Shown here: piece by piece, positions 1-42,154 of the stretch
Layout of the letters: the number at the start of each line of letters is the position of its first letter
Numbering within the stretch: position 1 is the stretch's first letter
Origin: a virus
Reading direction: 5' to 3' (one strand)
DNA: 42,154 bases
IMG/VR virus record: IMGVR_UViG_3300045988_021923
The notes under the pieces: generated by a model
The model's input: the letters and a program-made list of their open reading frames with translations, nothing else
The model's database searches: none
What the model was told of the DNA's origin: nothing
Position numbers and translations under genes: made by a program

Positions 1-60
1 TCGGTTGATTATTCAACCGGTTTCAACTGTTCGGTTGATTATTCAACCGGTTTCATTTGT
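1..60. repeat. Two tandem 30-bp units TCGGTTGATTATTCAACCGGTTTCAACTGT (second unit ends CATTTGT)
   Basis: Direct reading. Identical units recur at 42069-42154. Each unit holds inverted heptamers CGGTTGA/TCAACCG and the palindrome AACCGGTT. Confidence 0.95.
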
Positions 61-216
61 ATCTGGGGGTCCTGCCGGAGGATTGACCTCCGGCTTTTTC
101 TCGCCCAAAATTTCCCCCGCCTCGGCCTCGGTGATAACGCCCTTTTTCACGGCGCTACGCACCATGTCGGCGGTCCAAAGCCCCTGCGCGTACCATTTTG
201 CGATTTTCTCTTTCAT
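43..216 (-). CDS. xkdX: XkdX-family small phage protein (57 aa)
   Basis: Not in the ORF track (<60 aa). ATG at 216, TGA at 43-45 inside repeat unit 2, GGAGGG SD. MKEKIAKWYAQGLWTADMVRSAVKKGVITEAEAGEILG fits the WY..GLWT...V.KG.IT...I.G pattern of XkdX proteins that follow tail-fibre genes. Confidence 0.7.
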   Translation of the reverse strand: MKEKIAKWYAQGLWTADMVRSAVKKGVITEAEAGEILGEKKPEVNPPAGPPDTNETG

Positions 217-217
217 A

Positions 218-508
218 TCAGCCCTCCATCAGCGTGTCGGTCATCATGGCCGTATACGCTATCTGCGCTTCCAGCCGGTCAAGCTGCGTCGGCTCCGGCG
301 TTGGCTCAGGCTCCGGCTCCGGCACCGTCCCGGCAGTCATCTTCGTCACCACGTTCCCCTCTACCTCGATGTCCACAAACGGGAACGTCTCCGGCACGGC
401 CATCCCCGCCGGGATCTCCGCCCAGCCGGGAGGCGGAGCCGTAATAGCGCTGGAGGTCTGGTTGTTGTGTGCGCCGTTTTCCAGCGCTTTGATCTCAATG
501 ATCTGCAT
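218..508 (-). CDS. Hypothetical protein between tail fibre and XkdX-like gene (96 aa, PEPEPEPTPEP linker)
   Basis: Track ORF 218..598 trimmed to ATG 508 (MQIIEIKALENGAHNN). This start has a GGAGG SD and lies 2 nt after the fibre stop. Confidence 0.7.
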   Translation of the reverse strand: MQIIEIKALENGAHNNQTSSAITAPPPGWAEIPAGMAVPETFPFVDIEVEGNVVTKMTAGTVPEPEPEPTPEPTQLDRLEAQIAYTAMMTDTLMEG

Positions 509-510
509 AA

Positions 511-2121
511 TTAAGCCTCCGAGAAAAATGCCGCATATCCATATTTTGTAGCTTGATTGCACATAGCCCCAACATAGGCTGCTCCGCCAATCGTCCATGT
601 TAAGGTTGCCTTTTGAGCATTAGCAGATACGGTGAGAGGTTTTGCGTCAAATATGTTATTAGCTTGATTATTTTGGTTTACTCCGTAGATTGCCATTTTT
701 GCTGATTGCGGGAAAAGTATGCAAAACCCTCCATCGTATGCGTTTTTCATTTCTTGGACCGGGAAAACGAACACAATCATAGGCTCTGCCTTAAAAACAA
801 GCGAGCGAGTAATATTAGTGCCATAATCTCCGGTGCCCGTATACGTCCCTGTCTCTATGCTTGCCGCCCCCGCAATTTGCTTTAAGGGGATATTGACCAT
901 ATTCCCAAGCACATCTACCAGCCCCGGCTCGTCTTTAAATGTGGTGTCGGGGGTGTAATAGGGGCTGATTGCGGACGGAGCACCTTGCGAATGGAAGCAG
1001 AAAACGCCGTTAATGTATGCCAGGCTCCCCTGCTGCGATGCCACGCCATCCGCAATGCGTTTAAAATTAAGTCCATCAAAGCTCACAAGAGACTCAAGGC
1101 CAAATTTAATGAGCACATTGACATCACTGCACGCAAGCTGCTCCACAATGGTTGTAACATTTGTTTCGCTCGATTGATAATTTGCGTCGGACAACTGCCA
1201 CTCTTTTAGGTCCTCGCTGTGCGCTATGCCATACGGGGTATACGCAAAATATTTTCCTTTAAATTTTACAAAAGCAACGTCGAAAAGTGTATTTGGCAGG
1301 TCCGCAGACGTAAAAACCGTTTCAAAACTATCAGATTTTAGCTTAATGACCTGAAATTTTTTGGAGACTTTGGCCGCAATATAGAAGCCATCGGGACCGT
1401 CAATGCCATTGTTAAAGCCTGACGCTGACGCTCCGAGATTGTATGTGTTTTCCCAATTTTCCGCATCACTGCTCAAATACACCTTGCCGGATATGTCGAT
1501 AAGGACAAATTTGCTCAGATAATTGCTGTAAAACAGGTTGTACGCAATGTTAGTTAGCGATAGCGTGCACTTTAAAGTCCATGTAGACAGATTTTGCGTA
1601 GCATAAATAATTGCCTTGTATGGGCTTGATGTAATGGGAATCAGGAGATAATATGTGTCACCCGCATACACAATTCTGTGTCTACCACCATAGTTATAAC
1701 CACCCGATACAGTTGGGATCGTAAATGTTGTCCATGTTTTTCCGTCCGTTGACATGACTGCGGTTGTGCCGCTGATTGGGAACGAAAAAAGGATGTTGTT
1801 TGCAACCGCAATTGCCTGCCACACGGACCCGCTGACGTTGGGCGCAGTACCCTTTTCCCAATTCTGCCCAGCGTACACATCTACAACCGGATAGGTGCCC
1901 TCCAATACGCTCTTGCTCAGCACATCCAGCACCTCATCCGGCACTGCTGTATTGTCCATGCCGTACTTTTCCGCCGTGGCGTCCTTCAAAAGCGTTACCT
2001 TGTTGAGCGGCGTCCCCTCCTGCGTGGGCTGGTCCGCCCGGGCCATATCAAAGGTGTTTTCCTGTCCGGCCACCGGGGTCAGCGTCACCCGCCCCGGGTA
2101 AAGTGGTACTCTGTCTTGCAT
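511..2121 (-). CDS. Tail fibre / receptor-binding protein (536 aa)
   Basis: Track ORF trimmed to ATG 2121 (GGAGA SD). The N-terminus MQDRVPLYPGRVTLTPV..NTFDMARAD..GTPLNKVTLL resembles the conserved anchor of Firmicutes prophage fibres. The AT-richer C-terminal ~450 aa has repeated Trp-containing beta-like segments. Confidence 0.7.
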   Translation of the reverse strand: MQDRVPLYPGRVTLTPVAGQENTFDMARADQPTQEGTPLNKVTLLKDATAEKYGMDNTAVPDEVLDVLSKSVLEGTYPVVDVYAGQNWEKGTAPNVSGSVWQAIAVANNILFSFPISGTTAVMSTDGKTWTTFTIPTVSGGYNYGGRHRIVYAGDTYYLLIPITSSPYKAIIYATQNLSTWTLKCTLSLTNIAYNLFYSNYLSKFVLIDISGKVYLSSDAENWENTYNLGASASGFNNGIDGPDGFYIAAKVSKKFQVIKLKSDSFETVFTSADLPNTLFDVAFVKFKGKYFAYTPYGIAHSEDLKEWQLSDANYQSSETNVTTIVEQLACSDVNVLIKFGLESLVSFDGLNFKRIADGVASQQGSLAYINGVFCFHSQGAPSAISPYYTPDTTFKDEPGLVDVLGNMVNIPLKQIAGAASIETGTYTGTGDYGTNITRSLVFKAEPMIVFVFPVQEMKNAYDGGFCILFPQSAKMAIYGVNQNNQANNIFDAKPLTVSANAQKATLTWTIGGAAYVGAMCNQATKYGYAAFFSEA

Positions 2122-2132
2122 ATTGTCTCCTT

Positions 2133-2525
2133 TCAGGTCTCTCCGGCGTAGAGGTCGCCGGAGAAAAACCACGCCTGCTCCATGTTGGTAATAAGGGTAT
2201 TAAGGTCCTGCAAAATGCGCTCAATGTCGTTGGCCTTGAGGTAATCTAAAAACCGCATGGTTTCCGGCGTCTTCGGCGTGGACGCCATCACGGCAATGAC
2301 TGCCCGCAGAATTGCAATGTTGCCCCGGTACGTCTCCATCTGGCTTGCAGTCGGCGTGTCCGATTCGGACCAGTCCGCCTTTGGGCTGACCTCCACGGCG
2401 TAGCCATAGCCGGTGAACCGCTCCGCCAGATACCGCACCGCCTCGCCCACCCGGTTCAGGTCGGAGGCGTTGTAAAACGTCCCCGGCCCCCGATTGGTAA
2501 TAAGTGTGGAAAAATCAAACGCCAT
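2133..2525 (-). CDS. Tail-fibre-module hypothetical protein (130 aa)
   Basis: Trimmed to ATG 2525 (MAFDFSTLITNRGPGTFYNASDLNRVGEAV). From recollection only, this family recurs next to fibre genes in Clostridia prophages. Confidence 0.6.
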   Translation of the reverse strand: MAFDFSTLITNRGPGTFYNASDLNRVGEAVRYLAERFTGYGYAVEVSPKADWSESDTPTASQMETYRGNIAILRAVIAVMASTPKTPETMRFLDYLKANDIERILQDLNTLITNMEQAWFFSGDLYAGET

Positions 2526-2553
2526 ACGCCCTCCCGTGTCCGAATCGGACCGC

Positions 2554-2838
2554 TCACTTGTCATAGTAGACCACCACGCACCCGTGGACGCCCATGCTGG
2601 GCGGCTCCGGGTCTCCGGGATAGTTGTCAACAACGTCTACTTCGACCTCCTCCCAGTAATAGCCGCCCTTATCGTCCCGGCGCTTCTTCCACTTTTTCTC
2701 CTTGTGCGTGTTGCCCTTCACGCCGCCGATGCCTCGGATGCCGCCGTTTCCGCTGCCGGGGATGGGGTTTTTCACGCCAGAGCGCCCAAAGCTGTCGCCG
2801 CTCCGCACGTCGGTATAGCCGTTGGTGTAGCGCGTCAT
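2554..2838 (-). CDS. Small Gly/Lys-rich tail-module protein (94 aa)
   Basis: ATG 2838 overlaps the upstream stop as ATGA. Trimmed from track ORF 2554..2943. Confidence 0.55.
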   Translation of the reverse strand: MTRYTNGYTDVRSGDSFGRSGVKNPIPGSGNGGIRGIGGVKGNTHKEKKWKKRRDDKGGYYWEEVEVDVVDNYPGDPEPPSMGVHGCVVVYYDK

Positions 2839-4295
2839 GATTTGACCTCCGCTTTGTAGACAACGGTGTTGGAAAGCGTGATGTCCATTTTGTTCAGGTT
2901 CCCGGTCAGCAGCGTTCCCCACGGGGTGTAAATGCTGACGCAATCGCCCAGCTTTTCACCGTCATAAACGATTTTTGCGGAGATTGCATCGCGGCGCTGG
3001 TAATAGTCATAGACGCGCTGCGCCGCCGCTTGCCCGATGTCTGTTGAAACCAACGTTGCGTCTTTAATTTCCTTGACATTAACCTTGTCCGTGGCGATAA
3101 CATCGGGATTGCTCACGGAGTACACCGTTTTAGTGTCGGTGTATTTCTGGCCGTTGATTTCCACGTCCCCGCTGCTGCTTGCGGCGTAAGTGTGCGCCAC
3201 AACGGAAACTTTGGTCACAACGGAAGATGTCTTGACGCTTGCGCCGGTAAATGTCCTGTCCTGCGGGATTGTCTCCGCAGCAGACGGAAGATTAAATACC
3301 CGGATAACCTCGCCACCGTCTGTGGCAAGACACACGCCCCATGCGAAAATGACGTGCTGTATGGCGGAGCGGCTTGTGCCGGACTGGATAACGCCCTTTA
3401 GCGTTGCGCCCGTTACACCGTCTGCATATTCCACCGTAAACGGCGCACAGAGCGTTTCCAGCAGCGTCTTTGCGCTGATGCCGGATAGATACGCACCGCC
3501 AGAAAATGGCGTATCATCCAGCACGCCTAAAGCGTCCTTGCAGTCGATTTTGTATACCCGGTCGCTCTTGCGGTCGCTACCGTCAATGTAGTACACGCCC
3601 AGCGTCTTACCGTTGTTCTGTACTTCTACCGGCTGTTTGAGCTGGAACAGGTAATCCACATCTTCCAAACTGTCCAATGTCCATTTGAATGTGGAAATCG
3701 GAAGCTCAATCGCGCCCTCGTTCATCTGGTTTGTAATGGACGCTGCCCGCAGCTCATTCATGCCAAACGTGCGTGTTACACCAAACACAATACGGTCCAG
3801 CTTTGCCCTGCGGAGCGGCACAGAGGTCTTTTCAATGGTCAGCACGATTTTGTCATAGCTTTCCACGCGTTTAGAGCAAAAATAGTTGACCGCGTTCGGC
3901 TGATATTCCTGCTCCGCTTTTAGCGTTGTCCCCTGATACCATTGCAATTTGACCTGAGAGCAATATTCGCCGGTCGATTCTTCACCGATGAGGCTGACGC
4001 CCATGCTGGAAAACTGTTTGGAAAATGTAATGGTAATGACCGGGTTCGCTGTAAACGTGCCATCTGCTCCGGAAATATCCGTTGACCAAAACGCAATCAC
4101 GCTTTCTTCCAAAAATCGGTCAAATGTCCCGTCCAACGCCCAGCGGTTATGTTCCAGCGTGATGATTTTGCCCGGTGATACGCCGGGAGGGAGCTTTTGC
4201 AGAACGCTTTCCGACATAGCGACGGTTGCCGCTACTGTGGCGTTTTCTTCAGCGCCTACCGCAACATCGCGGTAAATGACTTTTGTTTTTGCCAT
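2835..4295 (-). CDS. Tail tip / baseplate structural protein (486 aa)
   Basis: Long ORF directly after the tape measure and the Dit-position gene. Assigned by synteny; no enzymatic motif recognised. Confidence 0.6.
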   Translation of the reverse strand: MAKTKVIYRDVAVGAEENATVAATVAMSESVLQKLPPGVSPGKIITLEHNRWALDGTFDRFLEESVIAFWSTDISGADGTFTANPVITITFSKQFSSMGVSLIGEESTGEYCSQVKLQWYQGTTLKAEQEYQPNAVNYFCSKRVESYDKIVLTIEKTSVPLRRAKLDRIVFGVTRTFGMNELRAASITNQMNEGAIELPISTFKWTLDSLEDVDYLFQLKQPVEVQNNGKTLGVYYIDGSDRKSDRVYKIDCKDALGVLDDTPFSGGAYLSGISAKTLLETLCAPFTVEYADGVTGATLKGVIQSGTSRSAIQHVIFAWGVCLATDGGEVIRVFNLPSAAETIPQDRTFTGASVKTSSVVTKVSVVAHTYAASSSGDVEINGQKYTDTKTVYSVSNPDVIATDKVNVKEIKDATLVSTDIGQAAAQRVYDYYQRRDAISAKIVYDGEKLGDCVSIYTPWGTLLTGNLNKMDITLSNTVVYKAEVKS

Positions 4296-4303
4296 GCGTC
4301 ACC

Positions 4304-4699
4304 TCACGGCTTCACTTGCGCGTCCATGGGGATAAAATTCACTTCGATTTCGCCCCAATAATTCACACCATCTTCAGCCTTTTCGATGTCCTGCGAGGCG
4401 CTGGTGTAATACGCCTCATAGGAAATCGTGGTCTGTCCATCCGCCGCCTCCAACATTACGGAATCATCTACACTGTGCTGGAAAAGGTACTCCCAAAATT
4501 CATCCAGCCCTGCGTAGTTATCCCCCCGCCGAAACACTGTGATTTTATGACCGAGGTACGAGCCTATAACGTCTCGTACCATTCGCCCGGTCATCACACG
4601 CCCCGCATTTTCACCGTCAAGGACGTTAAAATAGCGGTTGTATTTGGAGATTGCCACATCGGCGTCAAATACCTTGCCATTCAGTTTAATGTAACTCAC
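4304..4699 (-). CDS. Distal-tail-position protein (131 aa)
   Basis: GTG 4699 with GGAGGTG SD, 1 nt after the tape-measure stop. Function assigned by position only. Confidence 0.5.
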   Translation of the reverse strand: MSYIKLNGKVFDADVAISKYNRYFNVLDGENAGRVMTGRMVRDVIGSYLGHKITVFRRGDNYAGLDEFWEYLFQHSVDDSVMLEAADGQTTISYEAYYTSASQDIEKAEDGVNYWGEIEVNFIPMDAQVKP

Positions 4700-4700
4700 A

Positions 4701-7250
4701 TTACACCTCCGCCAGATTGACGCCAATACGGTTGCTTTCGGACTTGTTCAGGCGGTACACAATGCGGCCCAGCGCCTCATCATCCAGCATCAATACAGCT
4801 TCACTCTGCCCGCCATAGCCACCCTCAGAGAGCGCCTGACGGAACGCCTGAACCATTGTGCTGAGAGGCGTCTCAATGTTCGTCCCCTGCTTTTGGTCTC
4901 CCAGCACCGCCAAGAACTCCCTGTTCGGGGGAATGACTGCGCCGGTAGCCAGCTTCGGCAGCGGGATTGTGGGAACATTGATGTGGCCTACATGGTGATA
5001 AAATGTCCCCGTCAGCTCCGCAAGGCTGTTTGCCGCGTCTACCAGCTCATTAAGCGCGTCAATCGCATTGTTCACGCCCTGCTGCAACGTGGTCAGGATA
5101 TTGTTCCACTTGATTGTGAACGTCCGTCCCATGAGAGACCAGAAATTCGTCCACAGCTCAGAAAACGTTGTGCGGAACTGCGAAAAGCCTAACAGGAAAT
5201 TTGTCTGCCATGTGTTGAACGAAACATCGAGGCTGTCAAGCAGCGTTTGGAACACCTGAAGCACAAGGCCCTGACTTTCGGTAATGCCGTTTGCCATGCC
5301 TTGCATGAGGTAATCGCCCATTTGCGCCGTTTCGGTGGAGGGGGAATGAATACCGAGAACATCTTTCAGCTTGTCAATGATGCCGGTTCCCCAATTCTGG
5401 ATAGTGTCTTTTGCTCTGCTTAGACCACCCAGAACAGAATTGCTCCACCAATTTTTAATCTGCTCCCAGCTTGTTTTCAGTGCATCAAGCATTGCGTTCC
5501 AGTTTGGCTTGATTGCAACGGCCAATCCGGCAGAACCGGCCAAAAGCAGGCCAAGGCCCAACGGAATACCGGCTCCGCTAAACAGCAGGATTGCACCAAG
5601 TACAAGCAGCGCAGAGCTTACAAACGCTGTCACAGCGCCAATAGGGCCGCGCATTAGCTCTTGTACGGTATTCCAGTTTGCCGCTACAGCCGTTGCAAGG
5701 CCGATTGCGCCGACAATTATCATACCGATACCAAGTCCAATGTTGGCCCCGGAAAACGTCAAGATTGCGCCAATCACAAGCAGTGCGCCGGATATTAGCG
5801 CGGTAATTGCTCCAATGGGGCCTTCCAACAGTGACTTAATTGTGTCCCAATTCGCCGCAATGGTTGCCGCCATGCCAAGCGCACCAACAACCATAAGGCC
5901 AAGGCCAAGGCCGATATTTGCGCCAGAAAACAGCAGGATTACGCCGATTTCAAGCAGCGCGACACTCAACAGCGCCGTTAATACGCCAAGCGGGCCTTGC
6001 AGCAGTGCCTTGATTGTGTCCCAATTTGCAGCGATTACAGTTGCTAACCCAATCGCACCGGCAATCATTAAACCCAAACCTACCGGGATATTGGCCCCGG
6101 AGAAGACAAGCAGTGCACCGATGACAAGCAGCGCCCCCGATACAAGCGCAACAACCGCGCCTAACGAGCCTTGCAATAGCTCTTTGATTGCTTCCCAATT
6201 TGTAGTAACTGCGCCCCAAATTGCCAATGCGCCCAGCGCCATTAAGCCAATGCCAAGCGGGATATTAACGCCGGAAAACGTCAGGATTGCGCCCAGCGCC
6301 AAAAGCGCCGCACCGGCAAACAGCGAAACAATCGCGCTGAGTTGGTCATTGATGCTTGACGCAAAATTGGGAGCTGCTGACCCTGCGCCCCCGGAATTAT
6401 CGCCGGAGATTTTATTGATTTCATCAAACGATGCAAGGGACTTGCTTGCCTTTTTAGCCGCTCCGCCCACACCTTTTAATGCGTTTTGCTCGTCATATAG
6501 ATTTTCGGCGGCTTGTGCGCTTTCTTCAACTGTTGTGCCGAAAATCATAGATACAAGCTGAGATACAGCATTAACTACGCGGGTAATCACGTTGACCAAC
6601 AGCGTAAATGCTGGTATAATCAATTTTAGAATAGGCTGTGCAAGTGTCCGCAGCGCCCCTTTGAGCTTTGCAATGGAGGCCATTGCTTCATCATTGGTCT
6701 GGATTGCGCTCCAAACATAATCTTTCAGGGACCGCAGCGCCTTTGTGATTAAAGTAAACACAAACACGCGCCGCGCAAGGCCCTTAATGCGGTTAATGAA
6801 TTTTTGTATGCGCTTATCCGCTTCTTCAGCCGCATCAGACATATTATTTGTTTCTTCTGTTGCGCCCGCTAATTGTGCGGACAAATCTCCCGCTCTATCG
6901 CTCATTCGTTCAAGGTTTCGGGTATCTTTGGCAATGGACGCGTCCATGGTCTCAACCTTTTTTTGCACACCGTCCCATTCCTTTTGTAATGATGCTACAG
7001 TCTGCTCCTGCTCTTTTAATGCGGCAGATGAAACAAATTCGTTGCCGCTTTGCATTTCTGCGAGCTTTGCTTTTGCGGCGTCAAGGTTTGCGGCAAGCTG
7101 CTTTGACTGTTCCACCAGCGGCATTCTCTGCTGTTTCTTGTCGCTGATTTTATCGTTAAGCGTATCGATTTTTTTAGTCAGCCGGTTTAATTCAGTTTGG
7201 GCCTCTTTATCGTCGATTTCGGCTTTAATAATAAGAGAGCCATCCGCCAT
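4701..7250 (-). CDS. Tape measure protein (849 aa)
   Basis: Longest ORF in the window. It has an N-terminal coiled coil and central hydrophobic Gly-rich repeats, and lies between the chaperone genes and the distal tail genes. Confidence 0.9.
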   Translation of the reverse strand: MADGSLIIKAEIDDKEAQTELNRLTKKIDTLNDKISDKKQQRMPLVEQSKQLAANLDAAKAKLAEMQSGNEFVSSAALKEQEQTVASLQKEWDGVQKKVETMDASIAKDTRNLERMSDRAGDLSAQLAGATEETNNMSDAAEEADKRIQKFINRIKGLARRVFVFTLITKALRSLKDYVWSAIQTNDEAMASIAKLKGALRTLAQPILKLIIPAFTLLVNVITRVVNAVSQLVSMIFGTTVEESAQAAENLYDEQNALKGVGGAAKKASKSLASFDEINKISGDNSGGAGSAAPNFASSINDQLSAIVSLFAGAALLALGAILTFSGVNIPLGIGLMALGALAIWGAVTTNWEAIKELLQGSLGAVVALVSGALLVIGALLVFSGANIPVGLGLMIAGAIGLATVIAANWDTIKALLQGPLGVLTALLSVALLEIGVILLFSGANIGLGLGLMVVGALGMAATIAANWDTIKSLLEGPIGAITALISGALLVIGAILTFSGANIGLGIGMIIVGAIGLATAVAANWNTVQELMRGPIGAVTAFVSSALLVLGAILLFSGAGIPLGLGLLLAGSAGLAVAIKPNWNAMLDALKTSWEQIKNWWSNSVLGGLSRAKDTIQNWGTGIIDKLKDVLGIHSPSTETAQMGDYLMQGMANGITESQGLVLQVFQTLLDSLDVSFNTWQTNFLLGFSQFRTTFSELWTNFWSLMGRTFTIKWNNILTTLQQGVNNAIDALNELVDAANSLAELTGTFYHHVGHINVPTIPLPKLATGAVIPPNREFLAVLGDQKQGTNIETPLSTMVQAFRQALSEGGYGGQSEAVLMLDDEALGRIVYRLNKSESNRIGVNLAEV
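5481..6338. repeat. Five tandem 174-bp (58-aa) repeats inside the tape measure gene
   Basis: NW(D/E/N)xxx anchors at aa 351, 409, 467, 525 and 583. Each unit contains two hydrophobic helices of the type GALLVIGAILxFSGANIxLGxG. Confidence 0.8.
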
Positions 7251-7269
7251 AAAATCACCGCCTTACTTT

Positions 7270-7278
7270 TGCTAAAAT
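7270..7278 (+). promoter_or_regulatory. Candidate extended -10 promoter (TGcTAAAAT) for the PH-domain gene
   Basis: TGCTAAAAT lies 28 nt upstream of ATG 7306. No good -35 element. Confidence 0.35.
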
Positions 7279-7305
7279 ATAAAACTAAATTTGGGAGGGT
7301 GTATC

Positions 7306-7689
7306 ATGATAAACTTTAACAAGAACTCTGTTTGGAACTTAAAACCGATTGATGTTTCTGCCGTTCGTTCAGAAGTTACGGGGCTTCTCGTATCCGGCGA
7401 AGAAATTGTGTGCGCCTTTAAAACCATTCGGGACCAGCTTGTTTTTACAAACAAGCGCATCATTTCCATTGATGTTCAAGGCATTACCGGCACAAAGAAA
7501 TCATTTTCTTCTTTGCCATATTCAAAAGTCCAGTTCTTTGCAATTCAGACCCCCGGCATTATGGAAATGGTCCCTGACGCTGAACTGTTTTTAATGTTTT
7601 CCAGCGGTTTTACGGCAACATTTGAGTTCAAAGGCAACGTTGATATTGCCGAAATCGGAAGGATGATTTCAAATTACGTTCTTGCATAA
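7306..7689 (+). CDS. Bacterial PH-domain (YokE/bPH-like) protein, 127 aa, opposite-strand moron inside the tail operon
   Basis: ATG 7306 with GGAGGG SD 6 nt upstream. The pattern SGEEIVCAFKTIRDQLVFTNKRIISIDVQGITGTKKSFSSLPYSKV matches bacterial PH-domain proteins. The gene has its own terminator. Confidence 0.7.
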   Translation: MINFNKNSVWNLKPIDVSAVRSEVTGLLVSGEEIVCAFKTIRDQLVFTNKRIISIDVQGITGTKKSFSSLPYSKVQFFAIQTPGIMEMVPDAELFLMFSSGFTATFEFKGNVDIAEIGRMISNYVLA

Positions 7690-7694
7690 CTCCG

Positions 7695-7720
7695 CCGCCC
7701 TCATAAGAGGGCGGTTTTTT
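7695..7720 (+). terminator. Rho-independent terminator of the PH-domain gene
   Basis: CCGCCCTC-ATAA-GAGGGCGG followed by TTTTTT. Confidence 0.8.
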
Positions 7721-8264
7721 ATACCCACTTGCTGATAATGTCCTCGTCCTGCGCGGAATACTGCTTCTTAAAATCAATCAAATTGCGGTTCTGCTTGTAA
7801 AATTCTTGCTCCGCTTTATCCAGCTTTTTACCCTTCGCTTTCTTACTGCGAATGCTGACAACCTGAGAAAATGTACATTCCCCGATTTCCTGATACGCTG
7901 AAATAAACGTAAACCAATGCACCTTTTCGGCGCGGACTTCCTTGTTTAGCACCCGGTTAATGGGCGCGACAATCAACGGGAAATCCTGATGCCAGTCCAT
8001 TAGCTTAGGCCCGCGTTTCTCTGCCAGCTGTTCTTCTCCGCAGTTCATGAACTTAACGCACTGCCTTATGGCTTCTTCATAATCGCTCTGCGGCATTTCT
8101 GAAAAGGCCGGGTAAAAAATGTCAAGCATTGCTTCAGCCTTGTCCTGCTCCGTCAAATTCGGGTCAGAAAGGGCCTCAAAGATTGTCAGGATGTCCCGAT
8201 AATCTGAGCGGATTTCGTATTCCGTTCCGTTGACCTCTACAGAGGTCGGCAGGTCGAAAATCAT
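7719..8264 (-). CDS. Gp15-family tail assembly protein (181 aa)
   Basis: MIFDLPTSVEVNGTEYEIRSDYRDILTIFEALSDPNLTEQDKAEAMLDIFYP matches the bacteriophage Gp15 family. It sits immediately upstream of the tape measure region. Confidence 0.75.
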   Translation of the reverse strand: MIFDLPTSVEVNGTEYEIRSDYRDILTIFEALSDPNLTEQDKAEAMLDIFYPAFSEMPQSDYEEAIRQCVKFMNCGEEQLAEKRGPKLMDWHQDFPLIVAPINRVLNKEVRAEKVHWFTFISAYQEIGECTFSQVVSIRSKKAKGKKLDKAEQEFYKQNRNLIDFKKQYSAQDEDIISKWV

Positions 8265-8680
8265 TTGTGATACTTCTTAGTGTACTTGCTAATGCGGGGA
8301 TTGGTTGCTTTGCTTTCGCGGGCAAAGGTGGTGTCCACTTCATCCATGATAGAGAGCATCAGGTTCGCCCACGCCGGCAGACCGTCCGCCAGCGCGTACA
8401 CGTTCATTTCGCCAAACAGGGCCGTGCAGATATCAAAGCCGAACACGTCATTGATGATGTCGCGCATTTCCTCATCCATTTTGCGGGCCGTTTCAAACAC
8501 TTCCCGCTTATTGGCGGTCTTTTCAACCTCTGCCTTATATGCGTCCTGTTTCTTATCGAGGGTATCGAAAGCGTTAAACAGCTTTTCCACAAAGCCGCTG
8601 TCGGTCGGGTTAAACGAAAACTGGCAGCTCCCGTTGATGTTGTAAGTAACTAAGCCAGTATCAACAATAAGGTCTTTCAT
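8261..8680 (-). CDS. Tail assembly chaperone-position protein (139 aa)
   Basis: Lies between the major tail gene and the Gp15-like gene. ATGA overlap with the downstream gene. GGAGGA SD. Confidence 0.6.
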   Translation of the reverse strand: MKDLIVDTGLVTYNINGSCQFSFNPTDSGFVEKLFNAFDTLDKKQDAYKAEVEKTANKREVFETARKMDEEMRDIINDVFGFDICTALFGEMNVYALADGLPAWANLMLSIMDEVDTTFARESKATNPRISKYTKKYHK

Positions 8681-8694
8681 AGTTCCTCCAAATT

Positions 8695-8726
8695 GGGGCG
8701 GGTCTTTGCCCGCCCCTTTTGTTTTT
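8695..8726 (+). terminator. GC-rich hairpin plus T-run oriented on the + strand, between the major tail and chaperone genes
   Basis: GGGGCGGG-TCTTTG-CCCGCCCC then TTTTGTTTTT. On the - strand the hairpin is followed only by AAUUU. Confidence 0.45.
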
Positions 8727-9255
8727 AGGTATCAGCCGTAAACTCGATTGCGCCGCCGCTGCCCTTGCTGATGGTGCCGGTCTCACGCTCGCCGCCGTAT
8801 GTGACCTCAATATCACTTGCCAGCATATCGCCGCCAGCGCCGCCGTTGGTGGTCAGCAGCACGGAAGAAGATTTCCAGCGCTCCGCAAAAGGCTTGCCCT
8901 CCGTGTCTGTCAGATACAAGTGTGCAATAAGGATGTCCTGATTGAGCGCTTCGGAGATGCTGCGCCGCACGATTGCCATATCAAGGATATGGTTCAGGAC
9001 CGCATCACCGGCAATCAGGTTATTGCCGGAAAACGTCTGCGTTGCGGTGGGGGTCTTTGCGGTTACATGGGTCTCGCCCAAAATGTCCGTTTTGGTCTCC
9101 TGAGAATAGTCATATTCCACGGAGCTGTCTTCGACTGTACGGCCCATAGGAGACCACACAGGAGCGGAACTCGTGCCGGTGTTCAGATACGCAATCATTA
9201 AGTCACGGGCTGCGCTCTCACCGGTATTGCCCTTGATTGTATATTTTGCTGCCAT
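8725..9255 (-). CDS. Major tail protein (176 aa)
   Basis: Position and size fit. The N-terminus MAAKYTIKGNTGESAARDLMIAYLNTGTSSAPVWSPMG is typical of siphovirus major tail proteins. Confidence 0.7.
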   Translation of the reverse strand: MAAKYTIKGNTGESAARDLMIAYLNTGTSSAPVWSPMGRTVEDSSVEYDYSQETKTDILGETHVTAKTPTATQTFSGNNLIAGDAVLNHILDMAIVRRSISEALNQDILIAHLYLTDTEGKPFAERWKSSSVLLTTNGGAGGDMLASDIEVTYGGERETGTISKGSGGAIEFTADT

Positions 9256-9720
9256 TTAAACATTCACCTCGTATGTCAGTTTTAGAGGTACATAGTAGTC
9301 CTCGTATTGGTCAGACGTTGCGCCCAAATATGACGCAAATGCCGATGCTTCAATGCGGATTGCCCGCCTGTTTTCGCCAATATCCGGGCGCTGTGTCTGC
9401 GCCCAATCTGCAAATTTGTTCAGCAGCTCCACCGCTTGCAGGCGTTTATCATCACTGGTTCCGGGCGGCGAAATCTGGTAATGGATTTCAAAGGAGTATT
9501 CGGCTTGATATCCGCCGCAAATGTACTTTTTCGTGATGGTCGCGCCTTTTACTGAAGAAAGGGCCATTCCTACCGTCTTTGCCGCAAAATACTCGTACTT
9601 GATAAGCACAATATCGTCCGGCAAATCGGGGAATTGATTGGCCCAAATCATCATCAAGCGGTCAAGGTCTGCCTTTTCGCTGCTTGATGCCAGCGTTACG
9701 GGTTTGTTATTTAAGCTCAC
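9256..9720 (-). CDS. Tail-completion / head-tail joining protein (154 aa)
   Basis: GTG start at 9720 overlapping the upstream gene by 14 nt. Assigned by synteny. Confidence 0.55.
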   Translation of the reverse strand: MSLNNKPVTLASSSEKADLDRLMMIWANQFPDLPDDIVLIKYEYFAAKTVGMALSSVKGATITKKYICGGYQAEYSFEIHYQISPPGTSDDKRLQAVELLNKFADWAQTQRPDIGENRRAIRIEASAFASYLGATSDQYEDYYVPLKLTYEVNV

Positions 9721-10120
9721 GTTTCACCGCCTTTTCCGCTACACGCAGCCACTTTTCAATGTTTTGCGCCTTGGATGCCTCAAACCAGTGAGAGCAAGTG
9801 CCGGGTCTGTGGAAAATCAAATCTTTTTCCGGTACTGCCGGAACTTTTGTCGCTCCTTTTCGTGCAAACGAGCTTTTTGTAAGCGGGTCAACATAGAGCT
9901 TGCCGTAGTACAAATACCGGGCATACGGACCGGGATAAATGATTTCATTCCCCGTGACCCTTGTACGTGCTCTTAAAGACCCGGTTAGCATGGGTACAAA
10001 CGGGGCTGTGTCCTTTTCTACCTGCATAGCCAGCGTGTGTTCTGCGCGGCTACAACTATTCGCAACGGCCTCTCCAATGGCCTTTATTCCGTCAGTGTGA
10101 ACAGTGAATTTAAGGGCCAT
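9707..10120 (-). CDS. HK97 gp10-like / minor-capsid-family head-tail protein (137 aa)
   Basis: Trimmed to ATG 10120. MALKFTVHTDGIKAIGEAV...PFVPMLTGSLRA...YARYLYYG resembles gp10-type tail-component proteins. Confidence 0.6.
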   Translation of the reverse strand: MALKFTVHTDGIKAIGEAVANSCSRAEHTLAMQVEKDTAPFVPMLTGSLRARTRVTGNEIIYPGPYARYLYYGKLYVDPLTKSSFARKGATKVPAVPEKDLIFHRPGTCSHWFEASKAQNIEKWLRVAEKAVKRELK

Positions 10121-10121
10121 A

Positions 10122-10571
10122 TTAGACGCCCCCAACTTGCCAATGCTGCATATCCGCGCTGCCAAAGTCTTTCATGTCAACCTTTGTGACCGTGTAGCAA
10201 TCGTCCTGTGAAAACACAGTATTTTCTTTGTCACTGACAAATTCGCCTTTCACAAAAAACGTTGTCCCGCCGTTTCCATCGATTGAAAGCGTCCACAGCC
10301 CGGTTTTATCTTCTGCGCTGTAAAACGCTTGCGGGCCTGCGTAAGTCTTTGGCTTGCCGGTAAATCCGTCCACAGCTTCCACAGAGAACGGAATATATAG
10401 GTCAACCGCGTCTGCACCCTCTAAGCCGCTTTCCCGCACATTGACCGCTTTAGACGCTTGCAGCATGACGCCCCGAAGAATGGTCACGTATAGATTTTCA
10501 ACGGGCTTAAACGTTGTGGGGTCGGTCTCACTAACTGAGTTGTAAATCGTTACAGTGTGGGGGGTGTACAT
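10122..10571 (-). CDS. Head-tail joining (head-closure position) protein (149 aa)
   Basis: ATG 10571 with GGAGG SD 6 nt upstream. The track start at 10577 is a TTG codon. Confidence 0.55.
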   Translation of the reverse strand: MYTPHTVTIYNSVSETDPTTFKPVENLYVTILRGVMLQASKAVNVRESGLEGADAVDLYIPFSVEAVDGFTGKPKTYAGPQAFYSAEDKTGLWTLSIDGNGGTTFFVKGEFVSDKENTVFSQDDCYTVTKVDMKDFGSADMQHWQVGGV

Positions 10572-10984
10572 CTGCAACCTCCTCTGTAAAGCAAACCGGT
10601 ATAGGAAAGATATTCATTGCACGTTTCCGCCAGCAGCTTTCTTGCGCTGTCCGTGGTAGTCAAGGCAGACAGGGCGCTTTCACCGCCTGTGGAAAGAGTG
10701 CGGGAATAACTGCCTACCGTTTCGCTTTTGACCTCCGCGTCCGTTGCCGCCGCATCCGAAAGGCGCTTGTTCGCCAGCTCGTTTGCTTTTTCAATGACCG
10801 CGTATTTGTCAACCAGCGCACAGCAGCACATTTTGACCTCATCCATATTGGCGTTGTCTTTCGCCCGGTTCTGCGTGTAGTAATTGAGAAAGGAGCTGGC
10901 CCGCACAACAAGACGCGGAAAATCTTTTTCACTCACAGCCCCCATATAGGTTCCGAAGTAATATCCGTAATCAGCGTATGTCAT
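10550..10984 (-). CDS. gp6-like head-tail connector protein (144 aa)
   Basis: First gene after the capsid gene. N-terminus MTYADYGYYFGTYMG...FPRLVVRASSFLNYYT is typical of connector/adaptor proteins. Confidence 0.65.
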   Translation of the reverse strand: MTYADYGYYFGTYMGAVSEKDFPRLVVRASSFLNYYTQNRAKDNANMDEVKMCCCALVDKYAVIEKANELANKRLSDAAATDAEVKSETVGSYSRTLSTGGESALSALTTTDSARKLLAETCNEYLSYTGLLYRGGCRCTPPTL

Positions 10985-11002
10985 ACGAGTCAGCTCCTTT
11001 TA

Positions 11003-12217
11003 TCAGTCGGAAACCGTAACGGTTGCGGTGCCGGTCTTAGTTCCGTCCTGCTTAGACTTGGCAGTAACGGTAATGCTGCTCTTAGTTTCGGCAGCGTCAA
11101 CAGTCAACACGCCATCTTCCGTGATGGTGGACTTAGTGCCGTTCTGGCTCCACTCGACTTCACCGTTGATAATGCCCTCACCGGTAACAGCCGCTTTAAA
11201 CGCCTGAGTCTCGCCCTTTGCAAGCGTTGCCGTGGCGGGGGTAATGGTTACGGTGGAAATGTCGCCGCCCTTGCCGTACACGGAGAACGGGAACGGATTG
11301 GCCTTGTCTGCGTTGTAAGCGTTGATGGGGTTTGCAATTTCCCAGCCCAACCGCATAACGGCACGCAGCGCGACCATATCGTTCTGCATGAGGTTGTAGG
11401 TAATGGCCTTGGTAGTCGGGTCCTGAATGACGCCCTCAGAGAAAATCTTGAAAGTCATGTCCTGCCGGATGGCATAAACAAGCTGACTCCAATCGCCGAC
11501 AATCATTTGTGCCTGCGTGGGGTCAAATGCGCCGTTCATGGGGAAGTACATATCCATGCCATCAAGGCCGTAGCGGGTAGCACCCTGCATATCGCTCTTG
11601 AAAATGGGCTGGCCGGTAGTGTCCTTCAGGCCACGCAGCTTGCCGCGCATCTGGATAGCGGACATAACGCCGTTGGGGTTAAATCCGTCCAGCTCAACCT
11701 TGGCAATCAGGCCGCCCTCGCCCATGATGTCGCTATAAACATCGGAGCTAATGGGGACGCCATTACCAGCGGCAACCGCAGCAGGCACAACGCCGGTGCG
11801 CCACGTGCTGGGCTTATTGGTGCCAAACAGGATGGCCGCGTCAATGACCTTGCCGAATGCCTCGGTCAGACGGGGCTTAACCTCGCCCCAGATGTCATAA
11901 TCTGCATCGTCCAGAGCCGCTTCAGGAATGGGGACAATAACGGCGATTTCCTCGGCGTACAGTTTCTTCTTGTCCCACGCCATCTTCGTAGTCTGCTTAA
12001 ACGCATCATTTGCGCCGCTGTCGGTGGCTTCGCCGTTGACAAAGTACGCAGAGGGCAGAGCATCAAGCACGTTGATGGTCTGCGTCTTGCTGGACATATT
12101 TGCCAATCTGCGGCCCATCCGCAAAACAGCAGACTCAGCGATAGCGCCCTGCATGATCTCACGGGTTACGGGTTCCGGGATAAGGCCGGAAAGTGCGGTA
12201 CGGTCCAAACTTGCCAT
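11003..12217 (-). CDS. Major capsid protein (HK97-fold family) with C-terminal Ig-like (Big_2-type) domain (404 aa)
   Basis: Follows the scaffold gene. The capsid-family N-terminal region is present. The C-terminus TVTITPATATLAKGETQAFKAAVTGEG...TGTATVTVSD is a bacterial Ig-like repeat. Confidence 0.85.
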   Translation of the reverse strand: MASLDRTALSGLIPEPVTREIMQGAIAESAVLRMGRRLANMSSKTQTINVLDALPSAYFVNGEATDSGANDAFKQTTKMAWDKKKLYAEEIAVIVPIPEAALDDADYDIWGEVKPRLTEAFGKVIDAAILFGTNKPSTWRTGVVPAAVAAGNGVPISSDVYSDIMGEGGLIAKVELDGFNPNGVMSAIQMRGKLRGLKDTTGQPIFKSDMQGATRYGLDGMDMYFPMNGAFDPTQAQMIVGDWSQLVYAIRQDMTFKIFSEGVIQDPTTKAITYNLMQNDMVALRAVMRLGWEIANPINAYNADKANPFPFSVYGKGGDISTVTITPATATLAKGETQAFKAAVTGEGIINGEVEWSQNGTKSTITEDGVLTVDAAETKSSITVTAKSKQDGTKTGTATVTVSD

Positions 12218-12232
12218 TTGTAACTCTCCTTT

Positions 12233-12739
12233 TTACTTCAGTGCGCCGCGAATGAGGCTATTCATCGCGGCATTTGTGTCAGATTTCTTTTCACCGCCGC
12301 CTGCCGGTGCAGACCAATCAAACTTGACCTTTTGGCGGTTTTCTGTGAGCTTATCCACGGCCTGTTCAAAAGTGGTTTTGTCATCCACCATCTTCAGCGC
12401 CTTAAATGCGATAAACTCCGCATCGTCCCCGGTCAGTCCCTTGCTCAAAACGTACTTGTCGCGCTTCATTTGCTCGATTTCAGCCTGCGCGGCAGTAAGG
12501 GCGGCTTTGTTATCCGCAAACTCTTTGTCGCGTTTCGCCTGACGCTCTTGCTCGGTCTGCTTGCTGTCTTTCCATGTGCGGTATGCGGTGATTTCTTCCT
12601 CGCTGGGAATGCCCTTCATTGCTTTTGCAAGCCGTTTGCCAATCATGGCGTCCACTTCTTCCTGCGTGAAGGTCTTTGCAGGAGGAGTCTCCGGCGCGGG
12701 AACCGGGTTTGGATTTGGATTAGGGGTAGGTTCGCTCAT
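12233..12739 (-). CDS. Scaffolding protein (168 aa)
   Basis: Charged coiled-coil protein with a PNPNPNP N-terminus, immediately upstream of the capsid gene. Confidence 0.75.
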   Translation of the reverse strand: MSEPTPNPNPNPVPAPETPPAKTFTQEEVDAMIGKRLAKAMKGIPSEEEITAYRTWKDSKQTEQERQAKRDKEFADNKAALTAAQAEIEQMKRDKYVLSKGLTGDDAEFIAFKALKMVDDKTTFEQAVDKLTENRQKVKFDWSAPAGGGEKKSDTNAAMNSLIRGALK

Positions 12740-12805
12740 GCTTTTTACCTCCGTTTATTTTCTGGGCCGTCGCCCAGCGGTTTAACGCCTCTCGGCAAGT
12801 TTTGG

Positions 12806-12850
12806 CAAAATAAAAGAGCCAACCACCGAGAAAATCTCAGTAGTTGGCTC
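12806..12850 (-). terminator. Candidate - strand terminator between the head-morphogenesis and scaffold/capsid units
   Basis: On the - strand: GAGCCAAC...GTTGGCTC extended imperfect hairpin followed by TTTTATTTT. Confidence 0.5.
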
Positions 12851-12934
12851 ATCGTGCCACTTCCACGCGCTCTATTGCGCTGTGGGTAATATTTACTTGC
12901 TATTATTTTACCATATCAAGGGCAAAAAGTAAGG

Positions 12935-13069
12935 CTAATTCTGCTTTTTTATGTCTTTCGCTTCAATAATTTGTGCCTTTACATTTCCGTCTTTCATCTG
13001 CTTTAGCTGTACCCGGCAACCGGCAGAGAGGGCCTTTTCGATTGCGGCTTTTAGCTTGTCATCAATCAT
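12935..13069 (-). CDS. Small hypothetical protein (44 aa)
   Basis: Not in the track. ATG 13069 overlaps the upstream stop by 8 nt. Sequence MIDDKLKAAIEKALSAGCRVQLKQMKDGNVKAQIIEAKDIKKQN. Confidence 0.4.
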   Translation of the reverse strand: MIDDKLKAAIEKALSAGCRVQLKQMKDGNVKAQIIEAKDIKKQN

Positions 13070-14267
13070 ACTGAACCTTTGTCCTTTCCTGTTGTTCCGG
13101 CAAACCAGCGGCCTTGCTAAATGCCTTGTATTTAGCGTTCAGGCGGCGCAATTTGGCGTTTGCTGTGATACGTGCATCTTCTTGCCCGCTTGCTTTGTAT
13201 GCCTTTACAAGCCGTTTCTGCTTGATAATTTGGCGTTCTACACGGCGCTGCATCTGAGTGGCCTCGTATGCCGTGTATGTCTTTCCGTCAAACGTACAGC
13301 CCAGTCCATCATCAATATGAGCAAGCTGTTCTTCCGTGTATGTCGGCTCCATAACATCTTCCACAAACGGAGCCCATGTGTGCCGGCAGTTTGCACCTAA
13401 AATACCCTGCACATCGCCAATGCCGCACGATTTTTCAAAGTCCGGGTATTCTTTCTTTGAGGCATTGGGATATTTCTTTGTAAACTCCGCCCAGCGATAA
13501 ATTTTACCTTGAAATTTCTTGTGGTTTTCAAACCCTTTCGGCCCGTCAATGTCTCGTGCGCCCGCGTGAGCCGAAACTAAAACGAGGTCAGTTTGCAAAA
13601 AGTCCATTGACTGGCGGGAATATTCACGGTTGAGCTGGTTTACCCCCGTCATCACGGCCCTGCGAACGGCTGTATCAATGTTGCTGCGCGCTCCGCTTTC
13701 GTAATCGACTACCTTTATCCCGCTCTCTGCAAGCTGTCTAACAGCGTTTGCTATGGCCTGATTGTAGTTGATTGCGCCGCTCTCAATCTGCATGACAGCG
13801 TTATCTAAAGCCCACTGATAAGCTTTAGCGGGAGGAAGCATTGTCTGCCCAGCGTCCACCAGAAAGCCCATAGAAGCGGTTAAATTGTGCAGCGTATCAA
13901 GTGTCTGCGCCTTAATTGCCGCTATTGTAGCTGCGTCTACCAGCGTTTCCGGCTGCGTAACGTGGGCAAGGTCAATAACCTCTGTGTAATACTTCTGGTT
14001 ACGCTCCACCACATCATCAAGCAGTTTATTTAGCTTTTGTTTGCTAATTCCCGTGGTTTTGCTAATAACCTTTGTTATTTCTGTTAGGTAAATGCTATGT
14101 GACCGCAGCGCCCGGATGTCTTGCACCGTTACTTCGTTCAGCTCATCCCGCAGTTTAAGCCGGGAACATATCTCCGTTAGCAGGGTATCTTCAAGACCGC
14201 GAAACAACTCAGCCAACTCTTCGGGGAGCGCATCCAGTAGTTCAGGAGTAAAAGGATACTTTTTCAT
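13062..14267 (-). CDS. Minor capsid / head-morphogenesis protein (SPP1 gp7 / MuF-position; 401 aa)
   Basis: ATG 14267 overlaps the upstream stop as ATGA. Large conserved protein in the portal-proximal slot. No toxin domain recognised at the C-terminus. Confidence 0.75.
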   Translation of the reverse strand: MKKYPFTPELLDALPEELAELFRGLEDTLLTEICSRLKLRDELNEVTVQDIRALRSHSIYLTEITKVISKTTGISKQKLNKLLDDVVERNQKYYTEVIDLAHVTQPETLVDAATIAAIKAQTLDTLHNLTASMGFLVDAGQTMLPPAKAYQWALDNAVMQIESGAINYNQAIANAVRQLAESGIKVVDYESGARSNIDTAVRRAVMTGVNQLNREYSRQSMDFLQTDLVLVSAHAGARDIDGPKGFENHKKFQGKIYRWAEFTKKYPNASKKEYPDFEKSCGIGDVQGILGANCRHTWAPFVEDVMEPTYTEEQLAHIDDGLGCTFDGKTYTAYEATQMQRRVERQIIKQKRLVKAYKASGQEDARITANAKLRRLNAKYKAFSKAAGLPEQQERTKVQYD

Positions 14268-14812
14268 GCCTTTTTCTTTTTCCACTTGAAGGAATACTTA
14301 ACGCCAGCGGCCTTTGCAAACTTAGCGTATGCGTTATTTGTCGCTTCCGTTTGTGCCCTTCTGCTTGCCTCTTTAGCTTCCTGCACGCTTTTATACTTTC
14401 CCGCTTTATAATCGGCCGACACCTTATTTGCTGCTTCTCTTACCTCACGGCGCACGGCGTTGTGATTATATGCAAGCGTTTCATAGTATCCTTTGTTGTG
14501 AGGCCCTGATAATGTAAACGTTGCATCACGACTTTCAATTATGATTGCTTTTGCCCCTGATTTTTGCCACGTTTCAATATCTTTCAGGGACGGGACAGGG
14601 AGAACTCCCTCCGGGTGATTGTGTAAAACGATGTTCCCTTTATAGTCGGCATCTCCATATCCTGTATGTTGAGCTGTCCCTTGTTCTTTATAGAGCAAAT
14701 CACCCGATGGAGAAAAAACGAAAAGCTGTTCTTTTTTTAGATTGGCAATTTTTGATCGGGTGGCATTTATTGATGCAAAGCCAAAGCTCCCGCTTCCGCC
14801 CCTTCCGCCCAT
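14264..14812 (-). CDS. JAB/MPN (RadC-like) domain protein with N-terminal MGGRGGSGS tag (182 aa)
   Basis: GGAGGA SD 7 nt upstream. LHNHPEGVLPVPSLKDIE resembles the RadC/JAMM motif HNHPSGxxxPSxxD with one extra residue. The start overlaps the DUF4417 gene by 46 nt. Confidence 0.6.
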   Translation of the reverse strand: MGGRGGSGSFGFASINATRSKIANLKKEQLFVFSPSGDLLYKEQGTAQHTGYGDADYKGNIVLHNHPEGVLPVPSLKDIETWQKSGAKAIIIESRDATFTLSGPHNKGYYETLAYNHNAVRREVREAANKVSADYKAGKYKSVQEAKEASRRAQTEATNNAYAKFAKAAGVKYSFKWKKKKA

Positions 14813-15429
14813 TTAGCCTTCCTCCGTTTCACAATATCGTCATAATGTGGTTTTACCCTAATTACGTTCCAGTCGCATTCTTCCGGCACTTTGCCGTAAA
14901 ATATCACCCATTCCGGCGATAGCCGTTTCATCATTTCTTCGTAGCCGCGCAGAAAAAGGCGCTTGCTTTCCTTGTTTTTCTGTGTGCCTACTGAACTGAC
15001 AGCCACCACCCCGCCGACAGGCTCGCCGTCAAAGCACCAATCATAGCTATTCTCGTTGCTCCATGAGATCGTCGGATAAACCGTCATGCCGTGAAGCTGC
15101 CAGTATGCGGCCATCCAGTGCTTGCGGTAATGGTTGTATATCTGCATGGCCATCGGCATATCCGTGTAGGTGGAGAAGTCCGGCGCGCAAACCGCCGCAA
15201 ACTGCGACAGTTGCGGAATGTACTTGTCAGGCGTGTTCCAATACCGGATGAATTGATAATCGTCCACGAAGAAATGCACGATCTTGCTTTTCGTGTCTTT
15301 CGCGGTGTAATGGTAATTTATGGGGATAAACTCACCTTGTGGGTATGCCTTGACCGGCTCGATCTGCGGAATGTCGTACTTTCCAACTCCGGGGAATGTG
15401 AACTTGTCGAGATTTTCAAAGTTAATCAT
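14767..15429 (-). CDS. DUF4417-family protein (220 aa)
   Basis: Trimmed to ATG 15429 (MINFENLDKFTF...VHFFVDDYQFIRYW...PDFSTYTDMPMAMQIYNHYRKHW...WCFDGEP), which matches my recollection of DUF4417. Confidence 0.7.
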   Translation of the reverse strand: MINFENLDKFTFPGVGKYDIPQIEPVKAYPQGEFIPINYHYTAKDTKSKIVHFFVDDYQFIRYWNTPDKYIPQLSQFAAVCAPDFSTYTDMPMAMQIYNHYRKHWMAAYWQLHGMTVYPTISWSNENSYDWCFDGEPVGGVVAVSSVGTQKNKESKRLFLRGYEEMMKRLSPEWVIFYGKVPEECDWNVIRVKPHYDDIVKRRKAKWAEGAEAGALALHQ

Positions 15430-15440
15430 AAATCCCCCAG

Positions 15441-15482
15441 CAAACAAAAATGCCGCAAGATACATTTCTGTACCTTACGGCA
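15441..15482 (-). terminator. Candidate - strand rho-independent terminator inside the head module
   Basis: The - strand RNA folds UGCCGUAAG...CUUGCGGCA (9 bp including one G-U; the same position is a C-A mismatch on + strand RNA), followed by AUUUUUGUUUG. It ends 12 nt before the DUF4417 start. Confidence 0.55.
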
Positions 15483-15542
15483 TAGCAAGCGCCCGGAATC
15501 AAACCGGAACTTCCTCAAACAAAGTGTGCTGCCATTACACCA

Positions 15543-15935
15543 CTACTTGCTACGCCGATTGTACCATATTTTTTTGACTCGCTCAACCATTTTCTTTTCG
15601 GTTGGCGTTAGATTCGCGTATCCCTTTGCACCGTCGTTTTCATTGTGTATATATCCGTGGTGGGTATGCGGGGAAACTTTATCATGCGGCCTGTCAATAT
15701 CTATTTGTTTTATGCGCTTGTTCTTAGTGTCGTAGTATGTAATTGCTTTGATGTTATCGCTTTTGTTGAGCGTTACATACACGCGACCACTTGTCATTGT
15801 CTCCATTGGCGTTTTCTGCGCACCGTCAACCGCCTTGACAAACTTGATATTACTCTCTTTGATAATCGTCTTGAACTCGCTACCGTAAGGCTTGCCCTTT
15901 ACGCTCATACCGCTGCTTGCGCCGCGTCCACCCAT
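15543..15935 (-). CDS. Hypothetical protein with N-terminal MGGRGASSG tag (130 aa)
   Basis: GGAGAG SD 7 nt upstream. His-rich segment PHDKVSPHTHHGYIH. Confidence 0.7.
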   Translation of the reverse strand: MGGRGASSGMSVKGKPYGSEFKTIIKESNIKFVKAVDGAQKTPMETMTSGRVYVTLNKSDNIKAITYYDTKNKRIKQIDIDRPHDKVSPHTHHGYIHNENDGAKGYANLTPTEKKMVERVKKIWYNRRSK

Positions 15936-15950
15936 GAATTATCTCTCCAT

Positions 15951-16394
15951 TTACATCCATTGTCCGCCGCGCCTCTTTGCTTTTGCATTTCCTGCCGACG
16001 CTTGCCGTTTGTACCTTTCGTACTCTGCTCGTGCGCCTTCCATAGCAGTAACCGCCCGTTCCTGCAAAGAAATTTTCTCGCGCAATGCGGCTTTCATGCC
16101 ATCAATGGACGCTTGAGACATACCGTAAGACTTTCCCATTTGGTTTGCCTCTCGCAAATCGCGTTTTAGTGCATCGATGTCTTTGCGAGTATCCGCAATC
16201 AGACTTCTTCCGGTAACATCTTGGTGGACATACATCTGATAGCCGGTTGTCTCTTTGGTCGCGCCGCTTTCAATAGCAAACGCAGCTTCAAAGCTACGGG
16301 CGTTCTCCATTTCGATATTGTATGAGTTTTTGTAATCGGGAGAAGATGCGTTTCGACTCCCAATGCCGCCACCGGTTCCACCTCTGCCGCCCAT
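15951..16394 (-). CDS. Hypothetical protein with N-terminal MGGRGGTGGG tag (147 aa)
   Basis: Trimmed from track ORF 15951..16481 to ATG 16394, which overlaps the portal stop as TAATG and has an AGGAGG SD 7 nt upstream. Confidence 0.65.
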   Translation of the reverse strand: MGGRGGTGGGIGSRNASSPDYKNSYNIEMENARSFEAAFAIESGATKETTGYQMYVHQDVTGRSLIADTRKDIDALKRDLREANQMGKSYGMSQASIDGMKAALREKISLQERAVTAMEGARAEYERYKRQASAGNAKAKRRGGQWM

Positions 16395-17824
16395 TACTCC
16401 ACCTCCTGTTGCTGTTCCGTTACCATGTCCTGCATCTTTGGCAGCGCCGCCTTTGCAGTCTCCTCGTCCTCGTTCATCCATTTGGCTCTAAATTCCCAAT
16501 CGTTCATAATACCCGCTTGCAAAAGCTGCATATCGCGGGAAAAGTCAGTCGCTTTATCTTCGATGATGCTATCATCAAAATCAATGCTGATTTCTACGTT
16601 TTCATCCAGCCCGGCATTCATTGCGGTATTGCCAAGCCGCAGAAGAATCCGGCAAAGCTCTGTTAGCGCCTGCTCTAAAACCGCTTCATGCTTTTTGATG
16701 GTACGGAACATGGTGCTGTTTTCGCTGATTACCTGCGTCGCCGTTGCCACGCTTCCACCATCAAAGCGGTAATAGGTTTCGCCAAATCCACACTTGCTGG
16801 AAAGGATATTAAGCTGGTCCTGAATGCCGGTGTTGTGCTCCGCTGTCCGCAACGTCATATCAATCGGCGTTATAACAGCTCCGTCCGATACATCTTCCGG
16901 CAGCACGTAAAATGCCACATCGCCGGGGTCAAACACAGGTTGTCCGTCAAGATACTTTGCCGCAGACGGTTTTACCATAATGCGCTTTTTGCCGAGCTTA
17001 AACTCATTGACATAGCTATCGTATGCAATGTCTACGCCCTGCAATACGTCAATAGCGTTGGCATATACGGAAATGCCAGTTGGCAGCAAGTAATCGTAGT
17101 TATTGGCAATATTCAGCCGGTCAATCACAAACTGCCGCTTGTCGCTGCCGGTATGCACAACAGGCGGAATGCGCTCAAAGCCTTTAACATTGGTCAAGGT
17201 TTCATCCGCAAGCTGCTCATTGTCATACCGATAAATGCGGTTTTCAATGATGTATTCGCCGCTATCCTCTTTATGGTGAATTTGCAAGTACAAATAATCA
17301 TGCCCACTCCGCGTCACTACAGACGAAAAAGCGCACTCGCTGATATAACCGTTCTGCCATGCCAGCGGGTAAATGTTTTCAATCGTTACATAGTCCAGCA
17401 CAATACCGGAGGCGTTTCCGGGGACGATTTCGCCGCTTTCGTTGACTTCTTGCCCCACAACACGGGGGATATACGCCACTGTGCCAAGAGCAGACTTCAT
17501 TTCCTGCATCTCATTTGCCTTGACGGTAAAATTGTTTTCCGCCAAAACACGGTCAATAAACGCCTGCTCGTTCTGCCCCTCCAGCGTGATTTGAACTTTC
17601 TCGTTCATAAGCAGGTTAGCCCAATCCTCGCACAGCTTTTTCCCCATGCCAAGGGAATAACGCTTGCAGTTGACCATACTTTCGCCGTTGCGAACGCGGT
17701 AATTGTGAAACCCTTTAACGTTCCCTTGATACCAGCTTTTCCACTCCGCAACCTTGCTGTAAAACGCTTCGGGGATTGTAGCATAGCCCAACTGATTTAA
17801 CTTTTGAATGATTGCGTTGCTCAT
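16394..17824 (-). CDS. Portal protein, SPP1 gp6-like (476 aa)
   Basis: Size fits. Position is directly after the large terminase (ATGA overlap). The portal-family N-terminal region is present. Confidence 0.9.
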   Translation of the reverse strand: MSNAIIQKLNQLGYATIPEAFYSKVAEWKSWYQGNVKGFHNYRVRNGESMVNCKRYSLGMGKKLCEDWANLLMNEKVQITLEGQNEQAFIDRVLAENNFTVKANEMQEMKSALGTVAYIPRVVGQEVNESGEIVPGNASGIVLDYVTIENIYPLAWQNGYISECAFSSVVTRSGHDYLYLQIHHKEDSGEYIIENRIYRYDNEQLADETLTNVKGFERIPPVVHTGSDKRQFVIDRLNIANNYDYLLPTGISVYANAIDVLQGVDIAYDSYVNEFKLGKKRIMVKPSAAKYLDGQPVFDPGDVAFYVLPEDVSDGAVITPIDMTLRTAEHNTGIQDQLNILSSKCGFGETYYRFDGGSVATATQVISENSTMFRTIKKHEAVLEQALTELCRILLRLGNTAMNAGLDENVEISIDFDDSIIEDKATDFSRDMQLLQAGIMNDWEFRAKWMNEDEETAKAALPKMQDMVTEQQQEVE

Positions 17825-19059
17825 GCGATAACTCCCATCCGGCGGGAAATACGCTCCAAAGCGTACCTTGTGGCATCAATCAAATGGTTATTTGCGTCAG
17901 GATAGCCGCTTATGATGTCCCCGTCTTTGTTTCGCTCGTATTCGTAATTTACAAATTCGTTATATGCGTTTGGCGTTCGCTTGCGGTCAATAACGATTTT
18001 CCGCCGCTGCAACCACTTCATCCCGTAGTCAACGGAACCGGGGCCTTTAACGGCCTCTTTTGCTGGCAACCCCATTGCGCGGTAATCTGCTGTGCTTTTT
18101 GGCTCCGCACTGTCACAAGTGATATATGCGTCCATATAATTGCGACTTTTAATCATACTTCCGCTTGCTTCGTTTGTGAGTTTGTTTTGATATATTTCGT
18201 CAATCAAAAAAATCGTTTCGCGTGCGCTGTCATAATGCAGCCGGATAAAAGCAAAGGGGTCAGGATACCAGCCCCAGTCAACACCCTGATAAATGCGGTC
18301 AAAATGCGAAATTTCATTGTCAGTGATTTCCCGCAATTCGAGGTTTTCAAACACATTGCCGCCAGTTCCGACCGGAATGCCAAGATATTCATGCTGATAC
18401 GCCCGTTCATCCGTCTTTTTGAGATATTCGGCCTCATCAAGAAACTGCTGCCCCAGCCATTCAGGCGGTGCTTGCAGATACGTTGATTTGTGGCACAGAC
18501 GGTCAGCGCGTTCCTCCAAACTGTCTTTGTTGGCCCAATTATCGCGGCTGATCGGCGGGTTATAGCTTTCAAAGTTCCAGTATTTCGAGCCGCCGCGCAT
18601 GGTGGACTGCAAGATAGTACGTATCTCCGCCCGACCCGCAAACTGGTCTTTTTCCTCAAAGTGTGTTACGGCGATATAGCCAAACGGCACTTTGATAGAT
18701 TTTATCTTCATGGGGTCATCAGCGCCCCGAAACATAATCTTTTGCCCGGTAGGCTTGTATATCAGCTCCATAGGGGAAACTTTCGCTTCCCAAAATGCAG
18801 CCATACCTAATTCGCCAATGGCCCACATATATTGCGCGTACACACTGTCACGGATTGTATTTGCCACCTTACGCAGCACCAGCGCATGAGTGCCGGGATT
18901 GCGGATTAACAGCAGCGGCACAATGATTGACACAAACGAGGATTTGAGGGACCCACGCCCCCCGCTTTCATCGTAATGTGTATGGCCATGTTGAAAAACG
19001 TCCCGCGCTACGTCATAAAACGCAGGGCCTATCTTTTCTGACAGACGGATTTCAGACAT
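17821..19059 (-). CDS. terL: Terminase large subunit, PBSX/Terminase_3-type (412 aa)
   Basis: Walker-A-like YDESGGRGSLKSS and a nuclease C-terminal half. ATG 19059 overlaps the terS stop; the track start at 19062 is a TTG codon. Confidence 0.9.
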   Translation of the reverse strand: MSEIRLSEKIGPAFYDVARDVFQHGHTHYDESGGRGSLKSSFVSIIVPLLLIRNPGTHALVLRKVANTIRDSVYAQYMWAIGELGMAAFWEAKVSPMELIYKPTGQKIMFRGADDPMKIKSIKVPFGYIAVTHFEEKDQFAGRAEIRTILQSTMRGGSKYWNFESYNPPISRDNWANKDSLEERADRLCHKSTYLQAPPEWLGQQFLDEAEYLKKTDERAYQHEYLGIPVGTGGNVFENLELREITDNEISHFDRIYQGVDWGWYPDPFAFIRLHYDSARETIFLIDEIYQNKLTNEASGSMIKSRNYMDAYITCDSAEPKSTADYRAMGLPAKEAVKGPGSVDYGMKWLQRRKIVIDRKRTPNAYNEFVNYEYERNKDGDIISGYPDANNHLIDATRYALERISRRMGVIA

Positions 19060-19462
19060 CAATAACTATCTTTACGGGGTCAGCGCTGATTTTTGTCTCA
19101 CTTACTTCACGCCAGCCAAAATTACAACCGAGAGAAAATTTAGCTCCGTTTGCGCCGTCTTTATCGTAGAGCCGAGATTCGGCGTATTCTTCGCATCTGG
19201 ACTTTGCGCGCGTAACCGTGTCATTAAATTCTGGTCTGTCTTGATAATTGATTAGCGCTTGTCGGCTTGCAAATCCCAAGGCCAGCGCAAGCCCTGTTAC
19301 CGTAGGCGGCTTTTCGTCTAAAATAATCGGCCTTCCATATTTATCTGTGGCAACATCGCCATCAATGACAAGCGGCGTTCCTTTGCAACTTTCAAAGTAA
19401 GCGTCAATGGCTTTTTGCATTGCCTTTGCGCTTTTCCATTTTCTTGGCGCTCCGATAGCCAT
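19052..19462 (-). CDS. terS: Terminase small subunit (136 aa)
   Basis: Lies immediately upstream of terL. KPPTVTGLALALGFASRQALINY is an HTH-like segment typical of small terminases. Confidence 0.7.
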   Translation of the reverse strand: MAIGAPRKWKSAKAMQKAIDAYFESCKGTPLVIDGDVATDKYGRPIILDEKPPTVTGLALALGFASRQALINYQDRPEFNDTVTRAKSRCEEYAESRLYDKDGANGAKFSLGCNFGWREVSETKISADPVKIVIDV

Positions 19463-19498
19463 GCGCTCACTCCCTTTCGTTCTGCTGCCGGTAATGAT

Positions 19499-19951
19499 TT
19501 ACTCCACGATCATCCAGTCATCAGCCAGCATATCCGCCTGCGATGCCAGCCAGCCGAGCTGCACGCCGGATGTGCCGACAAACGCAAGCGCTTTGTTGCC
19601 GATAGCTTCGTGATTGGCGTTGACCACCTCGTGCGCAGCATTCTCATAACTGATGCGCTCCGCAAGCTCGACATACTGGTTCTTGCCATTCCAACCACGA
19701 CGGCCAATTCTCTCCCCTTTCTTCGCCGCTTCAATGGCAAGGCCAAAGCTCAGGCAGTCTGTTTCCCGATATGCGGCCTCAAACACATCCTTTGGGCTAA
19801 AGCTCTCGTAGCCGTCCGCGTAGCGGACCTTATAGCCCTCATCCACGGGGTCCATGCTTTTGGGAACGGGCTGGTCCTTCTCGTAGACCTTGCCACCCTT
19901 GCGAATAGCAGGGACTGCTTCAATGATTTTCGTGCCAATATACTTTTTCAT
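19499..19951 (-). CDS. DUF2829-domain protein (Tad2-like candidate), 150 aa
   Basis: LSFGLAIEAAKKGERIGRRGWNGKNQYV...GWLASQADMLADDWMIVE matches the DUF2829 signature. AGGAGG SD. Confidence 0.7.
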   Translation of the reverse strand: MKKYIGTKIIEAVPAIRKGGKVYEKDQPVPKSMDPVDEGYKVRYADGYESFSPKDVFEAAYRETDCLSFGLAIEAAKKGERIGRRGWNGKNQYVELAERISYENAAHEVVNANHEAIGNKALAFVGTSGVQLGWLASQADMLADDWMIVE

Positions 19952-20110
19952 TTCGTATAACCTCCTACCATTGTTTTGCTACCAGCCCCCACCCCTTGGC
20001 CTTACATAGCAGACTTTACCCGCCCCAAAGGGCATACACATCTTGCGTGTCCGGCTCTCCACGAGCCAAACATGGTACGCAGCCGCACTTTCAGCAGCGG
20101 TTTTTCGTTT

Positions 20111-20185
20111 TGGCGCAGACGGTAGGATTTGAACCCACGAACCCGAAACTCTGCCCGGAGCTGTTCCCGCCCAGCTTCCGTCTGC
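20111..20185 (-). tRNA. tRNA-like gene with encoded CCA and a non-canonical anticodon arm (anticodon not assignable)
   Basis: On the - strand: GCAGACG/CGTCTGC 7-bp acceptor, AGCT/AGCT D stem, GTGGG-TTCAAAT-CCTAC T arm, G73, CCA. The anticodon region CCGGGCAGAGTTTCGGG only pairs with a G-G mismatch, and its loop CAGAGUU lacks U33 and R37. Confidence 0.5.
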
Positions 20186-20334
20186 AAATGTCCCCTCTGG
20201 GCCACATCGTTGAGAGGTGCGAGGGGTCCTGTCGCATGGCGGGTGCGACCCGCCGCCCCTGATTAGTGGGGTGCATCAAGCGTGCGGCATATAGTCCCCG
20301 GCACTCCGCCGGGGTCAGGAGGAAAGGATGAAAA

Positions 20335-20372
20335 ATGGAGGTGTAGGTTGGTGGCTTCCCCTACATCTCCAT
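20335..20372 (-). terminator. Hairpin terminator ending the early operon (usable in both orientations)
   Basis: ATGGAGGTGTAGG-12 nt-CCTACATCTCCAT (13 bp, one wobble/mismatch) with T-runs on both sides. Confidence 0.6.
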
Positions 20373-20408
20373 TTTCTCATATTTATTTGCACAATCGCAA
20401 ACCTATAT

Positions 20409-20591
20409 TTACTGTTTTCCTGCTTTAGCAGCCGCTTTTTTCAACTTTCTTCTTTCTAATCGCTTTCTTTCTGCATCATAATGCTTTTGCGCAAAAATGC
20501 AGTCTGTGCACTCCGCTTTTTTGCATTCAAGGCAAGCCTTTATTTGCTCGGCTGTATCATAACAATTTATCTCATCCTTTCGTTTTCCCAT
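20409..20591 (-). CDS. Small Cys-rich basic protein (60 aa)
   Basis: CYDTAEQIKACLECKKAECTDC motif with a Lys-rich tail. Last gene of the early operon. Confidence 0.6.
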   Translation of the reverse strand: MGKRKDEINCYDTAEQIKACLECKKAECTDCIFAQKHYDAERKRLERRKLKKAAAKAGKQ

Positions 20592-20940
20592 TTAGATTAC
20601 TCACCCCTCCGTATCTGACTTTCCTCAGCTCCGGGTAGCGCTCCGTAAATGGAAGCAGCTCCCGCTTTCCGCCAATAATTTGCGCCATCACCCTGTCCAT
20701 GTGTTCCTGCATCACGTCCGCTGCCGGGTCACCGGAGTTGAGGGCGGGCGTGTACTCCTTTTGGGTCTGCTCCCATGCCTCCGTCAGCCGCATGATGCGC
20801 TCATACCCCCAGCCCTCCGTCTGGTGGAGCGTCATTTGCAGGGTGTCGATCATGTACTGCGAGATCATCCGCTGGGTCGCCTCAACCTTTGCCTGTGCGT
20901 ACTGCTCCGCGTACCGCTGCATCCCTGATGTCTTACCCAT
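20572..20940 (-). CDS. Hypothetical protein (122 aa)
   Basis: Trimmed to ATG 20940, overlapping the upstream stop by 8 nt. Confidence 0.55.
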   Translation of the reverse strand: MGKTSGMQRYAEQYAQAKVEATQRMISQYMIDTLQMTLHQTEGWGYERIMRLTEAWEQTQKEYTPALNSGDPAADVMQEHMDRVMAQIIGGKRELLPFTERYPELRKVRYGGVSNLNGKTKG

Positions 20941-21226
20941 CGGTGCCCTCCCTGCGCTCGCCGTGGCTGCAAAAGTCATCTGCGCACATCGTTTCAAATG
21001 ATTTCATACATTTGCCTTTCGGGCCGTCATCTGCCCCATAAGTATCGGGGTCATCATCCCAGTGTACACAGTCCTCGCACCGCACCACCGGGGCCACGTC
21101 GGCAGCGGGCACTTTTTGCAATTTATCAAGCAACCGGCTTACCCGCATCACGGGCGCCATGCACGCCTCGCTTACCCACTCATTCGCAGCTTTCACCGCC
21201 GTTTCCCGTTTAATGTATTCAGCCAT
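20933..21226 (-). CDS. MAEYIKRE-family hypothetical protein, paralogue 2 (97 aa)
   Basis: ATG 21226 lies in the junction AATGGCTGAATACATTAA. It shares MAEYIKRE and PAADVAP with 21219-21470. Confidence 0.65.
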   Translation of the reverse strand: MAEYIKRETAVKAANEWVSEACMAPVMRVSRLLDKLQKVPAADVAPVVRCEDCVHWDDDPDTYGADDGPKGKCMKSFETMCADDFCSHGERREGTDG

Positions 21227-21470
21227 TGCCAGCACCTCCGTCATGCACCGCTGTATATTTCCAAATCAACGTGTTCAGCCTTCTCAGCCCCTCCAAGGTG
21301 ATTAGGTCTTGTGCGCACAGCTCGTCCCGCAGGTGCTCCAGCGCTTCGATTGGGGCCACGTCGGCGGCTGGGATTTCCGATATAATCTCAAAAATTCTTT
21401 GGGTAATATTAAACAAATACGGGCTTTTTAGCCTATGCACCAATGCTTCCCGCTTAATGTATTCAGCCAT
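21219..21470 (-). CDS. MAEYIKRE-family hypothetical protein, paralogue 1 (83 aa)
   Basis: ATG 21470 with GGAGG SD 8 nt upstream. Same junction sequence as its paralogue. Confidence 0.65.
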   Translation of the reverse strand: MAEYIKREALVHRLKSPYLFNITQRIFEIISEIPAADVAPIEALEHLRDELCAQDLITLEGLRRLNTLIWKYTAVHDGGAGNG

Positions 21471-21687
21471 CTTCATCGCCTCCAAATTCCGCCTCGTACT
21501 GTTCCGGTGTGATAATCTCAATGTTCTTTGCGGAGTAGCCCAAGGTGTCGAGGCATATCAGCTTCGCCAGTTTGTCTTTGTCAATAGACGCCGCAGCGTC
21601 CTCATAGGATACGCCGGGTTTTGCCTCAAAGCTGATTTGAGCACCAAACGCCCCAGCCACGCTAAAGCAGATTTTATATTCAGCCAT
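21463..21687 (-). CDS. Hypothetical acidic protein (74 aa)
   Basis: Start ATGGCTGAATAT overlaps the upstream stop by 8 nt. Confidence 0.6.
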   Translation of the reverse strand: MAEYKICFSVAGAFGAQISFEAKPGVSYEDAAASIDKDKLAKLICLDTLGYSAKNIEIITPEQYEAEFGGDEDG

Positions 21688-21880
21688 TGTAGCCCTCCTG
21701 TTTCAGGTCTTGCACAGCCTGGTGGATACGATTTGCGCAGACAGAGCATATTTCTCCCACATCCACTATGTTTGGGTCGCTTGCGTAGGGAATGTCAGCG
21801 TTGTTCTCCACGCTGACCCTATAAGTGTCCCGAAGATTGTGTATTTCTTTTCCGCAAAGATCACAAAAACACTTCGTCAT
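21680..21880 (-). CDS. Zinc-ribbon protein (66 aa)
   Basis: Trimmed to ATG 21880 (ATGA overlap). CFCDLCGK...CSVCANR. Confidence 0.6.
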   Translation of the reverse strand: MTKCFCDLCGKEIHNLRDTYRVSVENNADIPYASDPNIVDVGEICSVCANRIHQAVQDLKQEGYNG

Positions 21881-22113
21881 GTTTTTTCCTCCCTCCTGTT
21901 CCATTTTTCAGCATACTCTCCCGGATAACCCGTTTCCGAATTTGCGTCTCCAGCCCCTAAAACAAAAGGTTGATTTATGTCGTTAAGAACACAATCTGTA
22001 TCATCGTGCATCCAGTATTGCTCAATGATGCGCTTTCTGAAACGATTCACATAGCTTTCTCGGTAAAAGTTCAGTTTACCTCCGCAAAACGGGCACGATT
22101 TTAGGTCAGTCAT
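21877..22113 (-). CDS. Lar-family restriction-alleviation-like protein (78 aa)
   Basis: LKSCPFCGG near the N-terminus and AEKWNRR near the C-terminus, as in Lar-family proteins. Confidence 0.65.
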   Translation of the reverse strand: MTDLKSCPFCGGKLNFYRESYVNRFRKRIIEQYWMHDDTDCVLNDINQPFVLGAGDANSETGYPGEYAEKWNRREEKT

Positions 22114-22276
22114 CCTTCATCGCCTCCAATGCTCTTATATCCGTCTCTGTCAATGTGTGGTTGCTTGCAATATATGTCACAGCGTCGCTTCTATTTTGAC
22201 AGGCTACACATTCGCATCTATTGCAATTACTTGACGTGTTTTCCCGGAAAGGGCATGAATAGTTAAAGCAGTCCAT
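22106..22276 (-). CDS. Small Cys-rich protein (56 aa)
   Basis: Not in the track. ATG 22276 overlaps the upstream stop (TAATG) and the stop overlaps the next start by 8 nt. Sequence MDCFNYSCPFRENTSSNCNRCECVACQNRS. Confidence 0.45.
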   Translation of the reverse strand: MDCFNYSCPFRENTSSNCNRCECVACQNRSDAVTYIASNHTLTETDIRALEAMKDD

Positions 22277-22797
22277 TATTTCGCCTCCAATGCCTTTTCC
22301 GCCGCCTCATGGGTCAGGAAAATGGTCTTGCCGATTTCCTCTGGATAAAACTCCCATGCTTCGCCGTTTTCGTCAGTCCCCTTCAGGAATACAGTTTTAT
22401 AGCCGTCATACCATCCGATGCGGTCTGCGTCATCCAATGAAATTTCCCTGATCGGTTGCTCTACATAGTCTTTGTCAATTCCCCAGAATAAAACTTGATC
22501 CCCAAAGACAACCTCGAGCCAGTCCTTGCACGGTAGAACCTCCAATCGCCCGTCCTTGTCTGCTTTAGCCAACTGGCGGAACCTGTCCAGTGCCTCACTG
22601 GCTTTTTGGTTTCCAATTAAATCCTGAAGAAACACCACAAAAGATTGAAACGCTTCTGGCGTCATGCCCGTGTCTAAATACTGACGCAGCAGCGGGCAGT
22701 GCGCCGCCGGGACCGCCGTGCAGAACCCGCCGACCGCAGTACAGTTCCCGTTATCCTCATGCCTAAAGCGGCAACGCAGGCAATTAACATTTCCCAT
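22276..22797 (-). CDS. Hypothetical protein with N-terminal Cys cluster (173 aa)
   Basis: Trimmed to ATG 22797 (MGNVNCLRCRFRHEDNGNC). Confidence 0.65.
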   Translation of the reverse strand: MGNVNCLRCRFRHEDNGNCTAVGGFCTAVPAAHCPLLRQYLDTGMTPEAFQSFVVFLQDLIGNQKASEALDRFRQLAKADKDGRLEVLPCKDWLEVVFGDQVLFWGIDKDYVEQPIREISLDDADRIGWYDGYKTVFLKGTDENGEAWEFYPEEIGKTIFLTHEAAEKALEAK

Positions 22798-23029
22798 CAC
22801 ATTTCCTCCTCCACCGGCATCCGTTACAGGCCCCCTCATGGGCCAGCGTGTAATTTCCGCATTTCAGGCACAGTTCGTTCCGCAGCGCGTCAATCTCTTT
22901 CGCCCGCGCTTCGATCAAGTCAGCGGCTCCCGCCAGATCGTCGCCCAGCGTGATCGGCGTTTCCCACTCATTTGCCTGCGCCCATTCCGCGTGCTCACGC
23001 AGCGCATTTACGAGGTTTGTATCTCTCAT
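22784..23029 (-). CDS. Hypothetical protein with C-terminal Cys cluster (81 aa)
   Basis: ATGA overlap with the methyltransferase stop. Confidence 0.6.
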   Translation of the reverse strand: MRDTNLVNALREHAEWAQANEWETPITLGDDLAGAADLIEARAKEIDALRNELCLKCGNYTLAHEGACNGCRWRRKCDGKC

Positions 23030-24318
23030 AATTCATCCCCCAATCTCCAATCATCGTCCCGCACCTGAAACGCATCCCCCAACTGCACCGTCTCCGGGTA
23101 ATTGTGCTGTGTGGTTTGGATGGCGTACTTGTCGATTTCGGTTGCATAGTAGGCGGTGATCGCCGCGCCCAGCTTGTCCAGCGCGATATGGCCGCAGCTC
23201 ATGCCGTCGTACATGGAAAGCACTTCCACCGGTTCCTCCGTCAGCCCGGTAAAGTGGCTCATGATATGCGCGATCACATCCACCGTCCAGCCGTTGCCCA
23301 GCATCTTGTAGGCTTGGCTGTTGCTAACCGGGAAAACATACTCCTCCGGCACGGTCTGGAGGTGTTTACATTCCGTCACGGTCAGCTTGCGAATGATGTA
23401 AAATCCGTCTGCCAGTTTAATGGGGTATGTCTTTCCTTTGATGGTAATCCGCCCGCCGTGAACCTCGTAAACTGGGATTTCTTTTCCGCCTGCCGCCTTA
23501 ATTACAAACCGCCCTTTTCCGTCCGGGATAACGGGCACGGCATAAAGCCCGGTTTTTGCCCCTACGCCGCCACCCTGTCCGCACAGGGTTACGCTTTTTG
23601 CGTCCGGGCTGTAAACACGGTATTGCTGGCTGTCAAAAGTCTGGTTCTTTGCGTCGTTCTCAATGGTTCCGATCCTCACCGGCTCCACCAGAACGTTATA
23701 CGGGACGCCCTTGTGGGTGTTCGCCGTCACGCAGGCACTTTTTTCCTGCGTTGCGTCGTGGAAATAATCGAAATCAAAATGGTTCCGCCCGTCCTTGGTT
23801 TCGCGCACCATATAATCCATTTCTTTTTCAGTCAGCGGCTTAATGGCAACAGGTTCCGCCGCACCATTCCGCTGGTGTCTGGAAACCATGTTGTCCGCCG
23901 TGGTTCCGCCGGTTGTGGACAGCAGAGCATACCCTTTTTCTTTCCAGCAGACACCACTTTCCAGAATGTCGCGCAGGAGGATCCCACGGTCCACCGGCTG
24001 CTCCACTGCCACTTGGCTGTATGTGCCGTCCGGGTTTCGTCTGCCCACCCAATACAGGCGCTGGCGGTTTTGTGCGCTCACCAGGGCGCTGTTAATCAGG
24101 ACAGGCTCCACGCCTAACTCCGCCGTGATCTGCGCCCGGATAGCGGGCGACATACTTTTATTGTTTTCGTACAGGAAAAAATCCGGCTGGTATTTATCCC
24201 GTGCAATACGGTAATTTAAGAACAGTTCCCAGCCGATGCCGCTGGCCTCTGTCTCGCGGTTCTTCGTCTGAGCGATGCTCCAATGTGTGCAGGGACTTCC
24301 GCCGATCAATAGTTTCAT
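23026..24318 (-). CDS. DNA (cytosine-5) methyltransferase with permuted motif order IV-X then I-III (430 aa)
   Basis: ATG 24318 (ATGA overlap, GGAGGA SD). Motifs in order: GGSPCTHWS (IV), LYENNKSM (VI), QNRQRLYW (VIII), RKLTVTECKHLQTVP (IX), GNGWTVDVIAHI (X), then LSMYDGMSCG (I), ATEIDKYA (II), LGDAFQV (III). Confidence 0.8.
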   Translation of the reverse strand: MKLLIGGSPCTHWSIAQTKNRETEASGIGWELFLNYRIARDKYQPDFFLYENNKSMSPAIRAQITAELGVEPVLINSALVSAQNRQRLYWVGRRNPDGTYSQVAVEQPVDRGILLRDILESGVCWKEKGYALLSTTGGTTADNMVSRHQRNGAAEPVAIKPLTEKEMDYMVRETKDGRNHFDFDYFHDATQEKSACVTANTHKGVPYNVLVEPVRIGTIENDAKNQTFDSQQYRVYSPDAKSVTLCGQGGGVGAKTGLYAVPVIPDGKGRFVIKAAGGKEIPVYEVHGGRITIKGKTYPIKLADGFYIIRKLTVTECKHLQTVPEEYVFPVSNSQAYKMLGNGWTVDVIAHIMSHFTGLTEEPVEVLSMYDGMSCGHIALDKLGAAITAYYATEIDKYAIQTTQHNYPETVQLGDAFQVRDDDWRLGDEL

Positions 24319-24662
24319 ACGTCCTCCGCTTCCGCAAGCCAGAACGCCCTTCGGCACTCCGAGCATGTGTGCCCTGCGCACTCTGGCACCTTTTTCCCGA
24401 AAATGTGACAGGGATTGATGTATAGACATTCCGCCTGGTCAACATTCGCCTCCGGAAACAGCTTCAAGAACTCGCTCTGCCTGGTTTTTATGGGGTGCTC
24501 CTTCGCCCACTTTTCGGCAATTTCCACCGCCTCCTCCGGGTGGGTTTTTCTCCAGACTGTGCAGGTTTCAAACACGCTAAGCCTTTTCCTGATCTCGCAG
24601 TTGCAGCACTCACAGTTGCACATTCTGCTCAATGTTTTCAAAAACTCCACAGCATCCATCAT
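24315..24662 (-). CDS. Cys-rich hypothetical protein (115 aa)
   Basis: CNCECCNCE and CAGHTCSEC clusters. ATGA overlaps at both ends. Confidence 0.6.
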   Translation of the reverse strand: MMDAVEFLKTLSRMCNCECCNCEIRKRLSVFETCTVWRKTHPEEAVEIAEKWAKEHPIKTRQSEFLKLFPEANVDQAECLYINPCHIFGKKVPECAGHTCSECRRAFWLAEAEDV

Positions 24663-25066
24663 TCTGCCTCCTCAATGGTGACCTCCACGCGGGAGGCTCC
24701 GGTTGTCTGGTACTTCCGCACCGTCAGAGACGATACGGCGCTGTCATCGTTGTAGGCGTGGGTGTTCAGCGCGTCCAGAATGGCCTTCGCCACGTTGTCA
24801 GCGTCAGGGCGCTTGGTGTGGGGCGTACCGTCCAGAGCAGCGGCCTTCTTCTTCGATGTGCTCTTTGGCACCGTGAAGAACGCCGTGACGGTGGCCGTCA
24901 GCGGGATGCCGTCTGCAAATCCCTTTCCGCTCTGGCACTGCCAGCACTGGACCACCTTGTCCTCGTAGTCCCGTGTTTTCTGCGGGGTGTATGTATGGCC
25001 GTTTTTCATGAACCGTGGGCGGCCCTTGCCCACCGGGATGCCAGGGACCGTGAATGTAACCTTCAT
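24659..25066 (-). CDS. rusA: RusA-family Holliday junction resolvase (135 aa)
   Basis: MKVTFTVPGIPVGKGRPRF...KRPDADNVAKAILDALN matches RusA signatures. Confidence 0.8.
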   Translation of the reverse strand: MKVTFTVPGIPVGKGRPRFMKNGHTYTPQKTRDYEDKVVQCWQCQSGKGFADGIPLTATVTAFFTVPKSTSKKKAAALDGTPHTKRPDADNVAKAILDALNTHAYNDDSAVSSLTVRKYQTTGASRVEVTIEEAE

Positions 25067-25200
25067 CGTTTTTCTTCCTTTCCGTCAATAATGACGCTGA
25101 CCACCCGGACGCGGCCCAGAGGCTCCAGCAGCATGGCAGCGGTCTCTTTCGTCACAAATACGTCTAAATCTTCGTGGATGTCGATGACGATCCGGGTCAT
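25063..25200 (-). CDS. Small hypothetical protein (45 aa)
   Basis: Not in the track. ATGA overlaps at both ends bridge two supported genes. Sequence MTRIVIDIHEDLDVFVTKETAAMLLEPLGRVRVVSVIIDGKEEKR. Confidence 0.45.
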   Translation of the reverse strand: MTRIVIDIHEDLDVFVTKETAAMLLEPLGRVRVVSVIIDGKEEKR

Positions 25201-25430
25201 AGCGTGGCCTCCTTGATGAACTTCGGGCAGGCGGTGATACGGTAGGTATCAATGACCTTGAAGCCGGTCTCACCGTAATTCTGAATGCGGCGGGAGGGGG
25301 AAGCAGACCATCCGGGAACGGGCCGGAAGCTGCGGGACCACTCACAGCCGCCGCAGGCGTTGGCACAGTCCCAGCAGAGTTGGTCCGGGGCGGTGCGGTA
25401 ACAGCTCTCCAGCGTAAACGAAGCAGCCAT
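25197..25430 (-). CDS. Cys-rich hypothetical protein (77 aa)
   Basis: Trimmed to ATG 25430 (TAATG overlap). CWDCANACGGCEWS motif. Confidence 0.6.
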   Translation of the reverse strand: MAASFTLESCYRTAPDQLCWDCANACGGCEWSRSFRPVPGWSASPSRRIQNYGETGFKVIDTYRITACPKFIKEATL

Positions 25431-25831
25431 TAAACACCTCGCATATCTGCCAGAGCGCACCATTCGGCATAGGTCATCCCCTGCTTCTTCGCTTCGGAGG
25501 GGGTGGGGATACCGGCCTCATGCCAGCGCTCGTGCTGTTCGCCTGCCTTGGCGTAGAATTTTTCCAGATAGGCGTCGGACGGCTCCGTCATGGGGGCCTC
25601 CTTCGCTTCGAGGGTTTCCGGTTTGGGCAGGTAGGGAACCAGCTCCGATGGGTTCGGGTAAAAAGGGTTTTCCCGTGCCCGCAAAATAACGGCTTGCTTC
25701 GCGTCCTCGTAATCCCACGGCTCCAAGATCATCTGCCATGCCGCCACCGCAACAGAGCCTGTCTGGTTTTTTGCGTTTGGGTAAATCGTTCCGAGCAACG
25801 CAAATAGCTTTGTGATATCTTGCTTGTCCAT
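25430..25831 (-). CDS. G39P-like replicative helicase loader/inhibitor family protein (133 aa)
   Basis: ITKLFALLGTIYPNAK...AVAAWQMILEPWDYEDAKQAVILRAREN.FYPNPSEL resembles the SPP1 G39P family (recollection). Confidence 0.55.
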   Translation of the reverse strand: MDKQDITKLFALLGTIYPNAKNQTGSVAVAAWQMILEPWDYEDAKQAVILRARENPFYPNPSELVPYLPKPETLEAKEAPMTEPSDAYLEKFYAKAGEQHERWHEAGIPTPSEAKKQGMTYAEWCALADMRGV

Positions 25832-25858
25832 GTACTTCTCCTGATAGTCTTACGTAGT

Positions 25859-25916
25859 AATACTCTCTCTCGCTAAGATAATATATATATTTATTATTTC
25901 TCTGAGAGAGAGTATT
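25859..25916. promoter_or_regulatory. 13-bp perfect inverted repeat flanking a 32-bp AT-rich (TA)n spacer
   Basis: AATACTCTCTCTC (25859-25871) and GAGAGAGAGTATT (25904-25916). Spacer GCTAAGATAATATATATATTTATTATTTCTCT. Confidence 0.5.
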
Positions 25917-25926
25917 TCTTCTTAGA

Positions 25927-25943
25927 GGGGGGGTGTGGGGGGG
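25927..25943 (+). other. G-quadruplex-capable motif G7-TGT-G7
   Basis: GGGGGGGTGTGGGGGGG can be read as four G3 tracts with 1-, 3- and 1-nt loops. Confidence 0.4.
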
Positions 25944-26033
25944 ACTTTCTTCTTTGTGCACCTGCTATCGTGCTGCGGCTTGCCTTGCATCCGCCCGTCA
26001 TAGCCATAATGGTACACGCGGCAACGTTGTTGC

Positions 26034-26426
26034 TTAAAACGGAAGATCCCCATCGTCCTCGATCTCACTGAACCCGCCCTTCGGTTCGACCGTTTCCCCG
26101 CCGTCCCGCTTGGAATCGCCAAAGTACACGCTGTCAGCCACGATCTCGGCGGTGCGGCGTTTATTGCCGTCCTTGTCCGTCCAGTCCCGGATCTGCAAGC
26201 GTCCCTCCACAACGGCCATGCGGCCCTTAGAGAAGTACTTGCTCACAAATTCTGCGGTGTTGCGCCAAGCCACCACGTCGATGAAATCTGTTTCCTTCTC
26301 GCCGGACTGGGGCTTAAAATCCCGATCAACCGCCACGGTAAAGGATGCCACCGCCGTGCCGCTGTTGGTGCGGCGCAATTCAGGGTCACGGGTCATCCGG
26401 CCCATCACAATAATTCTGTTCAACAT
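26034..26426 (-). CDS. ssb: Single-stranded DNA-binding protein (130 aa)
   Basis: Trimmed to MLNRIIVMGRMTRDPELRRT. OB-fold signature and an acidic tail ending DDGDLPF. Confidence 0.9.
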   Translation of the reverse strand: MLNRIIVMGRMTRDPELRRTNSGTAVASFTVAVDRDFKPQSGEKETDFIDVVAWRNTAEFVSKYFSKGRMAVVEGRLQIRDWTDKDGNKRRTAEIVADSVYFGDSKRDGGETVEPKGGFSEIEDDGDLPF

Positions 26427-26728
26427 GAAATAGTTCCCTTTCTGTAAATCATGTCTTCCCGGTTCCAATCCGGGTAAAATGCTTTCATGTACGCTACCAG
26501 CCGCACGTAGATGCGCTCGCGGTCTCTCAATGGCCCCTCGTCAAACAGGCGGTGGCAGCGAGGGCAGAGGGTTGCAATGTTCTGCTCGATCCCTCTGCCG
26601 CCCTGCGAACGCCGTACCACATGGGCCACCGGCGCGCCTGCGGGAGACCCGCAGATCACGCACTGGTGATTGTCCCGCGCCCATACAACAACCTTCACGG
26701 ATTGCGGGATGGACGTGGCCTTTGTCAT
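26420..26728 (-). CDS. HNH endonuclease (102 aa)
   Basis: ATG 26728 (ATGA overlap). CVICG...HVVRRSQGG...NIATLCPRCH. Confidence 0.8.
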   Translation of the reverse strand: MTKATSIPQSVKVVVWARDNHQCVICGSPAGAPVAHVVRRSQGGRGIEQNIATLCPRCHRLFDEGPLRDRERIYVRLVAYMKAFYPDWNREDMIYRKGTISC

Positions 26729-27258
26729 TTTGTGCATCCCCATTCCTCCATCATCCCTGCCAGCTTGTCCGGAGGCAGGGTCTCAATACCTTGCTCCCTG
26801 CAATCTTGTACGATCATGTCAATAAGCCGTGACATTTGCGCGGTATCGTAGGTGCTGGAACCGTAGTACAAAACCACCCTGACGCAGCCGGGGAGCTTGC
26901 TTGGCATGGTATCTGTCTGCCAGCCAAGCCCGTTATGCTCCCAACCGCTCTGCAGTTTGTCCGCTGCTTCCGCTGTCACGCACACCGTTTCGTTGTTCCC
27001 GCCAATCTCCCGAATGTAGCTCCGGTAAATATCCGTCTTGGGTATCCGGGTCTTTTCAGCCAGCCGGTCAACCAGAACCCAAAAGTACGCATTCGCATCG
27101 AGGCTCCGCTTCTCCCGGTGTTCCTTGATCTCCACGTCATAGGGCTTGCCCTCTTTCAGTGCGTCAAGCACCTGTCGCGCCTTGTTGGTCTGTATGCACA
27201 GCCAGTCACCGGCGGCATCCATAGACCAGCGGAACGATGTGGCATTAACCCGCTCCAT
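26725..27258 (-). CDS. NinB/Orf-like recombination-associated protein (177 aa)
   Basis: EKRSLDANAYFWVLVDRLA resembles the RSLDQN motif of lambda Orf/NinB-type proteins. Sits in the recombination module. Confidence 0.5.
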   Translation of the reverse strand: MERVNATSFRWSMDAAGDWLCIQTNKARQVLDALKEGKPYDVEIKEHREKRSLDANAYFWVLVDRLAEKTRIPKTDIYRSYIREIGGNNETVCVTAEAADKLQSGWEHNGLGWQTDTMPSKLPGCVRVVLYYGSSTYDTAQMSRLIDMIVQDCREQGIETLPPDKLAGMMEEWGCTK

Positions 27259-27832
27259 AAAATTCCTCCATGCTGGGCCAATGCCCTGTCCGCAAGCATC
27301 TTGCCAAATACCGAAGCTTTGGCAAATATGCGTCTCTCACCCAACGCTCATCATACTGGACTTCATGGCTGGATAATCGCCTGGTGTCCACCGCCAAAAA
27401 GTAATTCTGCATTTCGGCCTCAGTCAAACGGTATGCCACAATGTTGCATCGCTTCCGATGTCTCCAAAACCCGTAGCCGCTGGCAAACATTTCAACCTGG
27501 CATTGCTGCCAATATGCTTTGCTGACCTTAAATACCGGTTTCCCGTAGGTTTTTACCTCAATGATCGTATCCGGAAACTCGCCGTCATAATTTACCCGCA
27601 GCCGATATCGCCGTATGCGAATCTGCTTGTCCATTGTTCTTACGCCAATTGCTGACAAGATGCGATGCTCATATGCCGTTCCGGCCTGCATGGCGGGCGT
27701 CGTAAAATGTTCTTTACGAACCCCTATTTTTTGCAGCCACCAGCGGCGGAATGTTTCCGTGTCCCACCGCCCCATGATGATTGCTGTGTCTGATGCCCCA
27801 AACCATCCGCTCCGGTCATGGTTGTGGATCAT
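27245..27832 (-). CDS. YqaJ-like PD-(D/E)XK exonuclease (195 aa)
   Basis: GWFGASDTAIIMG...AMQAGTAYEHRIL...DGEFPDTIIEVKT, as in YqaJ/lambda-exonuclease-type viral recombinases. Confidence 0.75.
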   Translation of the reverse strand: MIHNHDRSGWFGASDTAIIMGRWDTETFRRWWLQKIGVRKEHFTTPAMQAGTAYEHRILSAIGVRTMDKQIRIRRYRLRVNYDGEFPDTIIEVKTYGKPVFKVSKAYWQQCQVEMFASGYGFWRHRKRCNIVAYRLTEAEMQNYFLAVDTRRLSSHEVQYDERWVRDAYLPKLRYLARCLRTGHWPSMEEFYGAG

Positions 27833-28476
27833 AGCCGCATCACAGCCTTTTCCAGCTTATCAATCGTTGCGAAATATCCAAGCATTGTGCCTAACTGTTT
27901 TTCGTTGATATTCAATGCGTGCAGCAGATCTTTGTGGTCAAGACCCCGCTGCTCTTTTGCCGTAATGAGCCGTTCCAGTCTCTCCTTGATGGCCCAGATG
28001 CTATGGCGGCTCAAATCATCCTCGCCGTCATCCGCATCGGATTCCGCCCATAAGTCAAATCCAAGACCGGTTCTGATGGCAACGCCCTTCACAAATGCTC
28101 TGGCAAGAGCATTGTTGATCCGCAGCTGGTTCAGAGTGTCAGTGTAAACCACCATGGATCCATTCAGCAGCGGCGTATCGTATACAAATTCCAAATCGTC
28201 AATGTGGATCAACACCCGCACAAACCAGCATTCCGTATCGCGCCCTTTGCTGGTGGACACTTTTGCTTGGGGCCAAAGATAAGTATGAGTGGTTGGGCAC
28301 TCCACCGGCGCATACCACACATCATTTGCTCCGTTTTCGTGCAGCAGCTTCACACATTTGCCCCAACTCAAATACGGGACTTTGATTGTCTTGCCGTTTT
28401 CGTCTTTGGCATCCCGCGTATCGCATTGTGGACGCACATCGATTTTAATTAACTCGTTAAATGATTTCAGTGCCAT
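27829..28476 (-). CDS. Sak/DUF1071-type (Rad52-like) single-strand annealing protein (215 aa)
   Basis: Trimmed to MALKSFNEL. VPYLSWGKCVKLLHENGANDVWY resembles Sak-family annealases. Paired with the exonuclease gene. Confidence 0.65.
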   Translation of the reverse strand: MALKSFNELIKIDVRPQCDTRDAKDENGKTIKVPYLSWGKCVKLLHENGANDVWYAPVECPTTHTYLWPQAKVSTSKGRDTECWFVRVLIHIDDLEFVYDTPLLNGSMVVYTDTLNQLRINNALARAFVKGVAIRTGLGFDLWAESDADDGEDDLSRHSIWAIKERLERLITAKEQRGLDHKDLLHALNINEKQLGTMLGYFATIDKLEKAVMRL

Positions 28477-28684
28477 TTTCTTTCCTCCTATATCTCGCAA
28501 ACCGCACGGTCTCGCCGTAGCGGTTCTTCTGTGTGACCGTCTCCACGTCCAGCGCCACGCCGTCCCGCCGCAAGTCAGAGACCCGCGCCGTGAAATTGGC
28601 GATGCCGCACTCGCTCATGGCCTCGGCCCGTGTGATACTGCCGTGTTCATCCAGATACTTCAAGATCCGCTCACACTGGTTCAT
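28457..28684 (-). CDS. Winged-helix DNA-binding protein (75 aa)
   Basis: Trimmed to MNQCERILKYLDEHGSITRAEAMSECGIANFTARVSDLRRDG. GGAGGG SD. Confidence 0.6.
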   Translation of the reverse strand: MNQCERILKYLDEHGSITRAEAMSECGIANFTARVSDLRRDGVALDVETVTQKNRYGETVRFARYRRKENGTEII

Positions 28685-28685
28685 A

Positions 28686-28889
28686 TCAGCCCTCCGGGAT
28701 TTCGATGATCGCGATCCCCATGGCCCGTGCCACGGCTTCCGGATCGCTGTCAACTTCATCCTTGAACCAGTCCTTCGCGCACTCCGGGCAGTAGCACTCG
28801 CCGTTGATCAAAAAACCCGGAGCCACATCGTCAAACGCATTGGGGTTCATGACGATGGAACATCTCGCGCACACCGGATAGATCTTCAT
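28686..28889 (-). CDS. Zinc-ribbon protein (67 aa)
   Basis: ATGA overlap at the start. CARC...CYCPEC. Confidence 0.55.
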   Translation of the reverse strand: MKIYPVCARCSIVMNPNAFDDVAPGFLINGECYCPECAKDWFKDEVDSDPEAVARAMGIAIIEIPEG

Positions 28890-29086
28890 TTCCACGCATC
28901 CCCTCTCTTCCACGCCTTCGTGGCGTTGGATTGCTGGGCGTAACCCGCTGTGATCGCGCCGCAGGTGGAACACCGTACATAGTGCTTAAACGGTGCGTCC
29001 GTGGACTGCACCCGCTCCCCGCTGTCTGTTCCGCAAGCAGGGCACGGCGATAATGCCAACCGTTCCTTTCGATTTCTCGCATTCAT
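28886..29086 (-). CDS. Second Lar-like zinc-ribbon protein (66 aa)
   Basis: PCPACG...YVRCSTCGAIT...ATKAWKR follows the Lar-family layout. ATGA overlap at the start. Confidence 0.5.
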   Translation of the reverse strand: MNARNRKERLALSPCPACGTDSGERVQSTDAPFKHYVRCSTCGAITAGYAQQSNATKAWKRGDAWK

Positions 29087-29205
29087 CGCACACTCACCAC
29101 CATGCAAGACAGGGCAATCAGAAGCAACAGCAGAAAGCAGATTGCGCCAATCCGCGCCGAAGCGTCCGCCTTTCTCTGCTCCCACGTCCGCTTATCATGC
29201 TTCAT
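29083..29205 (-). CDS. Small membrane protein (40 aa)
   Basis: MKHDKRTWEQRKADASARIGAICFLLLLLIALSCMVVSVR, one TM helix. The stop overlaps the next start as ATGA. Confidence 0.4.
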   Translation of the reverse strand: MKHDKRTWEQRKADASARIGAICFLLLLLIALSCMVVSVR

Positions 29206-29299
29206 GCCCCGGCCTCCTCTCGATAGCATCCACGATTTTAAAGGGCAGTGTGCAAGCATAGCCAACACCCAAAAGCATAAAAAACAGCTCCCAGCTCAT
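29195..29299 (-). CDS. Small hydrophobic peptide (34 aa)
   Basis: Not in the track. GGAGGAGG SD. The ATG overlaps the upstream stop as ATGA. Sequence MSWELFFMLLGVGYACTLPFKIVDAIERRPGHEA. Confidence 0.35.
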   Translation of the reverse strand: MSWELFFMLLGVGYACTLPFKIVDAIERRPGHEA

Positions 29300-29436
29300 T
29301 TCTTTGCCTCCTCCTTTTCTACCCCCAGAAATTTCAGGCCGTTAGCCTCTGCATAAACCTGCCCGAACGCGGTCATGATTTTAACCGGGTCAGGCGGTGT
29401 CACCCAAATGATTTTATAAACAGGCTTTTTTTTCAT
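29296..29436 (-). CDS. Small hypothetical protein (46 aa)
   Basis: Not in the track. MKKKPVYKIIWVTPPDPVKIMTAFGQVYAEANGLKFLGVEKEEAKK. First ORF after the Rha-downstream intergenic region. Confidence 0.4.
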   Translation of the reverse strand: MKKKPVYKIIWVTPPDPVKIMTAFGQVYAEANGLKFLGVEKEEAKK

Positions 29437-29464
29437 TGCCTTTTCCTTTCCCTTGTGCTATACT
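29436..29464 (+). promoter_or_regulatory. Candidate + strand promoter TTGCCT-17-TATACT
   Basis: -35 at 29436-29441 and -10 at 29459-29464. The -10 lies inside the 9-bp inverted repeat CTTGTGCTA/TAGCACAAG (29452-29473). Confidence 0.35.
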
Positions 29465-29470
29465 TAGCAC

Positions 29471-29538
29471 AAGAACGCTGTCTTTTGTTCTTAACCTTGC
29501 CCCGTTCGGTGCTCCTACACCGGGCGGGGCGCTTTTTT
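29471..29538 (+). ncRNA. Candidate ~68-nt antisense small RNA
   Basis: Starts downstream of the candidate promoter. Contains hairpin AAGAAC-10 nt-GTTCTT and ends in a + oriented terminator: GCCCCGTTCGGTG-CTCCTA-CACCGGGCGGGGC (G-U pairs only on + strand RNA) followed by GCTTTTTT. Confidence 0.35.
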
Positions 29539-30202
29539 ATCCCGCATTCTGCCCCACCATGGGAACCGTTCGCATTCGTGCCAAACAATCCTTGACTTGC
29601 TGATACTCCATGCCGACATCAAGCAACACCGCAATATGGTTTTCCATGCTTGACACCGCCGCGATTTCGTCAGCGCTCATGTAATCGCTGGCAACCGCCG
29701 CTCTGTCGGCTCCGCGTTCCTCTCGTAACTGCCGGGCCGACTTGCCAAGTGCCGTGCGGTAAGCCAAATCCGTGTACTGGTTGTACTTGAATTTTTTGTG
29801 CGGGCTGTCCGGCAGGGCTTTGATAGCATCCGTCATCCCCAACCGAATAGGCTTGCGTTCTGCCTTGACCGTCTTAATGTTCAGCAGCTCTTTCCGCATG
29901 GCGAAAAACTGACGAACCAGCTCTTTCTTGAACTCAATGACCACTGGCGTATTCCGGAGAAACGTAAGCAAAAGTGTTGCCTGCTGCTCATTCAGGTGGT
30001 AAACCTTGACCATTTGTTGGCCGCCTCGTGTCTGCAAGGTTCGGATTTCAAATCCGACCCTTCCAAATTCCCGAAGGTCTTTTTCATGGCGCTGGATTAA
30101 CTTCTGCACTGTGTCCCGCTTTACGTCCGCACATTCCGCAATCACTTCCGATGTGGTAAACGGTTCTTCAGTGTTGGGGGCAAGATAAACAAGCTCGTTC
30201 AT
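29537..30202 (-). CDS. Rha-family phage regulatory protein with ORF6C-like C-terminal domain (221 aa)
   Basis: PFTTSEVIAECADVKRDTVQKLIQRHEKDLREFG...YHLNEQQATLLLTFLRNT matches the Rha-family N-terminal domain. Confidence 0.75.
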   Translation of the reverse strand: MNELVYLAPNTEEPFTTSEVIAECADVKRDTVQKLIQRHEKDLREFGRVGFEIRTLQTRGGQQMVKVYHLNEQQATLLLTFLRNTPVVIEFKKELVRQFFAMRKELLNIKTVKAERKPIRLGMTDAIKALPDSPHKKFKYNQYTDLAYRTALGKSARQLREERGADRAAVASDYMSADEIAAVSSMENHIAVLLDVGMEYQQVKDCLARMRTVPMVGQNAG

Positions 30203-30423
30203 TTACCCTCCTTGACCGCTCTTGCGGCTTGTATCGCTTCCGATGCCGCTCTAATGTCCGCCTCGGTCACGCCGTAGAGCTTGGCCAGCGGCTTAATGTA
30301 CTTGTTCGTAATGCCATTGACGCCGCGTTCCCATTGGCTTACCGCTGAAGCGTAGACTTTCAGCTTCTTTGCAACGTCAACCAGACGAAGCCCTTTTTTC
30401 TCGCGAAGCTCCCGCAGTTCCAA
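30199..30423 (-). CDS. Cro-like XRE-family HTH regulator (74 aa)
   Basis: TTG start with GGAGGG SD 8 nt upstream. LRELREKKGLRLVDVAKKLKVYASAVSQWERG. First gene of the early operon. Confidence 0.7.
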   Translation of the reverse strand: MELRELREKKGLRLVDVAKKLKVYASAVSQWERGVNGITNKYIKPLAKLYGVTEADIRAASEAIQAARAVKEGK

Positions 30424-30460
30424 TCATTCATCCCTCCTTAAAAAGTTCAGAACTTTAATA

Positions 30461-30489
30461 TTGACAAATTCCGACCACACCGCTATTAT
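30461..30489 (+). promoter_or_regulatory. Strong sigma70-type promoter TTGACA-17-TATTAT driving the lysogeny operon
   Basis: Direct reading: -35 at 30461-30466, -10 at 30484-30489. Confidence 0.65.
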
Positions 30490-30587
30490 GTAAGTGTCAG
30501 CCAACAAAATATCGGTTATAAACCCGCAAAACGGATAAATACGATGGGGGTCTGGTTTTTTGTTGCCTAATTCAGTTCTGTAAGGAT

Positions 30588-30616
30588 ATTATATCCGATG
30601 ATTTGTAGGATGTCAA
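30588..30616 (-). promoter_or_regulatory. Consensus sigma70-type promoter TTGACA-17-TATAAT driving the early (Cro-like) operon
   Basis: On the - strand: -35 at 30616-30611, -10 at 30593-30588. It faces the + strand promoter. Confidence 0.7.
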
Positions 30617-30641
30617 TTAGAAATCTGACAAATCATCGGAT
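30593..30641. promoter_or_regulatory. 14-bp perfect inverted repeat (operator candidate) bracketing the early promoter
   Basis: ATCCGATGATTTGT (30593-30606) and ACAAATCATCGGAT (30628-30641), 21-bp spacer. The left arm overlaps the -10/spacer of the - strand promoter. Confidence 0.7.
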
Positions 30642-30685
30642 AGAAATGCACAACGTTTTTTTCTTCAATTTGTGAGGTTTTGCCA

Positions 30686-31465
30686 ATGGCATTATTTGAA
30701 GCCCAAATTCGCAAATATATAGAAGAAAATTTTAGTGCGCGTGAAAAAGAAATTTTGGCACAAGAACAAAATTTAAAAACCCGGCTTAATAAAAGCCGGG
30801 AGTACAGAATTATGCTGAGAGATTATCAGCAGGAATTGAAAAACCGGGAAAAGAAAATCATTGAAAAAGAAGCAGAATTAAATGAGCGAGAACAAAATCT
30901 TGTGTCCCAAATAAAAGAAAACTTAATCAAGCCTTTATCCGACGAAAAAGGAAAACTTGAACAGCAAATAAAAAAAGCAAAACTTGAATTGTCTGGATAC
31001 CAAAACATGGAATACGAAATTATTGATTGGGTTTCCAGAATGGAAAAGAAAGAAAGCGCGATATTTCAAGAGCTAATTGGCGATGCTCAAAAGTATGACA
31101 ATAATCAAATTTCTATTGACGGTTATGATTTTGAGACATTTGTTGCAAAACTTCTTACCGCCAATCAATTTACAAACGTAGAGGTTACGGCCAAAAGCGG
31201 AGATTACGGGGCCGACGTTCTTGCAAACAAAGACGGAATAAAATATGTCTTTCAATGCAAATATTATTCTAATCAAGTTGGAATTGAAGCTGTCCAGCAA
31301 GTGTATTCTGCAAAAGATTTTTATAACGCTCATGTCGCGATTGTCATTACAAACAGTGTTTTTACAAAAGCAGCTAAAGTATTAGCCAATGAACTAAATG
31401 TTGTTTTGTGGGATTGCGAAAAACTGAACGAGCTAAAAAAGGTTGATGAAAAAAGCGGTGGATAA
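30686..31465 (+). CDS. Coiled-coil protein with C-terminal Mrr_cat-type restriction endonuclease domain (259 aa)
   Basis: ATG 30686 (GTGAGG SD). The N-terminal ~125 aa are heptad-rich (EKEILAQEQNLKTRLNK...). The C-terminus GYDFETFVAKLL...SGDYGADVLANKDGIKYVFQCKYY...IVITNSVFTKAAKVLA matches the Mrr catalytic domain D...(Q/E)xK. Confidence 0.75.
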   Translation: MALFEAQIRKYIEENFSAREKEILAQEQNLKTRLNKSREYRIMLRDYQQELKNREKKIIEKEAELNEREQNLVSQIKENLIKPLSDEKGKLEQQIKKAKLELSGYQNMEYEIIDWVSRMEKKESAIFQELIGDAQKYDNNQISIDGYDFETFVAKLLTANQFTNVEVTAKSGDYGADVLANKDGIKYVFQCKYYSNQVGIEAVQQVYSAKDFYNAHVAIVITNSVFTKAAKVLANELNVVLWDCEKLNELKKVDEKSGG

Positions 31466-31910
31466 AAAAGAAAATAAAGCAGTAGCAAATGTAGATGCCA
31501 TTTTAAATTTAATTATTTCACGCGGTTGGAGCCGTACTTATTTTTCCAAAACCCTTATGGGGAAAAATCACGGATGGCTTACTGATTTAAAAAGAAAAGG
31601 CTGCATTGTATTTCTTGAAGATGCGGCCAAAATATGTATTTTACTGAAAACCACCCCCGAAGAAATCCTTATGCACGAGGGCAAAAACGAAGAAGAAACG
31701 CAAAAGTGCAAAGACAATATTGAGCTGGTAAGGGAGCTGGTGGAGGCGCAGAAAAAGCGCTCCGCCGAAAATGGCGAAGCGCAATATACTGAATTAACCG
31801 ATAAAGAAAAGCAAATCCTTACTCTTTTCCGTCAAATCCCGGAAAAGGAATGGGACAACATTCTTCTTGCGGTTGAAGTTTCTTTACGCAGCAAAGGATT
31901 GTTGAAATAG
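31446..31910 (+). CDS. XRE-like HTH protein, CI-repressor candidate (154 aa)
   Basis: ATG 31446 overlaps the nuclease gene by 20 nt. RGWSRTYFSKTLMGKNHGWLTDLKRKG...EDAAKICILLKTTPEEIL. Confidence 0.6.
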   Translation: MKKAVDKKENKAVANVDAILNLIISRGWSRTYFSKTLMGKNHGWLTDLKRKGCIVFLEDAAKICILLKTTPEEILMHEGKNEEETQKCKDNIELVRELVEAQKKRSAENGEAQYTELTDKEKQILTLFRQIPEKEWDNILLAVEVSLRSKGLLK

Positions 31911-31977
31911 CGACCTCCGCAGCGGCTGCCGGGTCAGTTGACTTGCGTATCATGTCGAGTAACTTTTCTTCGTGCAT
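31819..31977 (-). CDS. Possible small convergent gene (52 aa)
   Basis: AAGGAG SD 10 nt before ATG 31977 (MHEEKLLDMIRKSTDPAAAAEVAISTIL). Its 3-prime 92 nt overlap the 31446-31910 gene antisense, so one of the two calls may be wrong. Confidence 0.3.
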   Translation of the reverse strand: MHEEKLLDMIRKSTDPAAAAEVAISTILCCVKKLQPQEECCPIPFPGFDGKE

Positions 31978-32095
31978 TACAGTCTTCTCCTTCATGTCCA
32001 ATCCCTCCGGCGAAATATTTTTCAAGTCCAATCCTACTATATTTTATCAAGATAAAAATTATTTTTCATACCTGAGTTTTCATCGAAACATTATA

Positions 32096-32136
32096 GTGTG
32101 GCCGACCGGCCACACTTCAGGGGATATCCCCTGAAG
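32096..32136. promoter_or_regulatory. Two abutting palindromes (20 bp and 22 bp), function unknown
   Basis: GTGTGGCCGACCGGCCACAC (9-bp arms) shares one base with the perfect palindrome CTTCAGGGGATATCCCCTGAAG. On the - strand a TATAAT (32095-32090) abuts the first palindrome. Confidence 0.8.
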
Positions 32137-32378
32137 CAATTAAAGGAAACTCAGCCCCGCCGCCTCTGCAACAACAGCGGGGCCGAGTGGCAAGCCTGTG
32201 TGGGGCTGGCTTGCTGCAAATAGAGCATAGCAAAATTGGGTTGGGTACGGCAATCGTCAAACGTGGGAACCCCTTGTTTACTTTATGCAACCTTAGCGGA
32301 CACACTAAAGTAATTTACAGTCTACACTATGATATTTGCCTACCCAAGTTGTGTTCAACAGTGTGGGGAGGTATTTTT

Positions 32379-32813
32379 TTGACTATTCAGGAAATGTGTA
32401 AGGAACGAAAAACTTCTTTGGGGATTACTTCGCAGGAAATAGCAGACCAATCAGGTGTTCCACTATCCACTGTGAACAATTTCTTCGCTCACGCCTCTAA
32501 GTCTCCACCGCTTTATACCGCTGCGCCAATTTGCGCGGTTTTGGGCGTGTCACTGGATGCGTATTTTGGCATTGGAGACCATTTAACCGCAACGGAAGAA
32601 ACCTTGCAGGCGGAAAAGGTCGGTCTGGAAAAGCGCTTATCCAACAAGCGGGAGACGATTGATGTGCAGAATCATACCATCAATGTGATGGAAAAGGGTC
32701 TGCGGATTCGCAACTGCGTGATTTTGGTTATGGGCGTAGCAATCGTCCTGTTGCTGTGCTGGTGCGTATATGTGGATATGCACGCGCTGAATATCGGTTT
32801 TTGGAGGGAATAA
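32379..32813 (+). CDS. XRE-family HTH protein with C-terminal transmembrane anchor (144 aa)
   Basis: TTG 32379 (GGGGAGG SD) or ATG 32394. ITSQEIADQSGVPLSTVNNFF, a coiled segment, then CVILVMGVAIVLLLCWCVYV. The stop overlaps the recombinase start (TAATG). Confidence 0.6.
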   Translation: MTIQEMCKERKTSLGITSQEIADQSGVPLSTVNNFFAHASKSPPLYTAAPICAVLGVSLDAYFGIGDHLTATEETLQAEKVGLEKRLSNKRETIDVQNHTINVMEKGLRIRNCVILVMGVAIVLLLCWCVYVDMHALNIGFWRE

Positions 32814-34117
32814 TGAGAGCTGCGTTATATATCCGCGTGTCCACCGAAGAACAGGCCAAGCAAGGTCTATCCCTCCCGGAACAGAGGGACGCTTTATCAA
32901 AATATGCTGACGCAAACAACATGGAAGTCATCGGCGTATACGAGGATGCCGGTATCAGCGCCCGAAAGCCGTACAAAAAGCGTCCGGCACTATTGCGCTT
33001 ACTTGAAGATTGCAATGCCGGGAAGATTGATGTAATTCTGTTTATCAAACTGGATAGATGGTTCCGCAATGTTTCCGGGTATTATGCAGTGCAAGACCAA
33101 TTAGACAAGTGCGGCGTCAAGTGGCAGGCAACACAAGAGGACTACGAAACGCGCACAGCATCCGGGCGGCTAAAAGTCAACATTATGTTATCTGTGGCGC
33201 AAGACGAAGCTGACCGCACCAGCGAACGAATTAAATTTATCAATGATGGCAAGCGAGCAAAAGGCCAGCCTACTAACGCAAAGGCTCCGCTGGGCCTTGT
33301 GGTAAAAGACCGGCAATATCAAATAGACCCTGATACCGCCGAAGCCGCAAAGGATATGTTTTCCGCATTTATCCGTCTGCGGGGGATTTTGCCCCTAAGA
33401 AAATATATGGCCGCTACGTGGGGAATAAATCGTTCGTATAGCAAATATGTTGGTCTTATCCAAAATCGGTTGTACATCGGAGAAGTATACGGTATTGCCG
33501 ATGCCTGCCCTGCACTAATCAACAAAGACGAATTTACACTCGCAAACGAATTGCTCCAACATCGGAGCCAGCGCGGGGCCAGCGCTTCACCTGACCGCAC
33601 ATATTTGTTTTCTGGCCTGTTGCATTGCCGCGAATGTGGAACCTCGATGCAATCGGAGACCGCGAAGAAAATATATACTTACTACCGCTGCCGAAAGCGT
33701 ATGCTGGATAATTCCGCTTGCCCTCATAATCGCCGTATCCGAGAAGATGTGTTGGAAGAATATTTACTAAGGGAAATCGAACATATCGCTACGGCCTACC
33801 ACGGAAAATACGAAAAAGCAGAAAAAAAGCCTGCCATAGCGGCAGACAAAATTAAACGAAAGATGCAGAAGCTAAAAGAACTTTACCTTGCAGACCTGAT
33901 TGATATTGAGGAATATCGAAAGGATTACGAGGATATGAAACGTAGCCTTGAAATTATGGAAGCGTCTCAGCCGCCTGCATTTGATGTCGGGGCGTTAAAG
34001 TCAGGGCTTGCGGAATATCCACACATGACGAAAGAACAAAAGAAAGGCTTTTGGACACGCACAATCCAGCGCATTGATGCTGATAATGACGGTGCGTTTT
34101 TTGTAACGCCTCGTTAG
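32813..34117 (+). CDS. Large serine recombinase (phage integrase), 434 aa
   Basis: MRAALYIRVSTEEQ...GLSLPEQ resolvase catalytic N-terminus, recombinase domain, and zinc ribbon CRECGTSM...YYRCRKR. Confidence 0.9.
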   Translation: MRAALYIRVSTEEQAKQGLSLPEQRDALSKYADANNMEVIGVYEDAGISARKPYKKRPALLRLLEDCNAGKIDVILFIKLDRWFRNVSGYYAVQDQLDKCGVKWQATQEDYETRTASGRLKVNIMLSVAQDEADRTSERIKFINDGKRAKGQPTNAKAPLGLVVKDRQYQIDPDTAEAAKDMFSAFIRLRGILPLRKYMAATWGINRSYSKYVGLIQNRLYIGEVYGIADACPALINKDEFTLANELLQHRSQRGASASPDRTYLFSGLLHCRECGTSMQSETAKKIYTYYRCRKRMLDNSACPHNRRIREDVLEEYLLREIEHIATAYHGKYEKAEKKPAIAADKIKRKMQKLKELYLADLIDIEEYRKDYEDMKRSLEIMEASQPPAFDVGALKSGLAEYPHMTKEQKKGFWTRTIQRIDADNDGAFFVTPR

Positions 34118-34159
34118 GCATATTTTACGTTGCGGTTAGTCACAGTGAAATATGCCTAA
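34114..34159. promoter_or_regulatory. attP candidate: 12-bp perfect inverted repeat with 22-bp spacer (46 bp)
   Basis: TTAGGCATATTT (34114-34125) and AAATATGCCTAA (34148-34159). It overlaps the recombinase stop codon. Size and outer-arm symmetry resemble serine-integrase attP sites. Confidence 0.4.
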
Positions 34160-34188
34160 AATCCCCCGCCTTTGTAGACGGGGGATTT
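34159..34188. terminator. Bidirectional terminator between the recombinase gene and the convergent accessory operon
   Basis: AAATCCCCCG-10 nt-CGGGGGATTT. On the - strand it is followed by TTTTAGGCATATTT. Confidence 0.65.
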
Positions 34189-34189
34189 C

Positions 34190-34519
34190 TCATATAGCCT
34201 GAAGTTTTCGCATGACATTATCATAGACCTTTCTGTTTACCACTTTCAAGGTGTCCAACAGTTCATCCATGATTTCCCATGCTTTTTCTGGGTCTTTACC
34301 ATCGACAGCTCTCAAAAAGTCACTGTCACCAGAAATACGAACTGCTTCAGGGGCGGGGGATGCTGAATACATGGCTATGGGCGGAGCAGGCCGGTCATCC
34401 TTTTGATTTTGGTGGTCTTGTACGATGTACAGCGCCGCTAACTTCTCATAGTTTGACCAGCTTGTTTCTTCCGTTTTGAGGCGGTTAATCCACAGACCAA
34501 TTTCTTTTTCGTCAACCAT
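34190..34519 (-). CDS. Hypothetical protein (109 aa), last gene of the accessory operon
   Basis: Intact ORF with an ATG start. No motif recognised. Confidence 0.65.
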   Translation of the reverse strand: MVDEKEIGLWINRLKTEETSWSNYEKLAALYIVQDHQNQKDDRPAPPIAMYSASPAPEAVRISGDSDFLRAVDGKDPEKAWEIMDELLDTLKVVNRKVYDNVMRKLQAI

Positions 34520-34534
34520 GGGGATTACACCCCC

Positions 34535-34927
34535 TTATCCCTCCACAGCGTCCATGCAGCGCTGGATAGCTCTACGGAGGGTATCATCATCCGCTTCATC
34601 AAGCATTTCCTGAAGCTGCCGCTTCATATTATCTTTTCCGCTGTCTCTGCTGTAATGACCTCTGACGTAATGCGTACCCCGCCGCGCATAGGAGCTGTCG
34701 CGGCCATAATTGCCCCGCATATCGGCCTCCCAGTTCCCATCACGGGAATAGCGCCGGGAATAACCGCCATCATCTTCCATCATTTCGATTTTGTCGATGT
34801 TCTTGACCGTGCCTACCAGCTTATAGGCGATATCCAAATCGCCCGCGCCAAGCTCACCTTTTCGGGTGATTTCGTCCAGTTCCTTGCAGAGCATATCTCG
34901 CAAATCATACATTGCTTTCATACCCAT
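34535..34927 (-). CDS. Hypothetical protein with Arg/Tyr/Ser/Gly-rich centre (130 aa)
   Basis: AAGGAGG SD 6 nt upstream. MGMKAMYDLRDMLCKELDEI...RQLQEMLDEADDDTLRRAIQRCMDAVEG. From recollection, this family is widespread in Clostridia with unknown function. Confidence 0.65.
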   Translation of the reverse strand: MGMKAMYDLRDMLCKELDEITRKGELGAGDLDIAYKLVGTVKNIDKIEMMEDDGGYSRRYSRDGNWEADMRGNYGRDSSYARRGTHYVRGHYSRDSGKDNMKRQLQEMLDEADDDTLRRAIQRCMDAVEG

Positions 34928-34938
34928 AATGTACCTCC

Positions 34939-35361
34939 TTAGCTTACCCGGTCAACCGTCAGGTTGGAGTTGGCAAAATTGATTGCCTGCGTGCTGGTGT
35001 TTTCCATGGCCACCGTCAGGCAGCAGCCACGGGGGACCTCCACAATGGCACTGACAAAAATGTTAAAATAGTTTTCCACGGCAGCCGGGGTCACGGTGGC
35101 CGTGGCGCTGGTCAGCGGCTCCCCGTTAATAGCCAGCGCGGCGGTAATGGCCTCCACCGTGCCGCCGGTGGGGATAGCAATGTTGCCGCCAAACGTCACC
35201 CGGAAACGGGCCTTGCACTGGTTGGTAAGGCCCCGCAGGGTCACAATGCCCGCGCCCTCACGGTGCACGATGCAGGGCTTGCTGTTGACCGCTGTCTCAG
35301 TCAGCGGCACATTTTGGCCTGCCGCGACCTCAACAATATTGGAGTTAGTATACTCAGCCAT
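34939..35361 (-). CDS. Beta-rich hypothetical protein, possibly BclA-C-terminal/C1q-like fold (140 aa)
   Basis: Sequence style (VPL..., alternating beta-strand pattern, ...AMENTSTQAINFANSNLTV) recalls exosporium BclA C-terminal domains. Weak, unverified. Confidence 0.6.
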   Translation of the reverse strand: MAEYTNSNIVEVAAGQNVPLTETAVNSKPCIVHREGAGIVTLRGLTNQCKARFRVTFGGNIAIPTGGTVEAITAALAINGEPLTSATATVTPAAVENYFNIFVSAIVEVPRGCCLTVAMENTSTQAINFANSNLTVDRVS

Positions 35362-35384
35362 AAAATCAATCCTTTCATGTAACA

Positions 35385-35408
35385 GCGGCGGGGCTACTGC
35401 CCCGCCGC
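35385..35408. promoter_or_regulatory. Intra-operon GC hairpin (10-bp stem, 4-nt loop)
   Basis: GCGGCGGGGC-TACT-GCCCCGCCGC lies between two operon genes. Confidence 0.3.
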
Positions 35409-35477
35409 GTTGTTGTCAGTATCGGCATGGGGCCGATCATCCCGGTCATGCCGCCGGGAAGCTACATTGTGCAGTTG

Positions 35478-36209
35478 TCAGCAGCCGCAGCCACCGCAGC
35501 CGTTGTACGTGCCTGCCGCCCAAGGGTTGCAGGACTGGTACGCCGGGATGGGCGTGGGCCGAAGCTGGGAGATCAGATAGTTGTTCTGGGCGGCCTGAGA
35601 GGCAGCCAGACGCAGCTCCTGATTGGCGCTCTGGAGATCCTGCAGCTTGCTCTGGGTCAGGAAATCGAGGATCGCGCGGCTGTTGCTGTTGGCGTTGTCG
35701 ATGATGTCCCGCGTTGCGGTCTGGATGGTGTTGCGGGTGTCGCAGCCCTGCGTAGCCATGTCATACCGGAGCTGTGCCGTGTCGGCCCGCTGGTTGCAGC
35801 AGCACTCAGCGGCCTGCATCTGCATGGCAGTCAACTGCTGCATGAGAGCCGCCTGCTGGTTGGCGCGGGAAAGCTCTGCCTGCCCGAAGCCGTTTGCCAT
35901 TGCCATGTTGGTGTTGTTGATGAGCTGCGCCTGCTGGTAAAAACCGTTGCACAGGCCGTCGTTCACGCCGTCGATCTTGCGCTCAACATTGGCAAAGTCA
36001 GAGGTCAGCACATAGCCGTCGACCACGCCGGCGCCATTGCCGCCGTTGTTGCCCCAGCCGTTGCCGCCCCAGCCGCAAAAGACAAACAAAAACAGGATAA
36101 TGATCCACCATGCACCGTCACCGCCCCAGCCAAAGCCGTTTCCGCTGCCGGAGGTGTTGGCGGGAGCCACAGGCATGGTCATCGTCGGCATACCGTCAGA
36201 TAGAGACAT
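35478..36209 (-). CDS. Membrane-anchored Gly/Trp-rich, Gln/Asn-rich coiled-coil protein with Cys-rich C-terminus (243 aa)
   Basis: GFGWGGDGAWWIIILFLFVFCGWGGNGWGNNGGNG (one TM helix), central Q/N-rich helices containing ECCCNQ, and a C-terminal GCGGCGC. Confidence 0.65.
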   Translation of the reverse strand: MSLSDGMPTMTMPVAPANTSGSGNGFGWGGDGAWWIIILFLFVFCGWGGNGWGNNGGNGAGVVDGYVLTSDFANVERKIDGVNDGLCNGFYQQAQLINNTNMAMANGFGQAELSRANQQAALMQQLTAMQMQAAECCCNQRADTAQLRYDMATQGCDTRNTIQTATRDIIDNANSNSRAILDFLTQSKLQDLQSANQELRLAASQAAQNNYLISQLRPTPIPAYQSCNPWAAGTYNGCGGCGC

Positions 36210-36239
36210 GATATCTCTCCTTTCAAAATTTTATCAATC

Positions 36240-36257
36240 AAATCGTGGCCACGATTT
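36240..36257. promoter_or_regulatory. 18-bp perfect palindrome AAATCGTGGCCACGATTT between operon genes
   Basis: Direct reading. On the - strand it is followed by a T-rich run. Confidence 0.3.
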
Positions 36258-36260
36258 TGA

Positions 36261-36479
36261 TTACCGCAAAAAGCTCTCAAATTGCTTTGCCATTGCCTGC
36301 AGCTGGTTCAGCTGCTGCTGGCTCATTTTGCCGGATTGCAGCAGCTTTTCCACCTCCGCTTTTGGATCGCCCTGAAACGTGGCGCGGAACTGGTTAAATT
36401 GCTGCATGAGCCGCTGAAATTGGCCCATCGGCCCCGGCATCTGACCGCCGCCCATGGCCTTTAAAAACGGATTAGCCAT
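36261..36479 (-). CDS. Small Gln-rich helical protein (72 aa)
   Basis: The start overlaps the upstream stop by 8 nt. MANPFLKAMGGGQMPGPMGQFQRLMQQFNQF. Confidence 0.6.
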   Translation of the reverse strand: MANPFLKAMGGGQMPGPMGQFQRLMQQFNQFRATFQGDPKAEVEKLLQSGKMSQQQLNQLQAMAKQFESFLR

Positions 36480-36918
36480 CAGCCTCCGCCTCCTTTACTT
36501 TCTTCGCGGGCCTTTCTTTGCCTCGAATTTCGCCCACAATCGCCGCCAGACGGTCAAATTCCTCCCGCGTGACAAAATCCACGGCCTTAGCCTGCGGTGC
36601 GGCAGGCGGCGTCTGAGAGCGCTCTACGAGGTCATAAATTTTAAGGGACGGTTTGCCGCTGGCGTCCGCCTGCTTGAGATACACGGTGGGAGCCGTGCTG
36701 TCCCACAGCGCCACGGCGGCGTTAGGCGCGATCATCCAGTTGCGGGCCTCCTGCTCTCCGGCCACCCACTGGACGCCGCTCTGAGCCACCGGATTTTGCG
36801 GGGCCTGCGGCATCTGGGGCGTCATGGGCTGCATCTGCTGCTGACGCATCTGCATGAGGTTATCCGGCATAGGCGGCGCGTAATAGGGATTTTGCCAGCC
36901 GTAAGGTGTGTATGCCAT
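36472..36918 (-). CDS. Hypothetical protein with Pro/Gln/Met-rich N-terminus (148 aa)
   Basis: ATG 36918 (AAGGAGG 9 nt upstream) is preferred over the track start 36927. Conserved-looking core GVQWVAGEQEARNWMIAPNAAVALWDSTAPTVYLKQADASGKPS. Confidence 0.6.
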   Translation of the reverse strand: MAYTPYGWQNPYYAPPMPDNLMQMRQQQMQPMTPQMPQAPQNPVAQSGVQWVAGEQEARNWMIAPNAAVALWDSTAPTVYLKQADASGKPSLKIYDLVERSQTPPAAPQAKAVDFVTREEFDRLAAIVGEIRGKERPAKKVKEAEADG

Positions 36919-36919
36919 G

Positions 36920-37300
36920 TCAATCATCCTCCTTGACCCAGTAATATAAGATTGTCTCGTTGCTGCTGTCCCAGCTATCCCAGATTACCCCGTCCTGTAC
37001 GCAGACTACGTGGCCGGACAGCGCCAAAATATACGTGCCTACCGGGTGATCGTTCGCAAACTGCCCCACCGTGTAGCAATCCGGGCAGGTGTCCGGCACG
37101 ATATACCGCTTGTACCCGATGCTGTGGAGATACCGCCCCCAGCAGGCATTGGCGGAGGGCATATCACCGTCAAGATACCCTTGGATGCACAATCGCAGAT
37201 ACGTCTCGCCCCAGTCCTTGCCGGTGGCCTTGGAGATAGCTCGCACGGTGCAGTCCCCTACATTTTTCCCACAGGGATTTTGGTTAAAGTACTCAAACAT
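36920..37300 (-). CDS. Putative papain-like cysteine peptidase-fold protein (126 aa)
   Basis: Trimmed to MFEYFNQNPCGKNVGDCTVRAISKATG (candidate catalytic Cys), with a later GHVVCV...DSWDS (candidate His/Asp). Assignment is inferential. Confidence 0.55.
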   Translation of the reverse strand: MFEYFNQNPCGKNVGDCTVRAISKATGKDWGETYLRLCIQGYLDGDMPSANACWGRYLHSIGYKRYIVPDTCPDCYTVGQFANDHPVGTYILALSGHVVCVQDGVIWDSWDSSNETILYYWVKEDD

Positions 37301-37415
37301 GGAACAGCTCCGCAAAATACACGTAGGTCCGCAGCTCCTCCGGGTCCGGGAACAGCCTTAAAATGTCCATTGCCATTTGCTCCGTGTAGCCGATGGCAAG
37401 CAGTCGGTCGTACAT
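37293..37415 (-). CDS. Small leader-position protein (40 aa)
   Basis: Only the last 40 codons of track ORF 37293..37898 are kept. AAGGAGG SD 7 nt before ATG 37415. The stop overlaps the next start by 8 nt. Confidence 0.45.
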   Translation of the reverse strand: MYDRLLAIGYTEQMAMDILRLFPDPEELRTYVYFAELFHV

Positions 37416-37447
37416 CGCGCACCTCCTTGTCTTGCCCTTATGGTAGC

Positions 37448-37474
37448 AAAAAACCGGGCAGCCAAACTGCCCGG
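37448..37474 (-). terminator. - strand hairpin plus U-run immediately upstream of the accessory operon RBS
   Basis: On the - strand: CCGGGCAG-TTTGG-CTGCCCGG followed by TTTTTTG. It ends ~30 nt before ATG 37415. Confidence 0.5.
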
Positions 37475-37505
37475 AAACTGCCTGTATTCTGCCCTCAAAC
37501 TGCCC
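37462..37505. repeat. Four tandem 11-bp repeats nnAAACTGCCC
   Basis: CCAAACTGCCC GGAAACTGCCT GTATTCTGCCC TCAAACTGCCC at exact 11-bp phasing. An inverted GGGCAG copy lies at 37456-37461. Confidence 0.9.
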
Positions 37506-37537
37506 AAAAAATATTTTGACTTTTTTGCTTTTTCTTC

Positions 37538-37566
37538 TTGACTTTACGCTAATATTAGCGTATAAT
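37538..37566 (+). promoter_or_regulatory. Promoter copy 1: TTGACT-17-TATAAT with 16-bp palindromic operator in the spacer
   Basis: The spacer contains ACGCTAATATTAGCGT. The 31-bp core is identical to 39484-39514. Confidence 0.75.
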
Positions 37567-37610
37567 AAGGATGTAAACAAGAGAGGGGAACACCCCGGGA
37601 GGAAATAAAA

Positions 37611-37961
37611 ATGAACTACAACAAGAGTGAGATCATGAAAGCCGCATGGACCCTTTACAGAACGGCTCAGAAGTGGGTCAACAAGCTCAGCTTCGGTGAG
37701 TGCCTCCGCCGCGCATGGGAAAACGCCAAGCGCACCCTTGAAGCCACCAAGAAACTCATGTCCAACGACTGCATGAAGGTCATCAACGGCGTTCGCCTTA
37801 GTCTCCGCCGCACCGTCGTAGCCGACTATGCGATGGGCTGGATCGTGACCGGCAAGACTTACGCCGCCCGCAAGGAGCTCAAGTCCGCAGGCTTTCACTG
37901 GGACCCCGAATCTTCCAACTGGTTTACCACCGACCGTAAAGTCGCCGAGTATTTTTGCTAA
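37611..37961 (+). CDS. Hypothetical protein (116 aa)
   Basis: GGGAGG SD. SEIMKAAWTLYR...SFGECLRRAW and a C-terminal GWIVTGKTYAARKELKSAGFHWD...NWF. Both modules are seen in phage/plasmid proteins of unknown function (recollection). Confidence 0.7.
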   Translation: MNYNKSEIMKAAWTLYRTAQKWVNKLSFGECLRRAWENAKRTLEATKKLMSNDCMKVINGVRLSLRRTVVADYAMGWIVTGKTYAARKELKSAGFHWDPESSNWFTTDRKVAEYFC

Positions 37962-37979
37962 TGAGAGAGGAGATCAAGC

Positions 37980-38435
37980 ATGACAACCTATTACGTTACC
38001 GCAGATCTTGACCGTGCGCCGACGGAGCAAGAGACAAAGGAGATCGGCGTACCGCACGCAAAAATTTTTCTTGGCCGCGTCAAGGCAATTATCTGCGCCG
38101 ACAGTATCAAGGACGCCTGCGCGCGAGGGAGTGAGTGCATTTCCGGCTGTATCAAAGAGGGCAGGACAATCAGCAATGTCGGCTGCATGCCGGTTGCCGC
38201 GGCAAAGGAAATGGGAGACGACGAGATCTACAAGGGCTACCCCACAACGACGTGGCTGCTGTATTACCGGCTTAAAGCCGGGCTGACGCAGGCACAGCTT
38301 TCGAAAGCGTCCGGCGTCAACATCCGCCAGATCCAGCGGGTGGAGCTGGGCGAGGCGGAGGCCGGAAACCTGTCCGCTAAAAATATTATTGCCCTGGCGG
38401 ACGCCTTGGGCGTGGACGTGAGGGCGTTGGTATAA
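37980..38435 (+). CDS. Protein with C-terminal XRE-family HTH domain (151 aa)
   Basis: LLYYRLKAGLTQAQLSKASGVNIRQIQRVELGE...IIALADALGVDVRAL. Confidence 0.7.
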   Translation: MTTYYVTADLDRAPTEQETKEIGVPHAKIFLGRVKAIICADSIKDACARGSECISGCIKEGRTISNVGCMPVAAAKEMGDDEIYKGYPTTTWLLYYRLKAGLTQAQLSKASGVNIRQIQRVELGEAEAGNLSAKNIIALADALGVDVRALV

Positions 38436-39466
38436 TGCGGCTCAAAAAATGTGCTAAATGCGGCAAGCTATTTAACACCGCCAAAAACGAGCAGACGCTG
38501 TGTGACGAGTGCGTTGCTACGGCCAAGTCCACCACCATCCGACCCCGGACCTGCCGCGAGTGCGGTGCTATTTTTGACGGTGGCCCTCGAGCGTGGTACT
38601 GCCCAGAATGCAGGAAGATTCGGGAGAAAGAGTCGGCCAAGCATTACAGGGACAATGGCCCATCACGCCCGCTCGGAAGCATTGACCGCTGTTCCGTCTG
38701 CGGTAAAGAGTATGTTGTCAATTCTGCGCGGCAGCGGTATTGCCCGGCCTGCGCTCCGGAAGCAATCCGGGAGGTTGACCGCGAGGCGTCGAAAAAATGG
38801 AACGCTGAAAATGGTTTTTACGACCGCACGCAATTAGAGCGGAGCGGCCAGAAAATATGCGTGATCTGCGGAAAACCTGTGCCACCCGGAACGCCTCGGG
38901 TAACTTGCTCAGATGAGTGCGACAAGCTCCGGATAAAATATAATCAGGACAAGGCGGAGATCAAGCGGGGCAATCGCAAATCTCCTACCACGGTTGAGCG
39001 GCTGGACAAGGAGCTTCCTCTGGCTCCGGTGGAGCTGACGCCGGAGATCATCAAGGAGTTAGAGGCTGACCTGCTGTCTGTTATTAAGCGCTGCCCGGAT
39101 TGCGGGCAGCTATTTGTCAAAAAAAGCAAAAATGCTCGGTTTTGCCGGGCTTGCGCCCTACAGCGTAGCCTGGAGAGCACCCAAAAGTCGAGTAATGAGC
39201 ATTACTATGCAGACGTGGAGGCGAGCCGGGCCAAGCGCCGGGAGGATTACGCAAAAAACAGAGAGGCCGTCCGAGCCTACCAGGCGGCATATTACGCCGC
39301 CCACAAGGACGAGATAAAGCAGCGCCGCCAGCAAAACCAGCAAAAAAAGGCCGGAGACAAGGAGGCTCTCAAAGCCTATCAGGCCAAGTATTACGCCCAA
39401 AACAAGGAGCGCATCAAGGCCCAGCGCAAGGCCAAAAAGGAGCGGGACGCCGCTGAAAAAAAATAA
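38435..39466 (+). CDS. Multi-zinc-ribbon protein (five CxxC-x(10-14)-CxxC units) with C-terminal YYAxxK(D/E)xIK repeats (343 aa)
   Basis: The start overlaps the upstream stop (TAATG). Five units, for example CAKCG..CDEC, CRECG..CPEC, CSVCG..CPAC, CVICG..CSDEC, CPDCG..CRAC. Basic repeat tail. Confidence 0.7.
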   Translation: MRLKKCAKCGKLFNTAKNEQTLCDECVATAKSTTIRPRTCRECGAIFDGGPRAWYCPECRKIREKESAKHYRDNGPSRPLGSIDRCSVCGKEYVVNSARQRYCPACAPEAIREVDREASKKWNAENGFYDRTQLERSGQKICVICGKPVPPGTPRVTCSDECDKLRIKYNQDKAEIKRGNRKSPTTVERLDKELPLAPVELTPEIIKELEADLLSVIKRCPDCGQLFVKKSKNARFCRACALQRSLESTQKSSNEHYYADVEASRAKRREDYAKNREAVRAYQAAYYAAHKDEIKQRRQQNQQKKAGDKEALKAYQAKYYAQNKERIKAQRKAKKERDAAEKK

Positions 39467-39485
39467 ATTATTTTGCTTTTCTCTC

Positions 39486-39514
39486 TTGACTTTACGCTAA
39501 TATTAGCGTATAAT
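39486..39514 (+). promoter_or_regulatory. Promoter copy 2: TTGACT-17-TATAAT with the same palindromic operator
   Basis: Identical 31-bp core CTTGACTTTACGCTAATATTAGCGTATAAT, with a similar leader and hairpin before the SD. Confidence 0.75.
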
Positions 39515-39555
39515 GAGAGCATAAAGAGAGGGGCACAGCCCGGGAGGTAAAAATC

Positions 39556-39876
39556 ATGACGTACATTAGCAGCCAGCATTACATTGACCCGGAAATCGTT
39601 GAGGCCAAAAAAGCGGAGCTTGTAGACGTGTTTGAGGTTGTTATCCCTTGCACTTACGTTGGCGTTATTGATGGCGTGGAATACGCAATGCAAAACGATA
39701 AGCATCATACTCTGGCAGCCGCCAAAGAGCTTGGCATCCCTGTTGTCTTTGACGTCTCCGATGACGCCGAAGGCCTCGCTGGCGAGGAGCTCCTCGAAGC
39801 CCGTTATAATGACGGAGACTATTACAATGTTGAGACCAGCAATCCCATTGATGAGCAGTTTGACCTGATCTGGTAA
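39556..39876 (+). CDS. Strongly acidic hypothetical protein (106 aa)
   Basis: GGGAGG SD. About a quarter of the residues are Asp/Glu, concentrated in the C-terminal half. Confidence 0.65.
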   Translation: MTYISSQHYIDPEIVEAKKAELVDVFEVVIPCTYVGVIDGVEYAMQNDKHHTLAAAKELGIPVVFDVSDDAEGLAGEELLEARYNDGDYYNVETSNPIDEQFDLIW

Positions 39877-39885
39877 GCCAAATAA

Positions 39886-39922
39886 GCAAGAGGGCGTGTC
39901 CGAATCGGACACGCCCTCTTGC
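39886..39922. terminator. Bidirectional terminator (17-bp perfect stem, 3-nt loop)
   Basis: GCAAGAGGGCGTGTCCG-AAT-CGGACACGCCCTCTTGC lies between convergent genes. Confidence 0.8.
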
Positions 39923-40158
39923 TATCCTTTGATATCGTCCGCGATCTTGGCATAGGCACGCCGCCGGATCTTGGCAAGCCCGTCCACGCTGACGTGGAGC
40001 AGCGCCGCCGCCTGTAGGCAGCTCTGGCCGTGGACGTCCACCGCCAGCACCGCCGTCTCCTCGTCAGGCGGCAAGCCTACCAGCCGGACGGCCTGCGCCG
40101 CCCGGGCCGGGGCCATAGATGACAACAGCGCCCGGATCTCTCGGTTTTGTTTTTCCAT
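39922..40158 (-). CDS. Sigma-70 region-4-like small HTH regulator (78 aa)
   Basis: DEETAVLAVDVHGQSCLQAAALLHVSVDGLAKIRRRAYAKI resembles region 4 of ECF sigma factors / small phage late regulators. Confidence 0.6.
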   Translation of the reverse strand: MEKQNREIRALLSSMAPARAAQAVRLVGLPPDEETAVLAVDVHGQSCLQAAALLHVSVDGLAKIRRRAYAKIADDIKG

Positions 40159-40227
40159 ACGGTTTCCAGACTTGCAGAGCGCTAAAAAGCGTGGATGTTG
40201 CCATCTTCTGGCCCTCCTCTCAGTAGT

Positions 40228-41247
40228 TTAGCCCGCCCAGTCGGCGCGGGCCTCCCGGACGTCGATGTGGGTAAAACTCTTGTAGACGCCCACCCCGCCC
40301 CAATCGGGCATAAGCGTCCGCGCAAACGCCGCCACGGCCTCCGGCGTCTGCCCCTTGACCACAATATCCGCCGCCGTGCCATAGCAGTGCTGGCTGCGAG
40401 CCACGCCGCCCACCTTGGCGTTGTACTGCGGCGTCCGGTAGGCACTGTGAATGACCACCGGAACGCCAAAGTGACTGCGGATGCTCTGCAAGACCATCAC
40501 CAGCCGGGGGGCTACCAGAACGGAATCGGAGCTATCCTTGCAGGCAAATTCTTTCACTGTAAAGTTTGTGGACAGCTTCTTGCCGCCGTCCTTCGCCTTG
40601 GAATAGGCGTTGATCTCTACCATAGGTTTCTCTCCTTCCGGTTCGTGTGCGTCCCCGCTTTTCTTTTTCCACACCAGGAAGAACGGGATCACCCGCCCAT
40701 CCCCGGTGAAGCCATTGCCGTCCCTGCCCATGAAGCAGGTAGACCCGCCGCCGTCCATCATAATGGCGTTGTCCCAGCCGGACGCGGCCAGCAGGTCACG
40801 GAGCTGTTCCGGTGTCCGCCGGTCACGGCTCACGTAGTAGGCGAACCGCCCATCCTTGGTGCCGATGGCCGTTCGCGGGGCTTTGTACTTCATGTCCGCC
40901 CCGCAGTGGATAGGGCTGATCTTCTTGCCGTCGATGATGAGGTGAACGCACTCCATGTAGTTTGCGTCGCTGTTGGGCACGGTTTTCACGCCGAAGTCCG
41001 CCGGGGTGTTCCAGCTGATGGCCCACGCCCGGTATGCCGGGGCTTTGTAAACCTTCCCATCTGCTTTCAGGTGGCAGGCGGGCTGCTGGTTCCGCAGGAA
41101 AATGGAGCCATTGCATATGGCGTCCCCGCCAGCCTCCGCCAGCATCTTTTTCAGGTTGGCCGTGGTGGAGCAGAGACGCCGCCGATTGAAATAGATTTTC
41201 AAAAATTGGAGGTCGAAGAGCGGGACAGTGCCCGCTCTCGTCGTCAT
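40228..41247 (-). CDS. Two-domain endolysin: N-terminal phosphodiester-glycosidase (NAGPA/DUF2233-like) plus C-terminal Peptidase_M15 domain (339 aa)
   Basis: N-terminal: AICNGSIFL...PRTAIGTKDGRFAYYVSRD...AIMMDGGGST. C-terminal: HSAYRTPQYNAKVGGVARSQHCYGTAADI...HIDV. ATGA overlap with the holin gene. Confidence 0.8.
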   Translation of the reverse strand: MTTRAGTVPLFDLQFLKIYFNRRRLCSTTANLKKMLAEAGGDAICNGSIFLRNQQPACHLKADGKVYKAPAYRAWAISWNTPADFGVKTVPNSDANYMECVHLIIDGKKISPIHCGADMKYKAPRTAIGTKDGRFAYYVSRDRRTPEQLRDLLAASGWDNAIMMDGGGSTCFMGRDGNGFTGDGRVIPFFLVWKKKSGDAHEPEGEKPMVEINAYSKAKDGGKKLSTNFTVKEFACKDSSDSVLVAPRLVMVLQSIRSHFGVPVVIHSAYRTPQYNAKVGGVARSQHCYGTAADIVVKGQTPEAVAAFARTLMPDWGGVGVYKSFTHIDVREARADWAG

Positions 41248-41693
41248 GTCCCGGCCTCCTGCTTGCCCTCGTCGCTGGCCTGCCGGATGGCGTCCAGCAT
41301 ATTCTTCACAAAGGCCGGGTAGGGAACGCCCATAATGGCCGTGTTCTCTAAAATACTCAATCCCTCATTGGCGATGAAGAACATACAAACCGCGTCTCTC
41401 ACAAAGTCGCTGGATGTAGCTTGGTCTAACAGCGCCCCCATCCAGACAAGCGCCAGTTCTACGCACTTCTTCGCAAGACCCTTGAAGCCTGCATCGGAAC
41501 TCAGCGCCCCGGTGCTGCTCTTCCCGGACTTGTGCCAGATCGCCGCCACCAGCCAGCCCGTGGCGTAATCCAGCACCATAAAGCAGATCAGCACTTTCAG
41601 CGCCATATCCAAGCCGCCCAAAGCCTGCGCGATGACGGAGCCGGTTGTTGCCAGCGCCGCCAGAATCAGATTTTTAATATGTACTGCGTTCAT
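41244..41693 (-). CDS. Holin (phage_holin_4_1 / toxin secretion-phage lysis holin family), 149 aa
   Basis: Multiple TM helices. LICFMVLDYATGWLVA...KKCVELALV...FFIANEGLSILEN matches the family signature. Confidence 0.8.
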   Translation of the reverse strand: MNAVHIKNLILAALATTGSVIAQALGGLDMALKVLICFMVLDYATGWLVAAIWHKSGKSSTGALSSDAGFKGLAKKCVELALVWMGALLDQATSSDFVRDAVCMFFIANEGLSILENTAIMGVPYPAFVKNMLDAIRQASDEGKQEAGT

Positions 41694-41719
41694 AGCTTTT
41701 GCCCTCCCTGCGCAGTGCT

Positions 41720-42046
41720 TCAGCGGTTCACCCGCACGGCCTTTACCGGGTTTCCGTTGGCGTTGTAGGTCACCTCATAGCGGCCCTCGGCAACGGTCAC
41801 GGTCATGGTCTGGCCCGCCAGCTCCGGCTTGTACCGCATGATGTCACAAAGATGCTTCACGTCCTCCGGCTCGGTCTCTGCGGGGATGAAGCCCTCAGCC
41901 ATTTCTTTCTCAGACCAACCGGCGATACCACCGTCGGGGTTTAAATGGAAGTTGGCACCGGCCTCCTTCAGCTTGGTGTTGATAACCTCGATGCTCTCGC
42001 CGTTCTTCTTGCCCTCGTTGATGATGCTCTCGTAGATCTTTTCCAT
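41720..42046 (-). CDS. Hypothetical protein upstream of the holin (108 aa)
   Basis: ATG 42046 is preferred over the track TTG at 42064. First gene after the 30-bp repeat array. Confidence 0.6.
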   Translation of the reverse strand: MEKIYESIINEGKKNGESIEVINTKLKEAGANFHLNPDGGIAGWSEKEMAEGFIPAETEPEDVKHLCDIMRYKPELAGQTMTVTVAEGRYEVTYNANGNPVKAVRVNR

Positions 42047-42068
42047 GGTATGTACCCCTTTCAAATTT

Positions 42069-42154
42069 ACGGTTGATTATTCAACCGGTTTCAACTGTTC
42101 GGTTGATTATTCAACCGGTTTCAACTGTTCGGTTGATTATTCAACCGGTTTCAA
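42069..42154. repeat. Two full and one truncated (26 nt) copies of the 30-bp unit seen at 1-60
   Basis: Direct reading. Copies at 42069-42098 (first 2 nt differ), 42099-42128 and 42129-42154. Confidence 0.95.

Follow-up and report, generated by a model that had tools for sequence, protein, structure and literature searches.

A near-invariant N-terminal MGGRG peptide on unrelated small phage proteins encoded beside DUF4417

The window, the whole 42,154-nucleotide stretch of viral DNA analysed here, carries on its minus strand genes for the small (19052-19462) and large (17821-19062) terminase subunits, the pair recognised by Terminase_3, Terminase_3C and GP3_package matches, for a portal protein (16394..17824; SPP1_portal, E=3.9e-17; phrog_533, E=1.3e-116) and for a MuF-like minor capsid protein (13062..14267; Phage_min_cap2, E=3.9e-80). 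The latter has no toxin extension in the window, whereas in related phages the orthologous protein ends in a CdiA_C, PBECR2 or Ntox50 toxin domain. Four minus-strand genes are wedged between portal (17824-16394) and minor capsid gene (14267-13062), as the original prediction had it: tagged gene 1 (15951..16394, 147 aa), tagged gene 2 (15543..15935, 130 aa), an untagged gene for a 221-aa DUF4417 protein (14767..15432; Pfam PF14386, E=4.9e-59) and tagged gene 3 (14264..14812, 182 aa). The portal stop codon overlaps the ATG of gene 1 (TAATG), and the start of gene 3 overlaps the 3' end of the DUF4417 gene in a different reading frame. The true DUF4417 start is the ATG at 15432 (MINFENL), which matches homologues. 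The 110-nt gap between gene 2 and DUF4417 contains a 15-bp hairpin and then a T-run (15450..15483, minus strand), which may be a terminator, an attenuator or the relic of a mosaic junction, the total of hairpin/T-run sites in the region being not above chance.

In the ORF translations of the window, ATG-MGGRG opens three co-oriented minus-strand ORFs, at 16394, 15935 and 14812, each preceded at 8-9 nt by its own GGAG-type Shine-Dalgarno sequence; the near-identical N-termini and the separate ribosome-binding sites had both been noticed beforehand. The 147-aa protein begins MGGRGGTGGGIG, the 130-aa protein MGGRGASSGMS and the 182-aa protein MGGRGGSGSFGF. Their tags occupy the first ten codons (MGGRGGTGGG at 16365..16394, MGGRGASSGM at 15906..15935 and MGGRGGSGSF at 14783..14812, all on the minus strand); all three are pattern matches, and the second fits the consensus derived from related loci, M-G-G-R-G-[GSA]-x-[SG]-G-[LIMF], exactly. 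The tag of the window genes exceeds chance: the degenerate pattern ATGGGNGGNMGNGG has three matches in the window, every one at a tagged start, where 0.12 are expected, and none of 100 shuffles gave three.

Past the tag the three proteins show no mutual similarity and fall into separate BLAST families (T12, T1 and T3), in agreement with their description as unrelated. Homologues retain the MGGRG start. The 147-aa protein, for which searches of Pfam, PHROG and NCBIfam returned no family, has 91 homologue clusters, 79 of which keep it while identity in the body falls to 49%. The 130-aa protein, with a His-rich PHTHHGYIH motif, belongs to phrog_9479 (E=6.1e-51), the most widely spread of the tagged families; MGGRG is present and DUF4417 adjoins in all 30 of its phage records, including Streptococcus phage A25, Dorea DO134P1 and Roseburia Jekyll. 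For the 182-aa protein the start is kept in 6/6 homologue clusters. This last protein had been called JAB-like, which holds at the level of a HNHPEG...PS..D motif (JAB/RadC-like), the only effector-type sign among the three window proteins; against the JAB/JAMM motif E...HxHx7Sx2D it reads HNHPEGVLPVPSLKD, with 8 rather than 7 residues from the second His to the Ser. Beyond the motif, RadC and Cap3 are reached at E of about 0.06-0.08, far under the cut-offs, and Pfam gives no match. One source names a homologue DUF2466, and the protein is weakly like a JAB-like tagged protein (E=2e-4) and the C-terminal extension of a MuF protein (E=6e-4). A MuF or min_cap2 domain, looked for in all three proteins with Pfam and PHROG, gave no match.

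The tag is widespread and not peculiar to the phage of the window. About 200 related loci, with crude gene calls, were surveyed for the consensus, which is usually followed by a flexible linker rich in Gly, Ser, Pro or Gln. Tagged proteins are 85-300 aa long and form 43 BLAST families, of which 38 are left once likely chance ones are removed; the tag is thus carried by at least 38 BLAST-unrelated families, and its presence on unrelated phage proteins is apparently undescribed so far. Among viral contigs, in a scan dominated by one gut metagenome and one phage lineage, the pattern occurs in at least 119 stretches, while a scrambled pattern of the same composition occurs in 50 in the whole collection. 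The different Arg codons in the three window copies (AGA, CGC, AGG) are seen in the sequence, and the selection on the peptide that had been read from them is borne out more widely: MGGRG has 68 different 15-nt encodings over the 38 families and is also kept behind GTG, TTG and ATT starts. Some constraint from the initiation region nevertheless exists, since codon usage within the tag is biased: 70% of its Arg codons are AGA, compared with 25% elsewhere, and 3% of its Gly codons are GGG, compared with 20%. This synonymous bias is the point in favour of taking the MGGRG start as a G-rich mRNA or translation-initiation feature, or as a low-complexity coincidence, with no peptide function. Such an explanation is barely credible and largely refuted by the 68 encodings, by relatives that retain the motif after a Prp leader or a 75-aa domain, away from the start codon, by the lack of linkage between the scrambled control pattern and DUF4417, and by the three matches in the window against 0.12 expected.

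The fourth gene, to which the original prediction gave no special role, is the true constant neighbour. With the tag as starting point, DUF4417 was found in 89 of the 119 tag loci among the matches listed and in 0/50 scrambled-pattern control loci (Fisher p=3.5e-22), and an MGGRG start in none of the 1037 control-locus ORFs of at least 80 aa. The converse set comprised 80 loci from species-representative genomes, picked by DUF4417 homology alone (51-62% identity) regardless of the tag, and taken as the best 80 of 584 matches. Within these best 80 of 584, an ATG-MGGRG ORF occurs at 65 loci and at 72 when variant tags and alternative starts are included; one to four tagged genes adjoin at those 72, eight loci are without a recognisable tagged gene, and 60 tagged ORFs begin no more than 200 nt downstream of the DUF4417 match. 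DUF4417 is therefore the constant partner of the tagged genes and almost always adjoins them. The next gene after a tagged gene is usually another tagged gene, DUF4417, TerS or MuF, and the usual order is DUF4417-tags-TerS-TerL-portal. The search for MGGRG starts elsewhere found them widespread, but linked to DUF4417 and not to the portal/MuF junction. Most prophages have the cassette directly upstream of TerS/TerL, and the portal/minor-capsid slot is specific to the lineage of the window.

Pairing of DUF4417 and tag extends from Clostridia prophages through Streptococcus phages (including A25) to Mycobacterium and Gordonia phages. In mycobacteriophage L5, gp1 (DUF4417) is followed by an ORF beginning MGGRGSKGG, and in Georgie2, gp2 (DUF4417) by gp3, which begins MGKRGGSGG and matches ADPrib_exo_Tox (E=1.8e-20). 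In four proteins (P0240, P0094, P0258 and P0269) DUF4417 is fused in-frame to a tagged cargo protein, and some direct DUF4417::cargo fusions have no tag. In an AF2 model of a natural DUF4417::tag::cargo fusion the tag is disordered (pLDDT below 50 at residues 212-228), and therefore no docking is predicted.

Domain matches across the families confirm that the tag sits on many unrelated effector-like proteins. They include a Gln_amidase papain-fold deamidase toxin (1e-15), DUF6883 (3.3e-19), which has been placed in a classification of BECR-fold ribonucleases (bioRxiv 10.64898/2026.08.28.747851), ADP-ribosyltransferase and JAB-like domains; HExxH and JAB-like motifs are also seen. DUF6883 occurs in two settings, as a stand-alone tagged protein (locus L130) and as the C-terminal part of a Phage_Mu_F protein (locus L019), and JAB-like domains are likewise found both as tagged stand-alone proteins and C-terminally on MuF proteins. 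That the same domains serve as C-terminal MuF cargo favours the idea that the tagged proteins are virion cargo.

There is about an even chance that a widespread two-part system for loading or delivering polymorphic phage effectors is represented here by one of its copies. The proposal is built on the tag, its conservation at the peptide level, the spread over at least 38 families, the close linkage to DUF4417, the setting among late/packaging genes, the domains of toxin type and those in common with MuF fusions, all of which are observed. One part would be DUF4417, and the other a varying complement of one to four small effectors with only the N-terminal decapeptide in common. We infer that the effectors, produced late along with head and packaging proteins, would lose the initiator Met or, in some relatives, a Prp-type leader or 75-aa pro-domain instead, leaving a free GGRG; that DUF4417 would recognise this peptide, through binding or chemical action; and that the effectors would be routed into the virion, or onto DNA under packaging, to be ejected and reach the next host with the genome. 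Their role would be equivalent to that of the toxin domain fused onto a MuF head protein. A literature search found no experimental or proteomic record of a tagged protein or DUF4417 in a virion.

Five related loci bear on the processing step. Their ORF after DUF4417 begins MV(I/V/M)NLQ(F/Y)F with GGRG directly next. These leader residues are the Prp motif, for which L27 and the phage 80alpha capsid and scaffold proteins show cleavage after FF (PMC9405229, PMC5744158). With the leader placed directly before GGRG, the important feature seems to be that GGRG forms a free N-terminus. Seven loci have GGRG internally, following a 75-aa domain whose cleavage is assumed only, so that Met removal, a Prp leader cut and a 75-aa domain cut would be three routes to the same end. 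The Prp leaders also suggest that host N-terminal processing machinery is engaged, and the variant tags MAKGSSGF and MGKGSSGK loosely resemble the mature L27 N-terminus (AHKK/ASKK). From these points one might take the tag as a localisation or stability signal for a host component (secretion route, membrane, ribosome or protease), with DUF4417 lying alongside only through synteny on a mobile 'moron' islet. We regard this as very unlikely, as synteny alone would not hold more than 38 unrelated families beside DUF4417 in phages of Firmicutes and Actinobacteria and at two genome positions, in-frame DUF4417 fusions would not be expected, and the tag is neither hydrophobic nor like a signal peptide.

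DUF4417 is phage-specific: it occurs in 505 phage records, of which mycobacteriophages account for 385, and in only 5 of 72,556 plasmids. Its AF2 model (pLDDT 85.5; 95-98 for the DUF4417 domain with a deeper alignment) predicts an enzyme-like alpha/beta-barrel protein, with H53, D58, D85, S87, Q97, T121, S125 and C133 invariant. Apart from its own homologues, the best Foldseek matches are phage 'queuine tRNA-ribosyltransferases' (E=3.7e-3 to 3e-2, TM 0.39-0.54), with an EAL domain at E=5.9e-3 and the Z. mobilis TGT in the PDB at E 0.03-0.1; DUF4417 models, weakly, as a TGT/DpdA-like barrel. Searches gave no PDB sequence or profile match and no sequence similarity to TGT. Fusions of DUF4417 to ParB_N, a DNA clamp, are common (bioRxiv 2025.10.10.680097); at one ParB-DUF4417 locus (L261) the adjoining gene has no tag. 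Taken with the barrel-like predicted fold and the invariant polar residues, these fusions give DUF4417 the look of an enzyme acting on nucleic acid and speak against a passive adaptor.

These properties leave room for two other roles of DUF4417. It may act enzymatically on the tag, altering it chemically or shortening it, with the invariant Arg and the N-terminal Gly as possible sites. Toxic effectors would thereby be held inactive, or be activated, in the producing cell, a form of pro-toxin control in which the proteins act late in the infected cell without being packaged. The invariant H, D, S, T and C lie at predicted strand ends of the barrel, the tag is near-invariant across phyla as recognition of a substrate by an enzyme would have it, and many carriers are toxin domains that need restraint in the producing cell. 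Yet pro-toxin control leaves unexplained why the cassette lies among packaging and head genes, why the same domains alternate with MuF fusions and why tag-less direct DUF4417::cargo fusions exist, and DUF4417 matched no known protein-modifying enzyme fold; we judge it unlikely. Alternatively, DUF4417 could be a TGT/DpdA-like transglycosylase acting on phage DNA, with the tag amine or Arg guanidinium as nucleophile, by which effectors would be covalently tethered to the genome and carried into the capsid and the next host. Fpg/Nei, T4 endonuclease V and HMCES all use an N-terminal amine as the nucleophile at deoxyribose C1'. This precedent, the fold matches, the ParB_N fusions, the free GGRG N-terminus that all three routes would give and the lack in the window of 7-deazaguanine synthesis genes to supply a base substrate are consistent with such a tether. 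We nonetheless find it quite improbable, since the fold match is weak and without sequence similarity, DUF4417 at roughly 200 aa is too short for the TGT zinc subdomain, a folded protein bound to DNA would need to pass through terminase and portal, and tag-less direct fusions would not need this chemistry. Set against TGT/DpdA itself, DUF4417 is likewise phage-borne, with a DNA link suggested by the ParB_N fusions, but of half the size.

Compared with known systems, two-part effector loading would stand nearest to the MuF-type toxins and polyvalent proteins (Iyer et al. 2017, PMC5512222), whose effector or toxin domains vary, whose genes lie in the head-morphogenesis region and which are presumed to travel in the capsid and be injected. 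Both classes share DUF6883/BECR, JAB-like and ADP-ribosyltransferase domains. However, MuF-type toxins have the MuF domain within the effector polypeptide, whereas the tagged proteins of the window are separate small proteins and the common part is a 10-residue peptide with a dedicated partner gene, DUF4417. A term search met no GGRG-type tag in passages of PMC5512222, a paper that did not come up in a search for the term DUF4417. The T4 capsid targeting sequence (IPI-III, Alt) is, like the tag, a short N-terminal peptide common to unrelated proteins (PMC9026906). It is unrelated to MGGRG, docks onto the scaffolding core and is cleaved off at (L/I)xE by the prohead protease, whereas the tag system has a separate conserved partner protein; neither the head module nor the rest of the window holds a prohead protease family, and no (L/I)xE site follows the tag in the window proteins. 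Carriers of the T4 sequence are packaged and injected, and the sequence is transferable in principle. In the Dar system of phage P1, capsid loading of DarB and Ulx requires Hdf and DarA, and DarB is packaged by way of its own N-terminus, which it cannot do without. Accessory proteins thus load effectors, as proposed for DUF4417, but there is no sequence or fold relation and Dar has no short tag common to many families; DarA and DarB are query exemplars in PMC5512222.

The phage proteins known to be cut by Prp serve in virion assembly (PMC9405229, PMC5744158), and leaders of the same MVxNLQFF type precede GGRG in the five relatives, although there the residue after the predicted cut would be Gly and not Ala. 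The window genes, in contrast, are leaderless, the motif xxNLQ(F/L)F' being absent from their three starts, and would depend on removal of the initiator Met. Polymorphic toxin systems resemble the tagged class in combining a conserved N-terminal trafficking part with many alternative C-terminal domains, here 38-43 families behind the tag, and the tagged class overall meets their repertoire in Gln_amidase, DUF6883/BECR and ADPrib_exo_Tox.

The window phage is a temperate siphophage whose gene content includes a serine recombinase, a holin, Terminase_3, SSB, Sak and a Tad2-like gene, and the closest genomic relative found for it is an uncultured Ruminococcaceae contig (L125). Its head module lies on the minus strand and runs from TerS (19462-19052), TerL (19062-17821) and portal (17824-16394) to the MuF-like gene Phage_min_cap2 (14267-13062), which is followed by scaffold and major capsid genes. 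Between portal and Phage_min_cap2 lie a 147-aa gene (16394-15951; start MGGRGGTGG, Arg codon AGA), a 130-aa gene (15935-15543; MGGRGASSG, CGC), an untagged DUF4417 gene (15432-14767) and a 182-aa gene (14812-14264; MGGRGGSGS, AGG). The original prediction that three unrelated genes share an MGGRG start, written with different Arg codons and each served by its own Shine-Dalgarno sequence, is borne out by the window sequence. A degenerate DNA pattern for M-G-G-R-G has 3 matches in 42 kb, exclusively at the three tagged starts, against 0.12 expected, and 0 of 100 shuffles of the window gave three matches; the shared start is thus confirmed. The tract between the 130-aa gene and DUF4417 also holds a strong 15-bp hairpin with a T-run (15450-15483, minus strand), which overlaps an upstream in-frame ATG (15465), kept in relatives (MYLAAFLFAGGFMINFENL).

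The possibility that homologues lack the tag, raised with the original prediction, is countered by its retention in homologues of all three proteins. For the 147-aa protein, whose body falls to 49% identity, MGGRG opens 79 of 91 clusters of homologues, the remaining ones being truncated gene calls or starting with VGGRG, MSGRG or MGGCG. All six homologue clusters of the 182-aa protein begin with it. The 130-aa protein (phrog_9479) has relatives in 30 phage records, and those of Dorea phage DO134P1 and Roseburia phage Jekyll have the MGGRG start; in Streptococcus phage A25 the true ORF of gp23 (L001 5001-5411) begins MGGRGASSGMSD (MGGRGASSG), 27 nt upstream of the annotated start.

The tag extends well beyond these three families. 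Viral contigs, scanned for the pattern SD-ATG-GGN-GGN-MGN-GGN..., yielded at least 119 stretches, with one metagenome and one lineage predominating, and a scrambled control pattern of the same composition (M-G-R-G-G) yielded 50 in the whole collection. Gene calls were crude (longest ORF), and variant tags were picked by eye and by regular expression. Tagged ORFs of 80 aa or more, pooled across all loci and BLAST-clustered without their first 12 residues, form 43 families, or 38 once probable chance matches are dropped, although these families might merge under profile or structure comparison. Their family-weighted consensus is M-G-G-R-G-[G.69/S.20/A.10]-[S/A/N]-[S.53/G.38]-[G.68]-[L/I/F/G]. 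Residues 11-40 of tagged proteins contain G, S, P, Q, A and T at 0.48 vs 0.34 further on, a composition that fits a flexible linker. No NCBIfam model matches the tag or the tagged proteins, and a sequence search against solved structures gave no meaningful match for DUF4417, the 130-aa and 182-aa proteins or one 256-aa tagged family.

MGGRG is written in 68 different encodings, which, together with the differing codons of the three window copies, excludes a recent DNA duplication or recombination box. At synonymous sites of the tag AGA is preferred and GGG, AGG and CGG are avoided, a bias that suggests an extra constraint imposed by the initiation region rather than conservation at the DNA level. 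Chance or low complexity is excluded by the shuffle test, by the scrambled-pattern control and by the lack of any MGGRG start among 1037 ORFs of control loci. With codon bias and controls both considered, it is scarcely credible that the shared start is an artefact of mRNA or initiation, or a matter of chance. A different shared N-terminal feature may be present in an unrelated viral contig without DUF4417 (L057 2107-6176), where, among 6 consecutive called genes, 5 ORFs have an MGG start by sequence (MGGVASV, MGGAKSA, MGGFHKT, MGGLMGG, MGGRGGGG).

The most consistent neighbour of the tag is DUF4417. When loci were gathered by the tag, DUF4417 was present in 89 of 119 (among the matches listed) vs 0 of 50 control loci (p=3.5e-22); the 30 tag loci without it are mostly pattern matches off ORF starts or tags at contig ends. 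A reciprocal set comprised the best 80 of 584 confirmed DUF4417 matches in species-representative genomes, mostly of Clostridia, chosen by DUF4417 homology alone and nearly all 51-62% identical to the query. An ATG-initiated MGGRG ORF lies on the same strand within 2.5 kb in 65 of these 80 loci, and 72 are tagged if GTG, TTG or ATT starts and the variants MGGRS, MGRGNSGL and MAKGSSGF are allowed. Tag-bearing loci of this set contain 1-4 tagged genes, and 60 tagged ORFs begin no more than 200 nt downstream of the DUF4417 match. We regard it as highly doubtful that a host component reads the tag and that DUF4417 is a mere syntenic neighbour. Variant tags beside DUF4417 are MAKGSSGF, MGKGSSGK, MGRGNSGL and MGGRSAKSG (L204 4663-5719, L263 4028-5614, L156 1302-2033 and L139 3308-4975).

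Gene order varies between lineages. In that of the window it is TerL-portal-[1-3 tagged genes + DUF4417]-MuF, the first gene after the portal being swapped among at least 10 families. The dominant order in the 80-locus set is DUF4417-T(1-4)-TerS-TerL-portal, where T is a tagged gene, and it recurs in A25, DO134P1 and Jekyll; the tag therefore associates with DUF4417 and the packaging region generally. The proposal that it is tied to the portal/MuF junction did not hold, since A25, Dorea, Roseburia and most prophages have the cassette upstream of TerS, a position that excludes a junction-specific signal. In the window, the slot directly upstream of TerS, where most other phages have the DUF4417-tag cassette, holds a 150-aa ORF (19499-19951, minus strand). 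This ORF is probably the window protein that matches a Tad2-like family (Thoeris anti-defence, E=2.8e-19), the match having come from an alignment-mode scan that did not name the individual protein.

Pfam matches few tagged proteins, among them Gln_amidase, a papain-fold polymorphic toxin (1e-15), and DUF6883 (3.3e-19), which appears in a classification of BECR-fold ribonucleases (bioRxiv 10.64898/2026.08.28.747851). Mycobacteriophage tagged proteins match ADPrib_exo_Tox and DUF3626, and others carry HExxH or HNHP(S/E)G...S..D motifs. Several of these domains also occur as MuF cargo. In L019, DUF6883 takes up residues 402-496 of the Phage_Mu_F protein, and it recurs in a tagged stand-alone protein (L130). 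The 182-aa window protein is similar to a JAB-like tagged protein (E=2e-4) and, at E=6e-4, to the extension at the C-terminus of the MuF protein of the Dorea phage, and these two also resemble each other (E=1e-5). Orthologues of min_cap2 in related phages (L099, L087, L092, L016, L072) end in differing toxin domains, namely CdiA_C, PBECR2/3, Ntox50 or unassigned ones; the window copy has none. Judged by these common domains, MuF fusions and tagged stand-alone proteins coexist within one phage lineage and draw on an overlapping domain pool. A GGRG linker within long MuF-toxin proteins was sought and none was found.

The reading that we favour, with about even confidence, is a putative two-part module that loads or delivers polymorphic phage effectors. 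DUF4417 would recognise the exposed GGRG peptide, and the effectors would travel with the packaged genome, in parallel to MuF-fused cargo. The T4 capsid targeting sequence, MuF toxins and P1 Dar are precedents for a packaging tag on polymorphic effectors. PMC5512222 describes MuF-borne and polyvalent effectors; its passages retrieved by term show no such tag, and it is not one of the papers containing the term DUF4417. No description of the tag or of its DUF4417 link was found in open-access text, 'MGGRG' retrieves no phage paper from the open-access literature, and nothing relevant was found in that on capsid targeting and mycobacteriophage ADP-ribosyltransferases. If loading or delivery is correct, temperate phages of Firmicutes and Actinobacteria would possess, after MuF fusion, a second general route for delivering polymorphic toxins and anti-defence enzymes to new hosts. 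With (M)GGRGxxSG beside DUF4417 as a rule, hundreds of injected effectors that are still uncharacterised could then be located in gut, streptococcal and mycobacterial phages, and the 10-residue tag could be used for loading foreign proteins into phage particles.

Several clues concern how the peptide is presented. A Gly after the initiator Met is the most favourable case for Met removal, which would leave a GGRG N-terminus on the tagged proteins. At five loci (Jekyll, L132, L143, L144, L186), the ORF directly after DUF4417 carries M-V-(I/V/M)-N-L-Q-(F/Y)-F immediately before GGRG. The Prp motif of ribosomal protein L27 is MLxx(D/N)LQ(F/L)F'A, cut after FF (PMC9405229), and the phage 80alpha capsid and scaffold proteins are further substrates of this host protease (PMC5744158). 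The leader is such a Prp motif, putative cleavage of which would likewise expose GGRG. Variant tags containing Lys, with Met removed, loosely resemble the mature N-terminus (AHKK/ASKK) of L27, the other known Prp substrate. Seven further loci (L136, L145, L166, L177, L192, L200, L265) have a conserved ~75-aa domain (FKHEFKRLNG..LFR.PLELY..) directly before GGRGxxSG[LIM] together with a JAB-like or HExxH domain; no Pfam family matched this ~75-aa domain. In L263 (4585-5614) it forms an ORF of its own that overlaps the tagged one, possibly through a frameshift. It seems unlikely to us that toxin activity is controlled through modification or trimming of the tag by DUF4417, with no packaging.

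Tag and DUF4417 also occur within one polypeptide. The fusion protein P0240 consists of DUF4417, an in-frame MGGRGSGGG, a linker and a cargo domain, and the next gene is also tagged; P0094 is a second tag-like fusion, and P0258 and P0269 join DUF4417 directly to an effector. In the AF2 model of P0240 the tag is disordered and no docking is predicted. The AF2 model of DUF4417 is alpha/beta barrel-like (pLDDT 85.5, or 95-98 for the domain with a diverse alignment), with invariant H53, D58, D85, S87, Q97, T121, S125 and C133 near strand ends. It has no significant PDB match (best, an EAL domain, 5.9e-3; Z. mobilis TGT, 0.03-0.1). In a viral model library the first non-homologous matches are phage 'queuine tRNA-ribosyltransferases' (E=3.7e-3 to 3e-2, TM up to 0.53; at least 8 of the top 18). 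A TGT-like fold is thus a weak lead from model comparison. DUF4417 could then be a TGT/DpdA-like enzyme that acts on phage DNA and tethers the tag to it covalently. The free GGRG N-terminus or the tag Arg would be the nucleophile, covalent DNA-protein conjugates would form, and changeable toxins and anti-defence enzymes would be packaged and injected physically bound to the genome. Such chemistry would be new, both as viral protein delivery and as enzymatic protein-DNA ligation. Sequence searches against solved structures gave DUF4417 no similarity to TGT-type proteins, and deazaguanine synthesis genes are absent from the window. We consider the covalent link decidedly improbable.

DUF4417 is common, with 3065 clusters at 50% identity (E <=1e-3) and 505 phage records (385 Mycobacterium, 57 Streptococcus, 39 Gordonia), and loading or delivery would give it a role. 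The papers examined treat it solely as a domain of unknown function, often fused to ParB (bioRxiv 2025.10.10.680097). ParB_N-DUF4417 fusions were found here too; that of L263 neighbours MGKGSSGK-type tags and that of L261 an untagged gene. The DUF4417-tag pair occurs in tractable models, with S. pyogenes as host for A25 and M. smegmatis for L5-type phages. Mycobacteriophage L5 encodes DUF4417 as gp1, at the 3' end of which an MGGRGSKGG ORF begins, upstream of annotated gp2 (L258 ~1078-2084). This ORF overlaps the gp1 end and is out of frame with gp2, suggesting a frameshift or an error in sequencing. Georgie2 gp2 is DUF4417, and gp3 starts MGKRGGSGGGGG, followed by a Gly-rich linker of ~80 residues and ADPrib_exo_Tox (E=1.8e-20). 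DyoEdafos has a GTG-GGRGGGG ORF after DUF4417, and two GC-rich viral contigs (L042, L056) each contain DUF4417 with two or three tagged paralogues. In Javan115 (L205) the annotated CDS of the tagged gene falls short of the full ORF, and the label given to DUF4417 is 'DNA modification methylase'. Starts of tagged genes appear mis-set in A25 gp23, Javan115, L5 gp2 and Georgie2 gp3 (L256 1336-2271), and the proposed module, if real, would correct those of A25 gp23, L5 gp2 and Javan115 in reference genomes.

In an 85-aa ORF (L062 11258-11515), MGGRGGAGGG runs straight into the C-terminal third of DUF4417 (GGVVAVSSVGTQ...), apparently the product of a deletion with one end at the Gly-rich tag and the other at the DUF4417 stretch GGVVAV. 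Only 5 of 72,556 plasmids contain DUF4417, a near absence that excludes an origin in conjugative elements. A 43.9-kb 'plasmid' of Enterocloster bolteae (L265, NZ_CP022465.2) carries DUF4417, a GGRG-bearing JAB-like gene, an ADP-ribosyltransferase gene and a tyrosine recombinase, and is perhaps not a plain plasmid but a phage-plasmid.

Follow-up and report, generated by a model that had tools for sequence, protein, structure and literature searches.

What is a phage tRNA-shaped RNA for, if it cannot decode? The question is raised by the minus strand of a viral genome, referred to here as the window (the whole 42,154-nt stretch analysed, IMG/VR record IMGVR_UViG_3300045988_021923), in which a short RNA with the acceptor arm, D arm, T arm and encoded CCA of a tRNA has an aberrant anticodon arm, and is preceded by a GC-rich leader. 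An earlier note, made from the letters alone, drew attention to this arrangement and offered four explanations, specifically a decoy for host anticodon nucleases, a handle for another enzyme, a decayed tRNA, or a captured fragment of a host tRNA. The window, a phage genome, encodes terminase, portal, recombinase and Rha, and its positions 20289-20111 (-) are three abutting structured RNA modules in the non-coding leader of the packaging genes of this temperate gut phage (Table 1). The central module, of which the note had seen GC hairpins only, is the region's strongest candidate for counter-defence. Judged by sequence and conserved pairing, it is an abiF-type RNA motif, and the phage probably carries it as an RNA decoy against AbiF defence.

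Table 1. Features of the RNA region and its surroundings in the window.
Feature	Positions	Strand	Basis
Tad2-like gene (Thoeris anti-defence 2-like domain)	19499-19951	-	PF11195, E=2.8e-19
Conserved leader element GCCCUUUGGGGCGGGUAAAGUCUGCUAUGUAAGGCCAAGGGGUGGGGGCUGGUAGCAAAACA, directly upstream of the first late gene	19972-20033	-	Relatives
Conserved 43-nt element GCGUACCAUGUUUGGCUCGUGGAGAGCCGGACACGCAAGAUGUG	20037-20080	-	Comparison with L002 and L121
Non-decoding tRNA-like RNA, 75 nt with encoded CCA	20111-20185	-	Sequence, Rfam, ARAGORN, relatives
Toxin-less (orphan) abiF-type RNA motif, AbiF antitoxin hairpin	20186-20235	-	R1, RF03085, covariation
Cloverleaf-like upstream element	20230-20289	-	RNAalifold on 13 relatives
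GC hairpin CCCCGGC-GGAGU-GCCGGGG	20296-20314	-	Sequence
Terminator-like hairpin, upstream operon end: GGAGAUGUAGG, 12-nt loop, CCUACACCUCC, then AUUUUU	20331-20370	-	Sequence

A conserved tRNA-shaped RNA that does not decode

The cloverleaf described in the earlier note was found in full on the minus strand. Its acceptor stem pairs GCAGACG (20185-20179) with CGUCUGC, after which come a discriminator G and the CCA that forms the 3′ end (20111). One extra nucleotide lies between this stem and a 4-bp D stem (GCUG/CAGC), the loop of which, GGCGGGAA, contains GG, and the T arm reads GUGGG-UUCAAAU-CCUAC, with one G.U among its pairs. Both elbow elements, GG in the D loop and a T loop of the UUCRANY type, are hence present. 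The note had also called the anticodon arm broken, which it is, but the pairing proposed for it (CCGGG with UCGGG) gives way to the register supported by relatives, namely a 3-bp stem, CCG/CGG, with a 10-nt loop, GGCAGAGUUU, and a GUUC linker.

ARAGORN at default settings reported no tRNA and no tmRNA over the window, and an Rfam scan of the window returned zero families at gathering score. Under permissive thresholds the tRNA family, RF00005, matched 20185-20114 over its full model length with 27.8 bits (E=0.0018; gathering score 29), and the score deficit fell wholly in the anticodon region. Relaxed ARAGORN (-ps95) reproduced the fold drawn in the note and called 20185-20111 a tRNA-Leu(GAG). 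Bacterial Leu tRNAs have a long variable arm as a rule, and the call is not credible for a fold that has A33, U37, a G.G mismatch within the stem and a variable loop of 3 nt. Moreover, a scripted search of the tRNA-like RNA found no 5-bp stem with a 7-nt loop bearing U33 and R37, an arm that both controls, true tRNA-Gln and tRNA-Trp genes from related loci, possess.

These results bear directly on the idea of an unusual working decoder, for instance a tRNA-Leu(GAG) or a tRNA whose anticodon loop is enlarged. The relaxed call speaks for it, as do an AGAG common to the loops of three of the seven loop variants in the class and related slots that hold true tRNA-Gln, true tRNA-Trp, or a Thr-like tRNA with an 8-nt loop. 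It conflicts with the mismatch, A33, U37, the missing long arm expected of Leu, the sub-threshold Rfam score, the silence of default ARAGORN, and a loop of 8, 10 or 12 nt among relatives, and we consider it highly improbable. The tRNA-like RNA is real and unable to decode, in agreement with the note's view that it is not a standard decoder.

Single-sequence folding energies were not significant (z of -1.2, -0.6, and -0.6), and, such scores being uninformative, structural support for the fold comes from the comparison of relatives. In 13 distinct tRNA-like sequences, all 19 pairs were paired in 100% of cells, as opposed to 33-48% when the partners were slid, with compensatory changes in the acceptor stem (at pair 5:68) and the T stem. 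The 3-bp stem of the anticodon region was invariant in the same sequences, and its loop was variable. By these comparisons, the tRNA-like RNA is under structural selection, yet non-decoding. The proposal of a decayed tRNA is contradicted by the conservation of the non-canonical arm across the class and by the compensatory changes that keep the other helices. That of a captured host tRNA fragment is unlikely, as is an attP site, the full cloverleaf being present and the phage having a serine recombinase (32756-34117) ~12 kb off rather than a tRNA-linked integrase adjoining the element. The intergenic region was base-for-base identical in two independent sequencing runs and is therefore not an assembly artefact.

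Several other identities were considered and rejected. In the case of tmRNA or permuted tmRNA, ARAGORN found none at default or relaxed settings, no Rfam tmRNA family matched, there is no tag reading frame, and the acceptor in the window has A3-U70 where tmRNA has G3.U70; the commonest relatives of the tRNA-like RNA do carry G3.U70, together with A73. Matches to Plastid-ycf2 (antisense to the tRNA-like RNA), M23 and RAGATH-33 were far below thresholds and are taken as chance or as echoes of tRNA shape, and the Rfam scan matched neither a Y RNA family nor any ribozyme family, theta/HDV included. Finally, as regards the variable loop acting as an antisense guide, complements in the sense transcripts of the window reached at most 8 nt, as expected by chance, and a single 10-mer lay on an untranscribed sense.

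An abiF-type hairpin without a toxin gene

In bacteria and prophages, the abiF hairpin is an RNA antitoxin that binds the dimer of the HEPN RNase AbiF and blocks its active site, the pair forming a type III toxin-antitoxin system. The abiF motif RNA (RCd22, AbiFr) binds AbiF directly and thereby neutralises it in trans, as known for RCd22 and PbAbiFr; this requires the structure of its stem but not the stem sequence (PMC12373285, PMC12737573).

Immediately 5′ of the tRNA-like RNA, the window encodes a hairpin with a 6-bp outer stem, CCCCUC (20226-20221) paired to GAGGGG (20197-20192), a 3-bp inner stem, CAC/GUG, the loop CUCUCAACGAU, a single-stranded bulge on the 3′ side (GCCCA), and the flanks ACAGGA and ACAUUU. 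To score it we used a covariance model, R1, trained solely on hairpins upstream of Abi_2/AbiF genes that had been located by protein homology; of the alignments of AbiF-linked hairpins, A3 is the in-register subset, and A2, with all 24, is out of register on the 3′ stem. R1 gave 65.9 bits over the full model at 20235-20186, compared with 10.6 bits for the runner-up in the window and 72-74 bits for AbiF-linked copies. The Rfam model of the motif, RF03085, gave 17.7 bits (gathering score 37), with an identical loop and compensation in both stems. AbiF-linked hairpins of the same subtype reach just 22.6-27.8 bits with RF03085, so its threshold drops true members of this subtype.

Further evidence comes from individual positions and from the genes that accompany the family. 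The loop pattern CCUCU..GAUG of the abiF motif is present in the window hairpin, and the unpaired conserved positions ACAGGA, GCACCUCUCAACGAUGUG, CCCAG and ACAU all match AbiF-linked hairpins. The genes 3′ of matching hairpins encode proteins with 55-100% identity to one Pfam Abi_2 protein (E=6e-57), which is itself homologous to the PbAbiF structure 8VZ6 (E=2.6e-33). The outer stem covaries in 52 distinct sequences, with double changes in six of seven pairs and 95.8% of cells paired, a pattern that matches the need of the AbiF antitoxin for stem structure rather than stem sequence.

Neither tblastn nor profile HMMs detected an AbiF/Abi_2 gene in the window (best profile HMM E=0.19), and the next gene is Tad2-like, which makes the hairpin a toxin-less representative of this RNA family, outside any AbiF system. 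It is present in a single copy, R1 with filters off finding no second abiF motif in the window. GAUG-like strings in the cloverleaf-like element and in the 43-nt element had suggested further copies, and R1 detects neither of them.

Spread of the toxin-less hairpin

A 15-mer derived from the loop matched at least 119 viral contigs, nearly all with the full hairpin: among 100 sources searched with R1, 92 gave a match, always one hairpin per locus. Only ~5 of the contigs then have an AbiF gene. In total, >100 gut-phage contigs carry the toxin-less hairpin, mostly upstream of packaging genes, and at least 51 of 120 loci have packaging-module genes no more than 4 kb downstream. Many of these contigs are close relatives from one large human-gut dataset, so the counts overstate the number of independent events. 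The unpaired motif positions are nevertheless strictly conserved over very different phage backgrounds. AT-rich phages instead have a dedicated terminator after the toxin-less hairpin, an alternative route to a discrete small RNA.

Hosts could be assigned only weakly. AbiF-linked copies with the same loop that could be placed came from Lachnospiraceae and Roseburia, and related toxin-less copies from the Oscillospiraceae MAGs Faecousia and Dysosmobacter, in both cases among the matches listed; the 15-mer scan of the genome collection yielded mostly chance matches among those listed. No cultured phage was found, the GenBank phage collection giving two matches, both to uncultured gut phages.

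An exact junction within a modular leader

The first nucleotide of the tRNA-like RNA directly follows the last position of the abiF model (20186/20185). This junction recurs across the family: of 78 distinct downstream sequences, 48 open a perfect 7-bp closing helix at the nucleotide right after the motif, as against 30 at offset -1 (in part the same helices) and 1-13 at all other offsets. Accordingly placed RNAs, helix-closed or tRNA-like and directly abutting, are the commonest 3′ neighbours of the toxin-less hairpin, and include true tRNA-Gln and tRNA-Trp genes.

On its 5′ side, the hairpin is abutted by the cloverleaf-like element, the 3′ strand of which overlaps the unpaired 5′ flank of the motif. 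This element comprises P1 (UGCCGCA/UGCGACA, with one C.A mismatch in the window copy), a 2-bp mini-arm, P2 (CCCC-ACUAAUCA-GGGG), and P3 (GGCGGGU-CGC-ACCCGCC), and RNAalifold on 13 relatives predicts 20 pairs, six of them with compensatory changes. P3 and the GC hairpin at 20296-20314 are the two upstream hairpins that the earlier note had listed, and both are present; the latter is shared only with L048 and the identical contigs L422 and L423, and larger families of relatives are without it. The note's single structured RNA, tRNA-like part included, is borne out as ~180 nt of abutting modules. GC content peaks at 0.65 over 20150-20299, relative to 0.37-0.55 in the flanks.

The surroundings also agree with the note, which had placed the region after a terminator and beside a Tad2-like gene, in a zone suited to counter-defence cargo. 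The hairpin at 20331-20370 forms 10 of 11 pairs with a U run next to it and is terminator-like; the terminator scan, limited to loops of 8 nt, did not list it, its loop being of 12 nt. Beyond the RNA region, the gene order is Tad2-like, small terminase (GP3_package), large terminase (Terminase_3). The leader element ahead of the Tad2-like gene is kept in L001, L007, L048, L065 and L097 despite their differing upstream RNA modules. The 43-nt element has a 95% identical counterpart in MT838718 (L002), located after a terminator and with no accompanying tRNA, and a related copy follows a tRNA-Ser-like RNA in L121. A search for sigma-70-type promoters found none, the hairpin having the structured element rather than a promoter directly upstream, and no terminator was found 3′ of the tRNA-like RNA. 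The position in the leader of a late operon may mean late expression, possibly too late to act against abortive infection.

Such a layout could also belong to a cis-acting leader of the late (packaging) operon, whose modules would control read-through, processing or mRNA stability, much as put-type antitermination RNAs or leaders processed by RNase P do, with a hairpin partner other than host AbiF. The modules do lie between the terminator-like hairpin and the first late gene with no terminator after them. Additionally, the cloverleaf-like element and the tRNA-like RNA behave as a constant unit: in 40 of 47 metagenome loci the former runs straight into the latter with no abiF hairpin between, in the same placement, flanked by a regulator-like ORF and the gene for the small terminase. 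Even the hairpin of true AbiF loci works in cis as well, as an attenuator (PMC12373285). What this account leaves hard to explain is why the hairpin retains all the unpaired conserved positions of an AbiF-binding antitoxin if AbiF is not its partner. The window also encodes no Abi_2-like protein to bind it. Moreover, the window hairpin is without the U-tract seen after it in the AbiF loci inspected, and elsewhere the hairpin has its own terminator, hence is a separate small RNA. We regard a cis-acting leader as unlikely.

The same 40 hairpin-free loci imply that the tRNA-like RNA is not kept merely to release the hairpin and that it has a role of its own. A conserved class that lacks an anticodon arm is a clean case of a phage tRNA-shaped RNA retained for a non-decoding use.

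Remnants do occur in this slot. L048, L065 and L097 hold a 5′ tRNA fragment alone (acceptor strand and D arm), and similar scrap follows the L003 class. With the weakened P1 of the upstream element and the non-significant folding scores, they are what one would cite for the region being non-functional debris, i.e., the relic of an AbiF locus minus its toxin gene joined to a decaying tRNA gene in a slot of high turnover. This explanation is very unlikely in view of the covariation in all three modules, the recurrence of the same non-canonical 3-bp arm in 13 distinct sequences, and the strict conservation of the unpaired motif positions across phage backgrounds.

A candidate AbiF antitoxin mimic

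The reading that best accommodates these results, and to which we would give an even chance, is that the hairpin is an antitoxin mimic that neutralises host AbiF, set within an array of tRNA-like RNAs that would be open to cutting by the tRNA-processing enzymes of the host. The region would be transcribed by the phage, and RNA from 20235-20186 would bind host AbiF and keep it silent during infection, to the benefit of the phage, following the logic by which a pseudo-ToxI RNA lets phages escape ToxIN. RNase P would cut at the 5′ end of the tRNA-like RNA and, since position -1 of that RNA is the last of the hairpin, would free a hairpin with the ACAUUU tail of the natural antitoxin. Selection retains the parts read by tRNA-maturation enzymes, which are the D/T elbow, the acceptor/T minihelix and the CCA at the 3′ end, and the hairpin appears to have been placed into a slot already undergoing processing. 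RNase P may prove unnecessary, because AbiF is reported to process its own ncRNA (PMC12737573).

Of the proposals in the earlier note, the decoy and the handle for another enzyme are the ones that stay as candidates. A version of the first of these puts the tRNA-like RNA itself in the counter-defence role, as an uncleavable decoy or sponge for a tRNA-targeting nuclease, whether AbiF or another anticodon nuclease, perhaps in one molecule with the hairpin as a tether. Many HEPN RNases cut tRNA anticodon loops, and this RNA retains the determinants of the L-shape with its anticodon loop replaced. Its constant junction with an AbiF-binding hairpin would permit a chimeric RNA, the Tad2-like anti-defence gene adjoins, and Cas13a cuts tRNA anticodon loops (PMC12373285). 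However, AbiF is a non-specific ssRNA nuclease (PMC12737573) with in vivo targets reported as unknown (PMC12373285), most tRNA-like copies come without the hairpin, and the loop differs in length (8, 10, 12 nt) and sequence between close relatives, which is unexpected in the mimic of a single anticodon loop. On balance, a decoy of this kind seems quite unlikely.

A broader possibility, one that we hold to be rather unlikely, is that the non-coding leader in this group of gut phages is a modular "RNA island" in which tRNA-like scaffolds stand between small RNAs and host tRNA-maturation enzymes excise the pieces. Its cargo would comprise the AbiF-antitoxin mimic, skipping-rope RNA, and unnamed helix-closed RNAs ending in CCA. 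The tRNA-like RNA would then be more than punctuation, a dedicated RNA with its own activity; the relatives with G3.U70 and A73 would be substrates of alanyl-tRNA synthetase, like tmRNA, and in the window the tRNA-like RNA and hairpin may work jointly as a chimeric AbiF trap.

AbiF is a widespread abortive-infection RNase and a proposed ancestor of Cas13, and its infection trigger is not established in the AbiF literature that we searched. In the literature searched we also found no phage counter-measure homologous to the AbiF antitoxin, the only reported case being the non-homologous cos hairpin of phage sk1. If the antitoxin mimic does neutralise AbiF, it would be a natural anti-defence element made of RNA only and common in human-gut phages, as well as a simple reagent to switch AbiF off, and it would make AbiF-phage pairings predictable from sequence. 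The order of tRNA-like RNA, hairpin and tRNA-like RNA would, in that event, parallel in nature the engineered tRNA-gRNA arrays that deliver multiple small RNAs from a single transcript.

Comparison with known systems

Relative to the abiF RNA motif (RF03085; AbiFr, RCd22), the window hairpin has the same stems, loop, 3′-side bulge and ACAGGA/ACAU flanks. It differs in having no abiF gene downstream or anywhere in the window, in a U-tract reduced to UUU with the tRNA-like RNA in its place, in being a single copy, where RCd22 has two motifs, and in a score under the Rfam gathering threshold, which AbiF-linked copies of its subtype likewise do not reach.

The tRNA-like RNA resembles canonical tRNA (RF00005) in its 7-bp acceptor, 4-bp D stem, 5-bp T stem, UUCAAAU loop, discriminator and CCA, and departs from it in lacking the 5-bp/7-nt anticodon arm, U33 and R37, and in the extra nucleotide between acceptor and D stem. 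Other tRNA-like RNAs serve as processing signals or scaffolds, among them the tRNA-like domain of tmRNA, the C4 RNA of P1/P7 (cut by RNase P), the mascRNA at the 3′ end of MALAT1, and engineered tRNA-gRNA arrays. As in those systems, a non-decoding mimic of the acceptor and T arm abuts another RNA whose ends tRNA-maturation enzymes set, such cleavage being a prediction in the present case.

A further parallel is offered by the RNA anti-CRISPRs (Racr RNAs) of Camara-Wilpert et al. 2023, reportedly phage-borne solitary mimics of CRISPR repeats. Here too a phage would carry a copy of the RNA partner of a defence ribonucleoprotein, the AbiF hairpin corresponding to the crRNA repeat. The difference is that RNA anti-CRISPRs subvert the assembly of an RNA-guided effector, whereas with AbiF it is the copied RNA that inhibits the effector.

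Lactococcal phage sk1 has a hairpin in its cos region that is reported to protect against AbiF (Rince et al. 2000; Zilberzwige-Tal et al. 2025, both as reviewed in PMC13064643). Both it and the window hairpin are phage RNA hairpins near packaging genes or cos, with AbiF inhibition reported for sk1 and predicted here. The sk1 hairpin is reported to be unlike the AbiF ncRNA, in contrast to the window hairpin, which is a clear homologue of it.

The closest precedent for the proposed mechanism is pseudo-ToxI of the Pectobacterium phage PhiTE, an RNA mimic of ToxI that reportedly allows escape from ToxIN (Blower et al. 2012, cited in PMC13064643). Both are phage homologues of the antitoxin RNA of an abortive-infection type III system, carried without a toxin gene, and the proposed mechanism is also common to them, namely a supply of antitoxin that would keep the toxin bound, with the AbiF HEPN RNase as the presumed target here and ToxN there. 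Pseudo-ToxI is of the tandem-repeat type and is a laboratory-selected escape variant, whereas the hairpin in the window is a single unit and a widespread, conserved, native feature of gut phages.

Identity of the hairpin in the pre-terminase RNA region

Three abutting modules lie on the minus strand (table) within the 457 nt of non-coding DNA that separate the final ORF upstream from the Tad2-like gene; the terminase genes come next. The middle one is almost certainly an abiF-type RNA motif, judging from its loop, model scores and covariation. RF03085 (abiF RNA) matched it weakly; the loop agreed with the consensus at every position, and both stems showed compensation. At least 119 viral contigs contained the loop 15-mer, and almost all of them had the complete hairpin (ACAGGAC, 6-bp stem, GCACCUCUCAACGAUGUG, NCCCAG, stem return strand, ACAU). 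Independently of the 15-mer, AbiF genes were located by protein homology (66 loci) and their upstream regions read, and 13 in-register AbiF-linked hairpins were used to build a covariance model, R1. In the window, R1 gave a single full-model match (runner-up 10.6 bits), and AbiF-linked copies scored 72-74 bits. The low RF03085 score is no argument against membership, since AbiF-linked hairpins of the same subtype reached only 22.6-27.8 bits. Across 52 distinct sequences the outer stem covaried, with double changes at six of seven pairs and 95.8% of cells paired. In L037, a locus whose hairpin is nearly identical, the adjoining gene product was a Pfam Abi_2 protein (E=6e-57) with homology to PbAbiF, whose structure is solved (8VZ6; E=2.6e-33).

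Many hairpins upstream of AbiF genes (L255-L274) carried an extra small stem-loop inside the conserved loop, for example CCUCUCC-ACGGCAACGU-GUGAUGUG, which the 37-nt Rfam model does not span; RF03085 therefore probably under-detects the family.

Features of the RNA region and associated elements (window coordinates unless preceded by an L-number, which denotes a related locus)
Feature	Location	Strand	Description
Cloverleaf-like element	20289-20230	-	7-bp P1, mini-arm, P2, P3
Predicted abiF motif	20235-20186	-	R1 match, 65.9 bits
RF03085 match	20226-20191	-	17.7 bits
tRNA-like	20185-20111	-	GCAGACG-GAA-GCUG-GGCGGGAA-CAGC-U-CCG-GGCAGAGUUU-CGG-GUUC-GUGGG-UUCAAAU-CCUAC-CGUCUGC-G-CCA
43-nt element	20037-20080; L002 76-118; L121	- (window)	GCGUACCAUGUUUGGCUCGUGGAGAGCCGGACACGCAAGAUGUG
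~60-nt leader	19972-20033; L001 3520-3585; L048, L065, L097	- (window)	GCCCUUUGGGGCGGGUAAAGUCUGCUAUGUAAGGCCAAGGGGUGGGGGCUGGUAGCAAAACA
Commonest tRNA-like relative	L424 2067-2140; ~37 other metagenome loci (L425-L430, L446, L454, L464, L468, L473, others)		Acceptor GCGGGCG/CGCCUGC
~90-nt RNA	L424 2331-2422; L007, L011, L027, L079 and 14 other loci		GCGGCAUAGGUGCCCCGUAAGGGGAGACC...GCAAUGCCGC
Skipping-rope RNA (RF02924)	L046 2342-2436		45.7 bits, above gathering score
RAGATH-33 match	20553-20669	-	17.8 bits (threshold 120.4), E=0.58
Cargo loci	30680-31465; 23026-24429; 32756-34117	+; -; +	Mrr-type restriction endonuclease domain protein (near lysogeny region), C5 cytosine methylase, large serine recombinase

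Fold and conservation of the tRNA-like RNA

With default settings ARAGORN called no tRNA or tmRNA in the window, and an Rfam search of it returned 0 families at the gathering score. At permissive thresholds RF00005 (tRNA) aligned end to end (27.8 bits, E=0.0018; gathering score 29), well over the acceptor, D and T arms and with a short anticodon region. Relaxed ARAGORN recovered the fold drawn in the earlier note and labelled it tRNA-Leu(GAG), which is not believable as a working decoder given its G.G mismatch, A33, U37 and 3-nt variable loop. A scripted search of the tRNA-like found no 5-bp stem with a 7-nt loop bearing U33 and R37, a search that true tRNA-Gln and tRNA-Trp genes of related loci passed. 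These results agree with the earlier description of the fold as something other than a standard decoder, and an odd decoder is very improbable.

A metagenome scan with a pattern from the D arm yielded 51 contigs and, from these, 13 distinct sequences of the window class. Across the four helices, with 19 pairs in total, 100% of cells were paired, versus 33-48% with slid partners. Compensatory changes, which the earlier note had proposed looking for among relatives, affected acceptor pair 5:68 and two pairs of the T stem. As its "anticodon arm" every sequence had a 3-bp CCG/CGG stem closing a loop that varied in sequence and measured 8, 10 or 12 nt. Among 18 tRNA-like RNAs sharing the acceptor GCAGAYG/CRUCUGY, pairing reached 100% in the acceptor, 98.6% in the D stem and 97.8% in the T stem, versus only 27.8% in the anticodon-stem columns. 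This pattern argues that selection maintains the acceptor/T minihelix and elbow, not a decoding arm. The suggestion of a decayed tRNA is not borne out, given full pairing, compensatory changes and a constant 3-bp arm in 13 relatives; that the feature is inert debris is improbable.

Only seven of 47 metagenome loci with the window-class tRNA-like carried the abiF motif, each time immediately 5' of it; the remainder had the cloverleaf-like element, then AAAUAUAU, then the tRNA-like. The latter thus appears to be a module with a role of its own that does not require the hairpin. One such role, a nuclease decoy, is unlikely, given a loop that varies in length and sequence among relatives. As for the hairpin, it has the look of an insertion into a junction where processing would occur anyway.

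The commonest relatives had a G3.U70 wobble and discriminator A73, and lacked both an encoded CCA and the abiF hairpin; the window copy has A3-U70 and G73. G3.U70 with A73 is the classic alanyl-tRNA synthetase identity set, present in tmRNA too. In L424, the region with the cloverleaf-like element and the tRNA-like is flanked by a regulator-like ORF on one side and by the gene for the small terminase subunit on the other.

Module junction and turnover in the slot

For the cloverleaf-like element, RNAalifold on 13 relatives predicted 20 pairs, six of which showed compensatory changes; P1 of the window copy contains a single mismatch. The junction between the abiF motif and the downstream RNA is exact and general: of 78 distinct sequences 3' of the motif, 48 had a perfect 7-bp closing helix that began at the very next nucleotide, 30 had one that began a nucleotide earlier (partly the same helices), and at other offsets the count was only 1-13. 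The RNAs that follow the motif were diverse: genuine tRNA-Gln and tRNA-Trp genes, non-canonical tRNA-like RNAs of several classes, and further helix-closed RNAs, a number of them with a terminal NCCA. At some loci (L009, L025, L041) a tRNA 3' end (…CCA) abutted the 5' side of the hairpin. In AT-rich phages a terminator of its own came after the toxin-less hairpin, and then a small terminase, HNH or integrase gene.

Several further RNAs were noted at related loci. A tRNA-like class directly after the hairpin (L031, L038, L073, L085, L086, L109 and L199, the last from a Dysosmobacter MAG) scored 55 bits as tRNA. In this class an 18-nt segment that includes the perfect Shine-Dalgarno-like sequence CCAGGAGGUA takes the place of the anticodon arm and variable loop. 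Others of ~115 nt (L016, L028, L039, L100, L117) had a normal acceptor (GCAGAUG/CAUCUGC-ACCA), D arm and T arm, with a 60-70-nt structured insert in the anticodon-arm position, and look like natural "tRNA scaffolds". A Thr-like tRNA (L006, L008, L035, L060, L111, L118), tRNA-Thr(CGU) per ARAGORN, had an anticodon loop of 8 nt (CUUCGUGA) and an A.G closing pair, and its T loop had C where U55 is expected; it may act like a frameshift suppressor or be one more non-decoder. The ~90-nt RNA, without an Rfam match, had a 7-bp closing helix, ACCA next in some copies, and often lay directly 3' of the hairpin. The skipping-rope RNA of L019-class phages lies ~100 nt downstream of a toxin-less hairpin and so belongs to the same pre-packaging RNA region. 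What followed the hairpin in L048, L065 and L097 was no more than the 5' part of a tRNA (acceptor strand and D arm, GCGCAUUGUGGCUUAGUUGGAAGAGCC), then the conserved late leader, pointing to deletion and turnover in the slot. The 43-nt element recurred with 95% identity in L002, a small, unrelated contig, there after a terminator and with no tRNA; a variant lay 3' of a tRNA-Ser-like RNA in L121. The RAGATH-33 match, overlapping ORFs 20409-20591 and 20572-20997, is probably chance.

Phage context and putative role

The window is that of a temperate phage, with portal, large and small terminase, serine recombinase, Rha, HTH repressor-like, Sak/YqaJ recombination, C5 methylase and Mrr-like nuclease genes. 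The Mrr-type protein, methylase and recombinase point to further defence and counter-defence cargo. No AbiF was detected in the window by tblastn with two AbiF proteins or by profile HMM over all six-frame ORFs.

Packaging-module genes lay within 4 kb downstream of the hairpin in at least 51 of 120 loci, and the ~60-nt leader immediately preceded the first late gene even at loci with different upstream RNA modules; it may serve packaging, regulation or translation. A cis-acting leader of the late operon would fit such positions; we regard it as unlikely, if less so than the decoy.

In its native setting abiF RNA (RCd22) neutralises AbiF, an ability lost on stem breakage and retained with compensatory stem changes (PMC12373285). 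Cryo-EM of PbAbiF showed that each monomer binds one ncRNA, whose bulge nucleotides block the HEPN site (PMC12737573), and AbiF is a type III toxin-antitoxin system proposed as the ancestor of Cas13 (PMC12737573; PMC13064643).

We lean towards an anti-AbiF role for the hairpin. The leader would be transcribed, RNase P would cut at 20186/20185, and the freed hairpin with its natural ACAUUU tail would bind host AbiF and hold it inactive; this whole chain is the most likely reading, held with about even confidence. Against it count the lack of an AbiF-carrying host among the matches listed in a 15-mer scan of the genome collection, a negative search for a sigma-70-type promoter, the position of the modules, which may point to late expression, and the reported processing by AbiF of its own RNA (PMC12737573).

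Full-text literature searches, which covered the Zilberzwige-Tal paper through reviews, returned no report of phage-borne abiF-motif homologues or of abiF-motif linkage to tRNA. Pseudo-ToxI against ToxIN is a precedent for a phage RNA antitoxin mimic, and a non-homologous hairpin in the sk1 cos region inhibits AbiF, according to PMC13064643. On sequence grounds, the window feature is rather probably another phage RNA antitoxin mimic; what would be new relative to those known is its target, AbiF, and its embedding among tRNA-like modules.

Follow-up and report, generated by a model that had tools for sequence, protein, structure and literature searches.

The window analysed here, the whole 42,154-nucleotide stretch of viral DNA in IMG/VR record IMGVR_UViG_3300045988_021923, contains a gene whose product carries the conserved motifs of cytosine-5 DNA methyltransferases (C5-MTases) in an unexpected order, and the question which it raises is whether such a gene encodes a working enzyme of naturally altered topology. 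We consider it highly likely that a temperate gut phage here encodes a working cytosine-5 DNA methyltransferase whose chain is circularly permuted by nature. The ORF runs on the minus strand from 24318 to 23026 (ATG at 24316-24318, TGA at 23026-23028) and encodes 430 amino acids (Table 1). Its start region reads GCGGAGGACGTATGAAA on the minus strand. The stop codon of the upstream ORF (24315..24662) overlaps the methylase start as ATGA, and a second ATGA joins the methylase stop to the ATG of the next ORF downstream (22784..23029), which implies that the gene is tightly packed on both sides. A preliminary description of this DNA had regarded the start as well supported by the overlap with the upstream stop and by a GGAGGA Shine-Dalgarno sequence; both are read in the sequence, although the spacing of the latter is short (3 nt). 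Relatives in bacterial genomes start at the identical methionine.

Table 1. Features of the permuted methylase gene and its product (res, residues; invariance and conservation were scored across 41 diverse permuted relatives)
Feature	Position	Strand	Remarks
Predicted permuted cytosine-5 DNA methyltransferase, complete ORF	23026..24318	-	430 aa + stop; PF00145 E=4.6e-28
Ribosome-binding region	24319..24330	-	GGAGGA 3 nt 5' of ATG; start overlaps upstream stop (ATGA)
Motif IV (KLLIGGSPCTHWS), catalytic Pro9-Cys10, extreme N-terminus	24277..24315	-	res 2-14; G7, P9, C10 invariant
Motif VI (DFFLYENNKSM), ENN variant of ENV	24151..24183	-	res 46-56; E51, N52 invariant
Motif VIII (INSALVSAQNRQRLYW; QxRxR)	24049..24096	-	res 75-90, QNRQR; R85, R87 at least 90% conserved
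Variable, target-recognition region	23431..24033	-	res 96-296; dN/dS 0.18
M.HhaI-like target-recognition module (SQQYRVYSPDAKSVTLCGQGGGVGAKTGLYAV)	23536..23631	-	only PDB match M.HhaI 237-267, E=0.14, weak
Family-specific beta-strand module PVYEV..G.ITIKGK.YPIKL.DG.Y, before motif IX	23398..23478	-	also in canonical unit of tandem fusion P0125
Motif IX (IIRKLTVTECKHLQTVPEEY)	23338..23397	-	res 308-327; E316, Q321, P324 invariant
Motif X (QAYKMLGNGWTVDVIAHIM)	23260..23316	-	res 335-353, GNG; N342, W344 invariant
X-to-I linker SHFTGLTEEP, old C-terminus to old N-terminus	23230..23259	-	resembles P0125 junction VIAHFFTGLS...VDVLSVFDGMSCG
Motif I (VEVLSMYDGMSCGHIAL), DNMT3-like AdoMet loop	23179..23229	-	res 364-380; S368, D371, G372 invariant; pLDDT above 90
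Motif II (AYYATEIDKYA), acidic E394	23122..23154	-	res 389-399; E394 invariant
Motif III (VQLGDAFQV)	23062..23088	-	res 411-419; G414 invariant, D415 at least 90% conserved
C-terminal tail RDDDWRLGDEL, 11 residues	23029..23061	-	ends where canonical relatives run on into motif IV

The motifs follow each other in the order IV-VI-VIII, variable region, IX-X and then I-II-III. Pfam PF00145 matched the ORF with 99 bits (cut-off 22), split over three stretches, and NCBIfam TIGR00675 scored 88.7 bits, under its cut-off of 100.65, because the match is split. PF00145 was the sole Pfam family above its curated cut-off; PF19944 (DUF6406) reached 16.3 bits versus 26.9 (E=0.011). When the protein was compared with PDB sequences by phmmer, residues 362-406 aligned to residues 4-50 of the DNMT3C chain (motifs I-II), residues 3-92 to 75-169 (IV-VIII) and residues 313-354 to 232-275 (IX-X), while residues 331-428 were collinear with plant DRM chains, which run from X into I-III (4onq, E=9.5e-7). 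The protein thus carries the marks of the superfamily, namely PF00145 above threshold, the Pro-Cys pair, the motif VI Glu, the motif VIII Arg, motifs I-III and helix X, in a topology other than the canonical one (class C, I to X), motifs I-III lying at residues 364-419, after motif X. The preliminary description had proposed that motifs IV-X precede I-III and that an alignment to PF00145 would return partial matches in swapped order. The swapped order was indeed seen in the DNMT3C alignment and in the three PF00145 stretches, and the normal order, which would have spoken against the proposal, did not appear. It had also placed the break exactly between III and IV, and in agreement with this the C- and N-termini, once rejoined, are collinear with canonical relatives with about four surplus residues.

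The chain opens on strand beta-4 and the motif IV loop with its catalytic Pro-Cys pair and continues through VI, VIII, the target-recognition region, IX and X, from where the X-to-I linker leads into the AdoMet-binding half with motifs I-III; this half would refold beside motifs IV and X so that the usual Rossmann-type domain is rebuilt. The AlphaFold2 single-chain model (pTM 0.77) has pLDDT above 90 in both catalytic-domain halves, the C-terminal beta1-alphaA-beta2-alphaB-beta3 unit included, and low confidence at residues 122-136 and 148-208 of the variable region. Its best structural match was M.HhaI (E=5e-12, TM 0.60 normalised to the target, in an order-dependent Foldseek comparison). The assembled fold predicted by this model would bring the AdoMet pocket together next to Cys10. 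It may be argued that activity depends on dimers, domain-swapped or obligate, in which the I-III unit of one chain completes IV-X of the other or the protomers divide DNA binding and catalysis between them. DNMT3 enzymes, the closest solved relatives by sequence, work as oligomers, and the X-to-I linker is short, at 10 residues. The linear order is also that of class-beta enzymes, which are reported to act as dimers (PMC7544214). On the other hand, the single chain was modelled with confidence, the N- and C-termini of canonical C5 enzymes are adjacent and engineered unit-length permutants are active (PMC5944983), and we regard an enzyme that works solely as a dimer as unlikely.

The gene encodes a real orphan phage methylase, and one that is probably active. 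The phage genes present encode terminase, portal, major head protein, tape measure, RusA, SSB, a Sak-like annealing protein and a serine integrase. No match to a restriction-endonuclease or nuclease family was found for either of the flanking genes or for the gene that follows downstream, and the only nuclease-like gene, encoding an Mrr_cat protein, belongs to the lysogeny module, 6.4 kb off and on the opposite strand. With no cognate endonuclease gene beside it, the methylase is an orphan. Its role would be to modify cytosines of the phage or prophage DNA, yielding 5mC at a short target that the recognition module or modules determine, and this methylation would shield the DNA from host restriction. 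The HhaI-like module is present once in the window protein, twice in 35 close relatives and three times in six, and these one-, two- and three-module relatives have a highly similar backbone (77-100% identity to the window protein over the matched part). Such gain and loss of modules suggests that the specificities of the family are shifting or multiple. A second, different type of module is suspected in residues 190-215. Specificity for GCGC was considered and set aside, as the module matches nothing but M.HhaI 237-267, and that weakly, and the window shows no avoidance of GCGC (O/E 0.86), together too weak for such a claim.

Could a protein with the C5 fold act instead on another substrate or by another chemistry, that is on RNA as Dnmt2 does, on ssDNA only, or through some other C5 modification? 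Motif VI reads ENN, a family-specific beta module precedes motif IX, and one relative (P0122) carries a weak Mom-like C-terminal domain (E=1.8e-4), each of which could be taken in this direction. The ENN form, however, is common to canonical sister proteins and hence probably tolerated; none of motifs IV, VI and VIII is missing; in sequence and in structure the protein is matched best by the DNA C5-methyltransferases DNMT3, M.HhaI and M.HaeIII; the recognition module resembles the DNA-recognition loops of M.HhaI, albeit weakly (E=0.14); and the genomic setting is typical for phage orphan DNA methylases. A substrate or chemistry other than cytosine-5 methylation of double-stranded DNA thus appears very improbable.

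Furthermore, the permutation extends beyond this phage to a whole family, large and conserved, in gut Clostridia prophages. Roughly 1,700 relatives have an E-value below 1e-30. Exactly this 430-aa protein is encoded on about 45 contigs drawn from several sources, and at 97-100% identity it was seen on numerous independent contigs, which reach 44-85 kb. Full-length permuted order was observed in 66 of the 150 best representatives of clusters at 50% identity. In bacterial genomes, mostly of Oscillospiraceae and other Clostridia, 77 of 81 ORFs (80 loci) were permuted, and the isolate genomes with this order include Flavonifractor sp. An92, Pseudoflavonifractor sp. 524-17, Anaerotruncus colihominis JM4-15 and Acutalibacter caecimuris. 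In each of these 77 genomic ORFs the Met immediately precedes K[IL]L[IL]GGSPC, and the stop falls 0-29 residues past the last aligned residue of I-III except in L017 (185 residues). The permuted cluster representatives and genomic ORFs have this start in common, as MK[IL]LIGGSPC, together with an end shortly past motif III. A III/IV breakpoint, which the preliminary description had called unusual, is so relative to the literature but is evidently not rare in sequence space. The family has gone by other names: the cluster look-up returned just the IMG label 'DNA (cytosine-5)-methyltransferase 3A', a PHROG family carries the label 'unknown function' and a phage CDS in GenBank is annotated as 'hypothetical protein'. 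Median dN/dS was 0.055 for IV-VIII, 0.107 for IX-X, 0.117 for I-III and 0.18 for the variable region, and all core segments, the displaced I-III block included, are under purifying selection (0.05-0.12).

These values bear on the possibility that the gene is decaying, inactive and simply not yet lost, being left over from a tandem pair of methylase genes after the 3' portion of one became joined to the 5' portion of the following one. Its architecture is what would be expected of such a remnant, tandem genes and fusions do occur in the family, and in one genomic copy (L035) the catalytic Cys is replaced by Tyr, which indicates that some family copies decay. Remnants of this kind would hardly have identical ends in over 60 clusters formed at 50% identity and at 77 genome loci, invariant catalytic and cofactor residues, core segments under the constraint given above, and intact ATGA coupling to both neighbours; the explanation is strongly disfavoured by the selection data and we give it very little credence. 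An assembly or gene-calling artefact, such as a repeat joined wrongly or a start misplaced while I-III really lie upstream, to which a longer in-frame ORF from 24429 (467 aa) could have pointed, is refuted by the independent assemblies, the extension lacking motif I, overlapping the upstream gene and being used by none of the homologues, and the identical protein recurring on those contigs with the same order in isolate genomes.

How a functional permuted methylase might have arisen is suggested by its relatives. Non-permuted close homologues, a search for which had been proposed in advance, were found among the same 150 best representatives, 39 of which have canonical order with 53-63% identity over the matched stretches. 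Two family members (P0125 and P0251) are natural tandem fusions with the order I-X-I-X. In a distance tree of the re-ordered cores, built by neighbour joining with midpoint rooting and without support values, one split parted all 37 canonical sequences from 50 of the 51 permuted ones; on this tree, which carries the argument, a single origin of the permuted family appears most likely. A DNMT3-like canonical phage methylase would have undergone tandem duplication or fusion, followed by loss of the two outer ends, a route proposed from the start and fitted by both fusions and by the near-unit length of the rejoined chain. Full-length tblastn matches in cultured phages were rejected as permuted homologues: the two that were translated, HTVC134P gp5 and BT528P1 Dmt, have canonical order, and the matches had looked permuted because tblastn pieces were joined regardless of order. 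With a query spanning the junction, X and I fell into one collinear piece in only three (MT835543.1, MT836645.1 and OR777945.1) of the 60 records listed out of 315. Inserts of 320-380 aa in canonical relatives had likewise been considered as a sign that the III/IV junction is permissive; Pfam identified them as inteins (Hint, Intein_splicing, LAGLIDADG), sitting at the Pro-Cys of motif IV, and this argument was therefore dropped.

Among known systems, canonical DNMT3-like phage C5-MTases, such as gp5 of Pelagibacter phage HTVC134P, Dmt of Bacteroides phage BT528P1 and gp043 of E. coli phage phi92, share with the window protein the flavour of LSLFDGMSCG, INSALVSAQ(N/S)R(K/R)R(I/L)YW and KMLGNGWTV as well as the orphan phage setting, and the closer canonical sisters share GGSPCTxWS and YENNKSM in addition, but their order runs from I through X. 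The C5-MTases of Bacillus phages SPR, phi3T, rho11s and H2 are orphan enzymes with several tandem recognition modules in the variable region; they have canonical order, whereas the window protein is permuted with one HhaI-like module. Natural permuted prokaryotic C5-MTases are represented by M.BssHII, M.Alw26I, M2.Eco31I, M.Esp3I and M2.BsaI ('type H'/zeta, class F; PMC5944983; bioRxiv 10.1101/2023.12.13.571470). Like our protein, they join motif X to motif I; their new N-terminus, however, is placed within the variable region, so that the motifs run IX-X-I-VIII and the large domain is contiguous except for helix X, while the N-terminus of the window protein lies at motif IV, its break falls between III and IV inside the Rossmann domain (IV-X-I-III) and its variable region is internal (96-296). 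Plant DRM1 and DRM2 are permuted DNMT3-like C5 enzymes too, with the order VI-X then I-V and the break between V and VI, sharing the collinear stretch of X and I-III with residues 331-428. They are eukaryotic enzymes of RNA-directed methylation with UBA domains at the N-terminus, whereas our protein occurs in a phage or prophage setting, begins with motif IV and has no other Pfam domain at cut-off. For DRM enzymes, as for the present family, descent from a DNMT3-like ancestor through duplication and permutation is assumed (PMC3227630); the presence of motifs IV and V at the N-terminus of the window protein makes this an event independent of DRM. It therefore holds, as had been stated at the outset, that the known permutations have other breakpoints, that of the M.BssHII type lying in the variable region (PMC5944983) and DRM being collinear in X-I-III only.

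The arrangement motif IV, TRD, motif I is otherwise that of class-beta amino-methyltransferases (M.PvuII, M.RsrI, CcrM and the MT-A70/METTL3 type; PMC7544214; PMC4738411), and the window protein conforms to this arrangement as defined in PMC7544214. Class-beta enzymes, however, carry out exocyclic N6/N4 methylation with a motif IV of the form (D/S)PP(Y/F), whereas our protein has Pro-Cys, an ENV-type motif VI, QxRxR and C5 homology; neither the (D/N/S)PP(Y/F/W) catalytic motif nor PF01555-type homology was found in it, motif IV reading GGSPC and PF00145 being the only match. Full-text searches of the literature turned up no account of a natural C5 permutant with a III/IV break; the natural permutations on record there are one in prokaryotes, of the M.BssHII type, and plant DRM. 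C5 methyltransferases are the standard example of an invariant motif order. One review knows of only one alternative C5 permutation in prokaryotes (PMC7544214), and a REBASE survey of 2018 concluded that natural C5 permutations always leave both domains intact (PMC5944983); the motif-I pattern of that survey cannot match the present family. The family is a new natural topology variant among C5 methylases. For the fuller reading, that it is the first recognised natural C5 family with a break inside the Rossmann domain ('class-beta' order IV-X, I-III), of single origin from DNMT3-like phage methylases via tandem fusion with intermediates extant, fully active and widespread in gut Clostridia prophages, we see somewhat better than an even chance. 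If true, it would overturn the published generalisation that nature permutes C5 enzymes only in the variable region, add a third independent permutation of the C5 fold beside M.BssHII and DRM, and offer a natural test of whether beta-type chain order alone forces dimeric action. The canonical sisters and tandem-fusion intermediates would be a rare natural record of permutation by duplication, and the modular recognition regions may supply new m5C specificities in gut phage-host arms races; annotation based on motif order or patterns misses or under-scores these genes, as with the PHROG and GenBank labels and the NCBIfam score given above. The nearest parallel in topology is engineered: type B/C permutants of M.HaeIII, M.MpeI and M.SssI, with a new N-terminus at II/III or III/IV and the old termini joined, are active, and the authors remarked that these patterns do not seem to occur naturally (PMC5944983). 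Those were built in the laboratory, whereas the family described here occurs naturally, in abundance and under selection, and an active topology made in the laboratory would thus also be nature's own.

The 430-aa cytosine-5 DNA methyltransferase (C5-MTase) carries its motifs in the order IV-VI-VIII, variable region, IX-X and then I-II-III, as had been claimed in the preliminary description from the sequence alone. The Pfam profile PF00145 matched it in three stretches (99 bits against a cut-off of 22; E=4.6e-28), two partial matches in swapped order having been expected, and the swap was seen residue by residue when phmmer was run against the PDB: in DNMT3C (8tci), query residues 362-406 correspond to chain residues 4-50 (motifs I-II), 3-92 to 75-169 (IV-VIII) and 313-354 to 232-275 (IX-X). 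Plant DRM catalytic domains (4onq, 7l4c) matched residues 331-428 in a single collinear stretch, because DRM too has motif X followed by I-III. When the C-terminal 90 residues were placed before the N-terminal 60, the rejoined query was collinear with canonical relatives over motifs I, II, III, IV and VI with a surplus of only about 4 residues where the ends meet, in agreement with the proposed III/IV breakpoint. By these alignments, the enzyme is a nearly unit-length permutation with its break exactly between III and IV.

Features of the methylase, its flanking genes and the lysogeny region (window coordinates unless marked as residues)
Feature	Position	Strand	Remarks
Permuted methylase ORF	23026-24318	-	430 codons; ATG 24316-24318, TGA stop 23026-23028
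Upstream small ORF	24315-24662	-	115 aa, Cys-rich (CNCECCNCE); TGA overlaps methylase ATG as ATGA
Downstream small ORF	22784-23029	-	81 aa, also Cys-rich; ATG overlaps methylase stop codon
Motif IV	res 2-14
Motif VI (ENN)	res 46-56
Motif VIII (QNRQR)	res 75-90
Variable region	res 96-296
Motif IX	res 308-327
Motif X	res 335-353
Linker	res 354-363
Motif I	res 364-380
Motif II	res 389-399
Motif III	res 411-419
C-terminal tail	res 420-430
Mrr_cat restriction-endonuclease-domain protein	30680-31462	+	261 aa; PF04471, E=3.4e-28
HTH regulator	32187-32810		adjoins Mrr_cat gene, lysogeny module
Serine integrase	32756-34114		lysogeny module, near Mrr_cat gene

An AlphaFold2 model built with a 41-sequence alignment gave a mean pLDDT of 77 and a pTM of 0.77, with low confidence only at residues 122-136 and 148-208, both within the variable region, and residues 363-420 were modelled as beta-alpha-beta-alpha-beta-alpha with pLDDT >90. 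Foldseek against the PDB returned M.HhaI as top match (E=5e-12; TM, normalised to HhaI, 0.60), with DNMT3, DRM and M.HaeIII ranking next. From the confidence of the model and the known adjacency of N- and C-termini in C5 enzymes (PMC5944983), we infer that the AdoMet pocket would reassemble in the permuted protein.

Both elements named in support of the start are present in the minus-strand sequence upstream of the methylase ATG, GCGGAGGACGTATGAAA, namely the ATGA overlap and a GGAGGA SD, the latter lying only 3 nt 5' of the ATG. Through ATGA overlaps, translation of the methylase is coupled to that of both small Cys-rich flanking ORFs, for which Pfam and PHROG gave no match. A longer in-frame ORF from 24429 was rejected: besides overlapping the upstream gene, it gains no methyltransferase motif and is unused by relatives.

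A pseudogene or an assembly artefact as origin of the gene is excluded for practical purposes by its recurrence on contigs, the family-wide motif order, the invariant residues and the low dN/dS. The 430-aa protein, identical or 97-100% identical, recurs among the gene calls of dozens of contigs (sources JGI, ENA, Logan and NCBI); one sequence by itself is present on 45 contigs, which reach 44 kb in length. When 1.84 billion cluster representatives were searched exhaustively with HMMER, 8,101 matched (1,686 below 1e-30), and in the best 150 of these, where the order was called by locating three query segments (IV-VIII, IX-X, I-III), we counted 66 full-length permuted proteins, 39 canonical ones and 2 tandem fusions, the remainder being fragments. 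Scanning one genome per GTDB species yielded 551 relatives, and of the 81 methylase ORFs in their 80 best loci, 77 were permuted, each with a Met immediately preceding K[IL]L[IL]GGSPC and a stop 0-29 residues past the last aligned residue of motifs I-III, with locus L017 (185 residues) as the sole exception. Most hosts belong to the Oscillospiraceae (Oscillibacter, Dysosmobacter, Flavonifractor, Pseudoflavonifractor, Colidextribacter, Acutalibacter, Anaerotruncus), alongside Lachnospiraceae, Christensenellaceae and other Clostridia; cultured isolates are represented. When 41 diverse permuted proteins were aligned, G7, P9, C10, E51, N52, E316, Q321, N342, D371, G372, E394 and G414 proved invariant, with conservation of 90% or more at R85, R87 and D415. 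Median dN/dS, estimated pairwise by the Nei-Gojobori method over 441 non-independent gene pairs, was 0.055 (IV-VIII), 0.107 (IX-X), 0.117 (displaced I-III) and 0.18 (variable region), a signal which is uniform despite this non-independence. One copy, in Oscillibacter sp. 1-3 (NZ_KE159707.1, locus L035, ORF from 2995), reads GGSPYTHW with the catalytic Cys changed to Tyr, and is probably an inactivated prophage copy.

The 39 canonical representatives provide close non-permuted homologues; these sisters are 53-63% identical to the query over matched stretches and have in common with the family the motif flavour GGSPCTxWSIAQ, YENNKSM, KMLGNGWTV and LS[LM][FY]DGMxCG. A neighbour-joining tree without support values, built on re-ordered cores of 51 permuted and 37 canonical proteins, has a single split with 37/37 canonical on one side and 50/51 permuted on the other, which is compatible with one permutation event. 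The suggested route, tandem duplication followed by loss of both outer ends, gains support from two natural fusions of order I-X-I-X, P0125 (962 aa) and P0251 (618 aa). The junction of P0125 reads GNGWTVDVIAHFFTGLS...(27 aa)...VDVLSVFDGMSCG, its query counterpart is GNGWTVDVIAHIMSHFTGLTEEPVEVLSMYDGMSCG, and the alignment of the rejoined query continues across it to cover the second unit's motifs IV-VI. Under permutation by duplication, a fusion of this kind that lost its leading I-III block and its final IV-X block would be left with exactly the observed architecture. Elsewhere in the family, a Clostridia MAG contig (L013) carries two permuted methylase genes in tandem (ORFs from 2998 and 4231). 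Inteins (Hint, Intein_splicing, LAGLIDADG) split the catalytic Pro-Cys pair in motif IV of canonical (P0142, P0165, P0183) and permuted (P0238, P0252, P0144, P0140) relatives, e.g. between MKRILIGGSP and CFVA; the insertion point is no more than about 8 residues away from the permutation breakpoint. Fusions to other domains also occur: in P0075 (686 aa) the permuted C5 methylase is followed by a C-terminal N4/N6 methylase domain (PF01555), and the C-terminal domain of P0122 (658 aa) is weakly Mom-like (PF25680, E=1.8e-4).

The recognition module at residues 230-261 (window 23536-23631) had as its sole PDB match, a weak one (E=0.14), segment 237-267 of the M.HhaI recognition loop. Such HhaI-like modules are delimited by repeated TGLYAVPV ends, and among 115 full-length permuted proteins of the 120 listed relatives (77-100% identical to the query over the matched part) one module was found in 73, two in 35 and three in 6. 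This variable number suggests rapid turnover of specificity, and the clean gain or loss of 1-3 modules on a highly similar backbone in four relatives (P0060, P0055, P0049, P0002) suggests switching driven by recombination. The tandem pattern resembles that of the multispecific Bacillus phage methylases.

The window is a temperate siphovirus-like phage or prophage, encoding terminase, portal, major and minor head proteins, tape measure, RusA, SSB, a Sak-like annealing protein, an anti-repressor-like regulator and a serine integrase. The methylase belongs to the replication and recombination module, where the small ORFs on either side have no family match, and therefore looks like an orphan phage methylase; from its family and context, its role is most likely self-methylation of phage DNA at cytosine C5, evading host restriction. 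The Mrr_cat protein, whose gene lies in the lysogeny module, may be a nuclease of the prophage, either modification-dependent or acting in exclusion. Palindromes are strongly avoided: over the whole window CTAG is absent (34 expected), six-base palindromes number 280 against 606 expected (median O/E 0.35), O/E is <0.5 in 65% of palindromic hexamers vs 1.6% of non-palindromic ones, and eight hexamers, including GAATTC, GGGCCC and ATGCAT, are missing; no avoidance of GCGC, CCGG, AGCT or TCGA was seen in it. The phage seems to combine restriction-site avoidance with methylation.

In databases the permuted order goes unnoticed: IMG labels these proteins 'DNMT3A', PHROG 17284, which covers the TRD-X-I part (residues 188-385, E=7.8e-67), is of 'unknown function', and the permuted C5 methylase of Phage nd4 (OR777945.1, WRQ08028.1; locus L003, 1993-3669), with 558 residues and two recognition modules, is annotated 'hypothetical protein'. 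Known natural permutants among prokaryotic C5 enzymes are M.BssHII, M.Alw26I, M2.Eco31I, M.Esp3I, M2.BsaI and 22 more from REBASE, while those engineered to start between II/III and III/IV were active, such patterns being seemingly absent in nature (Albert et al. 2018, PMC5944983). The motif-I pattern of that REBASE survey, when run here, gave no match to the query or to the 41 permuted relatives, in which motif I reads LSMYDG(M/I)xxG; the family would have been invisible to it. Full-text literature searches turned up no natural III/IV C5 permutant. Taken together, the permuted order is confirmed and its interpretation supported; the enzyme represents a new natural topology within a well-known kind of enzyme, one which is abundant, under selection and with evolutionary intermediates preserved. 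As stated at the outset, known permuted C5-MTases have different breakpoints: the eukaryotic DRM enzymes are permuted at another point (PMC3227630), and a 2025 topology classification of REBASE enzymes restricts m5C enzymes to class C (canonical) and class F (M2.Eco31I type), and Woodcock et al. 2020 mention 'one alternative permutation' of 5mC motif order. The linear order of the query (IV, TRD, I) is that of class beta in Woodcock et al. 2020, the order of amino-methyltransferases.

Follow-up and report, generated by a model that had tools for sequence, protein, structure and literature searches.

The locus and its switch region

The window, i.e. the whole stretch of 42,154 nucleotides that was analyzed (IMG/VR record IMGVR_UViG_3300045988_021923), contains a block of rightward genes beginning with the open reading frame under study, ORF1 (30680/30686..31465, + strand). 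ORF1 occupies the first position of the rightward operon (slot 1) and codes for a helical arm followed by a C-terminal Mrr_cat nuclease domain of the PD-(D/E)xK type. Its likely start is the ATG at 30686, which has a GAGG 7 nt upstream and yields a protein of 259 aa. The gene overlaps with ORF2 (31443/31446..31910, + strand), which encodes an atypical XRE-type helix-turn-helix (HTH) protein of 154–155 aa. With the ATG at 31446 as start, ORF2 comprises 154 aa and the overlap is exactly the 20 nt given in a first-pass annotation of this DNA; close relatives use a GTG equivalent to position 31458, which leaves an overlap of 8 nt. Further downstream follow ORF3 (32379..32813, + strand; Pfam HTH_3 with a C-terminal transmembrane helix) and, at the end of the rightward block, the integrase gene for a large serine recombinase (32813..34117, + strand; Pfam Resolvase 7.9e-31, Zn_ribbon_recom), in place of which relatives have tyrosine integrases. 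The other neighbor of ORF1 is a cro-like gene for a 74-aa HTH_3 protein (30199..30423, - strand; Pfam HTH_3/HTH_31, ~3e-11), which heads the leftward operon. ORF1, the repressor gene and the integrase gene are on one strand, and ORF1 points away from the early genes. The earlier statement that the nuclease has no methylase or specificity partner holds for the adjacent genes, but a C5 DNA methylase gene (24429..23026) is located ~6 kb from ORF1 in the leftward (lytic-strand) gene block. No tRNA genes were found. The region had been described as AT-rich, in agreement with a GC content of 0.34–0.37 over 30401–31600 and ~0.45 up to 32400, compared to 0.516 for the whole window. GC3 is 0.30 in ORF1, compared to 0.61 for rha and the cro-like gene; the AT bias of ORF1 is therefore present at the codon level and not only a matter of amino acid composition.

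A consensus scan upstream of ORF1 revealed two promoter-like sites facing each other. P(+) (TTGACA-17-TATTAT, 30461..30489, + strand) agrees with the consensus at 11 of 12 positions, is invariant in ~90 related loci and is the presumed lysogenic promoter of ORF1 and ORF2, possibly also of ORF3 and the integrase gene. P(-) (TTGACA-17-TATAAT, 30588..30616, - strand) agrees at all 12 positions and would serve as promoter of the cro-like gene, of rha and of the other leftward genes. A near-consensus promoter-like site opposite the presumed lytic promoter, in line with the earlier annotation, is thus present. The hexamers of P(-) are conserved across loci and its spacer is type-specific. An inverted repeat and compensatory changes between loci define a region of putative operators (30593..30641). 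O1 (TCCGATGATTTGTAGGA, 30594–30610) lies within the 17-nt spacer of P(-), and O2 (ACAAATCATCGGAT, 30628–30641), the inverted partner of ATCCGATGATTTGT (30593–30606), just beyond its -35. Each cassette type carries a different palindrome at the same place. The HTH region of the cro-like protein is nearly identical across cassette types although their operators are unrelated, so that this protein probably does not read O1/O2. ORF3 was likewise rejected as the CI repressor: it is 99% identical in one relative (L022) despite unrelated operators and always travels with the integrase gene, directly 5’ of it. By this context we assign ORF3 to the integration module and not to repression of P(-).

P(+) is part of a conserved leader element (30456..30568), which comprises the promoter and the initial ~75 nt transcribed from it and, on the other strand, also forms the far end of the leader of the cro-like gene. 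In alignments the element is almost invariant although the neighboring genes diverge or are replaced, and we interpret it as the left homology arm of a cargo cassette. A 28-nt exact leader pattern is present in 73 IMG/VR contigs. Folding of the + strand leader gave z = -3.6. A search of 30300–32500 against Rfam (E ≤ 1) returned two chance-level matches only, and the leader fits no known RNA family.

The ORF1 nuclease and the ORF2 regulator

An Mrr-type catalytic domain had been proposed for ORF1 on account of the motifs GDYGADV and VFQCKYY. Both are present, and Pfam detects Mrr_cat (PF04471) on residues 146–252 with E = 3.4e-28 and a score of 98.5 bits (cut-off 21); the nuclease core extends over residues 146–258 (31121..31459, + strand). 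In an alignment of 50 homologues E150, D173, D177, Q190, C191 and K192 are invariant. The alignment columns mark E150 (31133–31135), D177 (31214–31216), Q190 (31253–31255) and K192 (31259–31261; all + strand) as catalytic candidates, a set (E...D...QxK) that represents the QxK variant typical of Mrr. The concern that careful alignment might reveal a lack of catalytic residues can be set aside. For the same reason we ruled out that ORF1 is an inactive member of NA-iREase1 (PF22722, inactive restriction-endonuclease domain), which appears as a secondary Pfam match (8.3e-11). NCBIfam yielded nothing for ORF1 or ORF2. The AF2 model of ORF1 (pLDDT 90) consists of a helix (residues 2–139) and an alpha/beta core, and AF2 together with Foldseek shows the alpha-beta-beta-beta-alpha-beta order of a nuclease core. 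Foldseek matches of this part include AF1548, MspJI, EndoMS, AspBHI, Can2/Cdn1 and the nuclease domain of Avs4. About 68 full-length homologues were found, and dN/dS is 0.07–0.08. ORF1 accordingly encodes an Mrr-family PD-(D/E)xK nuclease domain that is strongly conserved and has all catalytic residues intact.

Residues 2–139 (30689..31102, + strand) form one long amphipathic helix in the AF2 model, with the conserved motifs KSREYRIMLRDYQ and IIDWVSRMEKKE. The ~125-aa heptad-rich coiled coil annotated previously corresponds to this helix. Over residues 1–140 the hydrophobic periodicity peaks at 3.6 residues, a peak reached by 0 of 2000 shuffles, and a strict 3.5-residue heptad periodicity is not significant. 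The repeat of the arm is heptad/hendecad-like and not a strict 3.5 repeat. We presume the modelled helix to be a coiled coil or oligomerization arm. In many relatives of ORF1 it is preceded by 1–3 transmembrane (TM) helices, which points to tethering or oligomerization as its role. The protein encoded in the window has no TM helix, so the idea of a membrane tether, taken from the relatives, may not apply to it. Residues 1–145 have no Pfam match, and hence no Mrr_N winged helix or equivalent reading domain. When residues 1–144 were searched against 1.84 billion representative proteins, we obtained 14 matches, each a member of the ORF1 family or a truncated piece of one. The arm is not joined to any other effector in this set, and the view of the coiled coil as a sensor combined with swappable effectors, the first part of which goes back to the first-pass annotation, was rejected.

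The ORF2 protein of the window has no Pfam match itself. Its family profile matches XRE/CUT HTH structures in the PDB (E 0.005–0.007; best structures 3bs3 at 0.007 and the SATB2 CUT domain at 0.005), one homologue matches Pfam HTH_3 (1.8e-4) and the PHROG family phrog_3 (repressor) matches ORF2 with 0.004. The AF2 model contains a five-helix N-terminal domain whose top Foldseek matches are all XRE regulators, albeit weak ones (E 0.17 or worse). Taken together, these matches back the previous call of an XRE-like HTH. The protein can be divided into the HTH (~residues 16–74), a long helix (82–115) and an exchangeable C-terminal helical hairpin. In relatives a canonical HTH_3 domain takes the place of the N-terminal domain and the C-terminal tail is retained; this tail is also common to canonical HTH_3 proteins in the repressor slot of a relative termed L010. 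The putative recognition helix covaries with the O1/O2 palindromes over ~9 operator types, with physical linkage as a confounding factor. Where Mrr-type cassettes have related half-sites (CCGAT), the putative recognition helix, KN(H/N)GW(L/I)TDL, is common to them as well. The covariation of this helix with palindromes that differ from type to type and lie within the lytic promoter makes an immunity repressor (CI-type) the most likely identity of ORF2. Of the two roles considered originally, CI repressor or dedicated regulator of ORF1, this covariation and the exchange of the N-terminal domain favor the former and speak against the latter.

A variable slot and its relatives

Across ~170 related loci, slot 1, bounded by the conserved leader on one side and the conserved core of ORF2 on the other, holds at least six gene families that are unrelated to each other. 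In 31 loci this is the Mrr_cat gene; the other families, at least five, encode proteins of 187, 221/367, 272, 236 (TPR-like) and 242/258 aa. Among them, the TPR-like protein and one with a wHTH-like C-terminus resemble regulators. No Pfam or PADLOC match was obtained for the alternative slot-1 proteins at the significance threshold used. Slot 1 is occupied in every locus with the exact leader and enough downstream sequence (80 loci). In L010, which has the same switch layout, the repressor follows directly after the operators and slot 1 is empty. All slot-1 genes are AT-rich with a GC content of 0.32–0.43, compared to 0.53–0.57 in early genes. Unrelated genes between conserved flanks and a deviating base composition are features of a prophage moron or variable hotspot, and on this comparative evidence we place ORF1 in a cargo slot of variable content that separates the switch region from ORF2. 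The label “defense hotspot” would be an analogy, as the other slot-1 families match no known defense protein.

Within this phage group there is a 1:1:1 correspondence between the family in slot 1, the N-terminal domain of ORF2 and the type of operator, and ORF1 never occurs apart from its own ORF2 N-terminal domain type and operator. There is no homology inside the cassette that would allow recombination; the pattern can therefore be explained by linkage alone. Because the slot-1 family tracks the operator type, the slot-1 protein itself was considered as the reader of the operators. We rejected this candidate since each of six unrelated folds would then need to be a repressor, since the Mrr-type cassettes with CCGAT half-sites agree in the putative recognition helix of ORF2, since the 187-aa type has a canonical HTH_3 protein in the position of ORF2, and since L010 combines operators and a repressor with no slot-1 gene at all.

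Homologues of ORF1 also occur in other settings. In a prophage of Oscillibacter ruminantium GH1 the gene order is CI, ImmA, Mrr_cat and integrase. The Roseburia phage Jekyll has the same order, with a relative that contains the Mrr_cat domain without the helical arm. One homologue is a lone moron on the opposite strand inside a tail module and another is found in a chromosomal setting. Whether as lone moron, after CI-ImmA or in the chromosomal setting, these homologues have no ORF2-like neighbor. It had been considered that homologues might consistently belong to ordinary type IV restriction operons; in the loci inspected they do not, being located in lysogeny modules and as a lone moron instead. 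Of the 76 loci from IMG/VR that belong to the Mrr_cat subfamily, 47 lie within 4 kb of an integrase gene and 48 encode at least one TM helix. Megablast of 28500–34500 against the INPHARED phages gave no match, and the protein search in INPHARED found relatives of the C-terminal domain only, e.g. in Roseburia phage Jekyll. Microvirga matches in the genome scan were likewise confined to the nuclease domain. In the literature we found no paper on the ORF1 family.

PADLOC models cover only the nuclease domain of ORF1, in line with the original impression that it fits no named system, and we assign it to none of the named defense systems. The best match is the C-terminal Mrr-like domain of ZorD (PDLC00631, type I Zorya; 2.9e-18), of which only positions 915–1060 of 1071 align. 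Zorya comprises an SNF2 helicase together with ZorA/ZorB/ZorC; ORF1, a single polypeptide of 259 aa without these, is not a member. Zorya pairs the nuclease-bearing protein ZorD with a membrane complex whose long tail reaches into the cell (PMC11946911), an arrangement that loosely resembles those relatives of ORF1 that combine TM helices, a coiled coil and Mrr_cat. ORF1 also matches models of the single-gene candidate PDC-S02 (5e-14), again in the nuclease part and not over the full length (positions 168–304 of 334 in the best model versus ORF1 residues 120–251). PDC-S02 appears in the literature in survey lists only, with its mechanism undescribed. The match to Lamassu LmuA is restricted to positions 18–81 of 336 (3.7e-7) and falls short of a full-length one; that to the SMC protein LmuB (0.006) reflects coiled-coil similarity inside ORF1, and an ATPase gene is absent nearby.

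Closer parallels concern architecture and position. A functional screen in E. coli identified orphan-DNase single-protein systems, including a protein with membrane, coiled-coil (DUF4041) and nuclease parts (Vassallo et al. 2022, PMC9519451). Like ORF1, these are single proteins with a nuclease domain and without a methylase, and the DUF4041 protein, with its membrane anchor, central coiled coil and C-terminal DNA-cleavage domain, has the layout of many ORF1 relatives. No DUF4041 match was found for ORF1, however, and nuclease family and host phylum differ. As regards position, the rexAB genes of lambda are prophage defense genes within the cI operon. BstA of P22-like phages is encoded by a prophage defense gene beside the repressor (PMC8585504). 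Both are expressed in the lysogen from within or beside the immunity region and protect it from other phages; the position of ORF1 is comparable, and a defensive function would be its counterpart. The proteins are unrelated to ORF1, which moreover opens its operon and lies ahead of the repressor gene. P2/P4 hotspots carry antiviral systems at a fixed position (Rousset et al. 2022, PMC9122126) and resemble the ORF1 slot in having conserved flanks around many alternative unrelated genes. They differ in phages, hosts and position, the ORF1 slot being inside a repressor operon, and in their cargo, since apart from the Mrr_cat gene the slot-1 genes match no known defense family.

Possible function of ORF1

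We regard ORF1 as a lysogen-expressed accessory nuclease, probably acting in defense or superinfection exclusion, in the cargo slot of a temperate siphophage of gut Oscillospiraceae, a reading we hold with moderate confidence. Comparative data favor defense as the function we infer, namely the variable slot in the repressor operon, which is empty in one relative, and the homologues in lysogeny modules of unrelated prophages. According to promoter consensus and strand, ORF1 would be co-transcribed with the ORF2 repressor from P(+) and its product made in the lysogen, the call of P(+) being a consensus match only. The helix may mediate assembly into a dimer or higher oligomer and in relatives would tether the nuclease below the membrane. 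ORF1 would then cut incoming foreign (phage) DNA and protect the lysogen and hence the prophage, with ORF2 presumably binding O1/O2 and repressing the lytic promoter. ORF2 would be tied to ORF1 by its position and probably by translational coupling, and not as a dedicated partner. Host and prophage DNA could be spared by a requirement for a modification or structure, by action at the site of DNA entry only, or by activation upon infection. No mechanism of self/non-self distinction is evident, and the phage’s own C5 methylase would conflict with a simple m5C-dependent type IV activity. In addition, the strict linkage between ORF1, ORF2 type and operator, attributed here to tight linkage, would equally be explained by functional pairing.

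If ORF1 were an ordinary Mrr-like type IV restriction enzyme, its targets would be incoming DNA that carries methylation or another modification, and host DNA, being unmodified, would be safe by default. E. coli Mrr and other type IV endonucleases share the catalytic fold and the E...D...QxK residues with ORF1 and also stand alone with no methylase adjacent. Besides the Mrr_cat assignment with its QxK variant and the missing adjacent cognate methylase, weak matches to the PADLOC mREase_IV models (1e-5) and the modification-dependent enzymes MspJI and AspBHI among the Foldseek matches fit with this idea. E. coli Mrr, however, has an N-terminal winged-helix Mrr_N, where ORF1, phage-encoded in a repressor operon, has a helix of ~138 residues and no Mrr_N or other modification-reading domain. 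A C5 methylase in this phage and several relatives would moreover create a risk of self-restriction on induction, and the homologues lie outside type IV operons. We therefore consider restriction of this kind unlikely. As to a function in the lytic DNA metabolism of the phage, for instance in degrading host DNA, in recombination or in resolving junctions, PD-(D/E)xK enzymes do such jobs in many phages, a PHROG family annotated as RusA-like Holliday junction resolvase matches ORF1 weakly (8.6e-5), and some homologues are labelled “HJR/Mrr/RecB family endonuclease” by JGI. This fits poorly with a gene that shares an operon on the lysogeny strand with repressor and integrase and is oriented away from the early genes. 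Sister phages manage without ORF1 and carry recombination genes of their own (e.g. ERF, RecT/YqaJ, RusA), and many relatives are membrane-anchored, which leaves a lytic role quite improbable.

The remaining alternatives assign ORF1 a functional tie to ORF2. In a toxin-first toxin-antitoxin or abortive-infection pair, ORF1 would be a toxin held in check by ORF2, which would at the same time be the prophage repressor; loss of the repressor by curing, by an antirepressor from a superinfecting phage or by induction would free the nuclease. ORF1 and ORF2 share gene order, overlap (8–20 nt) and an XRE-type second gene with HigBA, MqsRA and GraTA, the toxin-first arrangement with an XRE antitoxin being the HigBA/MqsRA layout. 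The 1:1:1 link described above would also follow from such pairing, and the ORF2 profile matches structures of the antitoxin GraA (6f8s/6f8h) with E of about 0.2. That match is not significant, though, and linkage suffices for the 1:1:1 pattern. Unlike the toxins of those systems ORF1 is not obligatorily paired, as homologues occur without an ORF2-like neighbor; proteins of the ORF2 family are found behind six unrelated slot-1 proteins, and in L010 a repressor with the ORF2 C-terminal tail stands beside an empty slot. ORF2 also differs from those antitoxins in behaving like a phage immunity repressor with putative operators in the lytic promoter. Such a pair thus seems rather improbable, and similarly doubtful is the broader notion that the 1:1:1 linkage is functional throughout, with ORF2 as the cognate inhibitor of ORF1 and of each alternative slot-1 effector. 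ORF1 could also be an integral part of the lysis-lysogeny switch together with ORF2, e.g. an induction sensor, co-repressor or antirepressor, and not cargo. Slot 1 is filled in all 80 loci mentioned above, its family tracks operator and ORF2 type, and regulator-like proteins are among the alternatives. Yet L010 has the same switch architecture without a slot-1 gene, one switch role for six unrelated folds is hard to envisage, relatives of ORF1 are found far from any switch and the conservation of the catalytic residues points to DNA cleavage and not to regulation, making this the least probable of the alternatives. We accordingly retain the accessory nuclease as our working explanation.

Defense genes carried by prophages influence which phages are able to spread in the gut. 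To our knowledge, almost nothing is known about such genes in prophages of Oscillospiraceae and other gut Clostridia. The combination of helical arm and Mrr_cat, often membrane-tethered, constitutes an uncharacterized family of single-gene nucleases, strongly conserved and found repeatedly in lysogeny modules. The family is open to experimental testing, since one homologue is present in a cultured strain, O. ruminantium GH1. If ORF1 carried out ordinary restriction, the gain would be modest. A nuclease gated by the repressor, on the other hand, would link immunity and defense in a new way. Should ORF2 indeed inhibit the slot-1 effectors, a rival antirepressor, prophage loss or induction would unleash the nuclease, amounting to a repressor-gated abortive-infection or addiction device within the lysis-lysogeny switch, and the slot would represent a library of at least six effectors with a common trigger logic. 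The newly delimited cargo hotspot, which can be found by its 28-nt conserved leader, may be a more useful discovery than ORF1 itself. It yields at least five more protein families without known domains as candidates for defense or lysogenic-conversion functions. Furthermore, the compact switch of face-to-face promoters with type-specific putative operators in the promoter spacer offers a set of orthogonal repressor/operator pairs.

ORF1 carries an intact Mrr_cat domain and is under purifying selection

The window, which encodes terminase, an SPP1-type portal, capsid and minor capsid genes and a serine integrase, has the appearance of a whole genome of a temperate siphophage (~42 kb); no tRNA genes were found in it. 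ORF1 (30686-31465, + strand) encodes 259 aa from an ATG with GAGG 7 nt upstream, and ORF2 (31446-31910, + strand) encodes an HTH protein of 154 aa. With ATG 31446 as the ORF2 start the two genes overlap by 20 nt, as the first-pass annotation had it; in close relatives the start is a GTG equivalent to 31458, giving an 8-nt overlap. The AT-rich island described there was also recovered, with a GC content of 0.34-0.37 over 30401-31600 compared with 0.516 for the whole window. Since ORF1 has a GC3 of 0.30 where its cro-like and rha neighbours have 0.61, the AT bias of ORF1 lies at the codon level, beyond the composition of its Lys/Glu/Asn-rich helix.

Residues 146-252 of ORF1 match Pfam Mrr_cat (E=3.4e-28), in agreement with the Mrr-type PD-(D/E)xK domain proposed at first, and more weakly, as a secondary match, the related 'inactive' family NA-iREase1. 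A database search returned ~68 full-length homologues (34-59% identity), nearly all metagenomic and unnamed. Those in named genomes belong without exception to Oscillospiraceae, and a close homologue in UniProt is named just 'Restriction endonuclease [Siphoviridae sp.]'. In a 50-sequence alignment the columns F149, E150, D173, G175, D177, Q190, C191 and K192 are invariant; we take these positions to be catalytic on general knowledge of the PD-(D/E)xK superfamily. Missing catalytic residues had been named as a possible objection, but E150, D177, Q190 and K192 are intact throughout, and by alignment ORF1 has the complete E...D...QxK set expected for an active Mrr-type enzyme. Comparison of ten distinct genes from the family's 270-aa subtype gives a dN/dS of 0.07-0.08.

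In an AlphaFold2 monomer model built on the same alignment (pLDDT 90) residues 2-139 form one unbroken helix, followed by an alpha/beta core with PDB matches to AF1548, MspJI, EndoMS, AspBHI, Can2/Cdn1 and the Avs4 nuclease domain. The earlier description of this arm as a heptad-rich coiled coil holds in part: the hydrophobic periodicity of residues 1-140 is significant at 3.6 residues (0 of 2000 shuffles reach the value), whereas the strict 3.5-residue signal is not significant. A heptad pattern with stutters would yield the observed periodicity. We infer that ORF1 oligomerises via the arm because a lone 200-Å helix is implausible as a monomer. Across 1.84 billion representative proteins the arm is joined to no other effector domain.

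At the domain level ORF1 is a predicted Mrr_cat nuclease. It fails the architectural test for Mrr-type type IV enzymes, being without a reading domain, as well as for Zorya ZorD, Lamassu LmuA/B and PADLOC PDC-S02, where the match is confined to the nuclease domain. PADLOC matched no named system in full, in line with the first-pass annotation, which could not place the combination either. In mode of action ORF1 may be likened to orphan-nuclease single-gene systems and to a membrane/coiled-coil/nuclease protein that emerged from a functional screen in E. coli (PMC9519451), and its genomic placement is like that of BstA (PMC8585504) and rexAB. A literature search for the ORF1 family found no paper.

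The switch region and its candidate repressor

Promoters were called by consensus match. At this level the promoter pair postulated earlier is present: P(+), a near-consensus rightward promoter-like site presumed to be lysogenic (TTGACA-17-TATTAT, 30461-30489, + strand), faces the leftward, lytic P(-), a perfect match (TTGACA-17-TATAAT, 30616->30588, - strand) upstream of the cro-like gene and rha. The predicted transcripts would share ~85-90 nt. With its asymmetry and face-to-face promoters, the layout resembles the P2/186 switch.

The 262 nt between the cro-like gene (30199-30423, - strand; 74 aa, HTH) and ORF1 form a two-part region. The first part, a leader of ~110 nt (~30456-30568), comprises P(+) together with the initial ~75 nt transcribed from it, and also lies in the predicted antisense transcript from P(-). 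It is near-invariant among loci whose flanking proteins share just 53-68% identity or are swapped out entirely. About 90 loci have it (e.g. 5768-5880 in L002 and 4035-4150 in L022, both related phage loci), an exact 28-nt piece of it occurs in 73 IMG/VR contigs, and diverged versions were found in the relatives L104 and L010. For the + strand over 30496-30690 the predicted fold is more stable than those of shuffled sequences (z=-3.6) and includes a hairpin (30502-30565) closing with a U-run; no Rfam family matches the leader. Its role may be that of a regulatory RNA/antisense element, of a binding region for the cro-like protein, or of both.

In the second part the P(-) hexamers (ATTATA and TGTCAA when read on the + strand) are conserved in every operator type. 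The 17-nt spacer between them carries a type-specific palindrome, the putative operator O1 (TCCGATGATTTGTAGGA, 30594-30610), and a second copy, O2 (ACAAATCATCGGAT, 30628-30641), lies ~10 nt past the -35 and forms an inverted repeat with O1. About nine operator types fill exactly the same frame (window 30588-30641) in sister phages. Each type has its own ORF2 variant at the stretch corresponding by alignment to the recognition helix of the HTH (consensus G-K-x-x-x-W-x-[ST]-[DE]-x-x-R), and the three cassettes (slot-1 gene, ORF2 and operator type) of the Mrr type have both CCGAT half-sites and KN(H/N)GW(L/I/V)TDL(K/R)R in common. Such type-specific operators would be a natural set of orthogonal repressor/operator pairs.

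ORF2 is the best candidate for the predicted lytic-promoter repressor, because its recognition-helix stretch varies with operator type and the cro-like protein and ORF3 do not, a covariation argument that is confounded by physical linkage. Cassette types whose operators are unrelated have almost the same HTH region in the cro-like protein, which therefore probably does not read O1 and O2; presumably it acts on the conserved part of the switch region. ORF3 (32379-32813, + strand; HTH_3, short coiled segment, C-terminal TM helix) was set aside as P(-) repressor as well: it is 99% identical in L022, although the operators differ, and always lies directly upstream of the integrase, serine or tyrosine type alike (47-56% identity across the phage group). 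It may regulate integration or excision while anchored in the membrane. A perfect palindrome, AAAGTTCAGAACTTT (30442-30456), between the cro-like ribosome-binding site and the P(+) -35, and a related half-site, AGTTCTG (30574-30580), adjoining the P(-) -10, are kept in all loci; the cro-like protein may bind these two sites, in an asymmetric switch of the P2/186 kind.

The XRE-like nature assigned to ORF2 from the sequence is supported by several results that agree on its N-terminal ~75 residues. Window ORF2 has no match in a Pfam search; its relative P0133 matches HTH_3 (1.8e-4), and there is a match to the PHROG repressor family phrog_3 (0.004). A profile built from 12 sequences finds XRE/CUT HTH domains of solved structure (3bs3 at 0.007, SATB2 CUT at 0.005), the AF2 monomer model has five short helices over residues 16-74, and its Foldseek neighbours, with weak E-values, are all XRE regulators (CylR2, SinR, HipB, SaPI Stl, C.Esp1396I). 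The architecture is modular, with a variable N-terminal domain, a conserved core (TTPEEILMHEG...IELVRELVE) and an interchangeable C-terminal tail of several kinds. The window tail, YTELTDKEKQILTLFRQIPEKEW..., is also present on 126-aa proteins with a canonical HTH_3 N-terminal domain. At least 4-5 unrelated tails of ~40 residues (window 31785-31907; L002, L022, L029, L036, L060) occur in varying combination with ORF2 N-terminal domains and with canonical HTH_3 domains. It follows that the tail is a module in its own right, which may serve to oligomerise the protein or to bind a partner.

Several smaller features surround ORF2. A terminator-like hairpin with T-run (31757-31782, - strand) lies within its coding region. 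Its 3' end is overlapped by a 70-aa ORF (31819-32031, - strand) that is without any family match and is annotated as a 68-aa gene in sister contigs; a promoter-like site lies at 32069-32041. The gap between ORF2 and ORF3 holds two strong GC-rich hairpins (32095-32116 and 32149-32188), one a perfect 22-nt palindrome, AGTGTGGCCGGTCGGCCACACT, the other with a 16-bp stem; both score as minus-strand terminator-like, with a convincing T-run after neither.

Slot 1 is variable and dispensable

For a census of slot 1, the first-gene position after the leader, all loci were orientated on the 28-nt leader pattern and the downstream genes were read; the sample is biased to loci with the exact pattern, many from one large IMG/VR dataset. 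The slot-1 gene encodes an Mrr_cat protein in 31 loci and elsewhere one of at least five further unrelated families: 187 aa; 221 aa, with a distant 367-aa relative; 272 aa; a TPR-like family of 236 aa; and one of 242/258 aa whose C-terminus is winged-helix-like (examples in L040, L031, L028, L022, L036 and L060). Pfam and PADLOC scans of these alternative families gave no significant match. All slot-1 genes are AT-rich (GC 0.32-0.43 vs 0.53-0.57 in early genes). The second gene encodes an ORF2-family protein in every locus of the census; where slot 1 holds the 187-aa type, this second protein is a canonical HTH_3 protein bearing an ORF2-type tail.

In L010, a more distant relative, the leader is recognisably homologous and the promoter geometry is unchanged, and the repressor gene follows directly after the operators without a slot-1 gene. 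The switch can thus do without slot 1, which behaves like a position for cargo and resembles the P2/P4 hotspots (PMC9122126). With at least five ORFan families, searchable by the conserved leader, this hotspot adds value beyond a moderately interesting nuclease.

Downstream of ORF2, extra cargo (DUF2513 and small TM proteins) is freely exchanged, and so is the type of integrase (serine or tyrosine). A DUF2513 gene (147 aa; L001 9198-9641) and other small genes, some with TM, follow ORF2 in many relatives irrespective of cassette type (including L029, L032, L038, L050, L053 and L055). By this layout the site is a second cargo position, empty in the window.

Proposed role of ORF1 and its relatives

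All functional statements made here derive from sequence and context. The data favour ORF1 as a lysogen-expressed accessory nuclease, an exchangeable cargo in the repressor operon, and its most economical function would be attack on incoming foreign DNA, i.e. defence or superinfection exclusion. ORF1 would be transcribed from P(+) in the lysogen, the helix would bring copies together into an oligomer, and this would cleave incoming foreign DNA while sparing self DNA.

The main rival is a toxin-first TA-like pair with ORF2 as antidote to ORF1. In its favour, the genes overlap, and the 1:1:1 linkage of slot-1 family, ORF2 N-terminal domain and operator type is unbroken, in a sample of loci where physical linkage and functional coupling are inseparable. 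Two things weaken it: ORF2 partners six unrelated slot-1 proteins, and the ORF1 family also occurs in partner-less contexts. Type IV restriction proper is another rival; plain m5C-dependent activity would be awkward because the phage has its own C5 methylase in the leftward, lytic-strand block. Unless the lysogen expresses this methylase too, it cannot shield the host chromosome in the manner of an R-M methylase. The other rivals place ORF1 in the switch, as a component, or in lytic DNA metabolism; against the former stands the switch of L010, which lacks a slot-1 gene, and against the latter the location of ORF1 on the lysogeny strand. The C-5 cytosine DNA methylase gene lies at 23026-24429 (- strand; Pfam 4.4e-28) and has counterparts in several other Mrr_cat-carrying phages (L001, L024, L101, L104).

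In other genomes the ORF1 family recurs in lysogeny modules, and its members are often membrane-anchored. A second phage group (L101-L104, 52% identity to ORF1) has the same layout, with a diverged leader and an ORF2 relative downstream (32% identity, E=7e-14). An Oscillibacter ruminantium GH1 prophage and related contigs (45% identity) encode, in this order, a CI-type HTH protein, an ImmA-type metalloprotease, Mrr_cat, small genes and a tyrosine integrase; in Roseburia phage Jekyll the order is Xre, ImmA-like, a zinc-ribbon + TM2 + Mrr_cat protein and integrase. The phage locus L105 carries it as an isolated gene on the opposite strand within the tail-gene block, by its position a textbook moron, and another member lies on a chromosome or plasmid. 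Among 76 IMG/VR loci of this Mrr_cat subfamily, an integrase lies within 4 kb in 47 (in 35 of them downstream and on the same strand), and 48 encode one or more TM helices; many full-length ORF1 relatives carry one to three TM helices ahead of the helical arm.

In Microvirga genomes (L111-L136) the Mrr_cat domain occurs alone (~38% identity), in many copies per genome, plasmids included, which suggests carriage by a mobile element.

Follow-up and report, generated by a model that had tools for sequence, protein, structure and literature searches.

Our analysis of a 42,154-nt stretch of viral DNA (IMG/VR record IMGVR_UViG_3300045988_021923; hereafter the window) identifies the gene block at 37415–34190 as a single instance of an accessory cassette, self-contained and horizontally mobile, carried in the late operons of gut and rumen Clostridia phages. 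The cassette comprises a gene for a sigma-70 region 4-like (sigma4-like) protein, optional tiny membrane proteins, g1, an invariant series g2–g3–g4–g5–g6–g7 and, in some loci, g8. Tentatively, and at rather less than even chances, we read it as an accessory late-gene cassette that would build a membrane-associated complex of a stalk and a TNF-like head, acting at the end of the lytic cycle.

Results

Eight co-oriented ORFs (g1–g8), each preceded by a GGAGG-type ribosome-binding site, fill the minus strand from 37415 to 34190 in our ORF calls on the window, as a preliminary description of this DNA had reported. These genes and the elements around them are:

32756–34117, plus strand: serine integrase, convergent with the operon
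~34158–34188: terminator hairpin after g8, usable from both strands, which ends the operon
34190–34519, minus strand: g8, 109 aa, helical
34535–34927, minus strand: g7, 130 aa
34939–35361, minus strand: g6, 140 aa
35385–35408: hairpin in the g5–g6 spacer, with a 10-bp all-GC stem and no good U-run
35478–36209, minus strand: g5, 243 aa
36240–36257: palindrome in the conserved ~55-nt g4–g5 spacer
36261–36479, minus strand: g4, 72 aa, Gln-rich, helical
36472–36918, minus strand: g3, 148 aa
36920–37300, minus strand: g2, 126 aa counted from the ATG
37293–37415, minus strand: g1, 40 aa, conserved small protein
37416–37610, minus strand: divergent leader/control region of g1–g8, overlapping the divergent plus-strand promoter at 37538–37566
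37611–39876, plus strand: 2.3-kb insert splitting the sigma4-like gene from g1–g8
39885–39923: perfect 19-bp inverted repeat between the sigma4-like gene and a convergent 106-aa plus-strand ORF
39922–40158, minus strand: sigma-70 region 4-like HTH protein, 78 aa, directly downstream of the endolysin gene

For g2 we took the ATG as the start and judged the TTG at 37315, given in the ORF list, less likely. The ORFs are coding genes and do not stand open by chance: g2–g7 match PHROG families (E 1e-15 to 5e-59) and their protein sequences are conserved in hundreds of loci. Searches of Pfam, NCBIfam and PADLOC matched no family to any of the eight, in agreement with the earlier statement that none belongs to a known family. 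That most of the genes are translationally coupled is roughly right: the g1 stop overlaps the g2 start and the g3 stop the g4 start, the latter overlap being kept across loci, and the spacings between g2 and g3 (1 nt), g6 and g7 (11 nt) and g7 and g8 (15 nt) are short, but true gaps separate g4 from g5 (51 nt) and g5 from g6 (116 nt). Both gaps are kept across ~300 loci, and the two internal palindromes previously noted do exist within them. The hairpin at 35385–35408 possibly acts as a partial terminator, or else in stabilising or processing the transcript, and the g5–g6 spacer (~110 nt) is unusually structured across loci, with a median of −0.35 kcal/mol per nt. Genes for HNH, C5-methylase and HTH proteins have been inserted at or near the g4–g5 and g5–g6 spacers in some loci, where the block survives. 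Downstream, the attP region is expected between the terminator at 34158–34188 and position 34117, where the integrase gene stops; relatives found integrated have host genes or a tRNA-Ser gene directly after g8 or g7.

The preliminary description had missed both the sigma4-like gene as a cassette member and the plus-strand insert that separates it from g1–g8. The product of this gene matches Pfam Sigma70_r4_2 at E 1.3e-4 and 22 bits, under the 25.7-bit cutoff, and its homologue in locus L090 scores 25.9 bits. A homologous ORF accompanies g2 in 224 of 247 loci (91%), lying no more than 3 kb away on the same strand. The protein is a predicted regulator-like member of the cassette. The inverted repeat at its end is a predicted bidirectional terminator. 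The insert encodes a 116-aa protein with an AcrIIA3-like N-terminus, a 151-aa HTH_3 protein, a 343-aa multi-zinc-ribbon protein and a 106-aa protein, and bears two anti-CRISPR-like promoter cassettes; judged by sequence comparison it lies outside the cassette, because relatives such as L004, L005 and L007 lack it and there the sigma4-like gene is followed by a terminator and then g1. Accessory neighbours of the cassette in the window thus include acr-like cassettes, and also an Mrr-type nuclease gene. The control region contains an 11-nt repeat in 3.9 copies (37463–37505), the last of which supplies the 5′ arm of a hairpin (37474–37454) that, with its U-run, resembles a terminator and stands some 40 nt upstream of the g1 ATG. 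An equivalent hairpin stands upstream of g1 in 49 of the 60 distinct g1-bearing upstream sequences, and in L005, L007 and L044 this terminator comes so close behind the sigma4-like gene that a promoter has no space.

Gene neighbourhoods bear out the view of one conserved, co-occurring block: g2–g7 are syntenic in ~325 phage and prophage loci of Oscillospiraceae, Lachnospiraceae and their relatives, in an order that holds in essentially all of them down to 39–50% g6 identity. Order, overlaps and the two internal spacers persist as the head, tail, lysis and integration genes around them are exchanged; at 40% identity and across host families the cassette retains its order and its flanks turn over completely. 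Our search of the phage collection never found g3–g7 outside the cassette, although reduced versions in which only g3, g5 and g6 are confidently recognised occur in L267, L269, L270 and L260.

The cassette is found in at least four different places in phage genomes. It most often follows the lysis genes, as in the window and in Butyrivibrio phage Ceridwen, where it comes after the holin and endolysin genes. In ~85 loci (L083, most of L086–L165, L259, L261–L263, L265, L266 and L292) it is embedded in the head operon, with the minor head protein gene on one side and the scaffold gene on the other, and in L090 the minor head protein gene runs 4 nt into g2. It follows the major capsid gene in L325 and the integrase gene in L084 and L260. 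In integrated relatives it is the final block, and host DNA (mscL and trk genes, or a tRNA-Ser gene) comes next, which agrees with the prophage-end position proposed earlier. Nearly identical g6 proteins (86–100%) occur beside differing tail, lysis and integrase genes, and more diverged cassettes adjoin head genes (MCP35) in which no similarity to the major capsid protein of the window is detectable. Ceridwen, a lytic isolate for which only lytic growth was observed (PMC7372960), carries the cassette and has no annotated integrase. Blautia phage Montmirail encodes a portal, a minor head protein, a scaffold and a major capsid protein and was not returned by g2, g3, g6 or g7 searches of the phage collection; because this isolate with a related head module lacks the cassette, the cassette is not needed for its virions.

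The papain-like Cys-peptidase fold suggested for g2 (phrog_3754, E 1e-35) is seen both in the alignment, where Cys17, His97 and Asp108 are invariant or nearly so, and in the AF2 model (pLDDT 93.5), which places Cys17 at the N-terminus of helix 17–26. Foldseek returned only weak, insignificant matches for g2 (best E 0.4), several of them papain-like enzymes, and an HMM search gave no significant match; we describe g2 as a minimal papain-like Cys-His-Asp protein and a predicted enzyme. It may also have an independent role, because homologues work without g3–g8 in Bacillus Tsamsa/Kirov-like phages, Geobacillus GBK2 and Lak phages.

The C1q/BclA resemblance proposed for g6 (phrog_20016, E 5e-59) likewise holds up. 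The AF2 model (pLDDT 93) is a predicted TNF/C1q-like jelly roll similar to the BclA C-terminal domain and ExsF/BxpB, and its closest structural matches are exosporium proteins (Foldseek: 9h38, 9h3d, 8d02, 7r1m and 1wck at E 1e-6 to 1e-5, TM 0.66–0.76). Sequence identity to the BclA/ExsF-type matches is only 10–14%, and no Pfam BclA_C match was found. The pair Cys113–Cys114 is invariant, and g6 is the most conserved cassette protein, with 6 clusters at 70% identity against 51–67 for g2–g5 and g7. Such strong conservation of g6, set against its much less conserved neighbours and against differing capsid and tail genes, argues for a partner within the cassette or a conserved target in the host.

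The Gly/Trp-rich hydrophobic N-terminus and Cys motifs noted earlier in g5 (phrog_16490, E 1e-43) are real and conserved in the alignment. An acidic tail of ~30 aa without Lys or Arg precedes a Gly/Trp-flanked hydrophobic core of 11–18 aa, the sole hydrophobic segment among the cassette proteins by hydropathy analysis, which is followed by a long Q/N-rich helical region, an invariant CCC (136–138), a Pro-rich segment and a C-terminal CGC. Because this core is short and, by hydropathy and charge analysis, has no flanking positive charges, membrane insertion and topology of g5 are uncertain. A search for signal peptides in the cassette proteins found none, and the PDB offered only insignificant coiled-coil matches to g5.

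Among the remaining proteins, g3 (phrog_21718) combines a P/Q/Y-rich N-terminus, a beta core with residues conserved in the alignment (W51, G54, A58, K82, D85, G88, P90) and a C-terminal helix; its relatives form 1418 clusters at 50% identity, the 150 listed being all small proteins, and no sequence relative was found in the PDB. The small g4 is phrog_22984 (E 8e-20). Helical ends enclose a low-complexity middle rich in R/Y/S/G/D in g7 (phrog_28802, E 3e-15), which occurs only in cassette-bearing phages in the phage-collection search. Homologues of g1 are present in ~70 loci, with longer versions in Ceridwen and Dulem virus 33. The PHROG match of g8 is insignificant (E 0.054), and with the profile built here g8, an accessory member, is present in 116 of the first 245 loci.

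Discussion

One of the closest known systems is the tip fibrilla of the Bacillus exosporium nap and of endospore appendages (BclA or F-BclA on ExsFA/BxpB), whose BclA/F-BclA C-terminal domains and stand-alone adaptor ExsF/BxpB share the g6 jelly roll. There, a TNF-like trimer is linked to a fibrous stalk, proteolysis trims the leader, and Pro-rich exosporium leader peptides dock in inter-subunit clefts of the ExsF trimer (PMC12357932). The cassette offers possible analogues in its putative stalk (g5), the Pro-rich C-terminus of that protein, the TNF-like protein (g6) and the putative peptidase (g2). In contrast to the exosporium system, and besides the low g6 identity, it has no collagen repeats and no exosporium leader motif, encodes stalk and head in separate genes, and is borne by phages in late operons.

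Other known systems match in part. Like phage morons and lysogenic-conversion cassettes, the block is accessory, mobile, terminator-flanked and dispensable for virion formation, and in the window it occupies the classical moron position between lysis genes and attachment site. Classical morons, however, are one or two lysogen-expressed genes with their own promoter, whereas the cassette has 7 to 10 genes in fixed order with a regulator-like gene, is usually preceded by a terminator, and also occurs in head operons and a lytic phage. As a regulatory analogy only, a small DNA-binding regulator gene followed by a terminator immediately ahead of the next genes recalls lambda Q/PR′/tR′; the sigma4-like protein has no sequence relationship to Q, its DNA binding is putative, and the 11-nt repeats have no lambda counterpart. 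With i-spanins of the lambda Rz type, g5 shares a gross layout of N-terminal hydrophobic anchor, long coiled coil and conserved cysteines, and it likewise adjoins holin and endolysin genes in most loci, but the monoderm hosts have no outer membrane to fuse, the cassette lacks an o-spanin-like lipoprotein, and g5 has neither sequence similarity to i-spanins nor a positive-inside signal at its anchor. Finally, g2 resembles clan CA (papain-like) cysteine peptidases, deubiquitinases and amidases in having the predicted nucleophile Cys at a helix N-terminus, followed by His and Asp on consecutive strands, all conserved, and its weak structural neighbours include Josephin-2, TssM, AvrPphB, PLpro and Tae4, although it is far smaller.

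Placement within head operons, with the coupling to a minor head gene in L090, raises the alternative that g5 and g6 form a virion appendage, a stalk and TNF-like head serving as head, neck or tail fibres, or that g5 is a pilot protein, ejected and inserting into the membrane by its N-terminus; particles would acquire such parts late in assembly, and g2 would be the maturation protease. Phage fibres and spikes can indeed end in TNF-like domains, as in the central spike knob of phi812 (9eul), the short tail fibre of A-1(L) (8ke9) and a BFVD protein of fibritin type, and the long helical stalk resembles fibritin. We nevertheless consider the appendage and its pilot-protein variant, taken together, unlikely: no attachment partner co-varies, nearly identical g6 occurring beside different tail, lysis and integrase genes and more diverged cassettes beside head genes dissimilar to those of the window; a receptor-binding tip should be the most variable part, yet g6 is the most conserved; Montmirail does without the cassette; the cassette brings a regulator-like gene of its own and is preceded by a terminator; and no cassette family matched a virion-protein PHROG or Pfam entry. 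The genes might instead be no system at all, but a frozen string of independent small late genes held by descent and translational coupling, with g2, for example, a stand-alone host-takeover or anti-defence protease. This would fit the solitary g2 homologues among small early or accessory genes of GBK2, Kirov/Tsamsa-like and Lak phages, the reduced versions, and the selfish genes that insert without destroying the block, but it seems quite improbable for a block that keeps its order while its flanks are replaced, moves as a unit, and contains genes confined to it in the phage collection.

The preliminary description drew from the prophage-end position that the block is prophage-expressed lysogenic-conversion or defence cargo modifying the lysogen envelope or spore surface. 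Its conserved unit and folds were upheld; this interpretation largely was not, and we give it little credence. The end position in integrated relatives, the control region and terminator with acr-like and nuclease neighbours in the window, and the exosporium matches of g6 speak for it, but the same cassette lies in head operons and in Ceridwen, usually behind an intrinsic terminator and not a free-standing promoter, for which several loci leave no room, no PADLOC defence family matched, and no cassette protein has a signal peptide. The spore-surface part has fold resemblance as its one basis, and Butyrivibrio fibrisolvens, the Ceridwen host and the one cultured host, is not known to sporulate.

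We return to a late stalk and TNF-head complex as our best, still tentative, reading. The cassette would be expressed late in the lytic cycle, either by polymerases reading through the terminator in front of g1 or through activation by its own sigma4-like protein; timing in the window could differ, because there the cassette is detached from the late operon and adjoins a strong divergent promoter region. A place beside the attachment site, it should be said against this reading, is also typical of lysogen-expressed genes. In this picture g5 would be an elongated helical stalk, which its short hydrophobic segment with Gly/Trp flanks would hold at the cytoplasmic membrane. From the binding of g5 to g6 onward, each step is drawn by analogy: the Pro-rich, Cys-ended C-terminus of g5 would dock on a g6 trimer as leader peptides do on ExsF, the invariant Cys clusters (CCC and CGC of g5, CC of g6) could lock the complex by metal or thiol chemistry, and g2 would act on a Gln-rich partner (g3, g4 or g5) by trimming or cross-linking it. 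Once complete, the assembly would act not in the lysogen but on the envelope of the dying cell at or after lysis, in egress, lysis control or progeny protection.

Results

Gene content and conservation

The preliminary description had claimed eight co-oriented genes with two internal palindromes and no known phage function, and these claims hold. All eight (g1–g8, from 37415 down to 34190) lie on the minus strand, each with a good ribosome-binding site; g1/g2 and g3/g4 overlap, g2/g3, g6/g7 and g7/g8 are separated by 1, 11 and 15 nt, and the two longer spacers in the window, g4–g5 (51 nt) and g5–g6 (116 nt), contain one palindrome each, with a hairpin terminator 3′ of g8. The PHROG families matched by g2–g7 (E 1e-15 to 5e-59) are all of unknown function, and scans of all eight proteins against Pfam, NCBIfam and PADLOC gave nothing usable and no family for any of them, the only PADLOC hit for a cassette component being an insignificant one to g4 (E 0.025). 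PDB sequence-profile searches with g2, g3, g5 and g6 gave insignificant matches at best, literature searches for BclA-like or TNF-like prophage proteins returned nothing on the cassette, and its genes in Butyrivibrio phage Ceridwen are given as hypothetical (PMC7372960).

Searches seeded with g6 from the window, from Ceridwen and from the cassette-bearing phage record Dulem virus 35 yielded 240 viral contigs, to which a scan of one genome per species added 80 loci. When profiles were run against every ORF in the first 245 loci (the 240 contigs plus five phage records), g2, g3, g4, g5 and g7 each adjoin g6 in 217–243 loci, those missing one being mostly cut-short contigs, while g8 occurs in 116 and g1 in 71; the 80 genome loci keep the gene order of the viral contigs. 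Neighbourhood conservation, proposed earlier as a check on the operon, is therefore evident in both sets, where the genes co-occur as one ordered unit. The g2–g3–g4–g5–g6–g7 order holds down to 39–50% g6 identity, the g3/g4 overlap recurs throughout, and so do a g4–g5 spacer of ~55 nt and a highly structured g5–g6 spacer of ~110 nt. The most conserved member is g6, with 6 clusters at 70% identity against 51–67 for g2–g5 and g7, and in searches of the phage collection g3 and g7 were found solely in cassette-bearing phages. Going by record titles, the hosts belong to Oscillospiraceae (the closest relatives), Lachnospiraceae, Acutalibacteraceae, and Ruminococcus and relatives.

Some loci also carry selfish or accessory genes inside the cassette, encoding an HNH endonuclease, a C-5 cytosine methylase (Pfam E 3e-58) or a 264-aa HTH_17 protein. 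The g4–g5 and g5–g6 spacers hold most of the inserted genes and appear to be insertion hot spots; Ceridwen's lies between g6 and g7.

Insertions within the cassette, by locus
L002, 6410-6961 (-)
L259, 8825-9940
L001, 8518-9312
L012, between g4 and g5

L269, a Lachnospira intestinalis contig, has a reduced cassette in which g3, g5 and g6 are accompanied by g4-like and g7-like genes. Beside it, a 162-aa ORF (7427-7915, -) resembles the C-terminal part of a sporulation-type sigma factor, raising the possibility that, in the manner of skin elements, the prophage splits a sigma factor gene.

The sigma4-like gene and the control region

Immediately 3′ of the endolysin gene, and preceding g1–g8, lies a 78-aa ORF with a putative sigma-70 region 4-type helix-turn-helix. 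The window protein scores 22.0 bits against the region-4 model (cutoff 25.7, E 1.3e-4); its homologue in L090 just passes that cutoff at 25.9 bits, and the one in L083 matches both Sigma70_r4 and GerE under their cutoffs. Of 247 loci, 224 have a small homologous ORF on the cassette strand within 3 kb of g2; in 146 of them it lies upstream of g1/g2, in 78 between g2 and g3.

Control-region features in the window
40158-39922 (-): sigma4-like gene, 78 aa
37611-39876 (+): insert of 2.3 kb between the sigma4-like gene and g1
39486-39514 (+): strong promoter, TTGACT-N17-TATAAT, second copy
37538-37566 (+): strong promoter, TTGACT-N17-TATAAT, first copy
37463-37505: 11-nt repeat, 3.9 copies, leading into the pre-g1 hairpin
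37474-37454 (-): pre-g1 hairpin

A perfect 19-bp bidirectional terminator follows the sigma4-like gene in the window. In relatives that lack the insert, the order is sigma4-like gene, intrinsic terminator, g1, with sometimes only ~30 nt between the latter two. Of 60 distinct upstream sequences, 49 have a terminator-like hairpin ahead of g1. We infer that transcription of g1–g8 depends on terminator read-through or on the sigma4-like protein. The 30 nt from the leader hairpin to the g1 start (37416-37445) are conserved (a T-run, TAC, GCAAGA, GGAGGTG), and in three loci (L030, L035, L062) they are kept even where the hairpin sequence differs; this pattern points to an additional signal, which could act in the RNA or as the -10 element of a promoter.

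The sigma4-like gene is accompanied, within the cassette or a short way upstream of it, by small membrane proteins that combine a coiled coil with a single transmembrane segment in an XhlA- or BhlA-like layout (L083 5236-5968; L090 5786-6175; L001 5463-5657). One family of these, p150_35, also stands directly before endolysin genes in many loci, a position suggestive of an old connection between lysis modules and the cassette.

Both strong promoters carry the palindrome TACGCTAATATTAGCGTA between the hexamers and have similar ribosome-binding regions. The first drives a 116-aa ORF, then a 151-aa HTH_3 protein and a 343-aa multi-zinc-ribbon protein; the second drives a 106-aa ORF. In the 116-aa product, the N-terminal half gave an under-cutoff match to NCBIfam AcrIIA3 (E 7e-8). 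In its layout the segment 37508-39876 (+) looks like a set of anti-CRISPR (acr) genes with an HTH repressor (aca) on a shared operator. A 173-aa minus-strand ORF (39391-39912) was discarded as a gene, being a read-through of the duplicated promoter region and antisense to the better-supported 106-aa ORF.

Predicted protein structures

The AlphaFold2 model of g6 (pLDDT 93) is all-beta and is predicted to form a ten-strand TNF-like jelly roll. The C1q/BclA-type fold previously suggested for this protein was recovered by Foldseek against the PDB with probability 1.0 and TM 0.66-0.76 (9h38, 1wck, 8d02, 7r1m): the best neighbours are the C-terminal domains of F-BclA and BclA, together with the exosporium adaptor ExsF/BxpB, a stand-alone protein, followed by TNF ligands and phage fibre or spike knobs. 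In sequence space g6 had no Pfam (including PF18573) or NCBIfam match at E<1, its PDB profile search found nothing, and a Foldseek search of BFVD returned only uncharacterised gut-phage proteins and generic collagen/C1q fibres. Among the positions that never vary are His33, Arg52, Glu81 and the Cys113-Cys114 pair.

For g2, the papain-like fold proposed earlier stands in its residue arrangement, while a significant match to a characterised member was not found. In the model (pLDDT 93.5) Cys17 begins helix 17-26, His97 lies just before strand 98-102 and Asp108 closes the adjacent strand 105-108; across 121 sequences Cys17 and Asp108 never change, and His97 is conserved to at least 90%. The protein is a predicted enzyme with the clan CA papain-like Cys-His-Asp architecture. 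Neither Pfam nor PDB sequence searches gave a match, and Foldseek against the PDB gave no significant one (best E 0.4; best TM 0.45, to Josephin-2), several of the weak matches being papain-like enzymes.

In g5 an acidic N-terminal tail lacking Lys and Arg leads into a short hydrophobic core with Gly and Trp on its flanks; the long helical region after it is Q/N-rich and contains an invariant CCC motif, and a Pro-rich C-terminal segment ends in CGC. The hydrophobic segment of g5 is the only one among the cassette proteins, none of which has a signal peptide. The g3 protein combines a P/Q/Y-rich N-terminus with a conserved beta core. A single-sequence search with this core gave 1418 clusters at 50% identity, and among the matches listed (150 of the 1418 clusters) all were small and of similar size, with no informative domain fusions.

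Position in phage genomes

At 42,154 bases, the window is the genome of a temperate siphophage, assembled as a circle, whose ends share a 26-nt overlap within a 30-nt tandem repeat, the assembly having been opened inside the repeat. Tail genes follow the capsid gene and continue across the circle junction to a 114-aa ORF (-); the repeat lies between the last tail gene and this ORF, which precedes the holin gene.

Landmarks of the window genome
42059-42154 and 1-56: 30-nt tandem repeat TTTCAACTGTTCGGTTGATTATTCAACCGG; the right end has 3.2 copies, and the repeat runs on into the left end
41693-41244 (-): holin
41247-40228 (-): NAGPA plus M15 endolysin
32756-34117 (+): large serine recombinase (integrase)
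30680-31465 (+): Mrr_cat restriction-endonuclease domain (E 3e-28)
30202-29537 (-): Rha-type regulator; replication genes come next
19062-17821 (-): large terminase
17824-16394 (-): SPP1-type portal
14285-13062 (-): minor head protein
12217-11003 (-): major capsid protein

The lysogeny block on the plus strand comprises the Mrr-like nuclease gene, an HTH repressor candidate and the large serine recombinase. The nuclease gene comes first, followed by a 155-aa ORF, the repressor candidate and the integrase, and may be prophage-encoded defence cargo.

In phages of the window type and the Ceridwen type the cassette lies 3′ of the lysis genes. In integrated copies with this arrangement it is the final block before host DNA, which begins with a tRNA-Ser gene in L276 and L250 and with mscL and trk genes in L273; the prophage-end geometry of the preliminary description is therefore correct. 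A different position, between the minor head gene (SPP1-gp7-like) and the scaffold gene, is found in Dulem virus 35, ~75 related viral contigs and seven genome loci, and the head-operon loci include one complete Lachnospiraceae chromosome; in L090 the g2 start and the minor head gene stop overlap by 4 nt. The cassette follows the major capsid gene in L325 and the integrase gene in Dulem virus 39 and L260. Ceridwen, which has no annotated integrase, was isolated and observed as a lytic phage only (PMC7372960). The Blautia phage Montmirail shares the head gene order of Dulem virus 35, with a 57% identical minor head protein, and has the scaffold gene directly after it and no cassette; it was not among the returns of any cassette search.

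Late regions of head-module-type phages also carry tRNA genes or tRNA-like sequence (L090 9445-9651; L328 1347-1419 and 2510-2582), and tRNA-Asn and tRNA-Ile genes are annotated in Montmirail. Between g7 and the scaffold gene, L090 has an ORF whose translation seemingly runs across a tRNA gene.

Discussion

Combining gene-neighbourhood surveys with structure prediction, our work here shows the cassette to be a conserved, mobile, accessory late-operon unit with a regulator-like gene, a preceding terminator, and proteins predicted to be TNF-like and papain-like. With BclA/ExsF and the clan CA peptidases it has folds alone in common, sequence and architecture being different. In contrast to a BclA-type exosporium fibre, g5 and g6 lack collagen-like GXY repeats, and there is neither an N-terminal exosporium leader nor a TIGR03720-type match in NCBIfam. 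Several more specific ideas were dropped. A double-glycine bacteriocin precursor, which a C39-like g2 would cut, does not fit g5, whose N-terminus has no leader consensus and whose "mature" portion would be more than 200 aa long. Spore-coat cross-linking of the GerQ/Tgl type was set aside as there was no Spore_GerQ or Tgl match, and a spanin as a lipoprotein partner is absent and the hosts are monoderm. An embedded small virus or satellite was rejected too, the cassette having no gene for replication, packaging or integration. We rate the cassette as lying outside the known kinds, and call it new in kind because two generic folds are all that it shares with known systems; the novelty claimed is one of kind and not a demonstrated novelty of mechanism.

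What, then, might the cassette do? In the exosporium, Pro-rich leader peptides dock in the clefts of ExsF trimers and are trimmed (PMC12357932). By analogy, we tentatively favour, at rather less than an even chance, a membrane-held stalk with a TNF-like head that acts on the envelope of the dying cell. Here g5 would be the helical stalk held at the membrane, its Pro-rich, Cys-ended tail would bind a g6 trimer, the Cys clusters would lock the g5–g6 complex, g2 would process or cross-link a Gln-rich partner, and the finished complex would then act on the envelope. A bolder idea, which we think distinctly unlikely, is a previously unrecognised late function of phages, in which a self-assembling, cysteine-locked stalk and TNF-like head would serve as a sigma4-regulated module after virion assembly: a split BclA/ExsF-like fibre would be built in the dying host under its own sigma4-type regulator, would serve, for instance, to cover, tether or shield progeny or to reshape the envelope so that they can leave, and would move as a plug-in between unrelated phages.

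The varied positions of the cassette, its presence in lytic Ceridwen and its absence from Montmirail argue both against a lysogen-specific role and against an essential virion function. An accessory appendage of the virion, to which fibre or spike knobs among the structural neighbours of g6 could be compared, is unlikely rather than implausible; unlike a virion structural module, the cassette shows no homology to virion proteins in Pfam or PHROG searches and is not required in all phages that share the morphogenetic module, as Montmirail illustrates. That the members are simply independent genes seems very unlikely to us given their order across loci, even though g2 homologues also stand alone in Bacillus Tsamsa/Kirov-like phages, Geobacillus GBK2 and Lak megaphages. 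Least probable among the favoured reading and its three rivals is lysogenic conversion or defence, the role originally proposed for the block: its place at the prophage end is as described, but the terminator before g1 argues against expression from a repressed prophage, no component matches a known or candidate PADLOC defence model, and, in contrast to a lysogenic-conversion moron, the cassette is neither restricted to temperate phages, as Ceridwen shows, nor kept out of late operons, given its copies in head operons, so the moron claim is largely not supported. The probability left over from the favoured reading and these three rivals goes to functions that we have not thought of.

Each of two g6 or g6-profile searches and one g2-profile search returned at least 8000 scored candidates, nearly all at E<=0.001; together with the 1418 g3 clusters, this places the cassette among the commoner gene sets of Oscillospiraceae and Lachnospiraceae phages. 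These families are dominant commensals of the human and ruminant gut, yet despite this abundance no cassette member has been named or assigned a function. The cassette is also unlike the usual categories in being moron-like, that is accessory and mobile, yet found in late operons and in a lytic phage, in having its own regulator-like gene, and in joining a TNF-like protein, Cys-cluster proteins and a minimal papain-like enzyme, as predicted from the models. Its abundance is one reason for following it up, and a cultured phage–host pair is another, since Ceridwen and B. fibrisolvens DSM 3071 make the cassette directly testable. Its function, once found, would annotate thousands of "hypothetical" genes of the gut virome, and could uncover a new terminal step of lytic growth in Gram-positive hosts.
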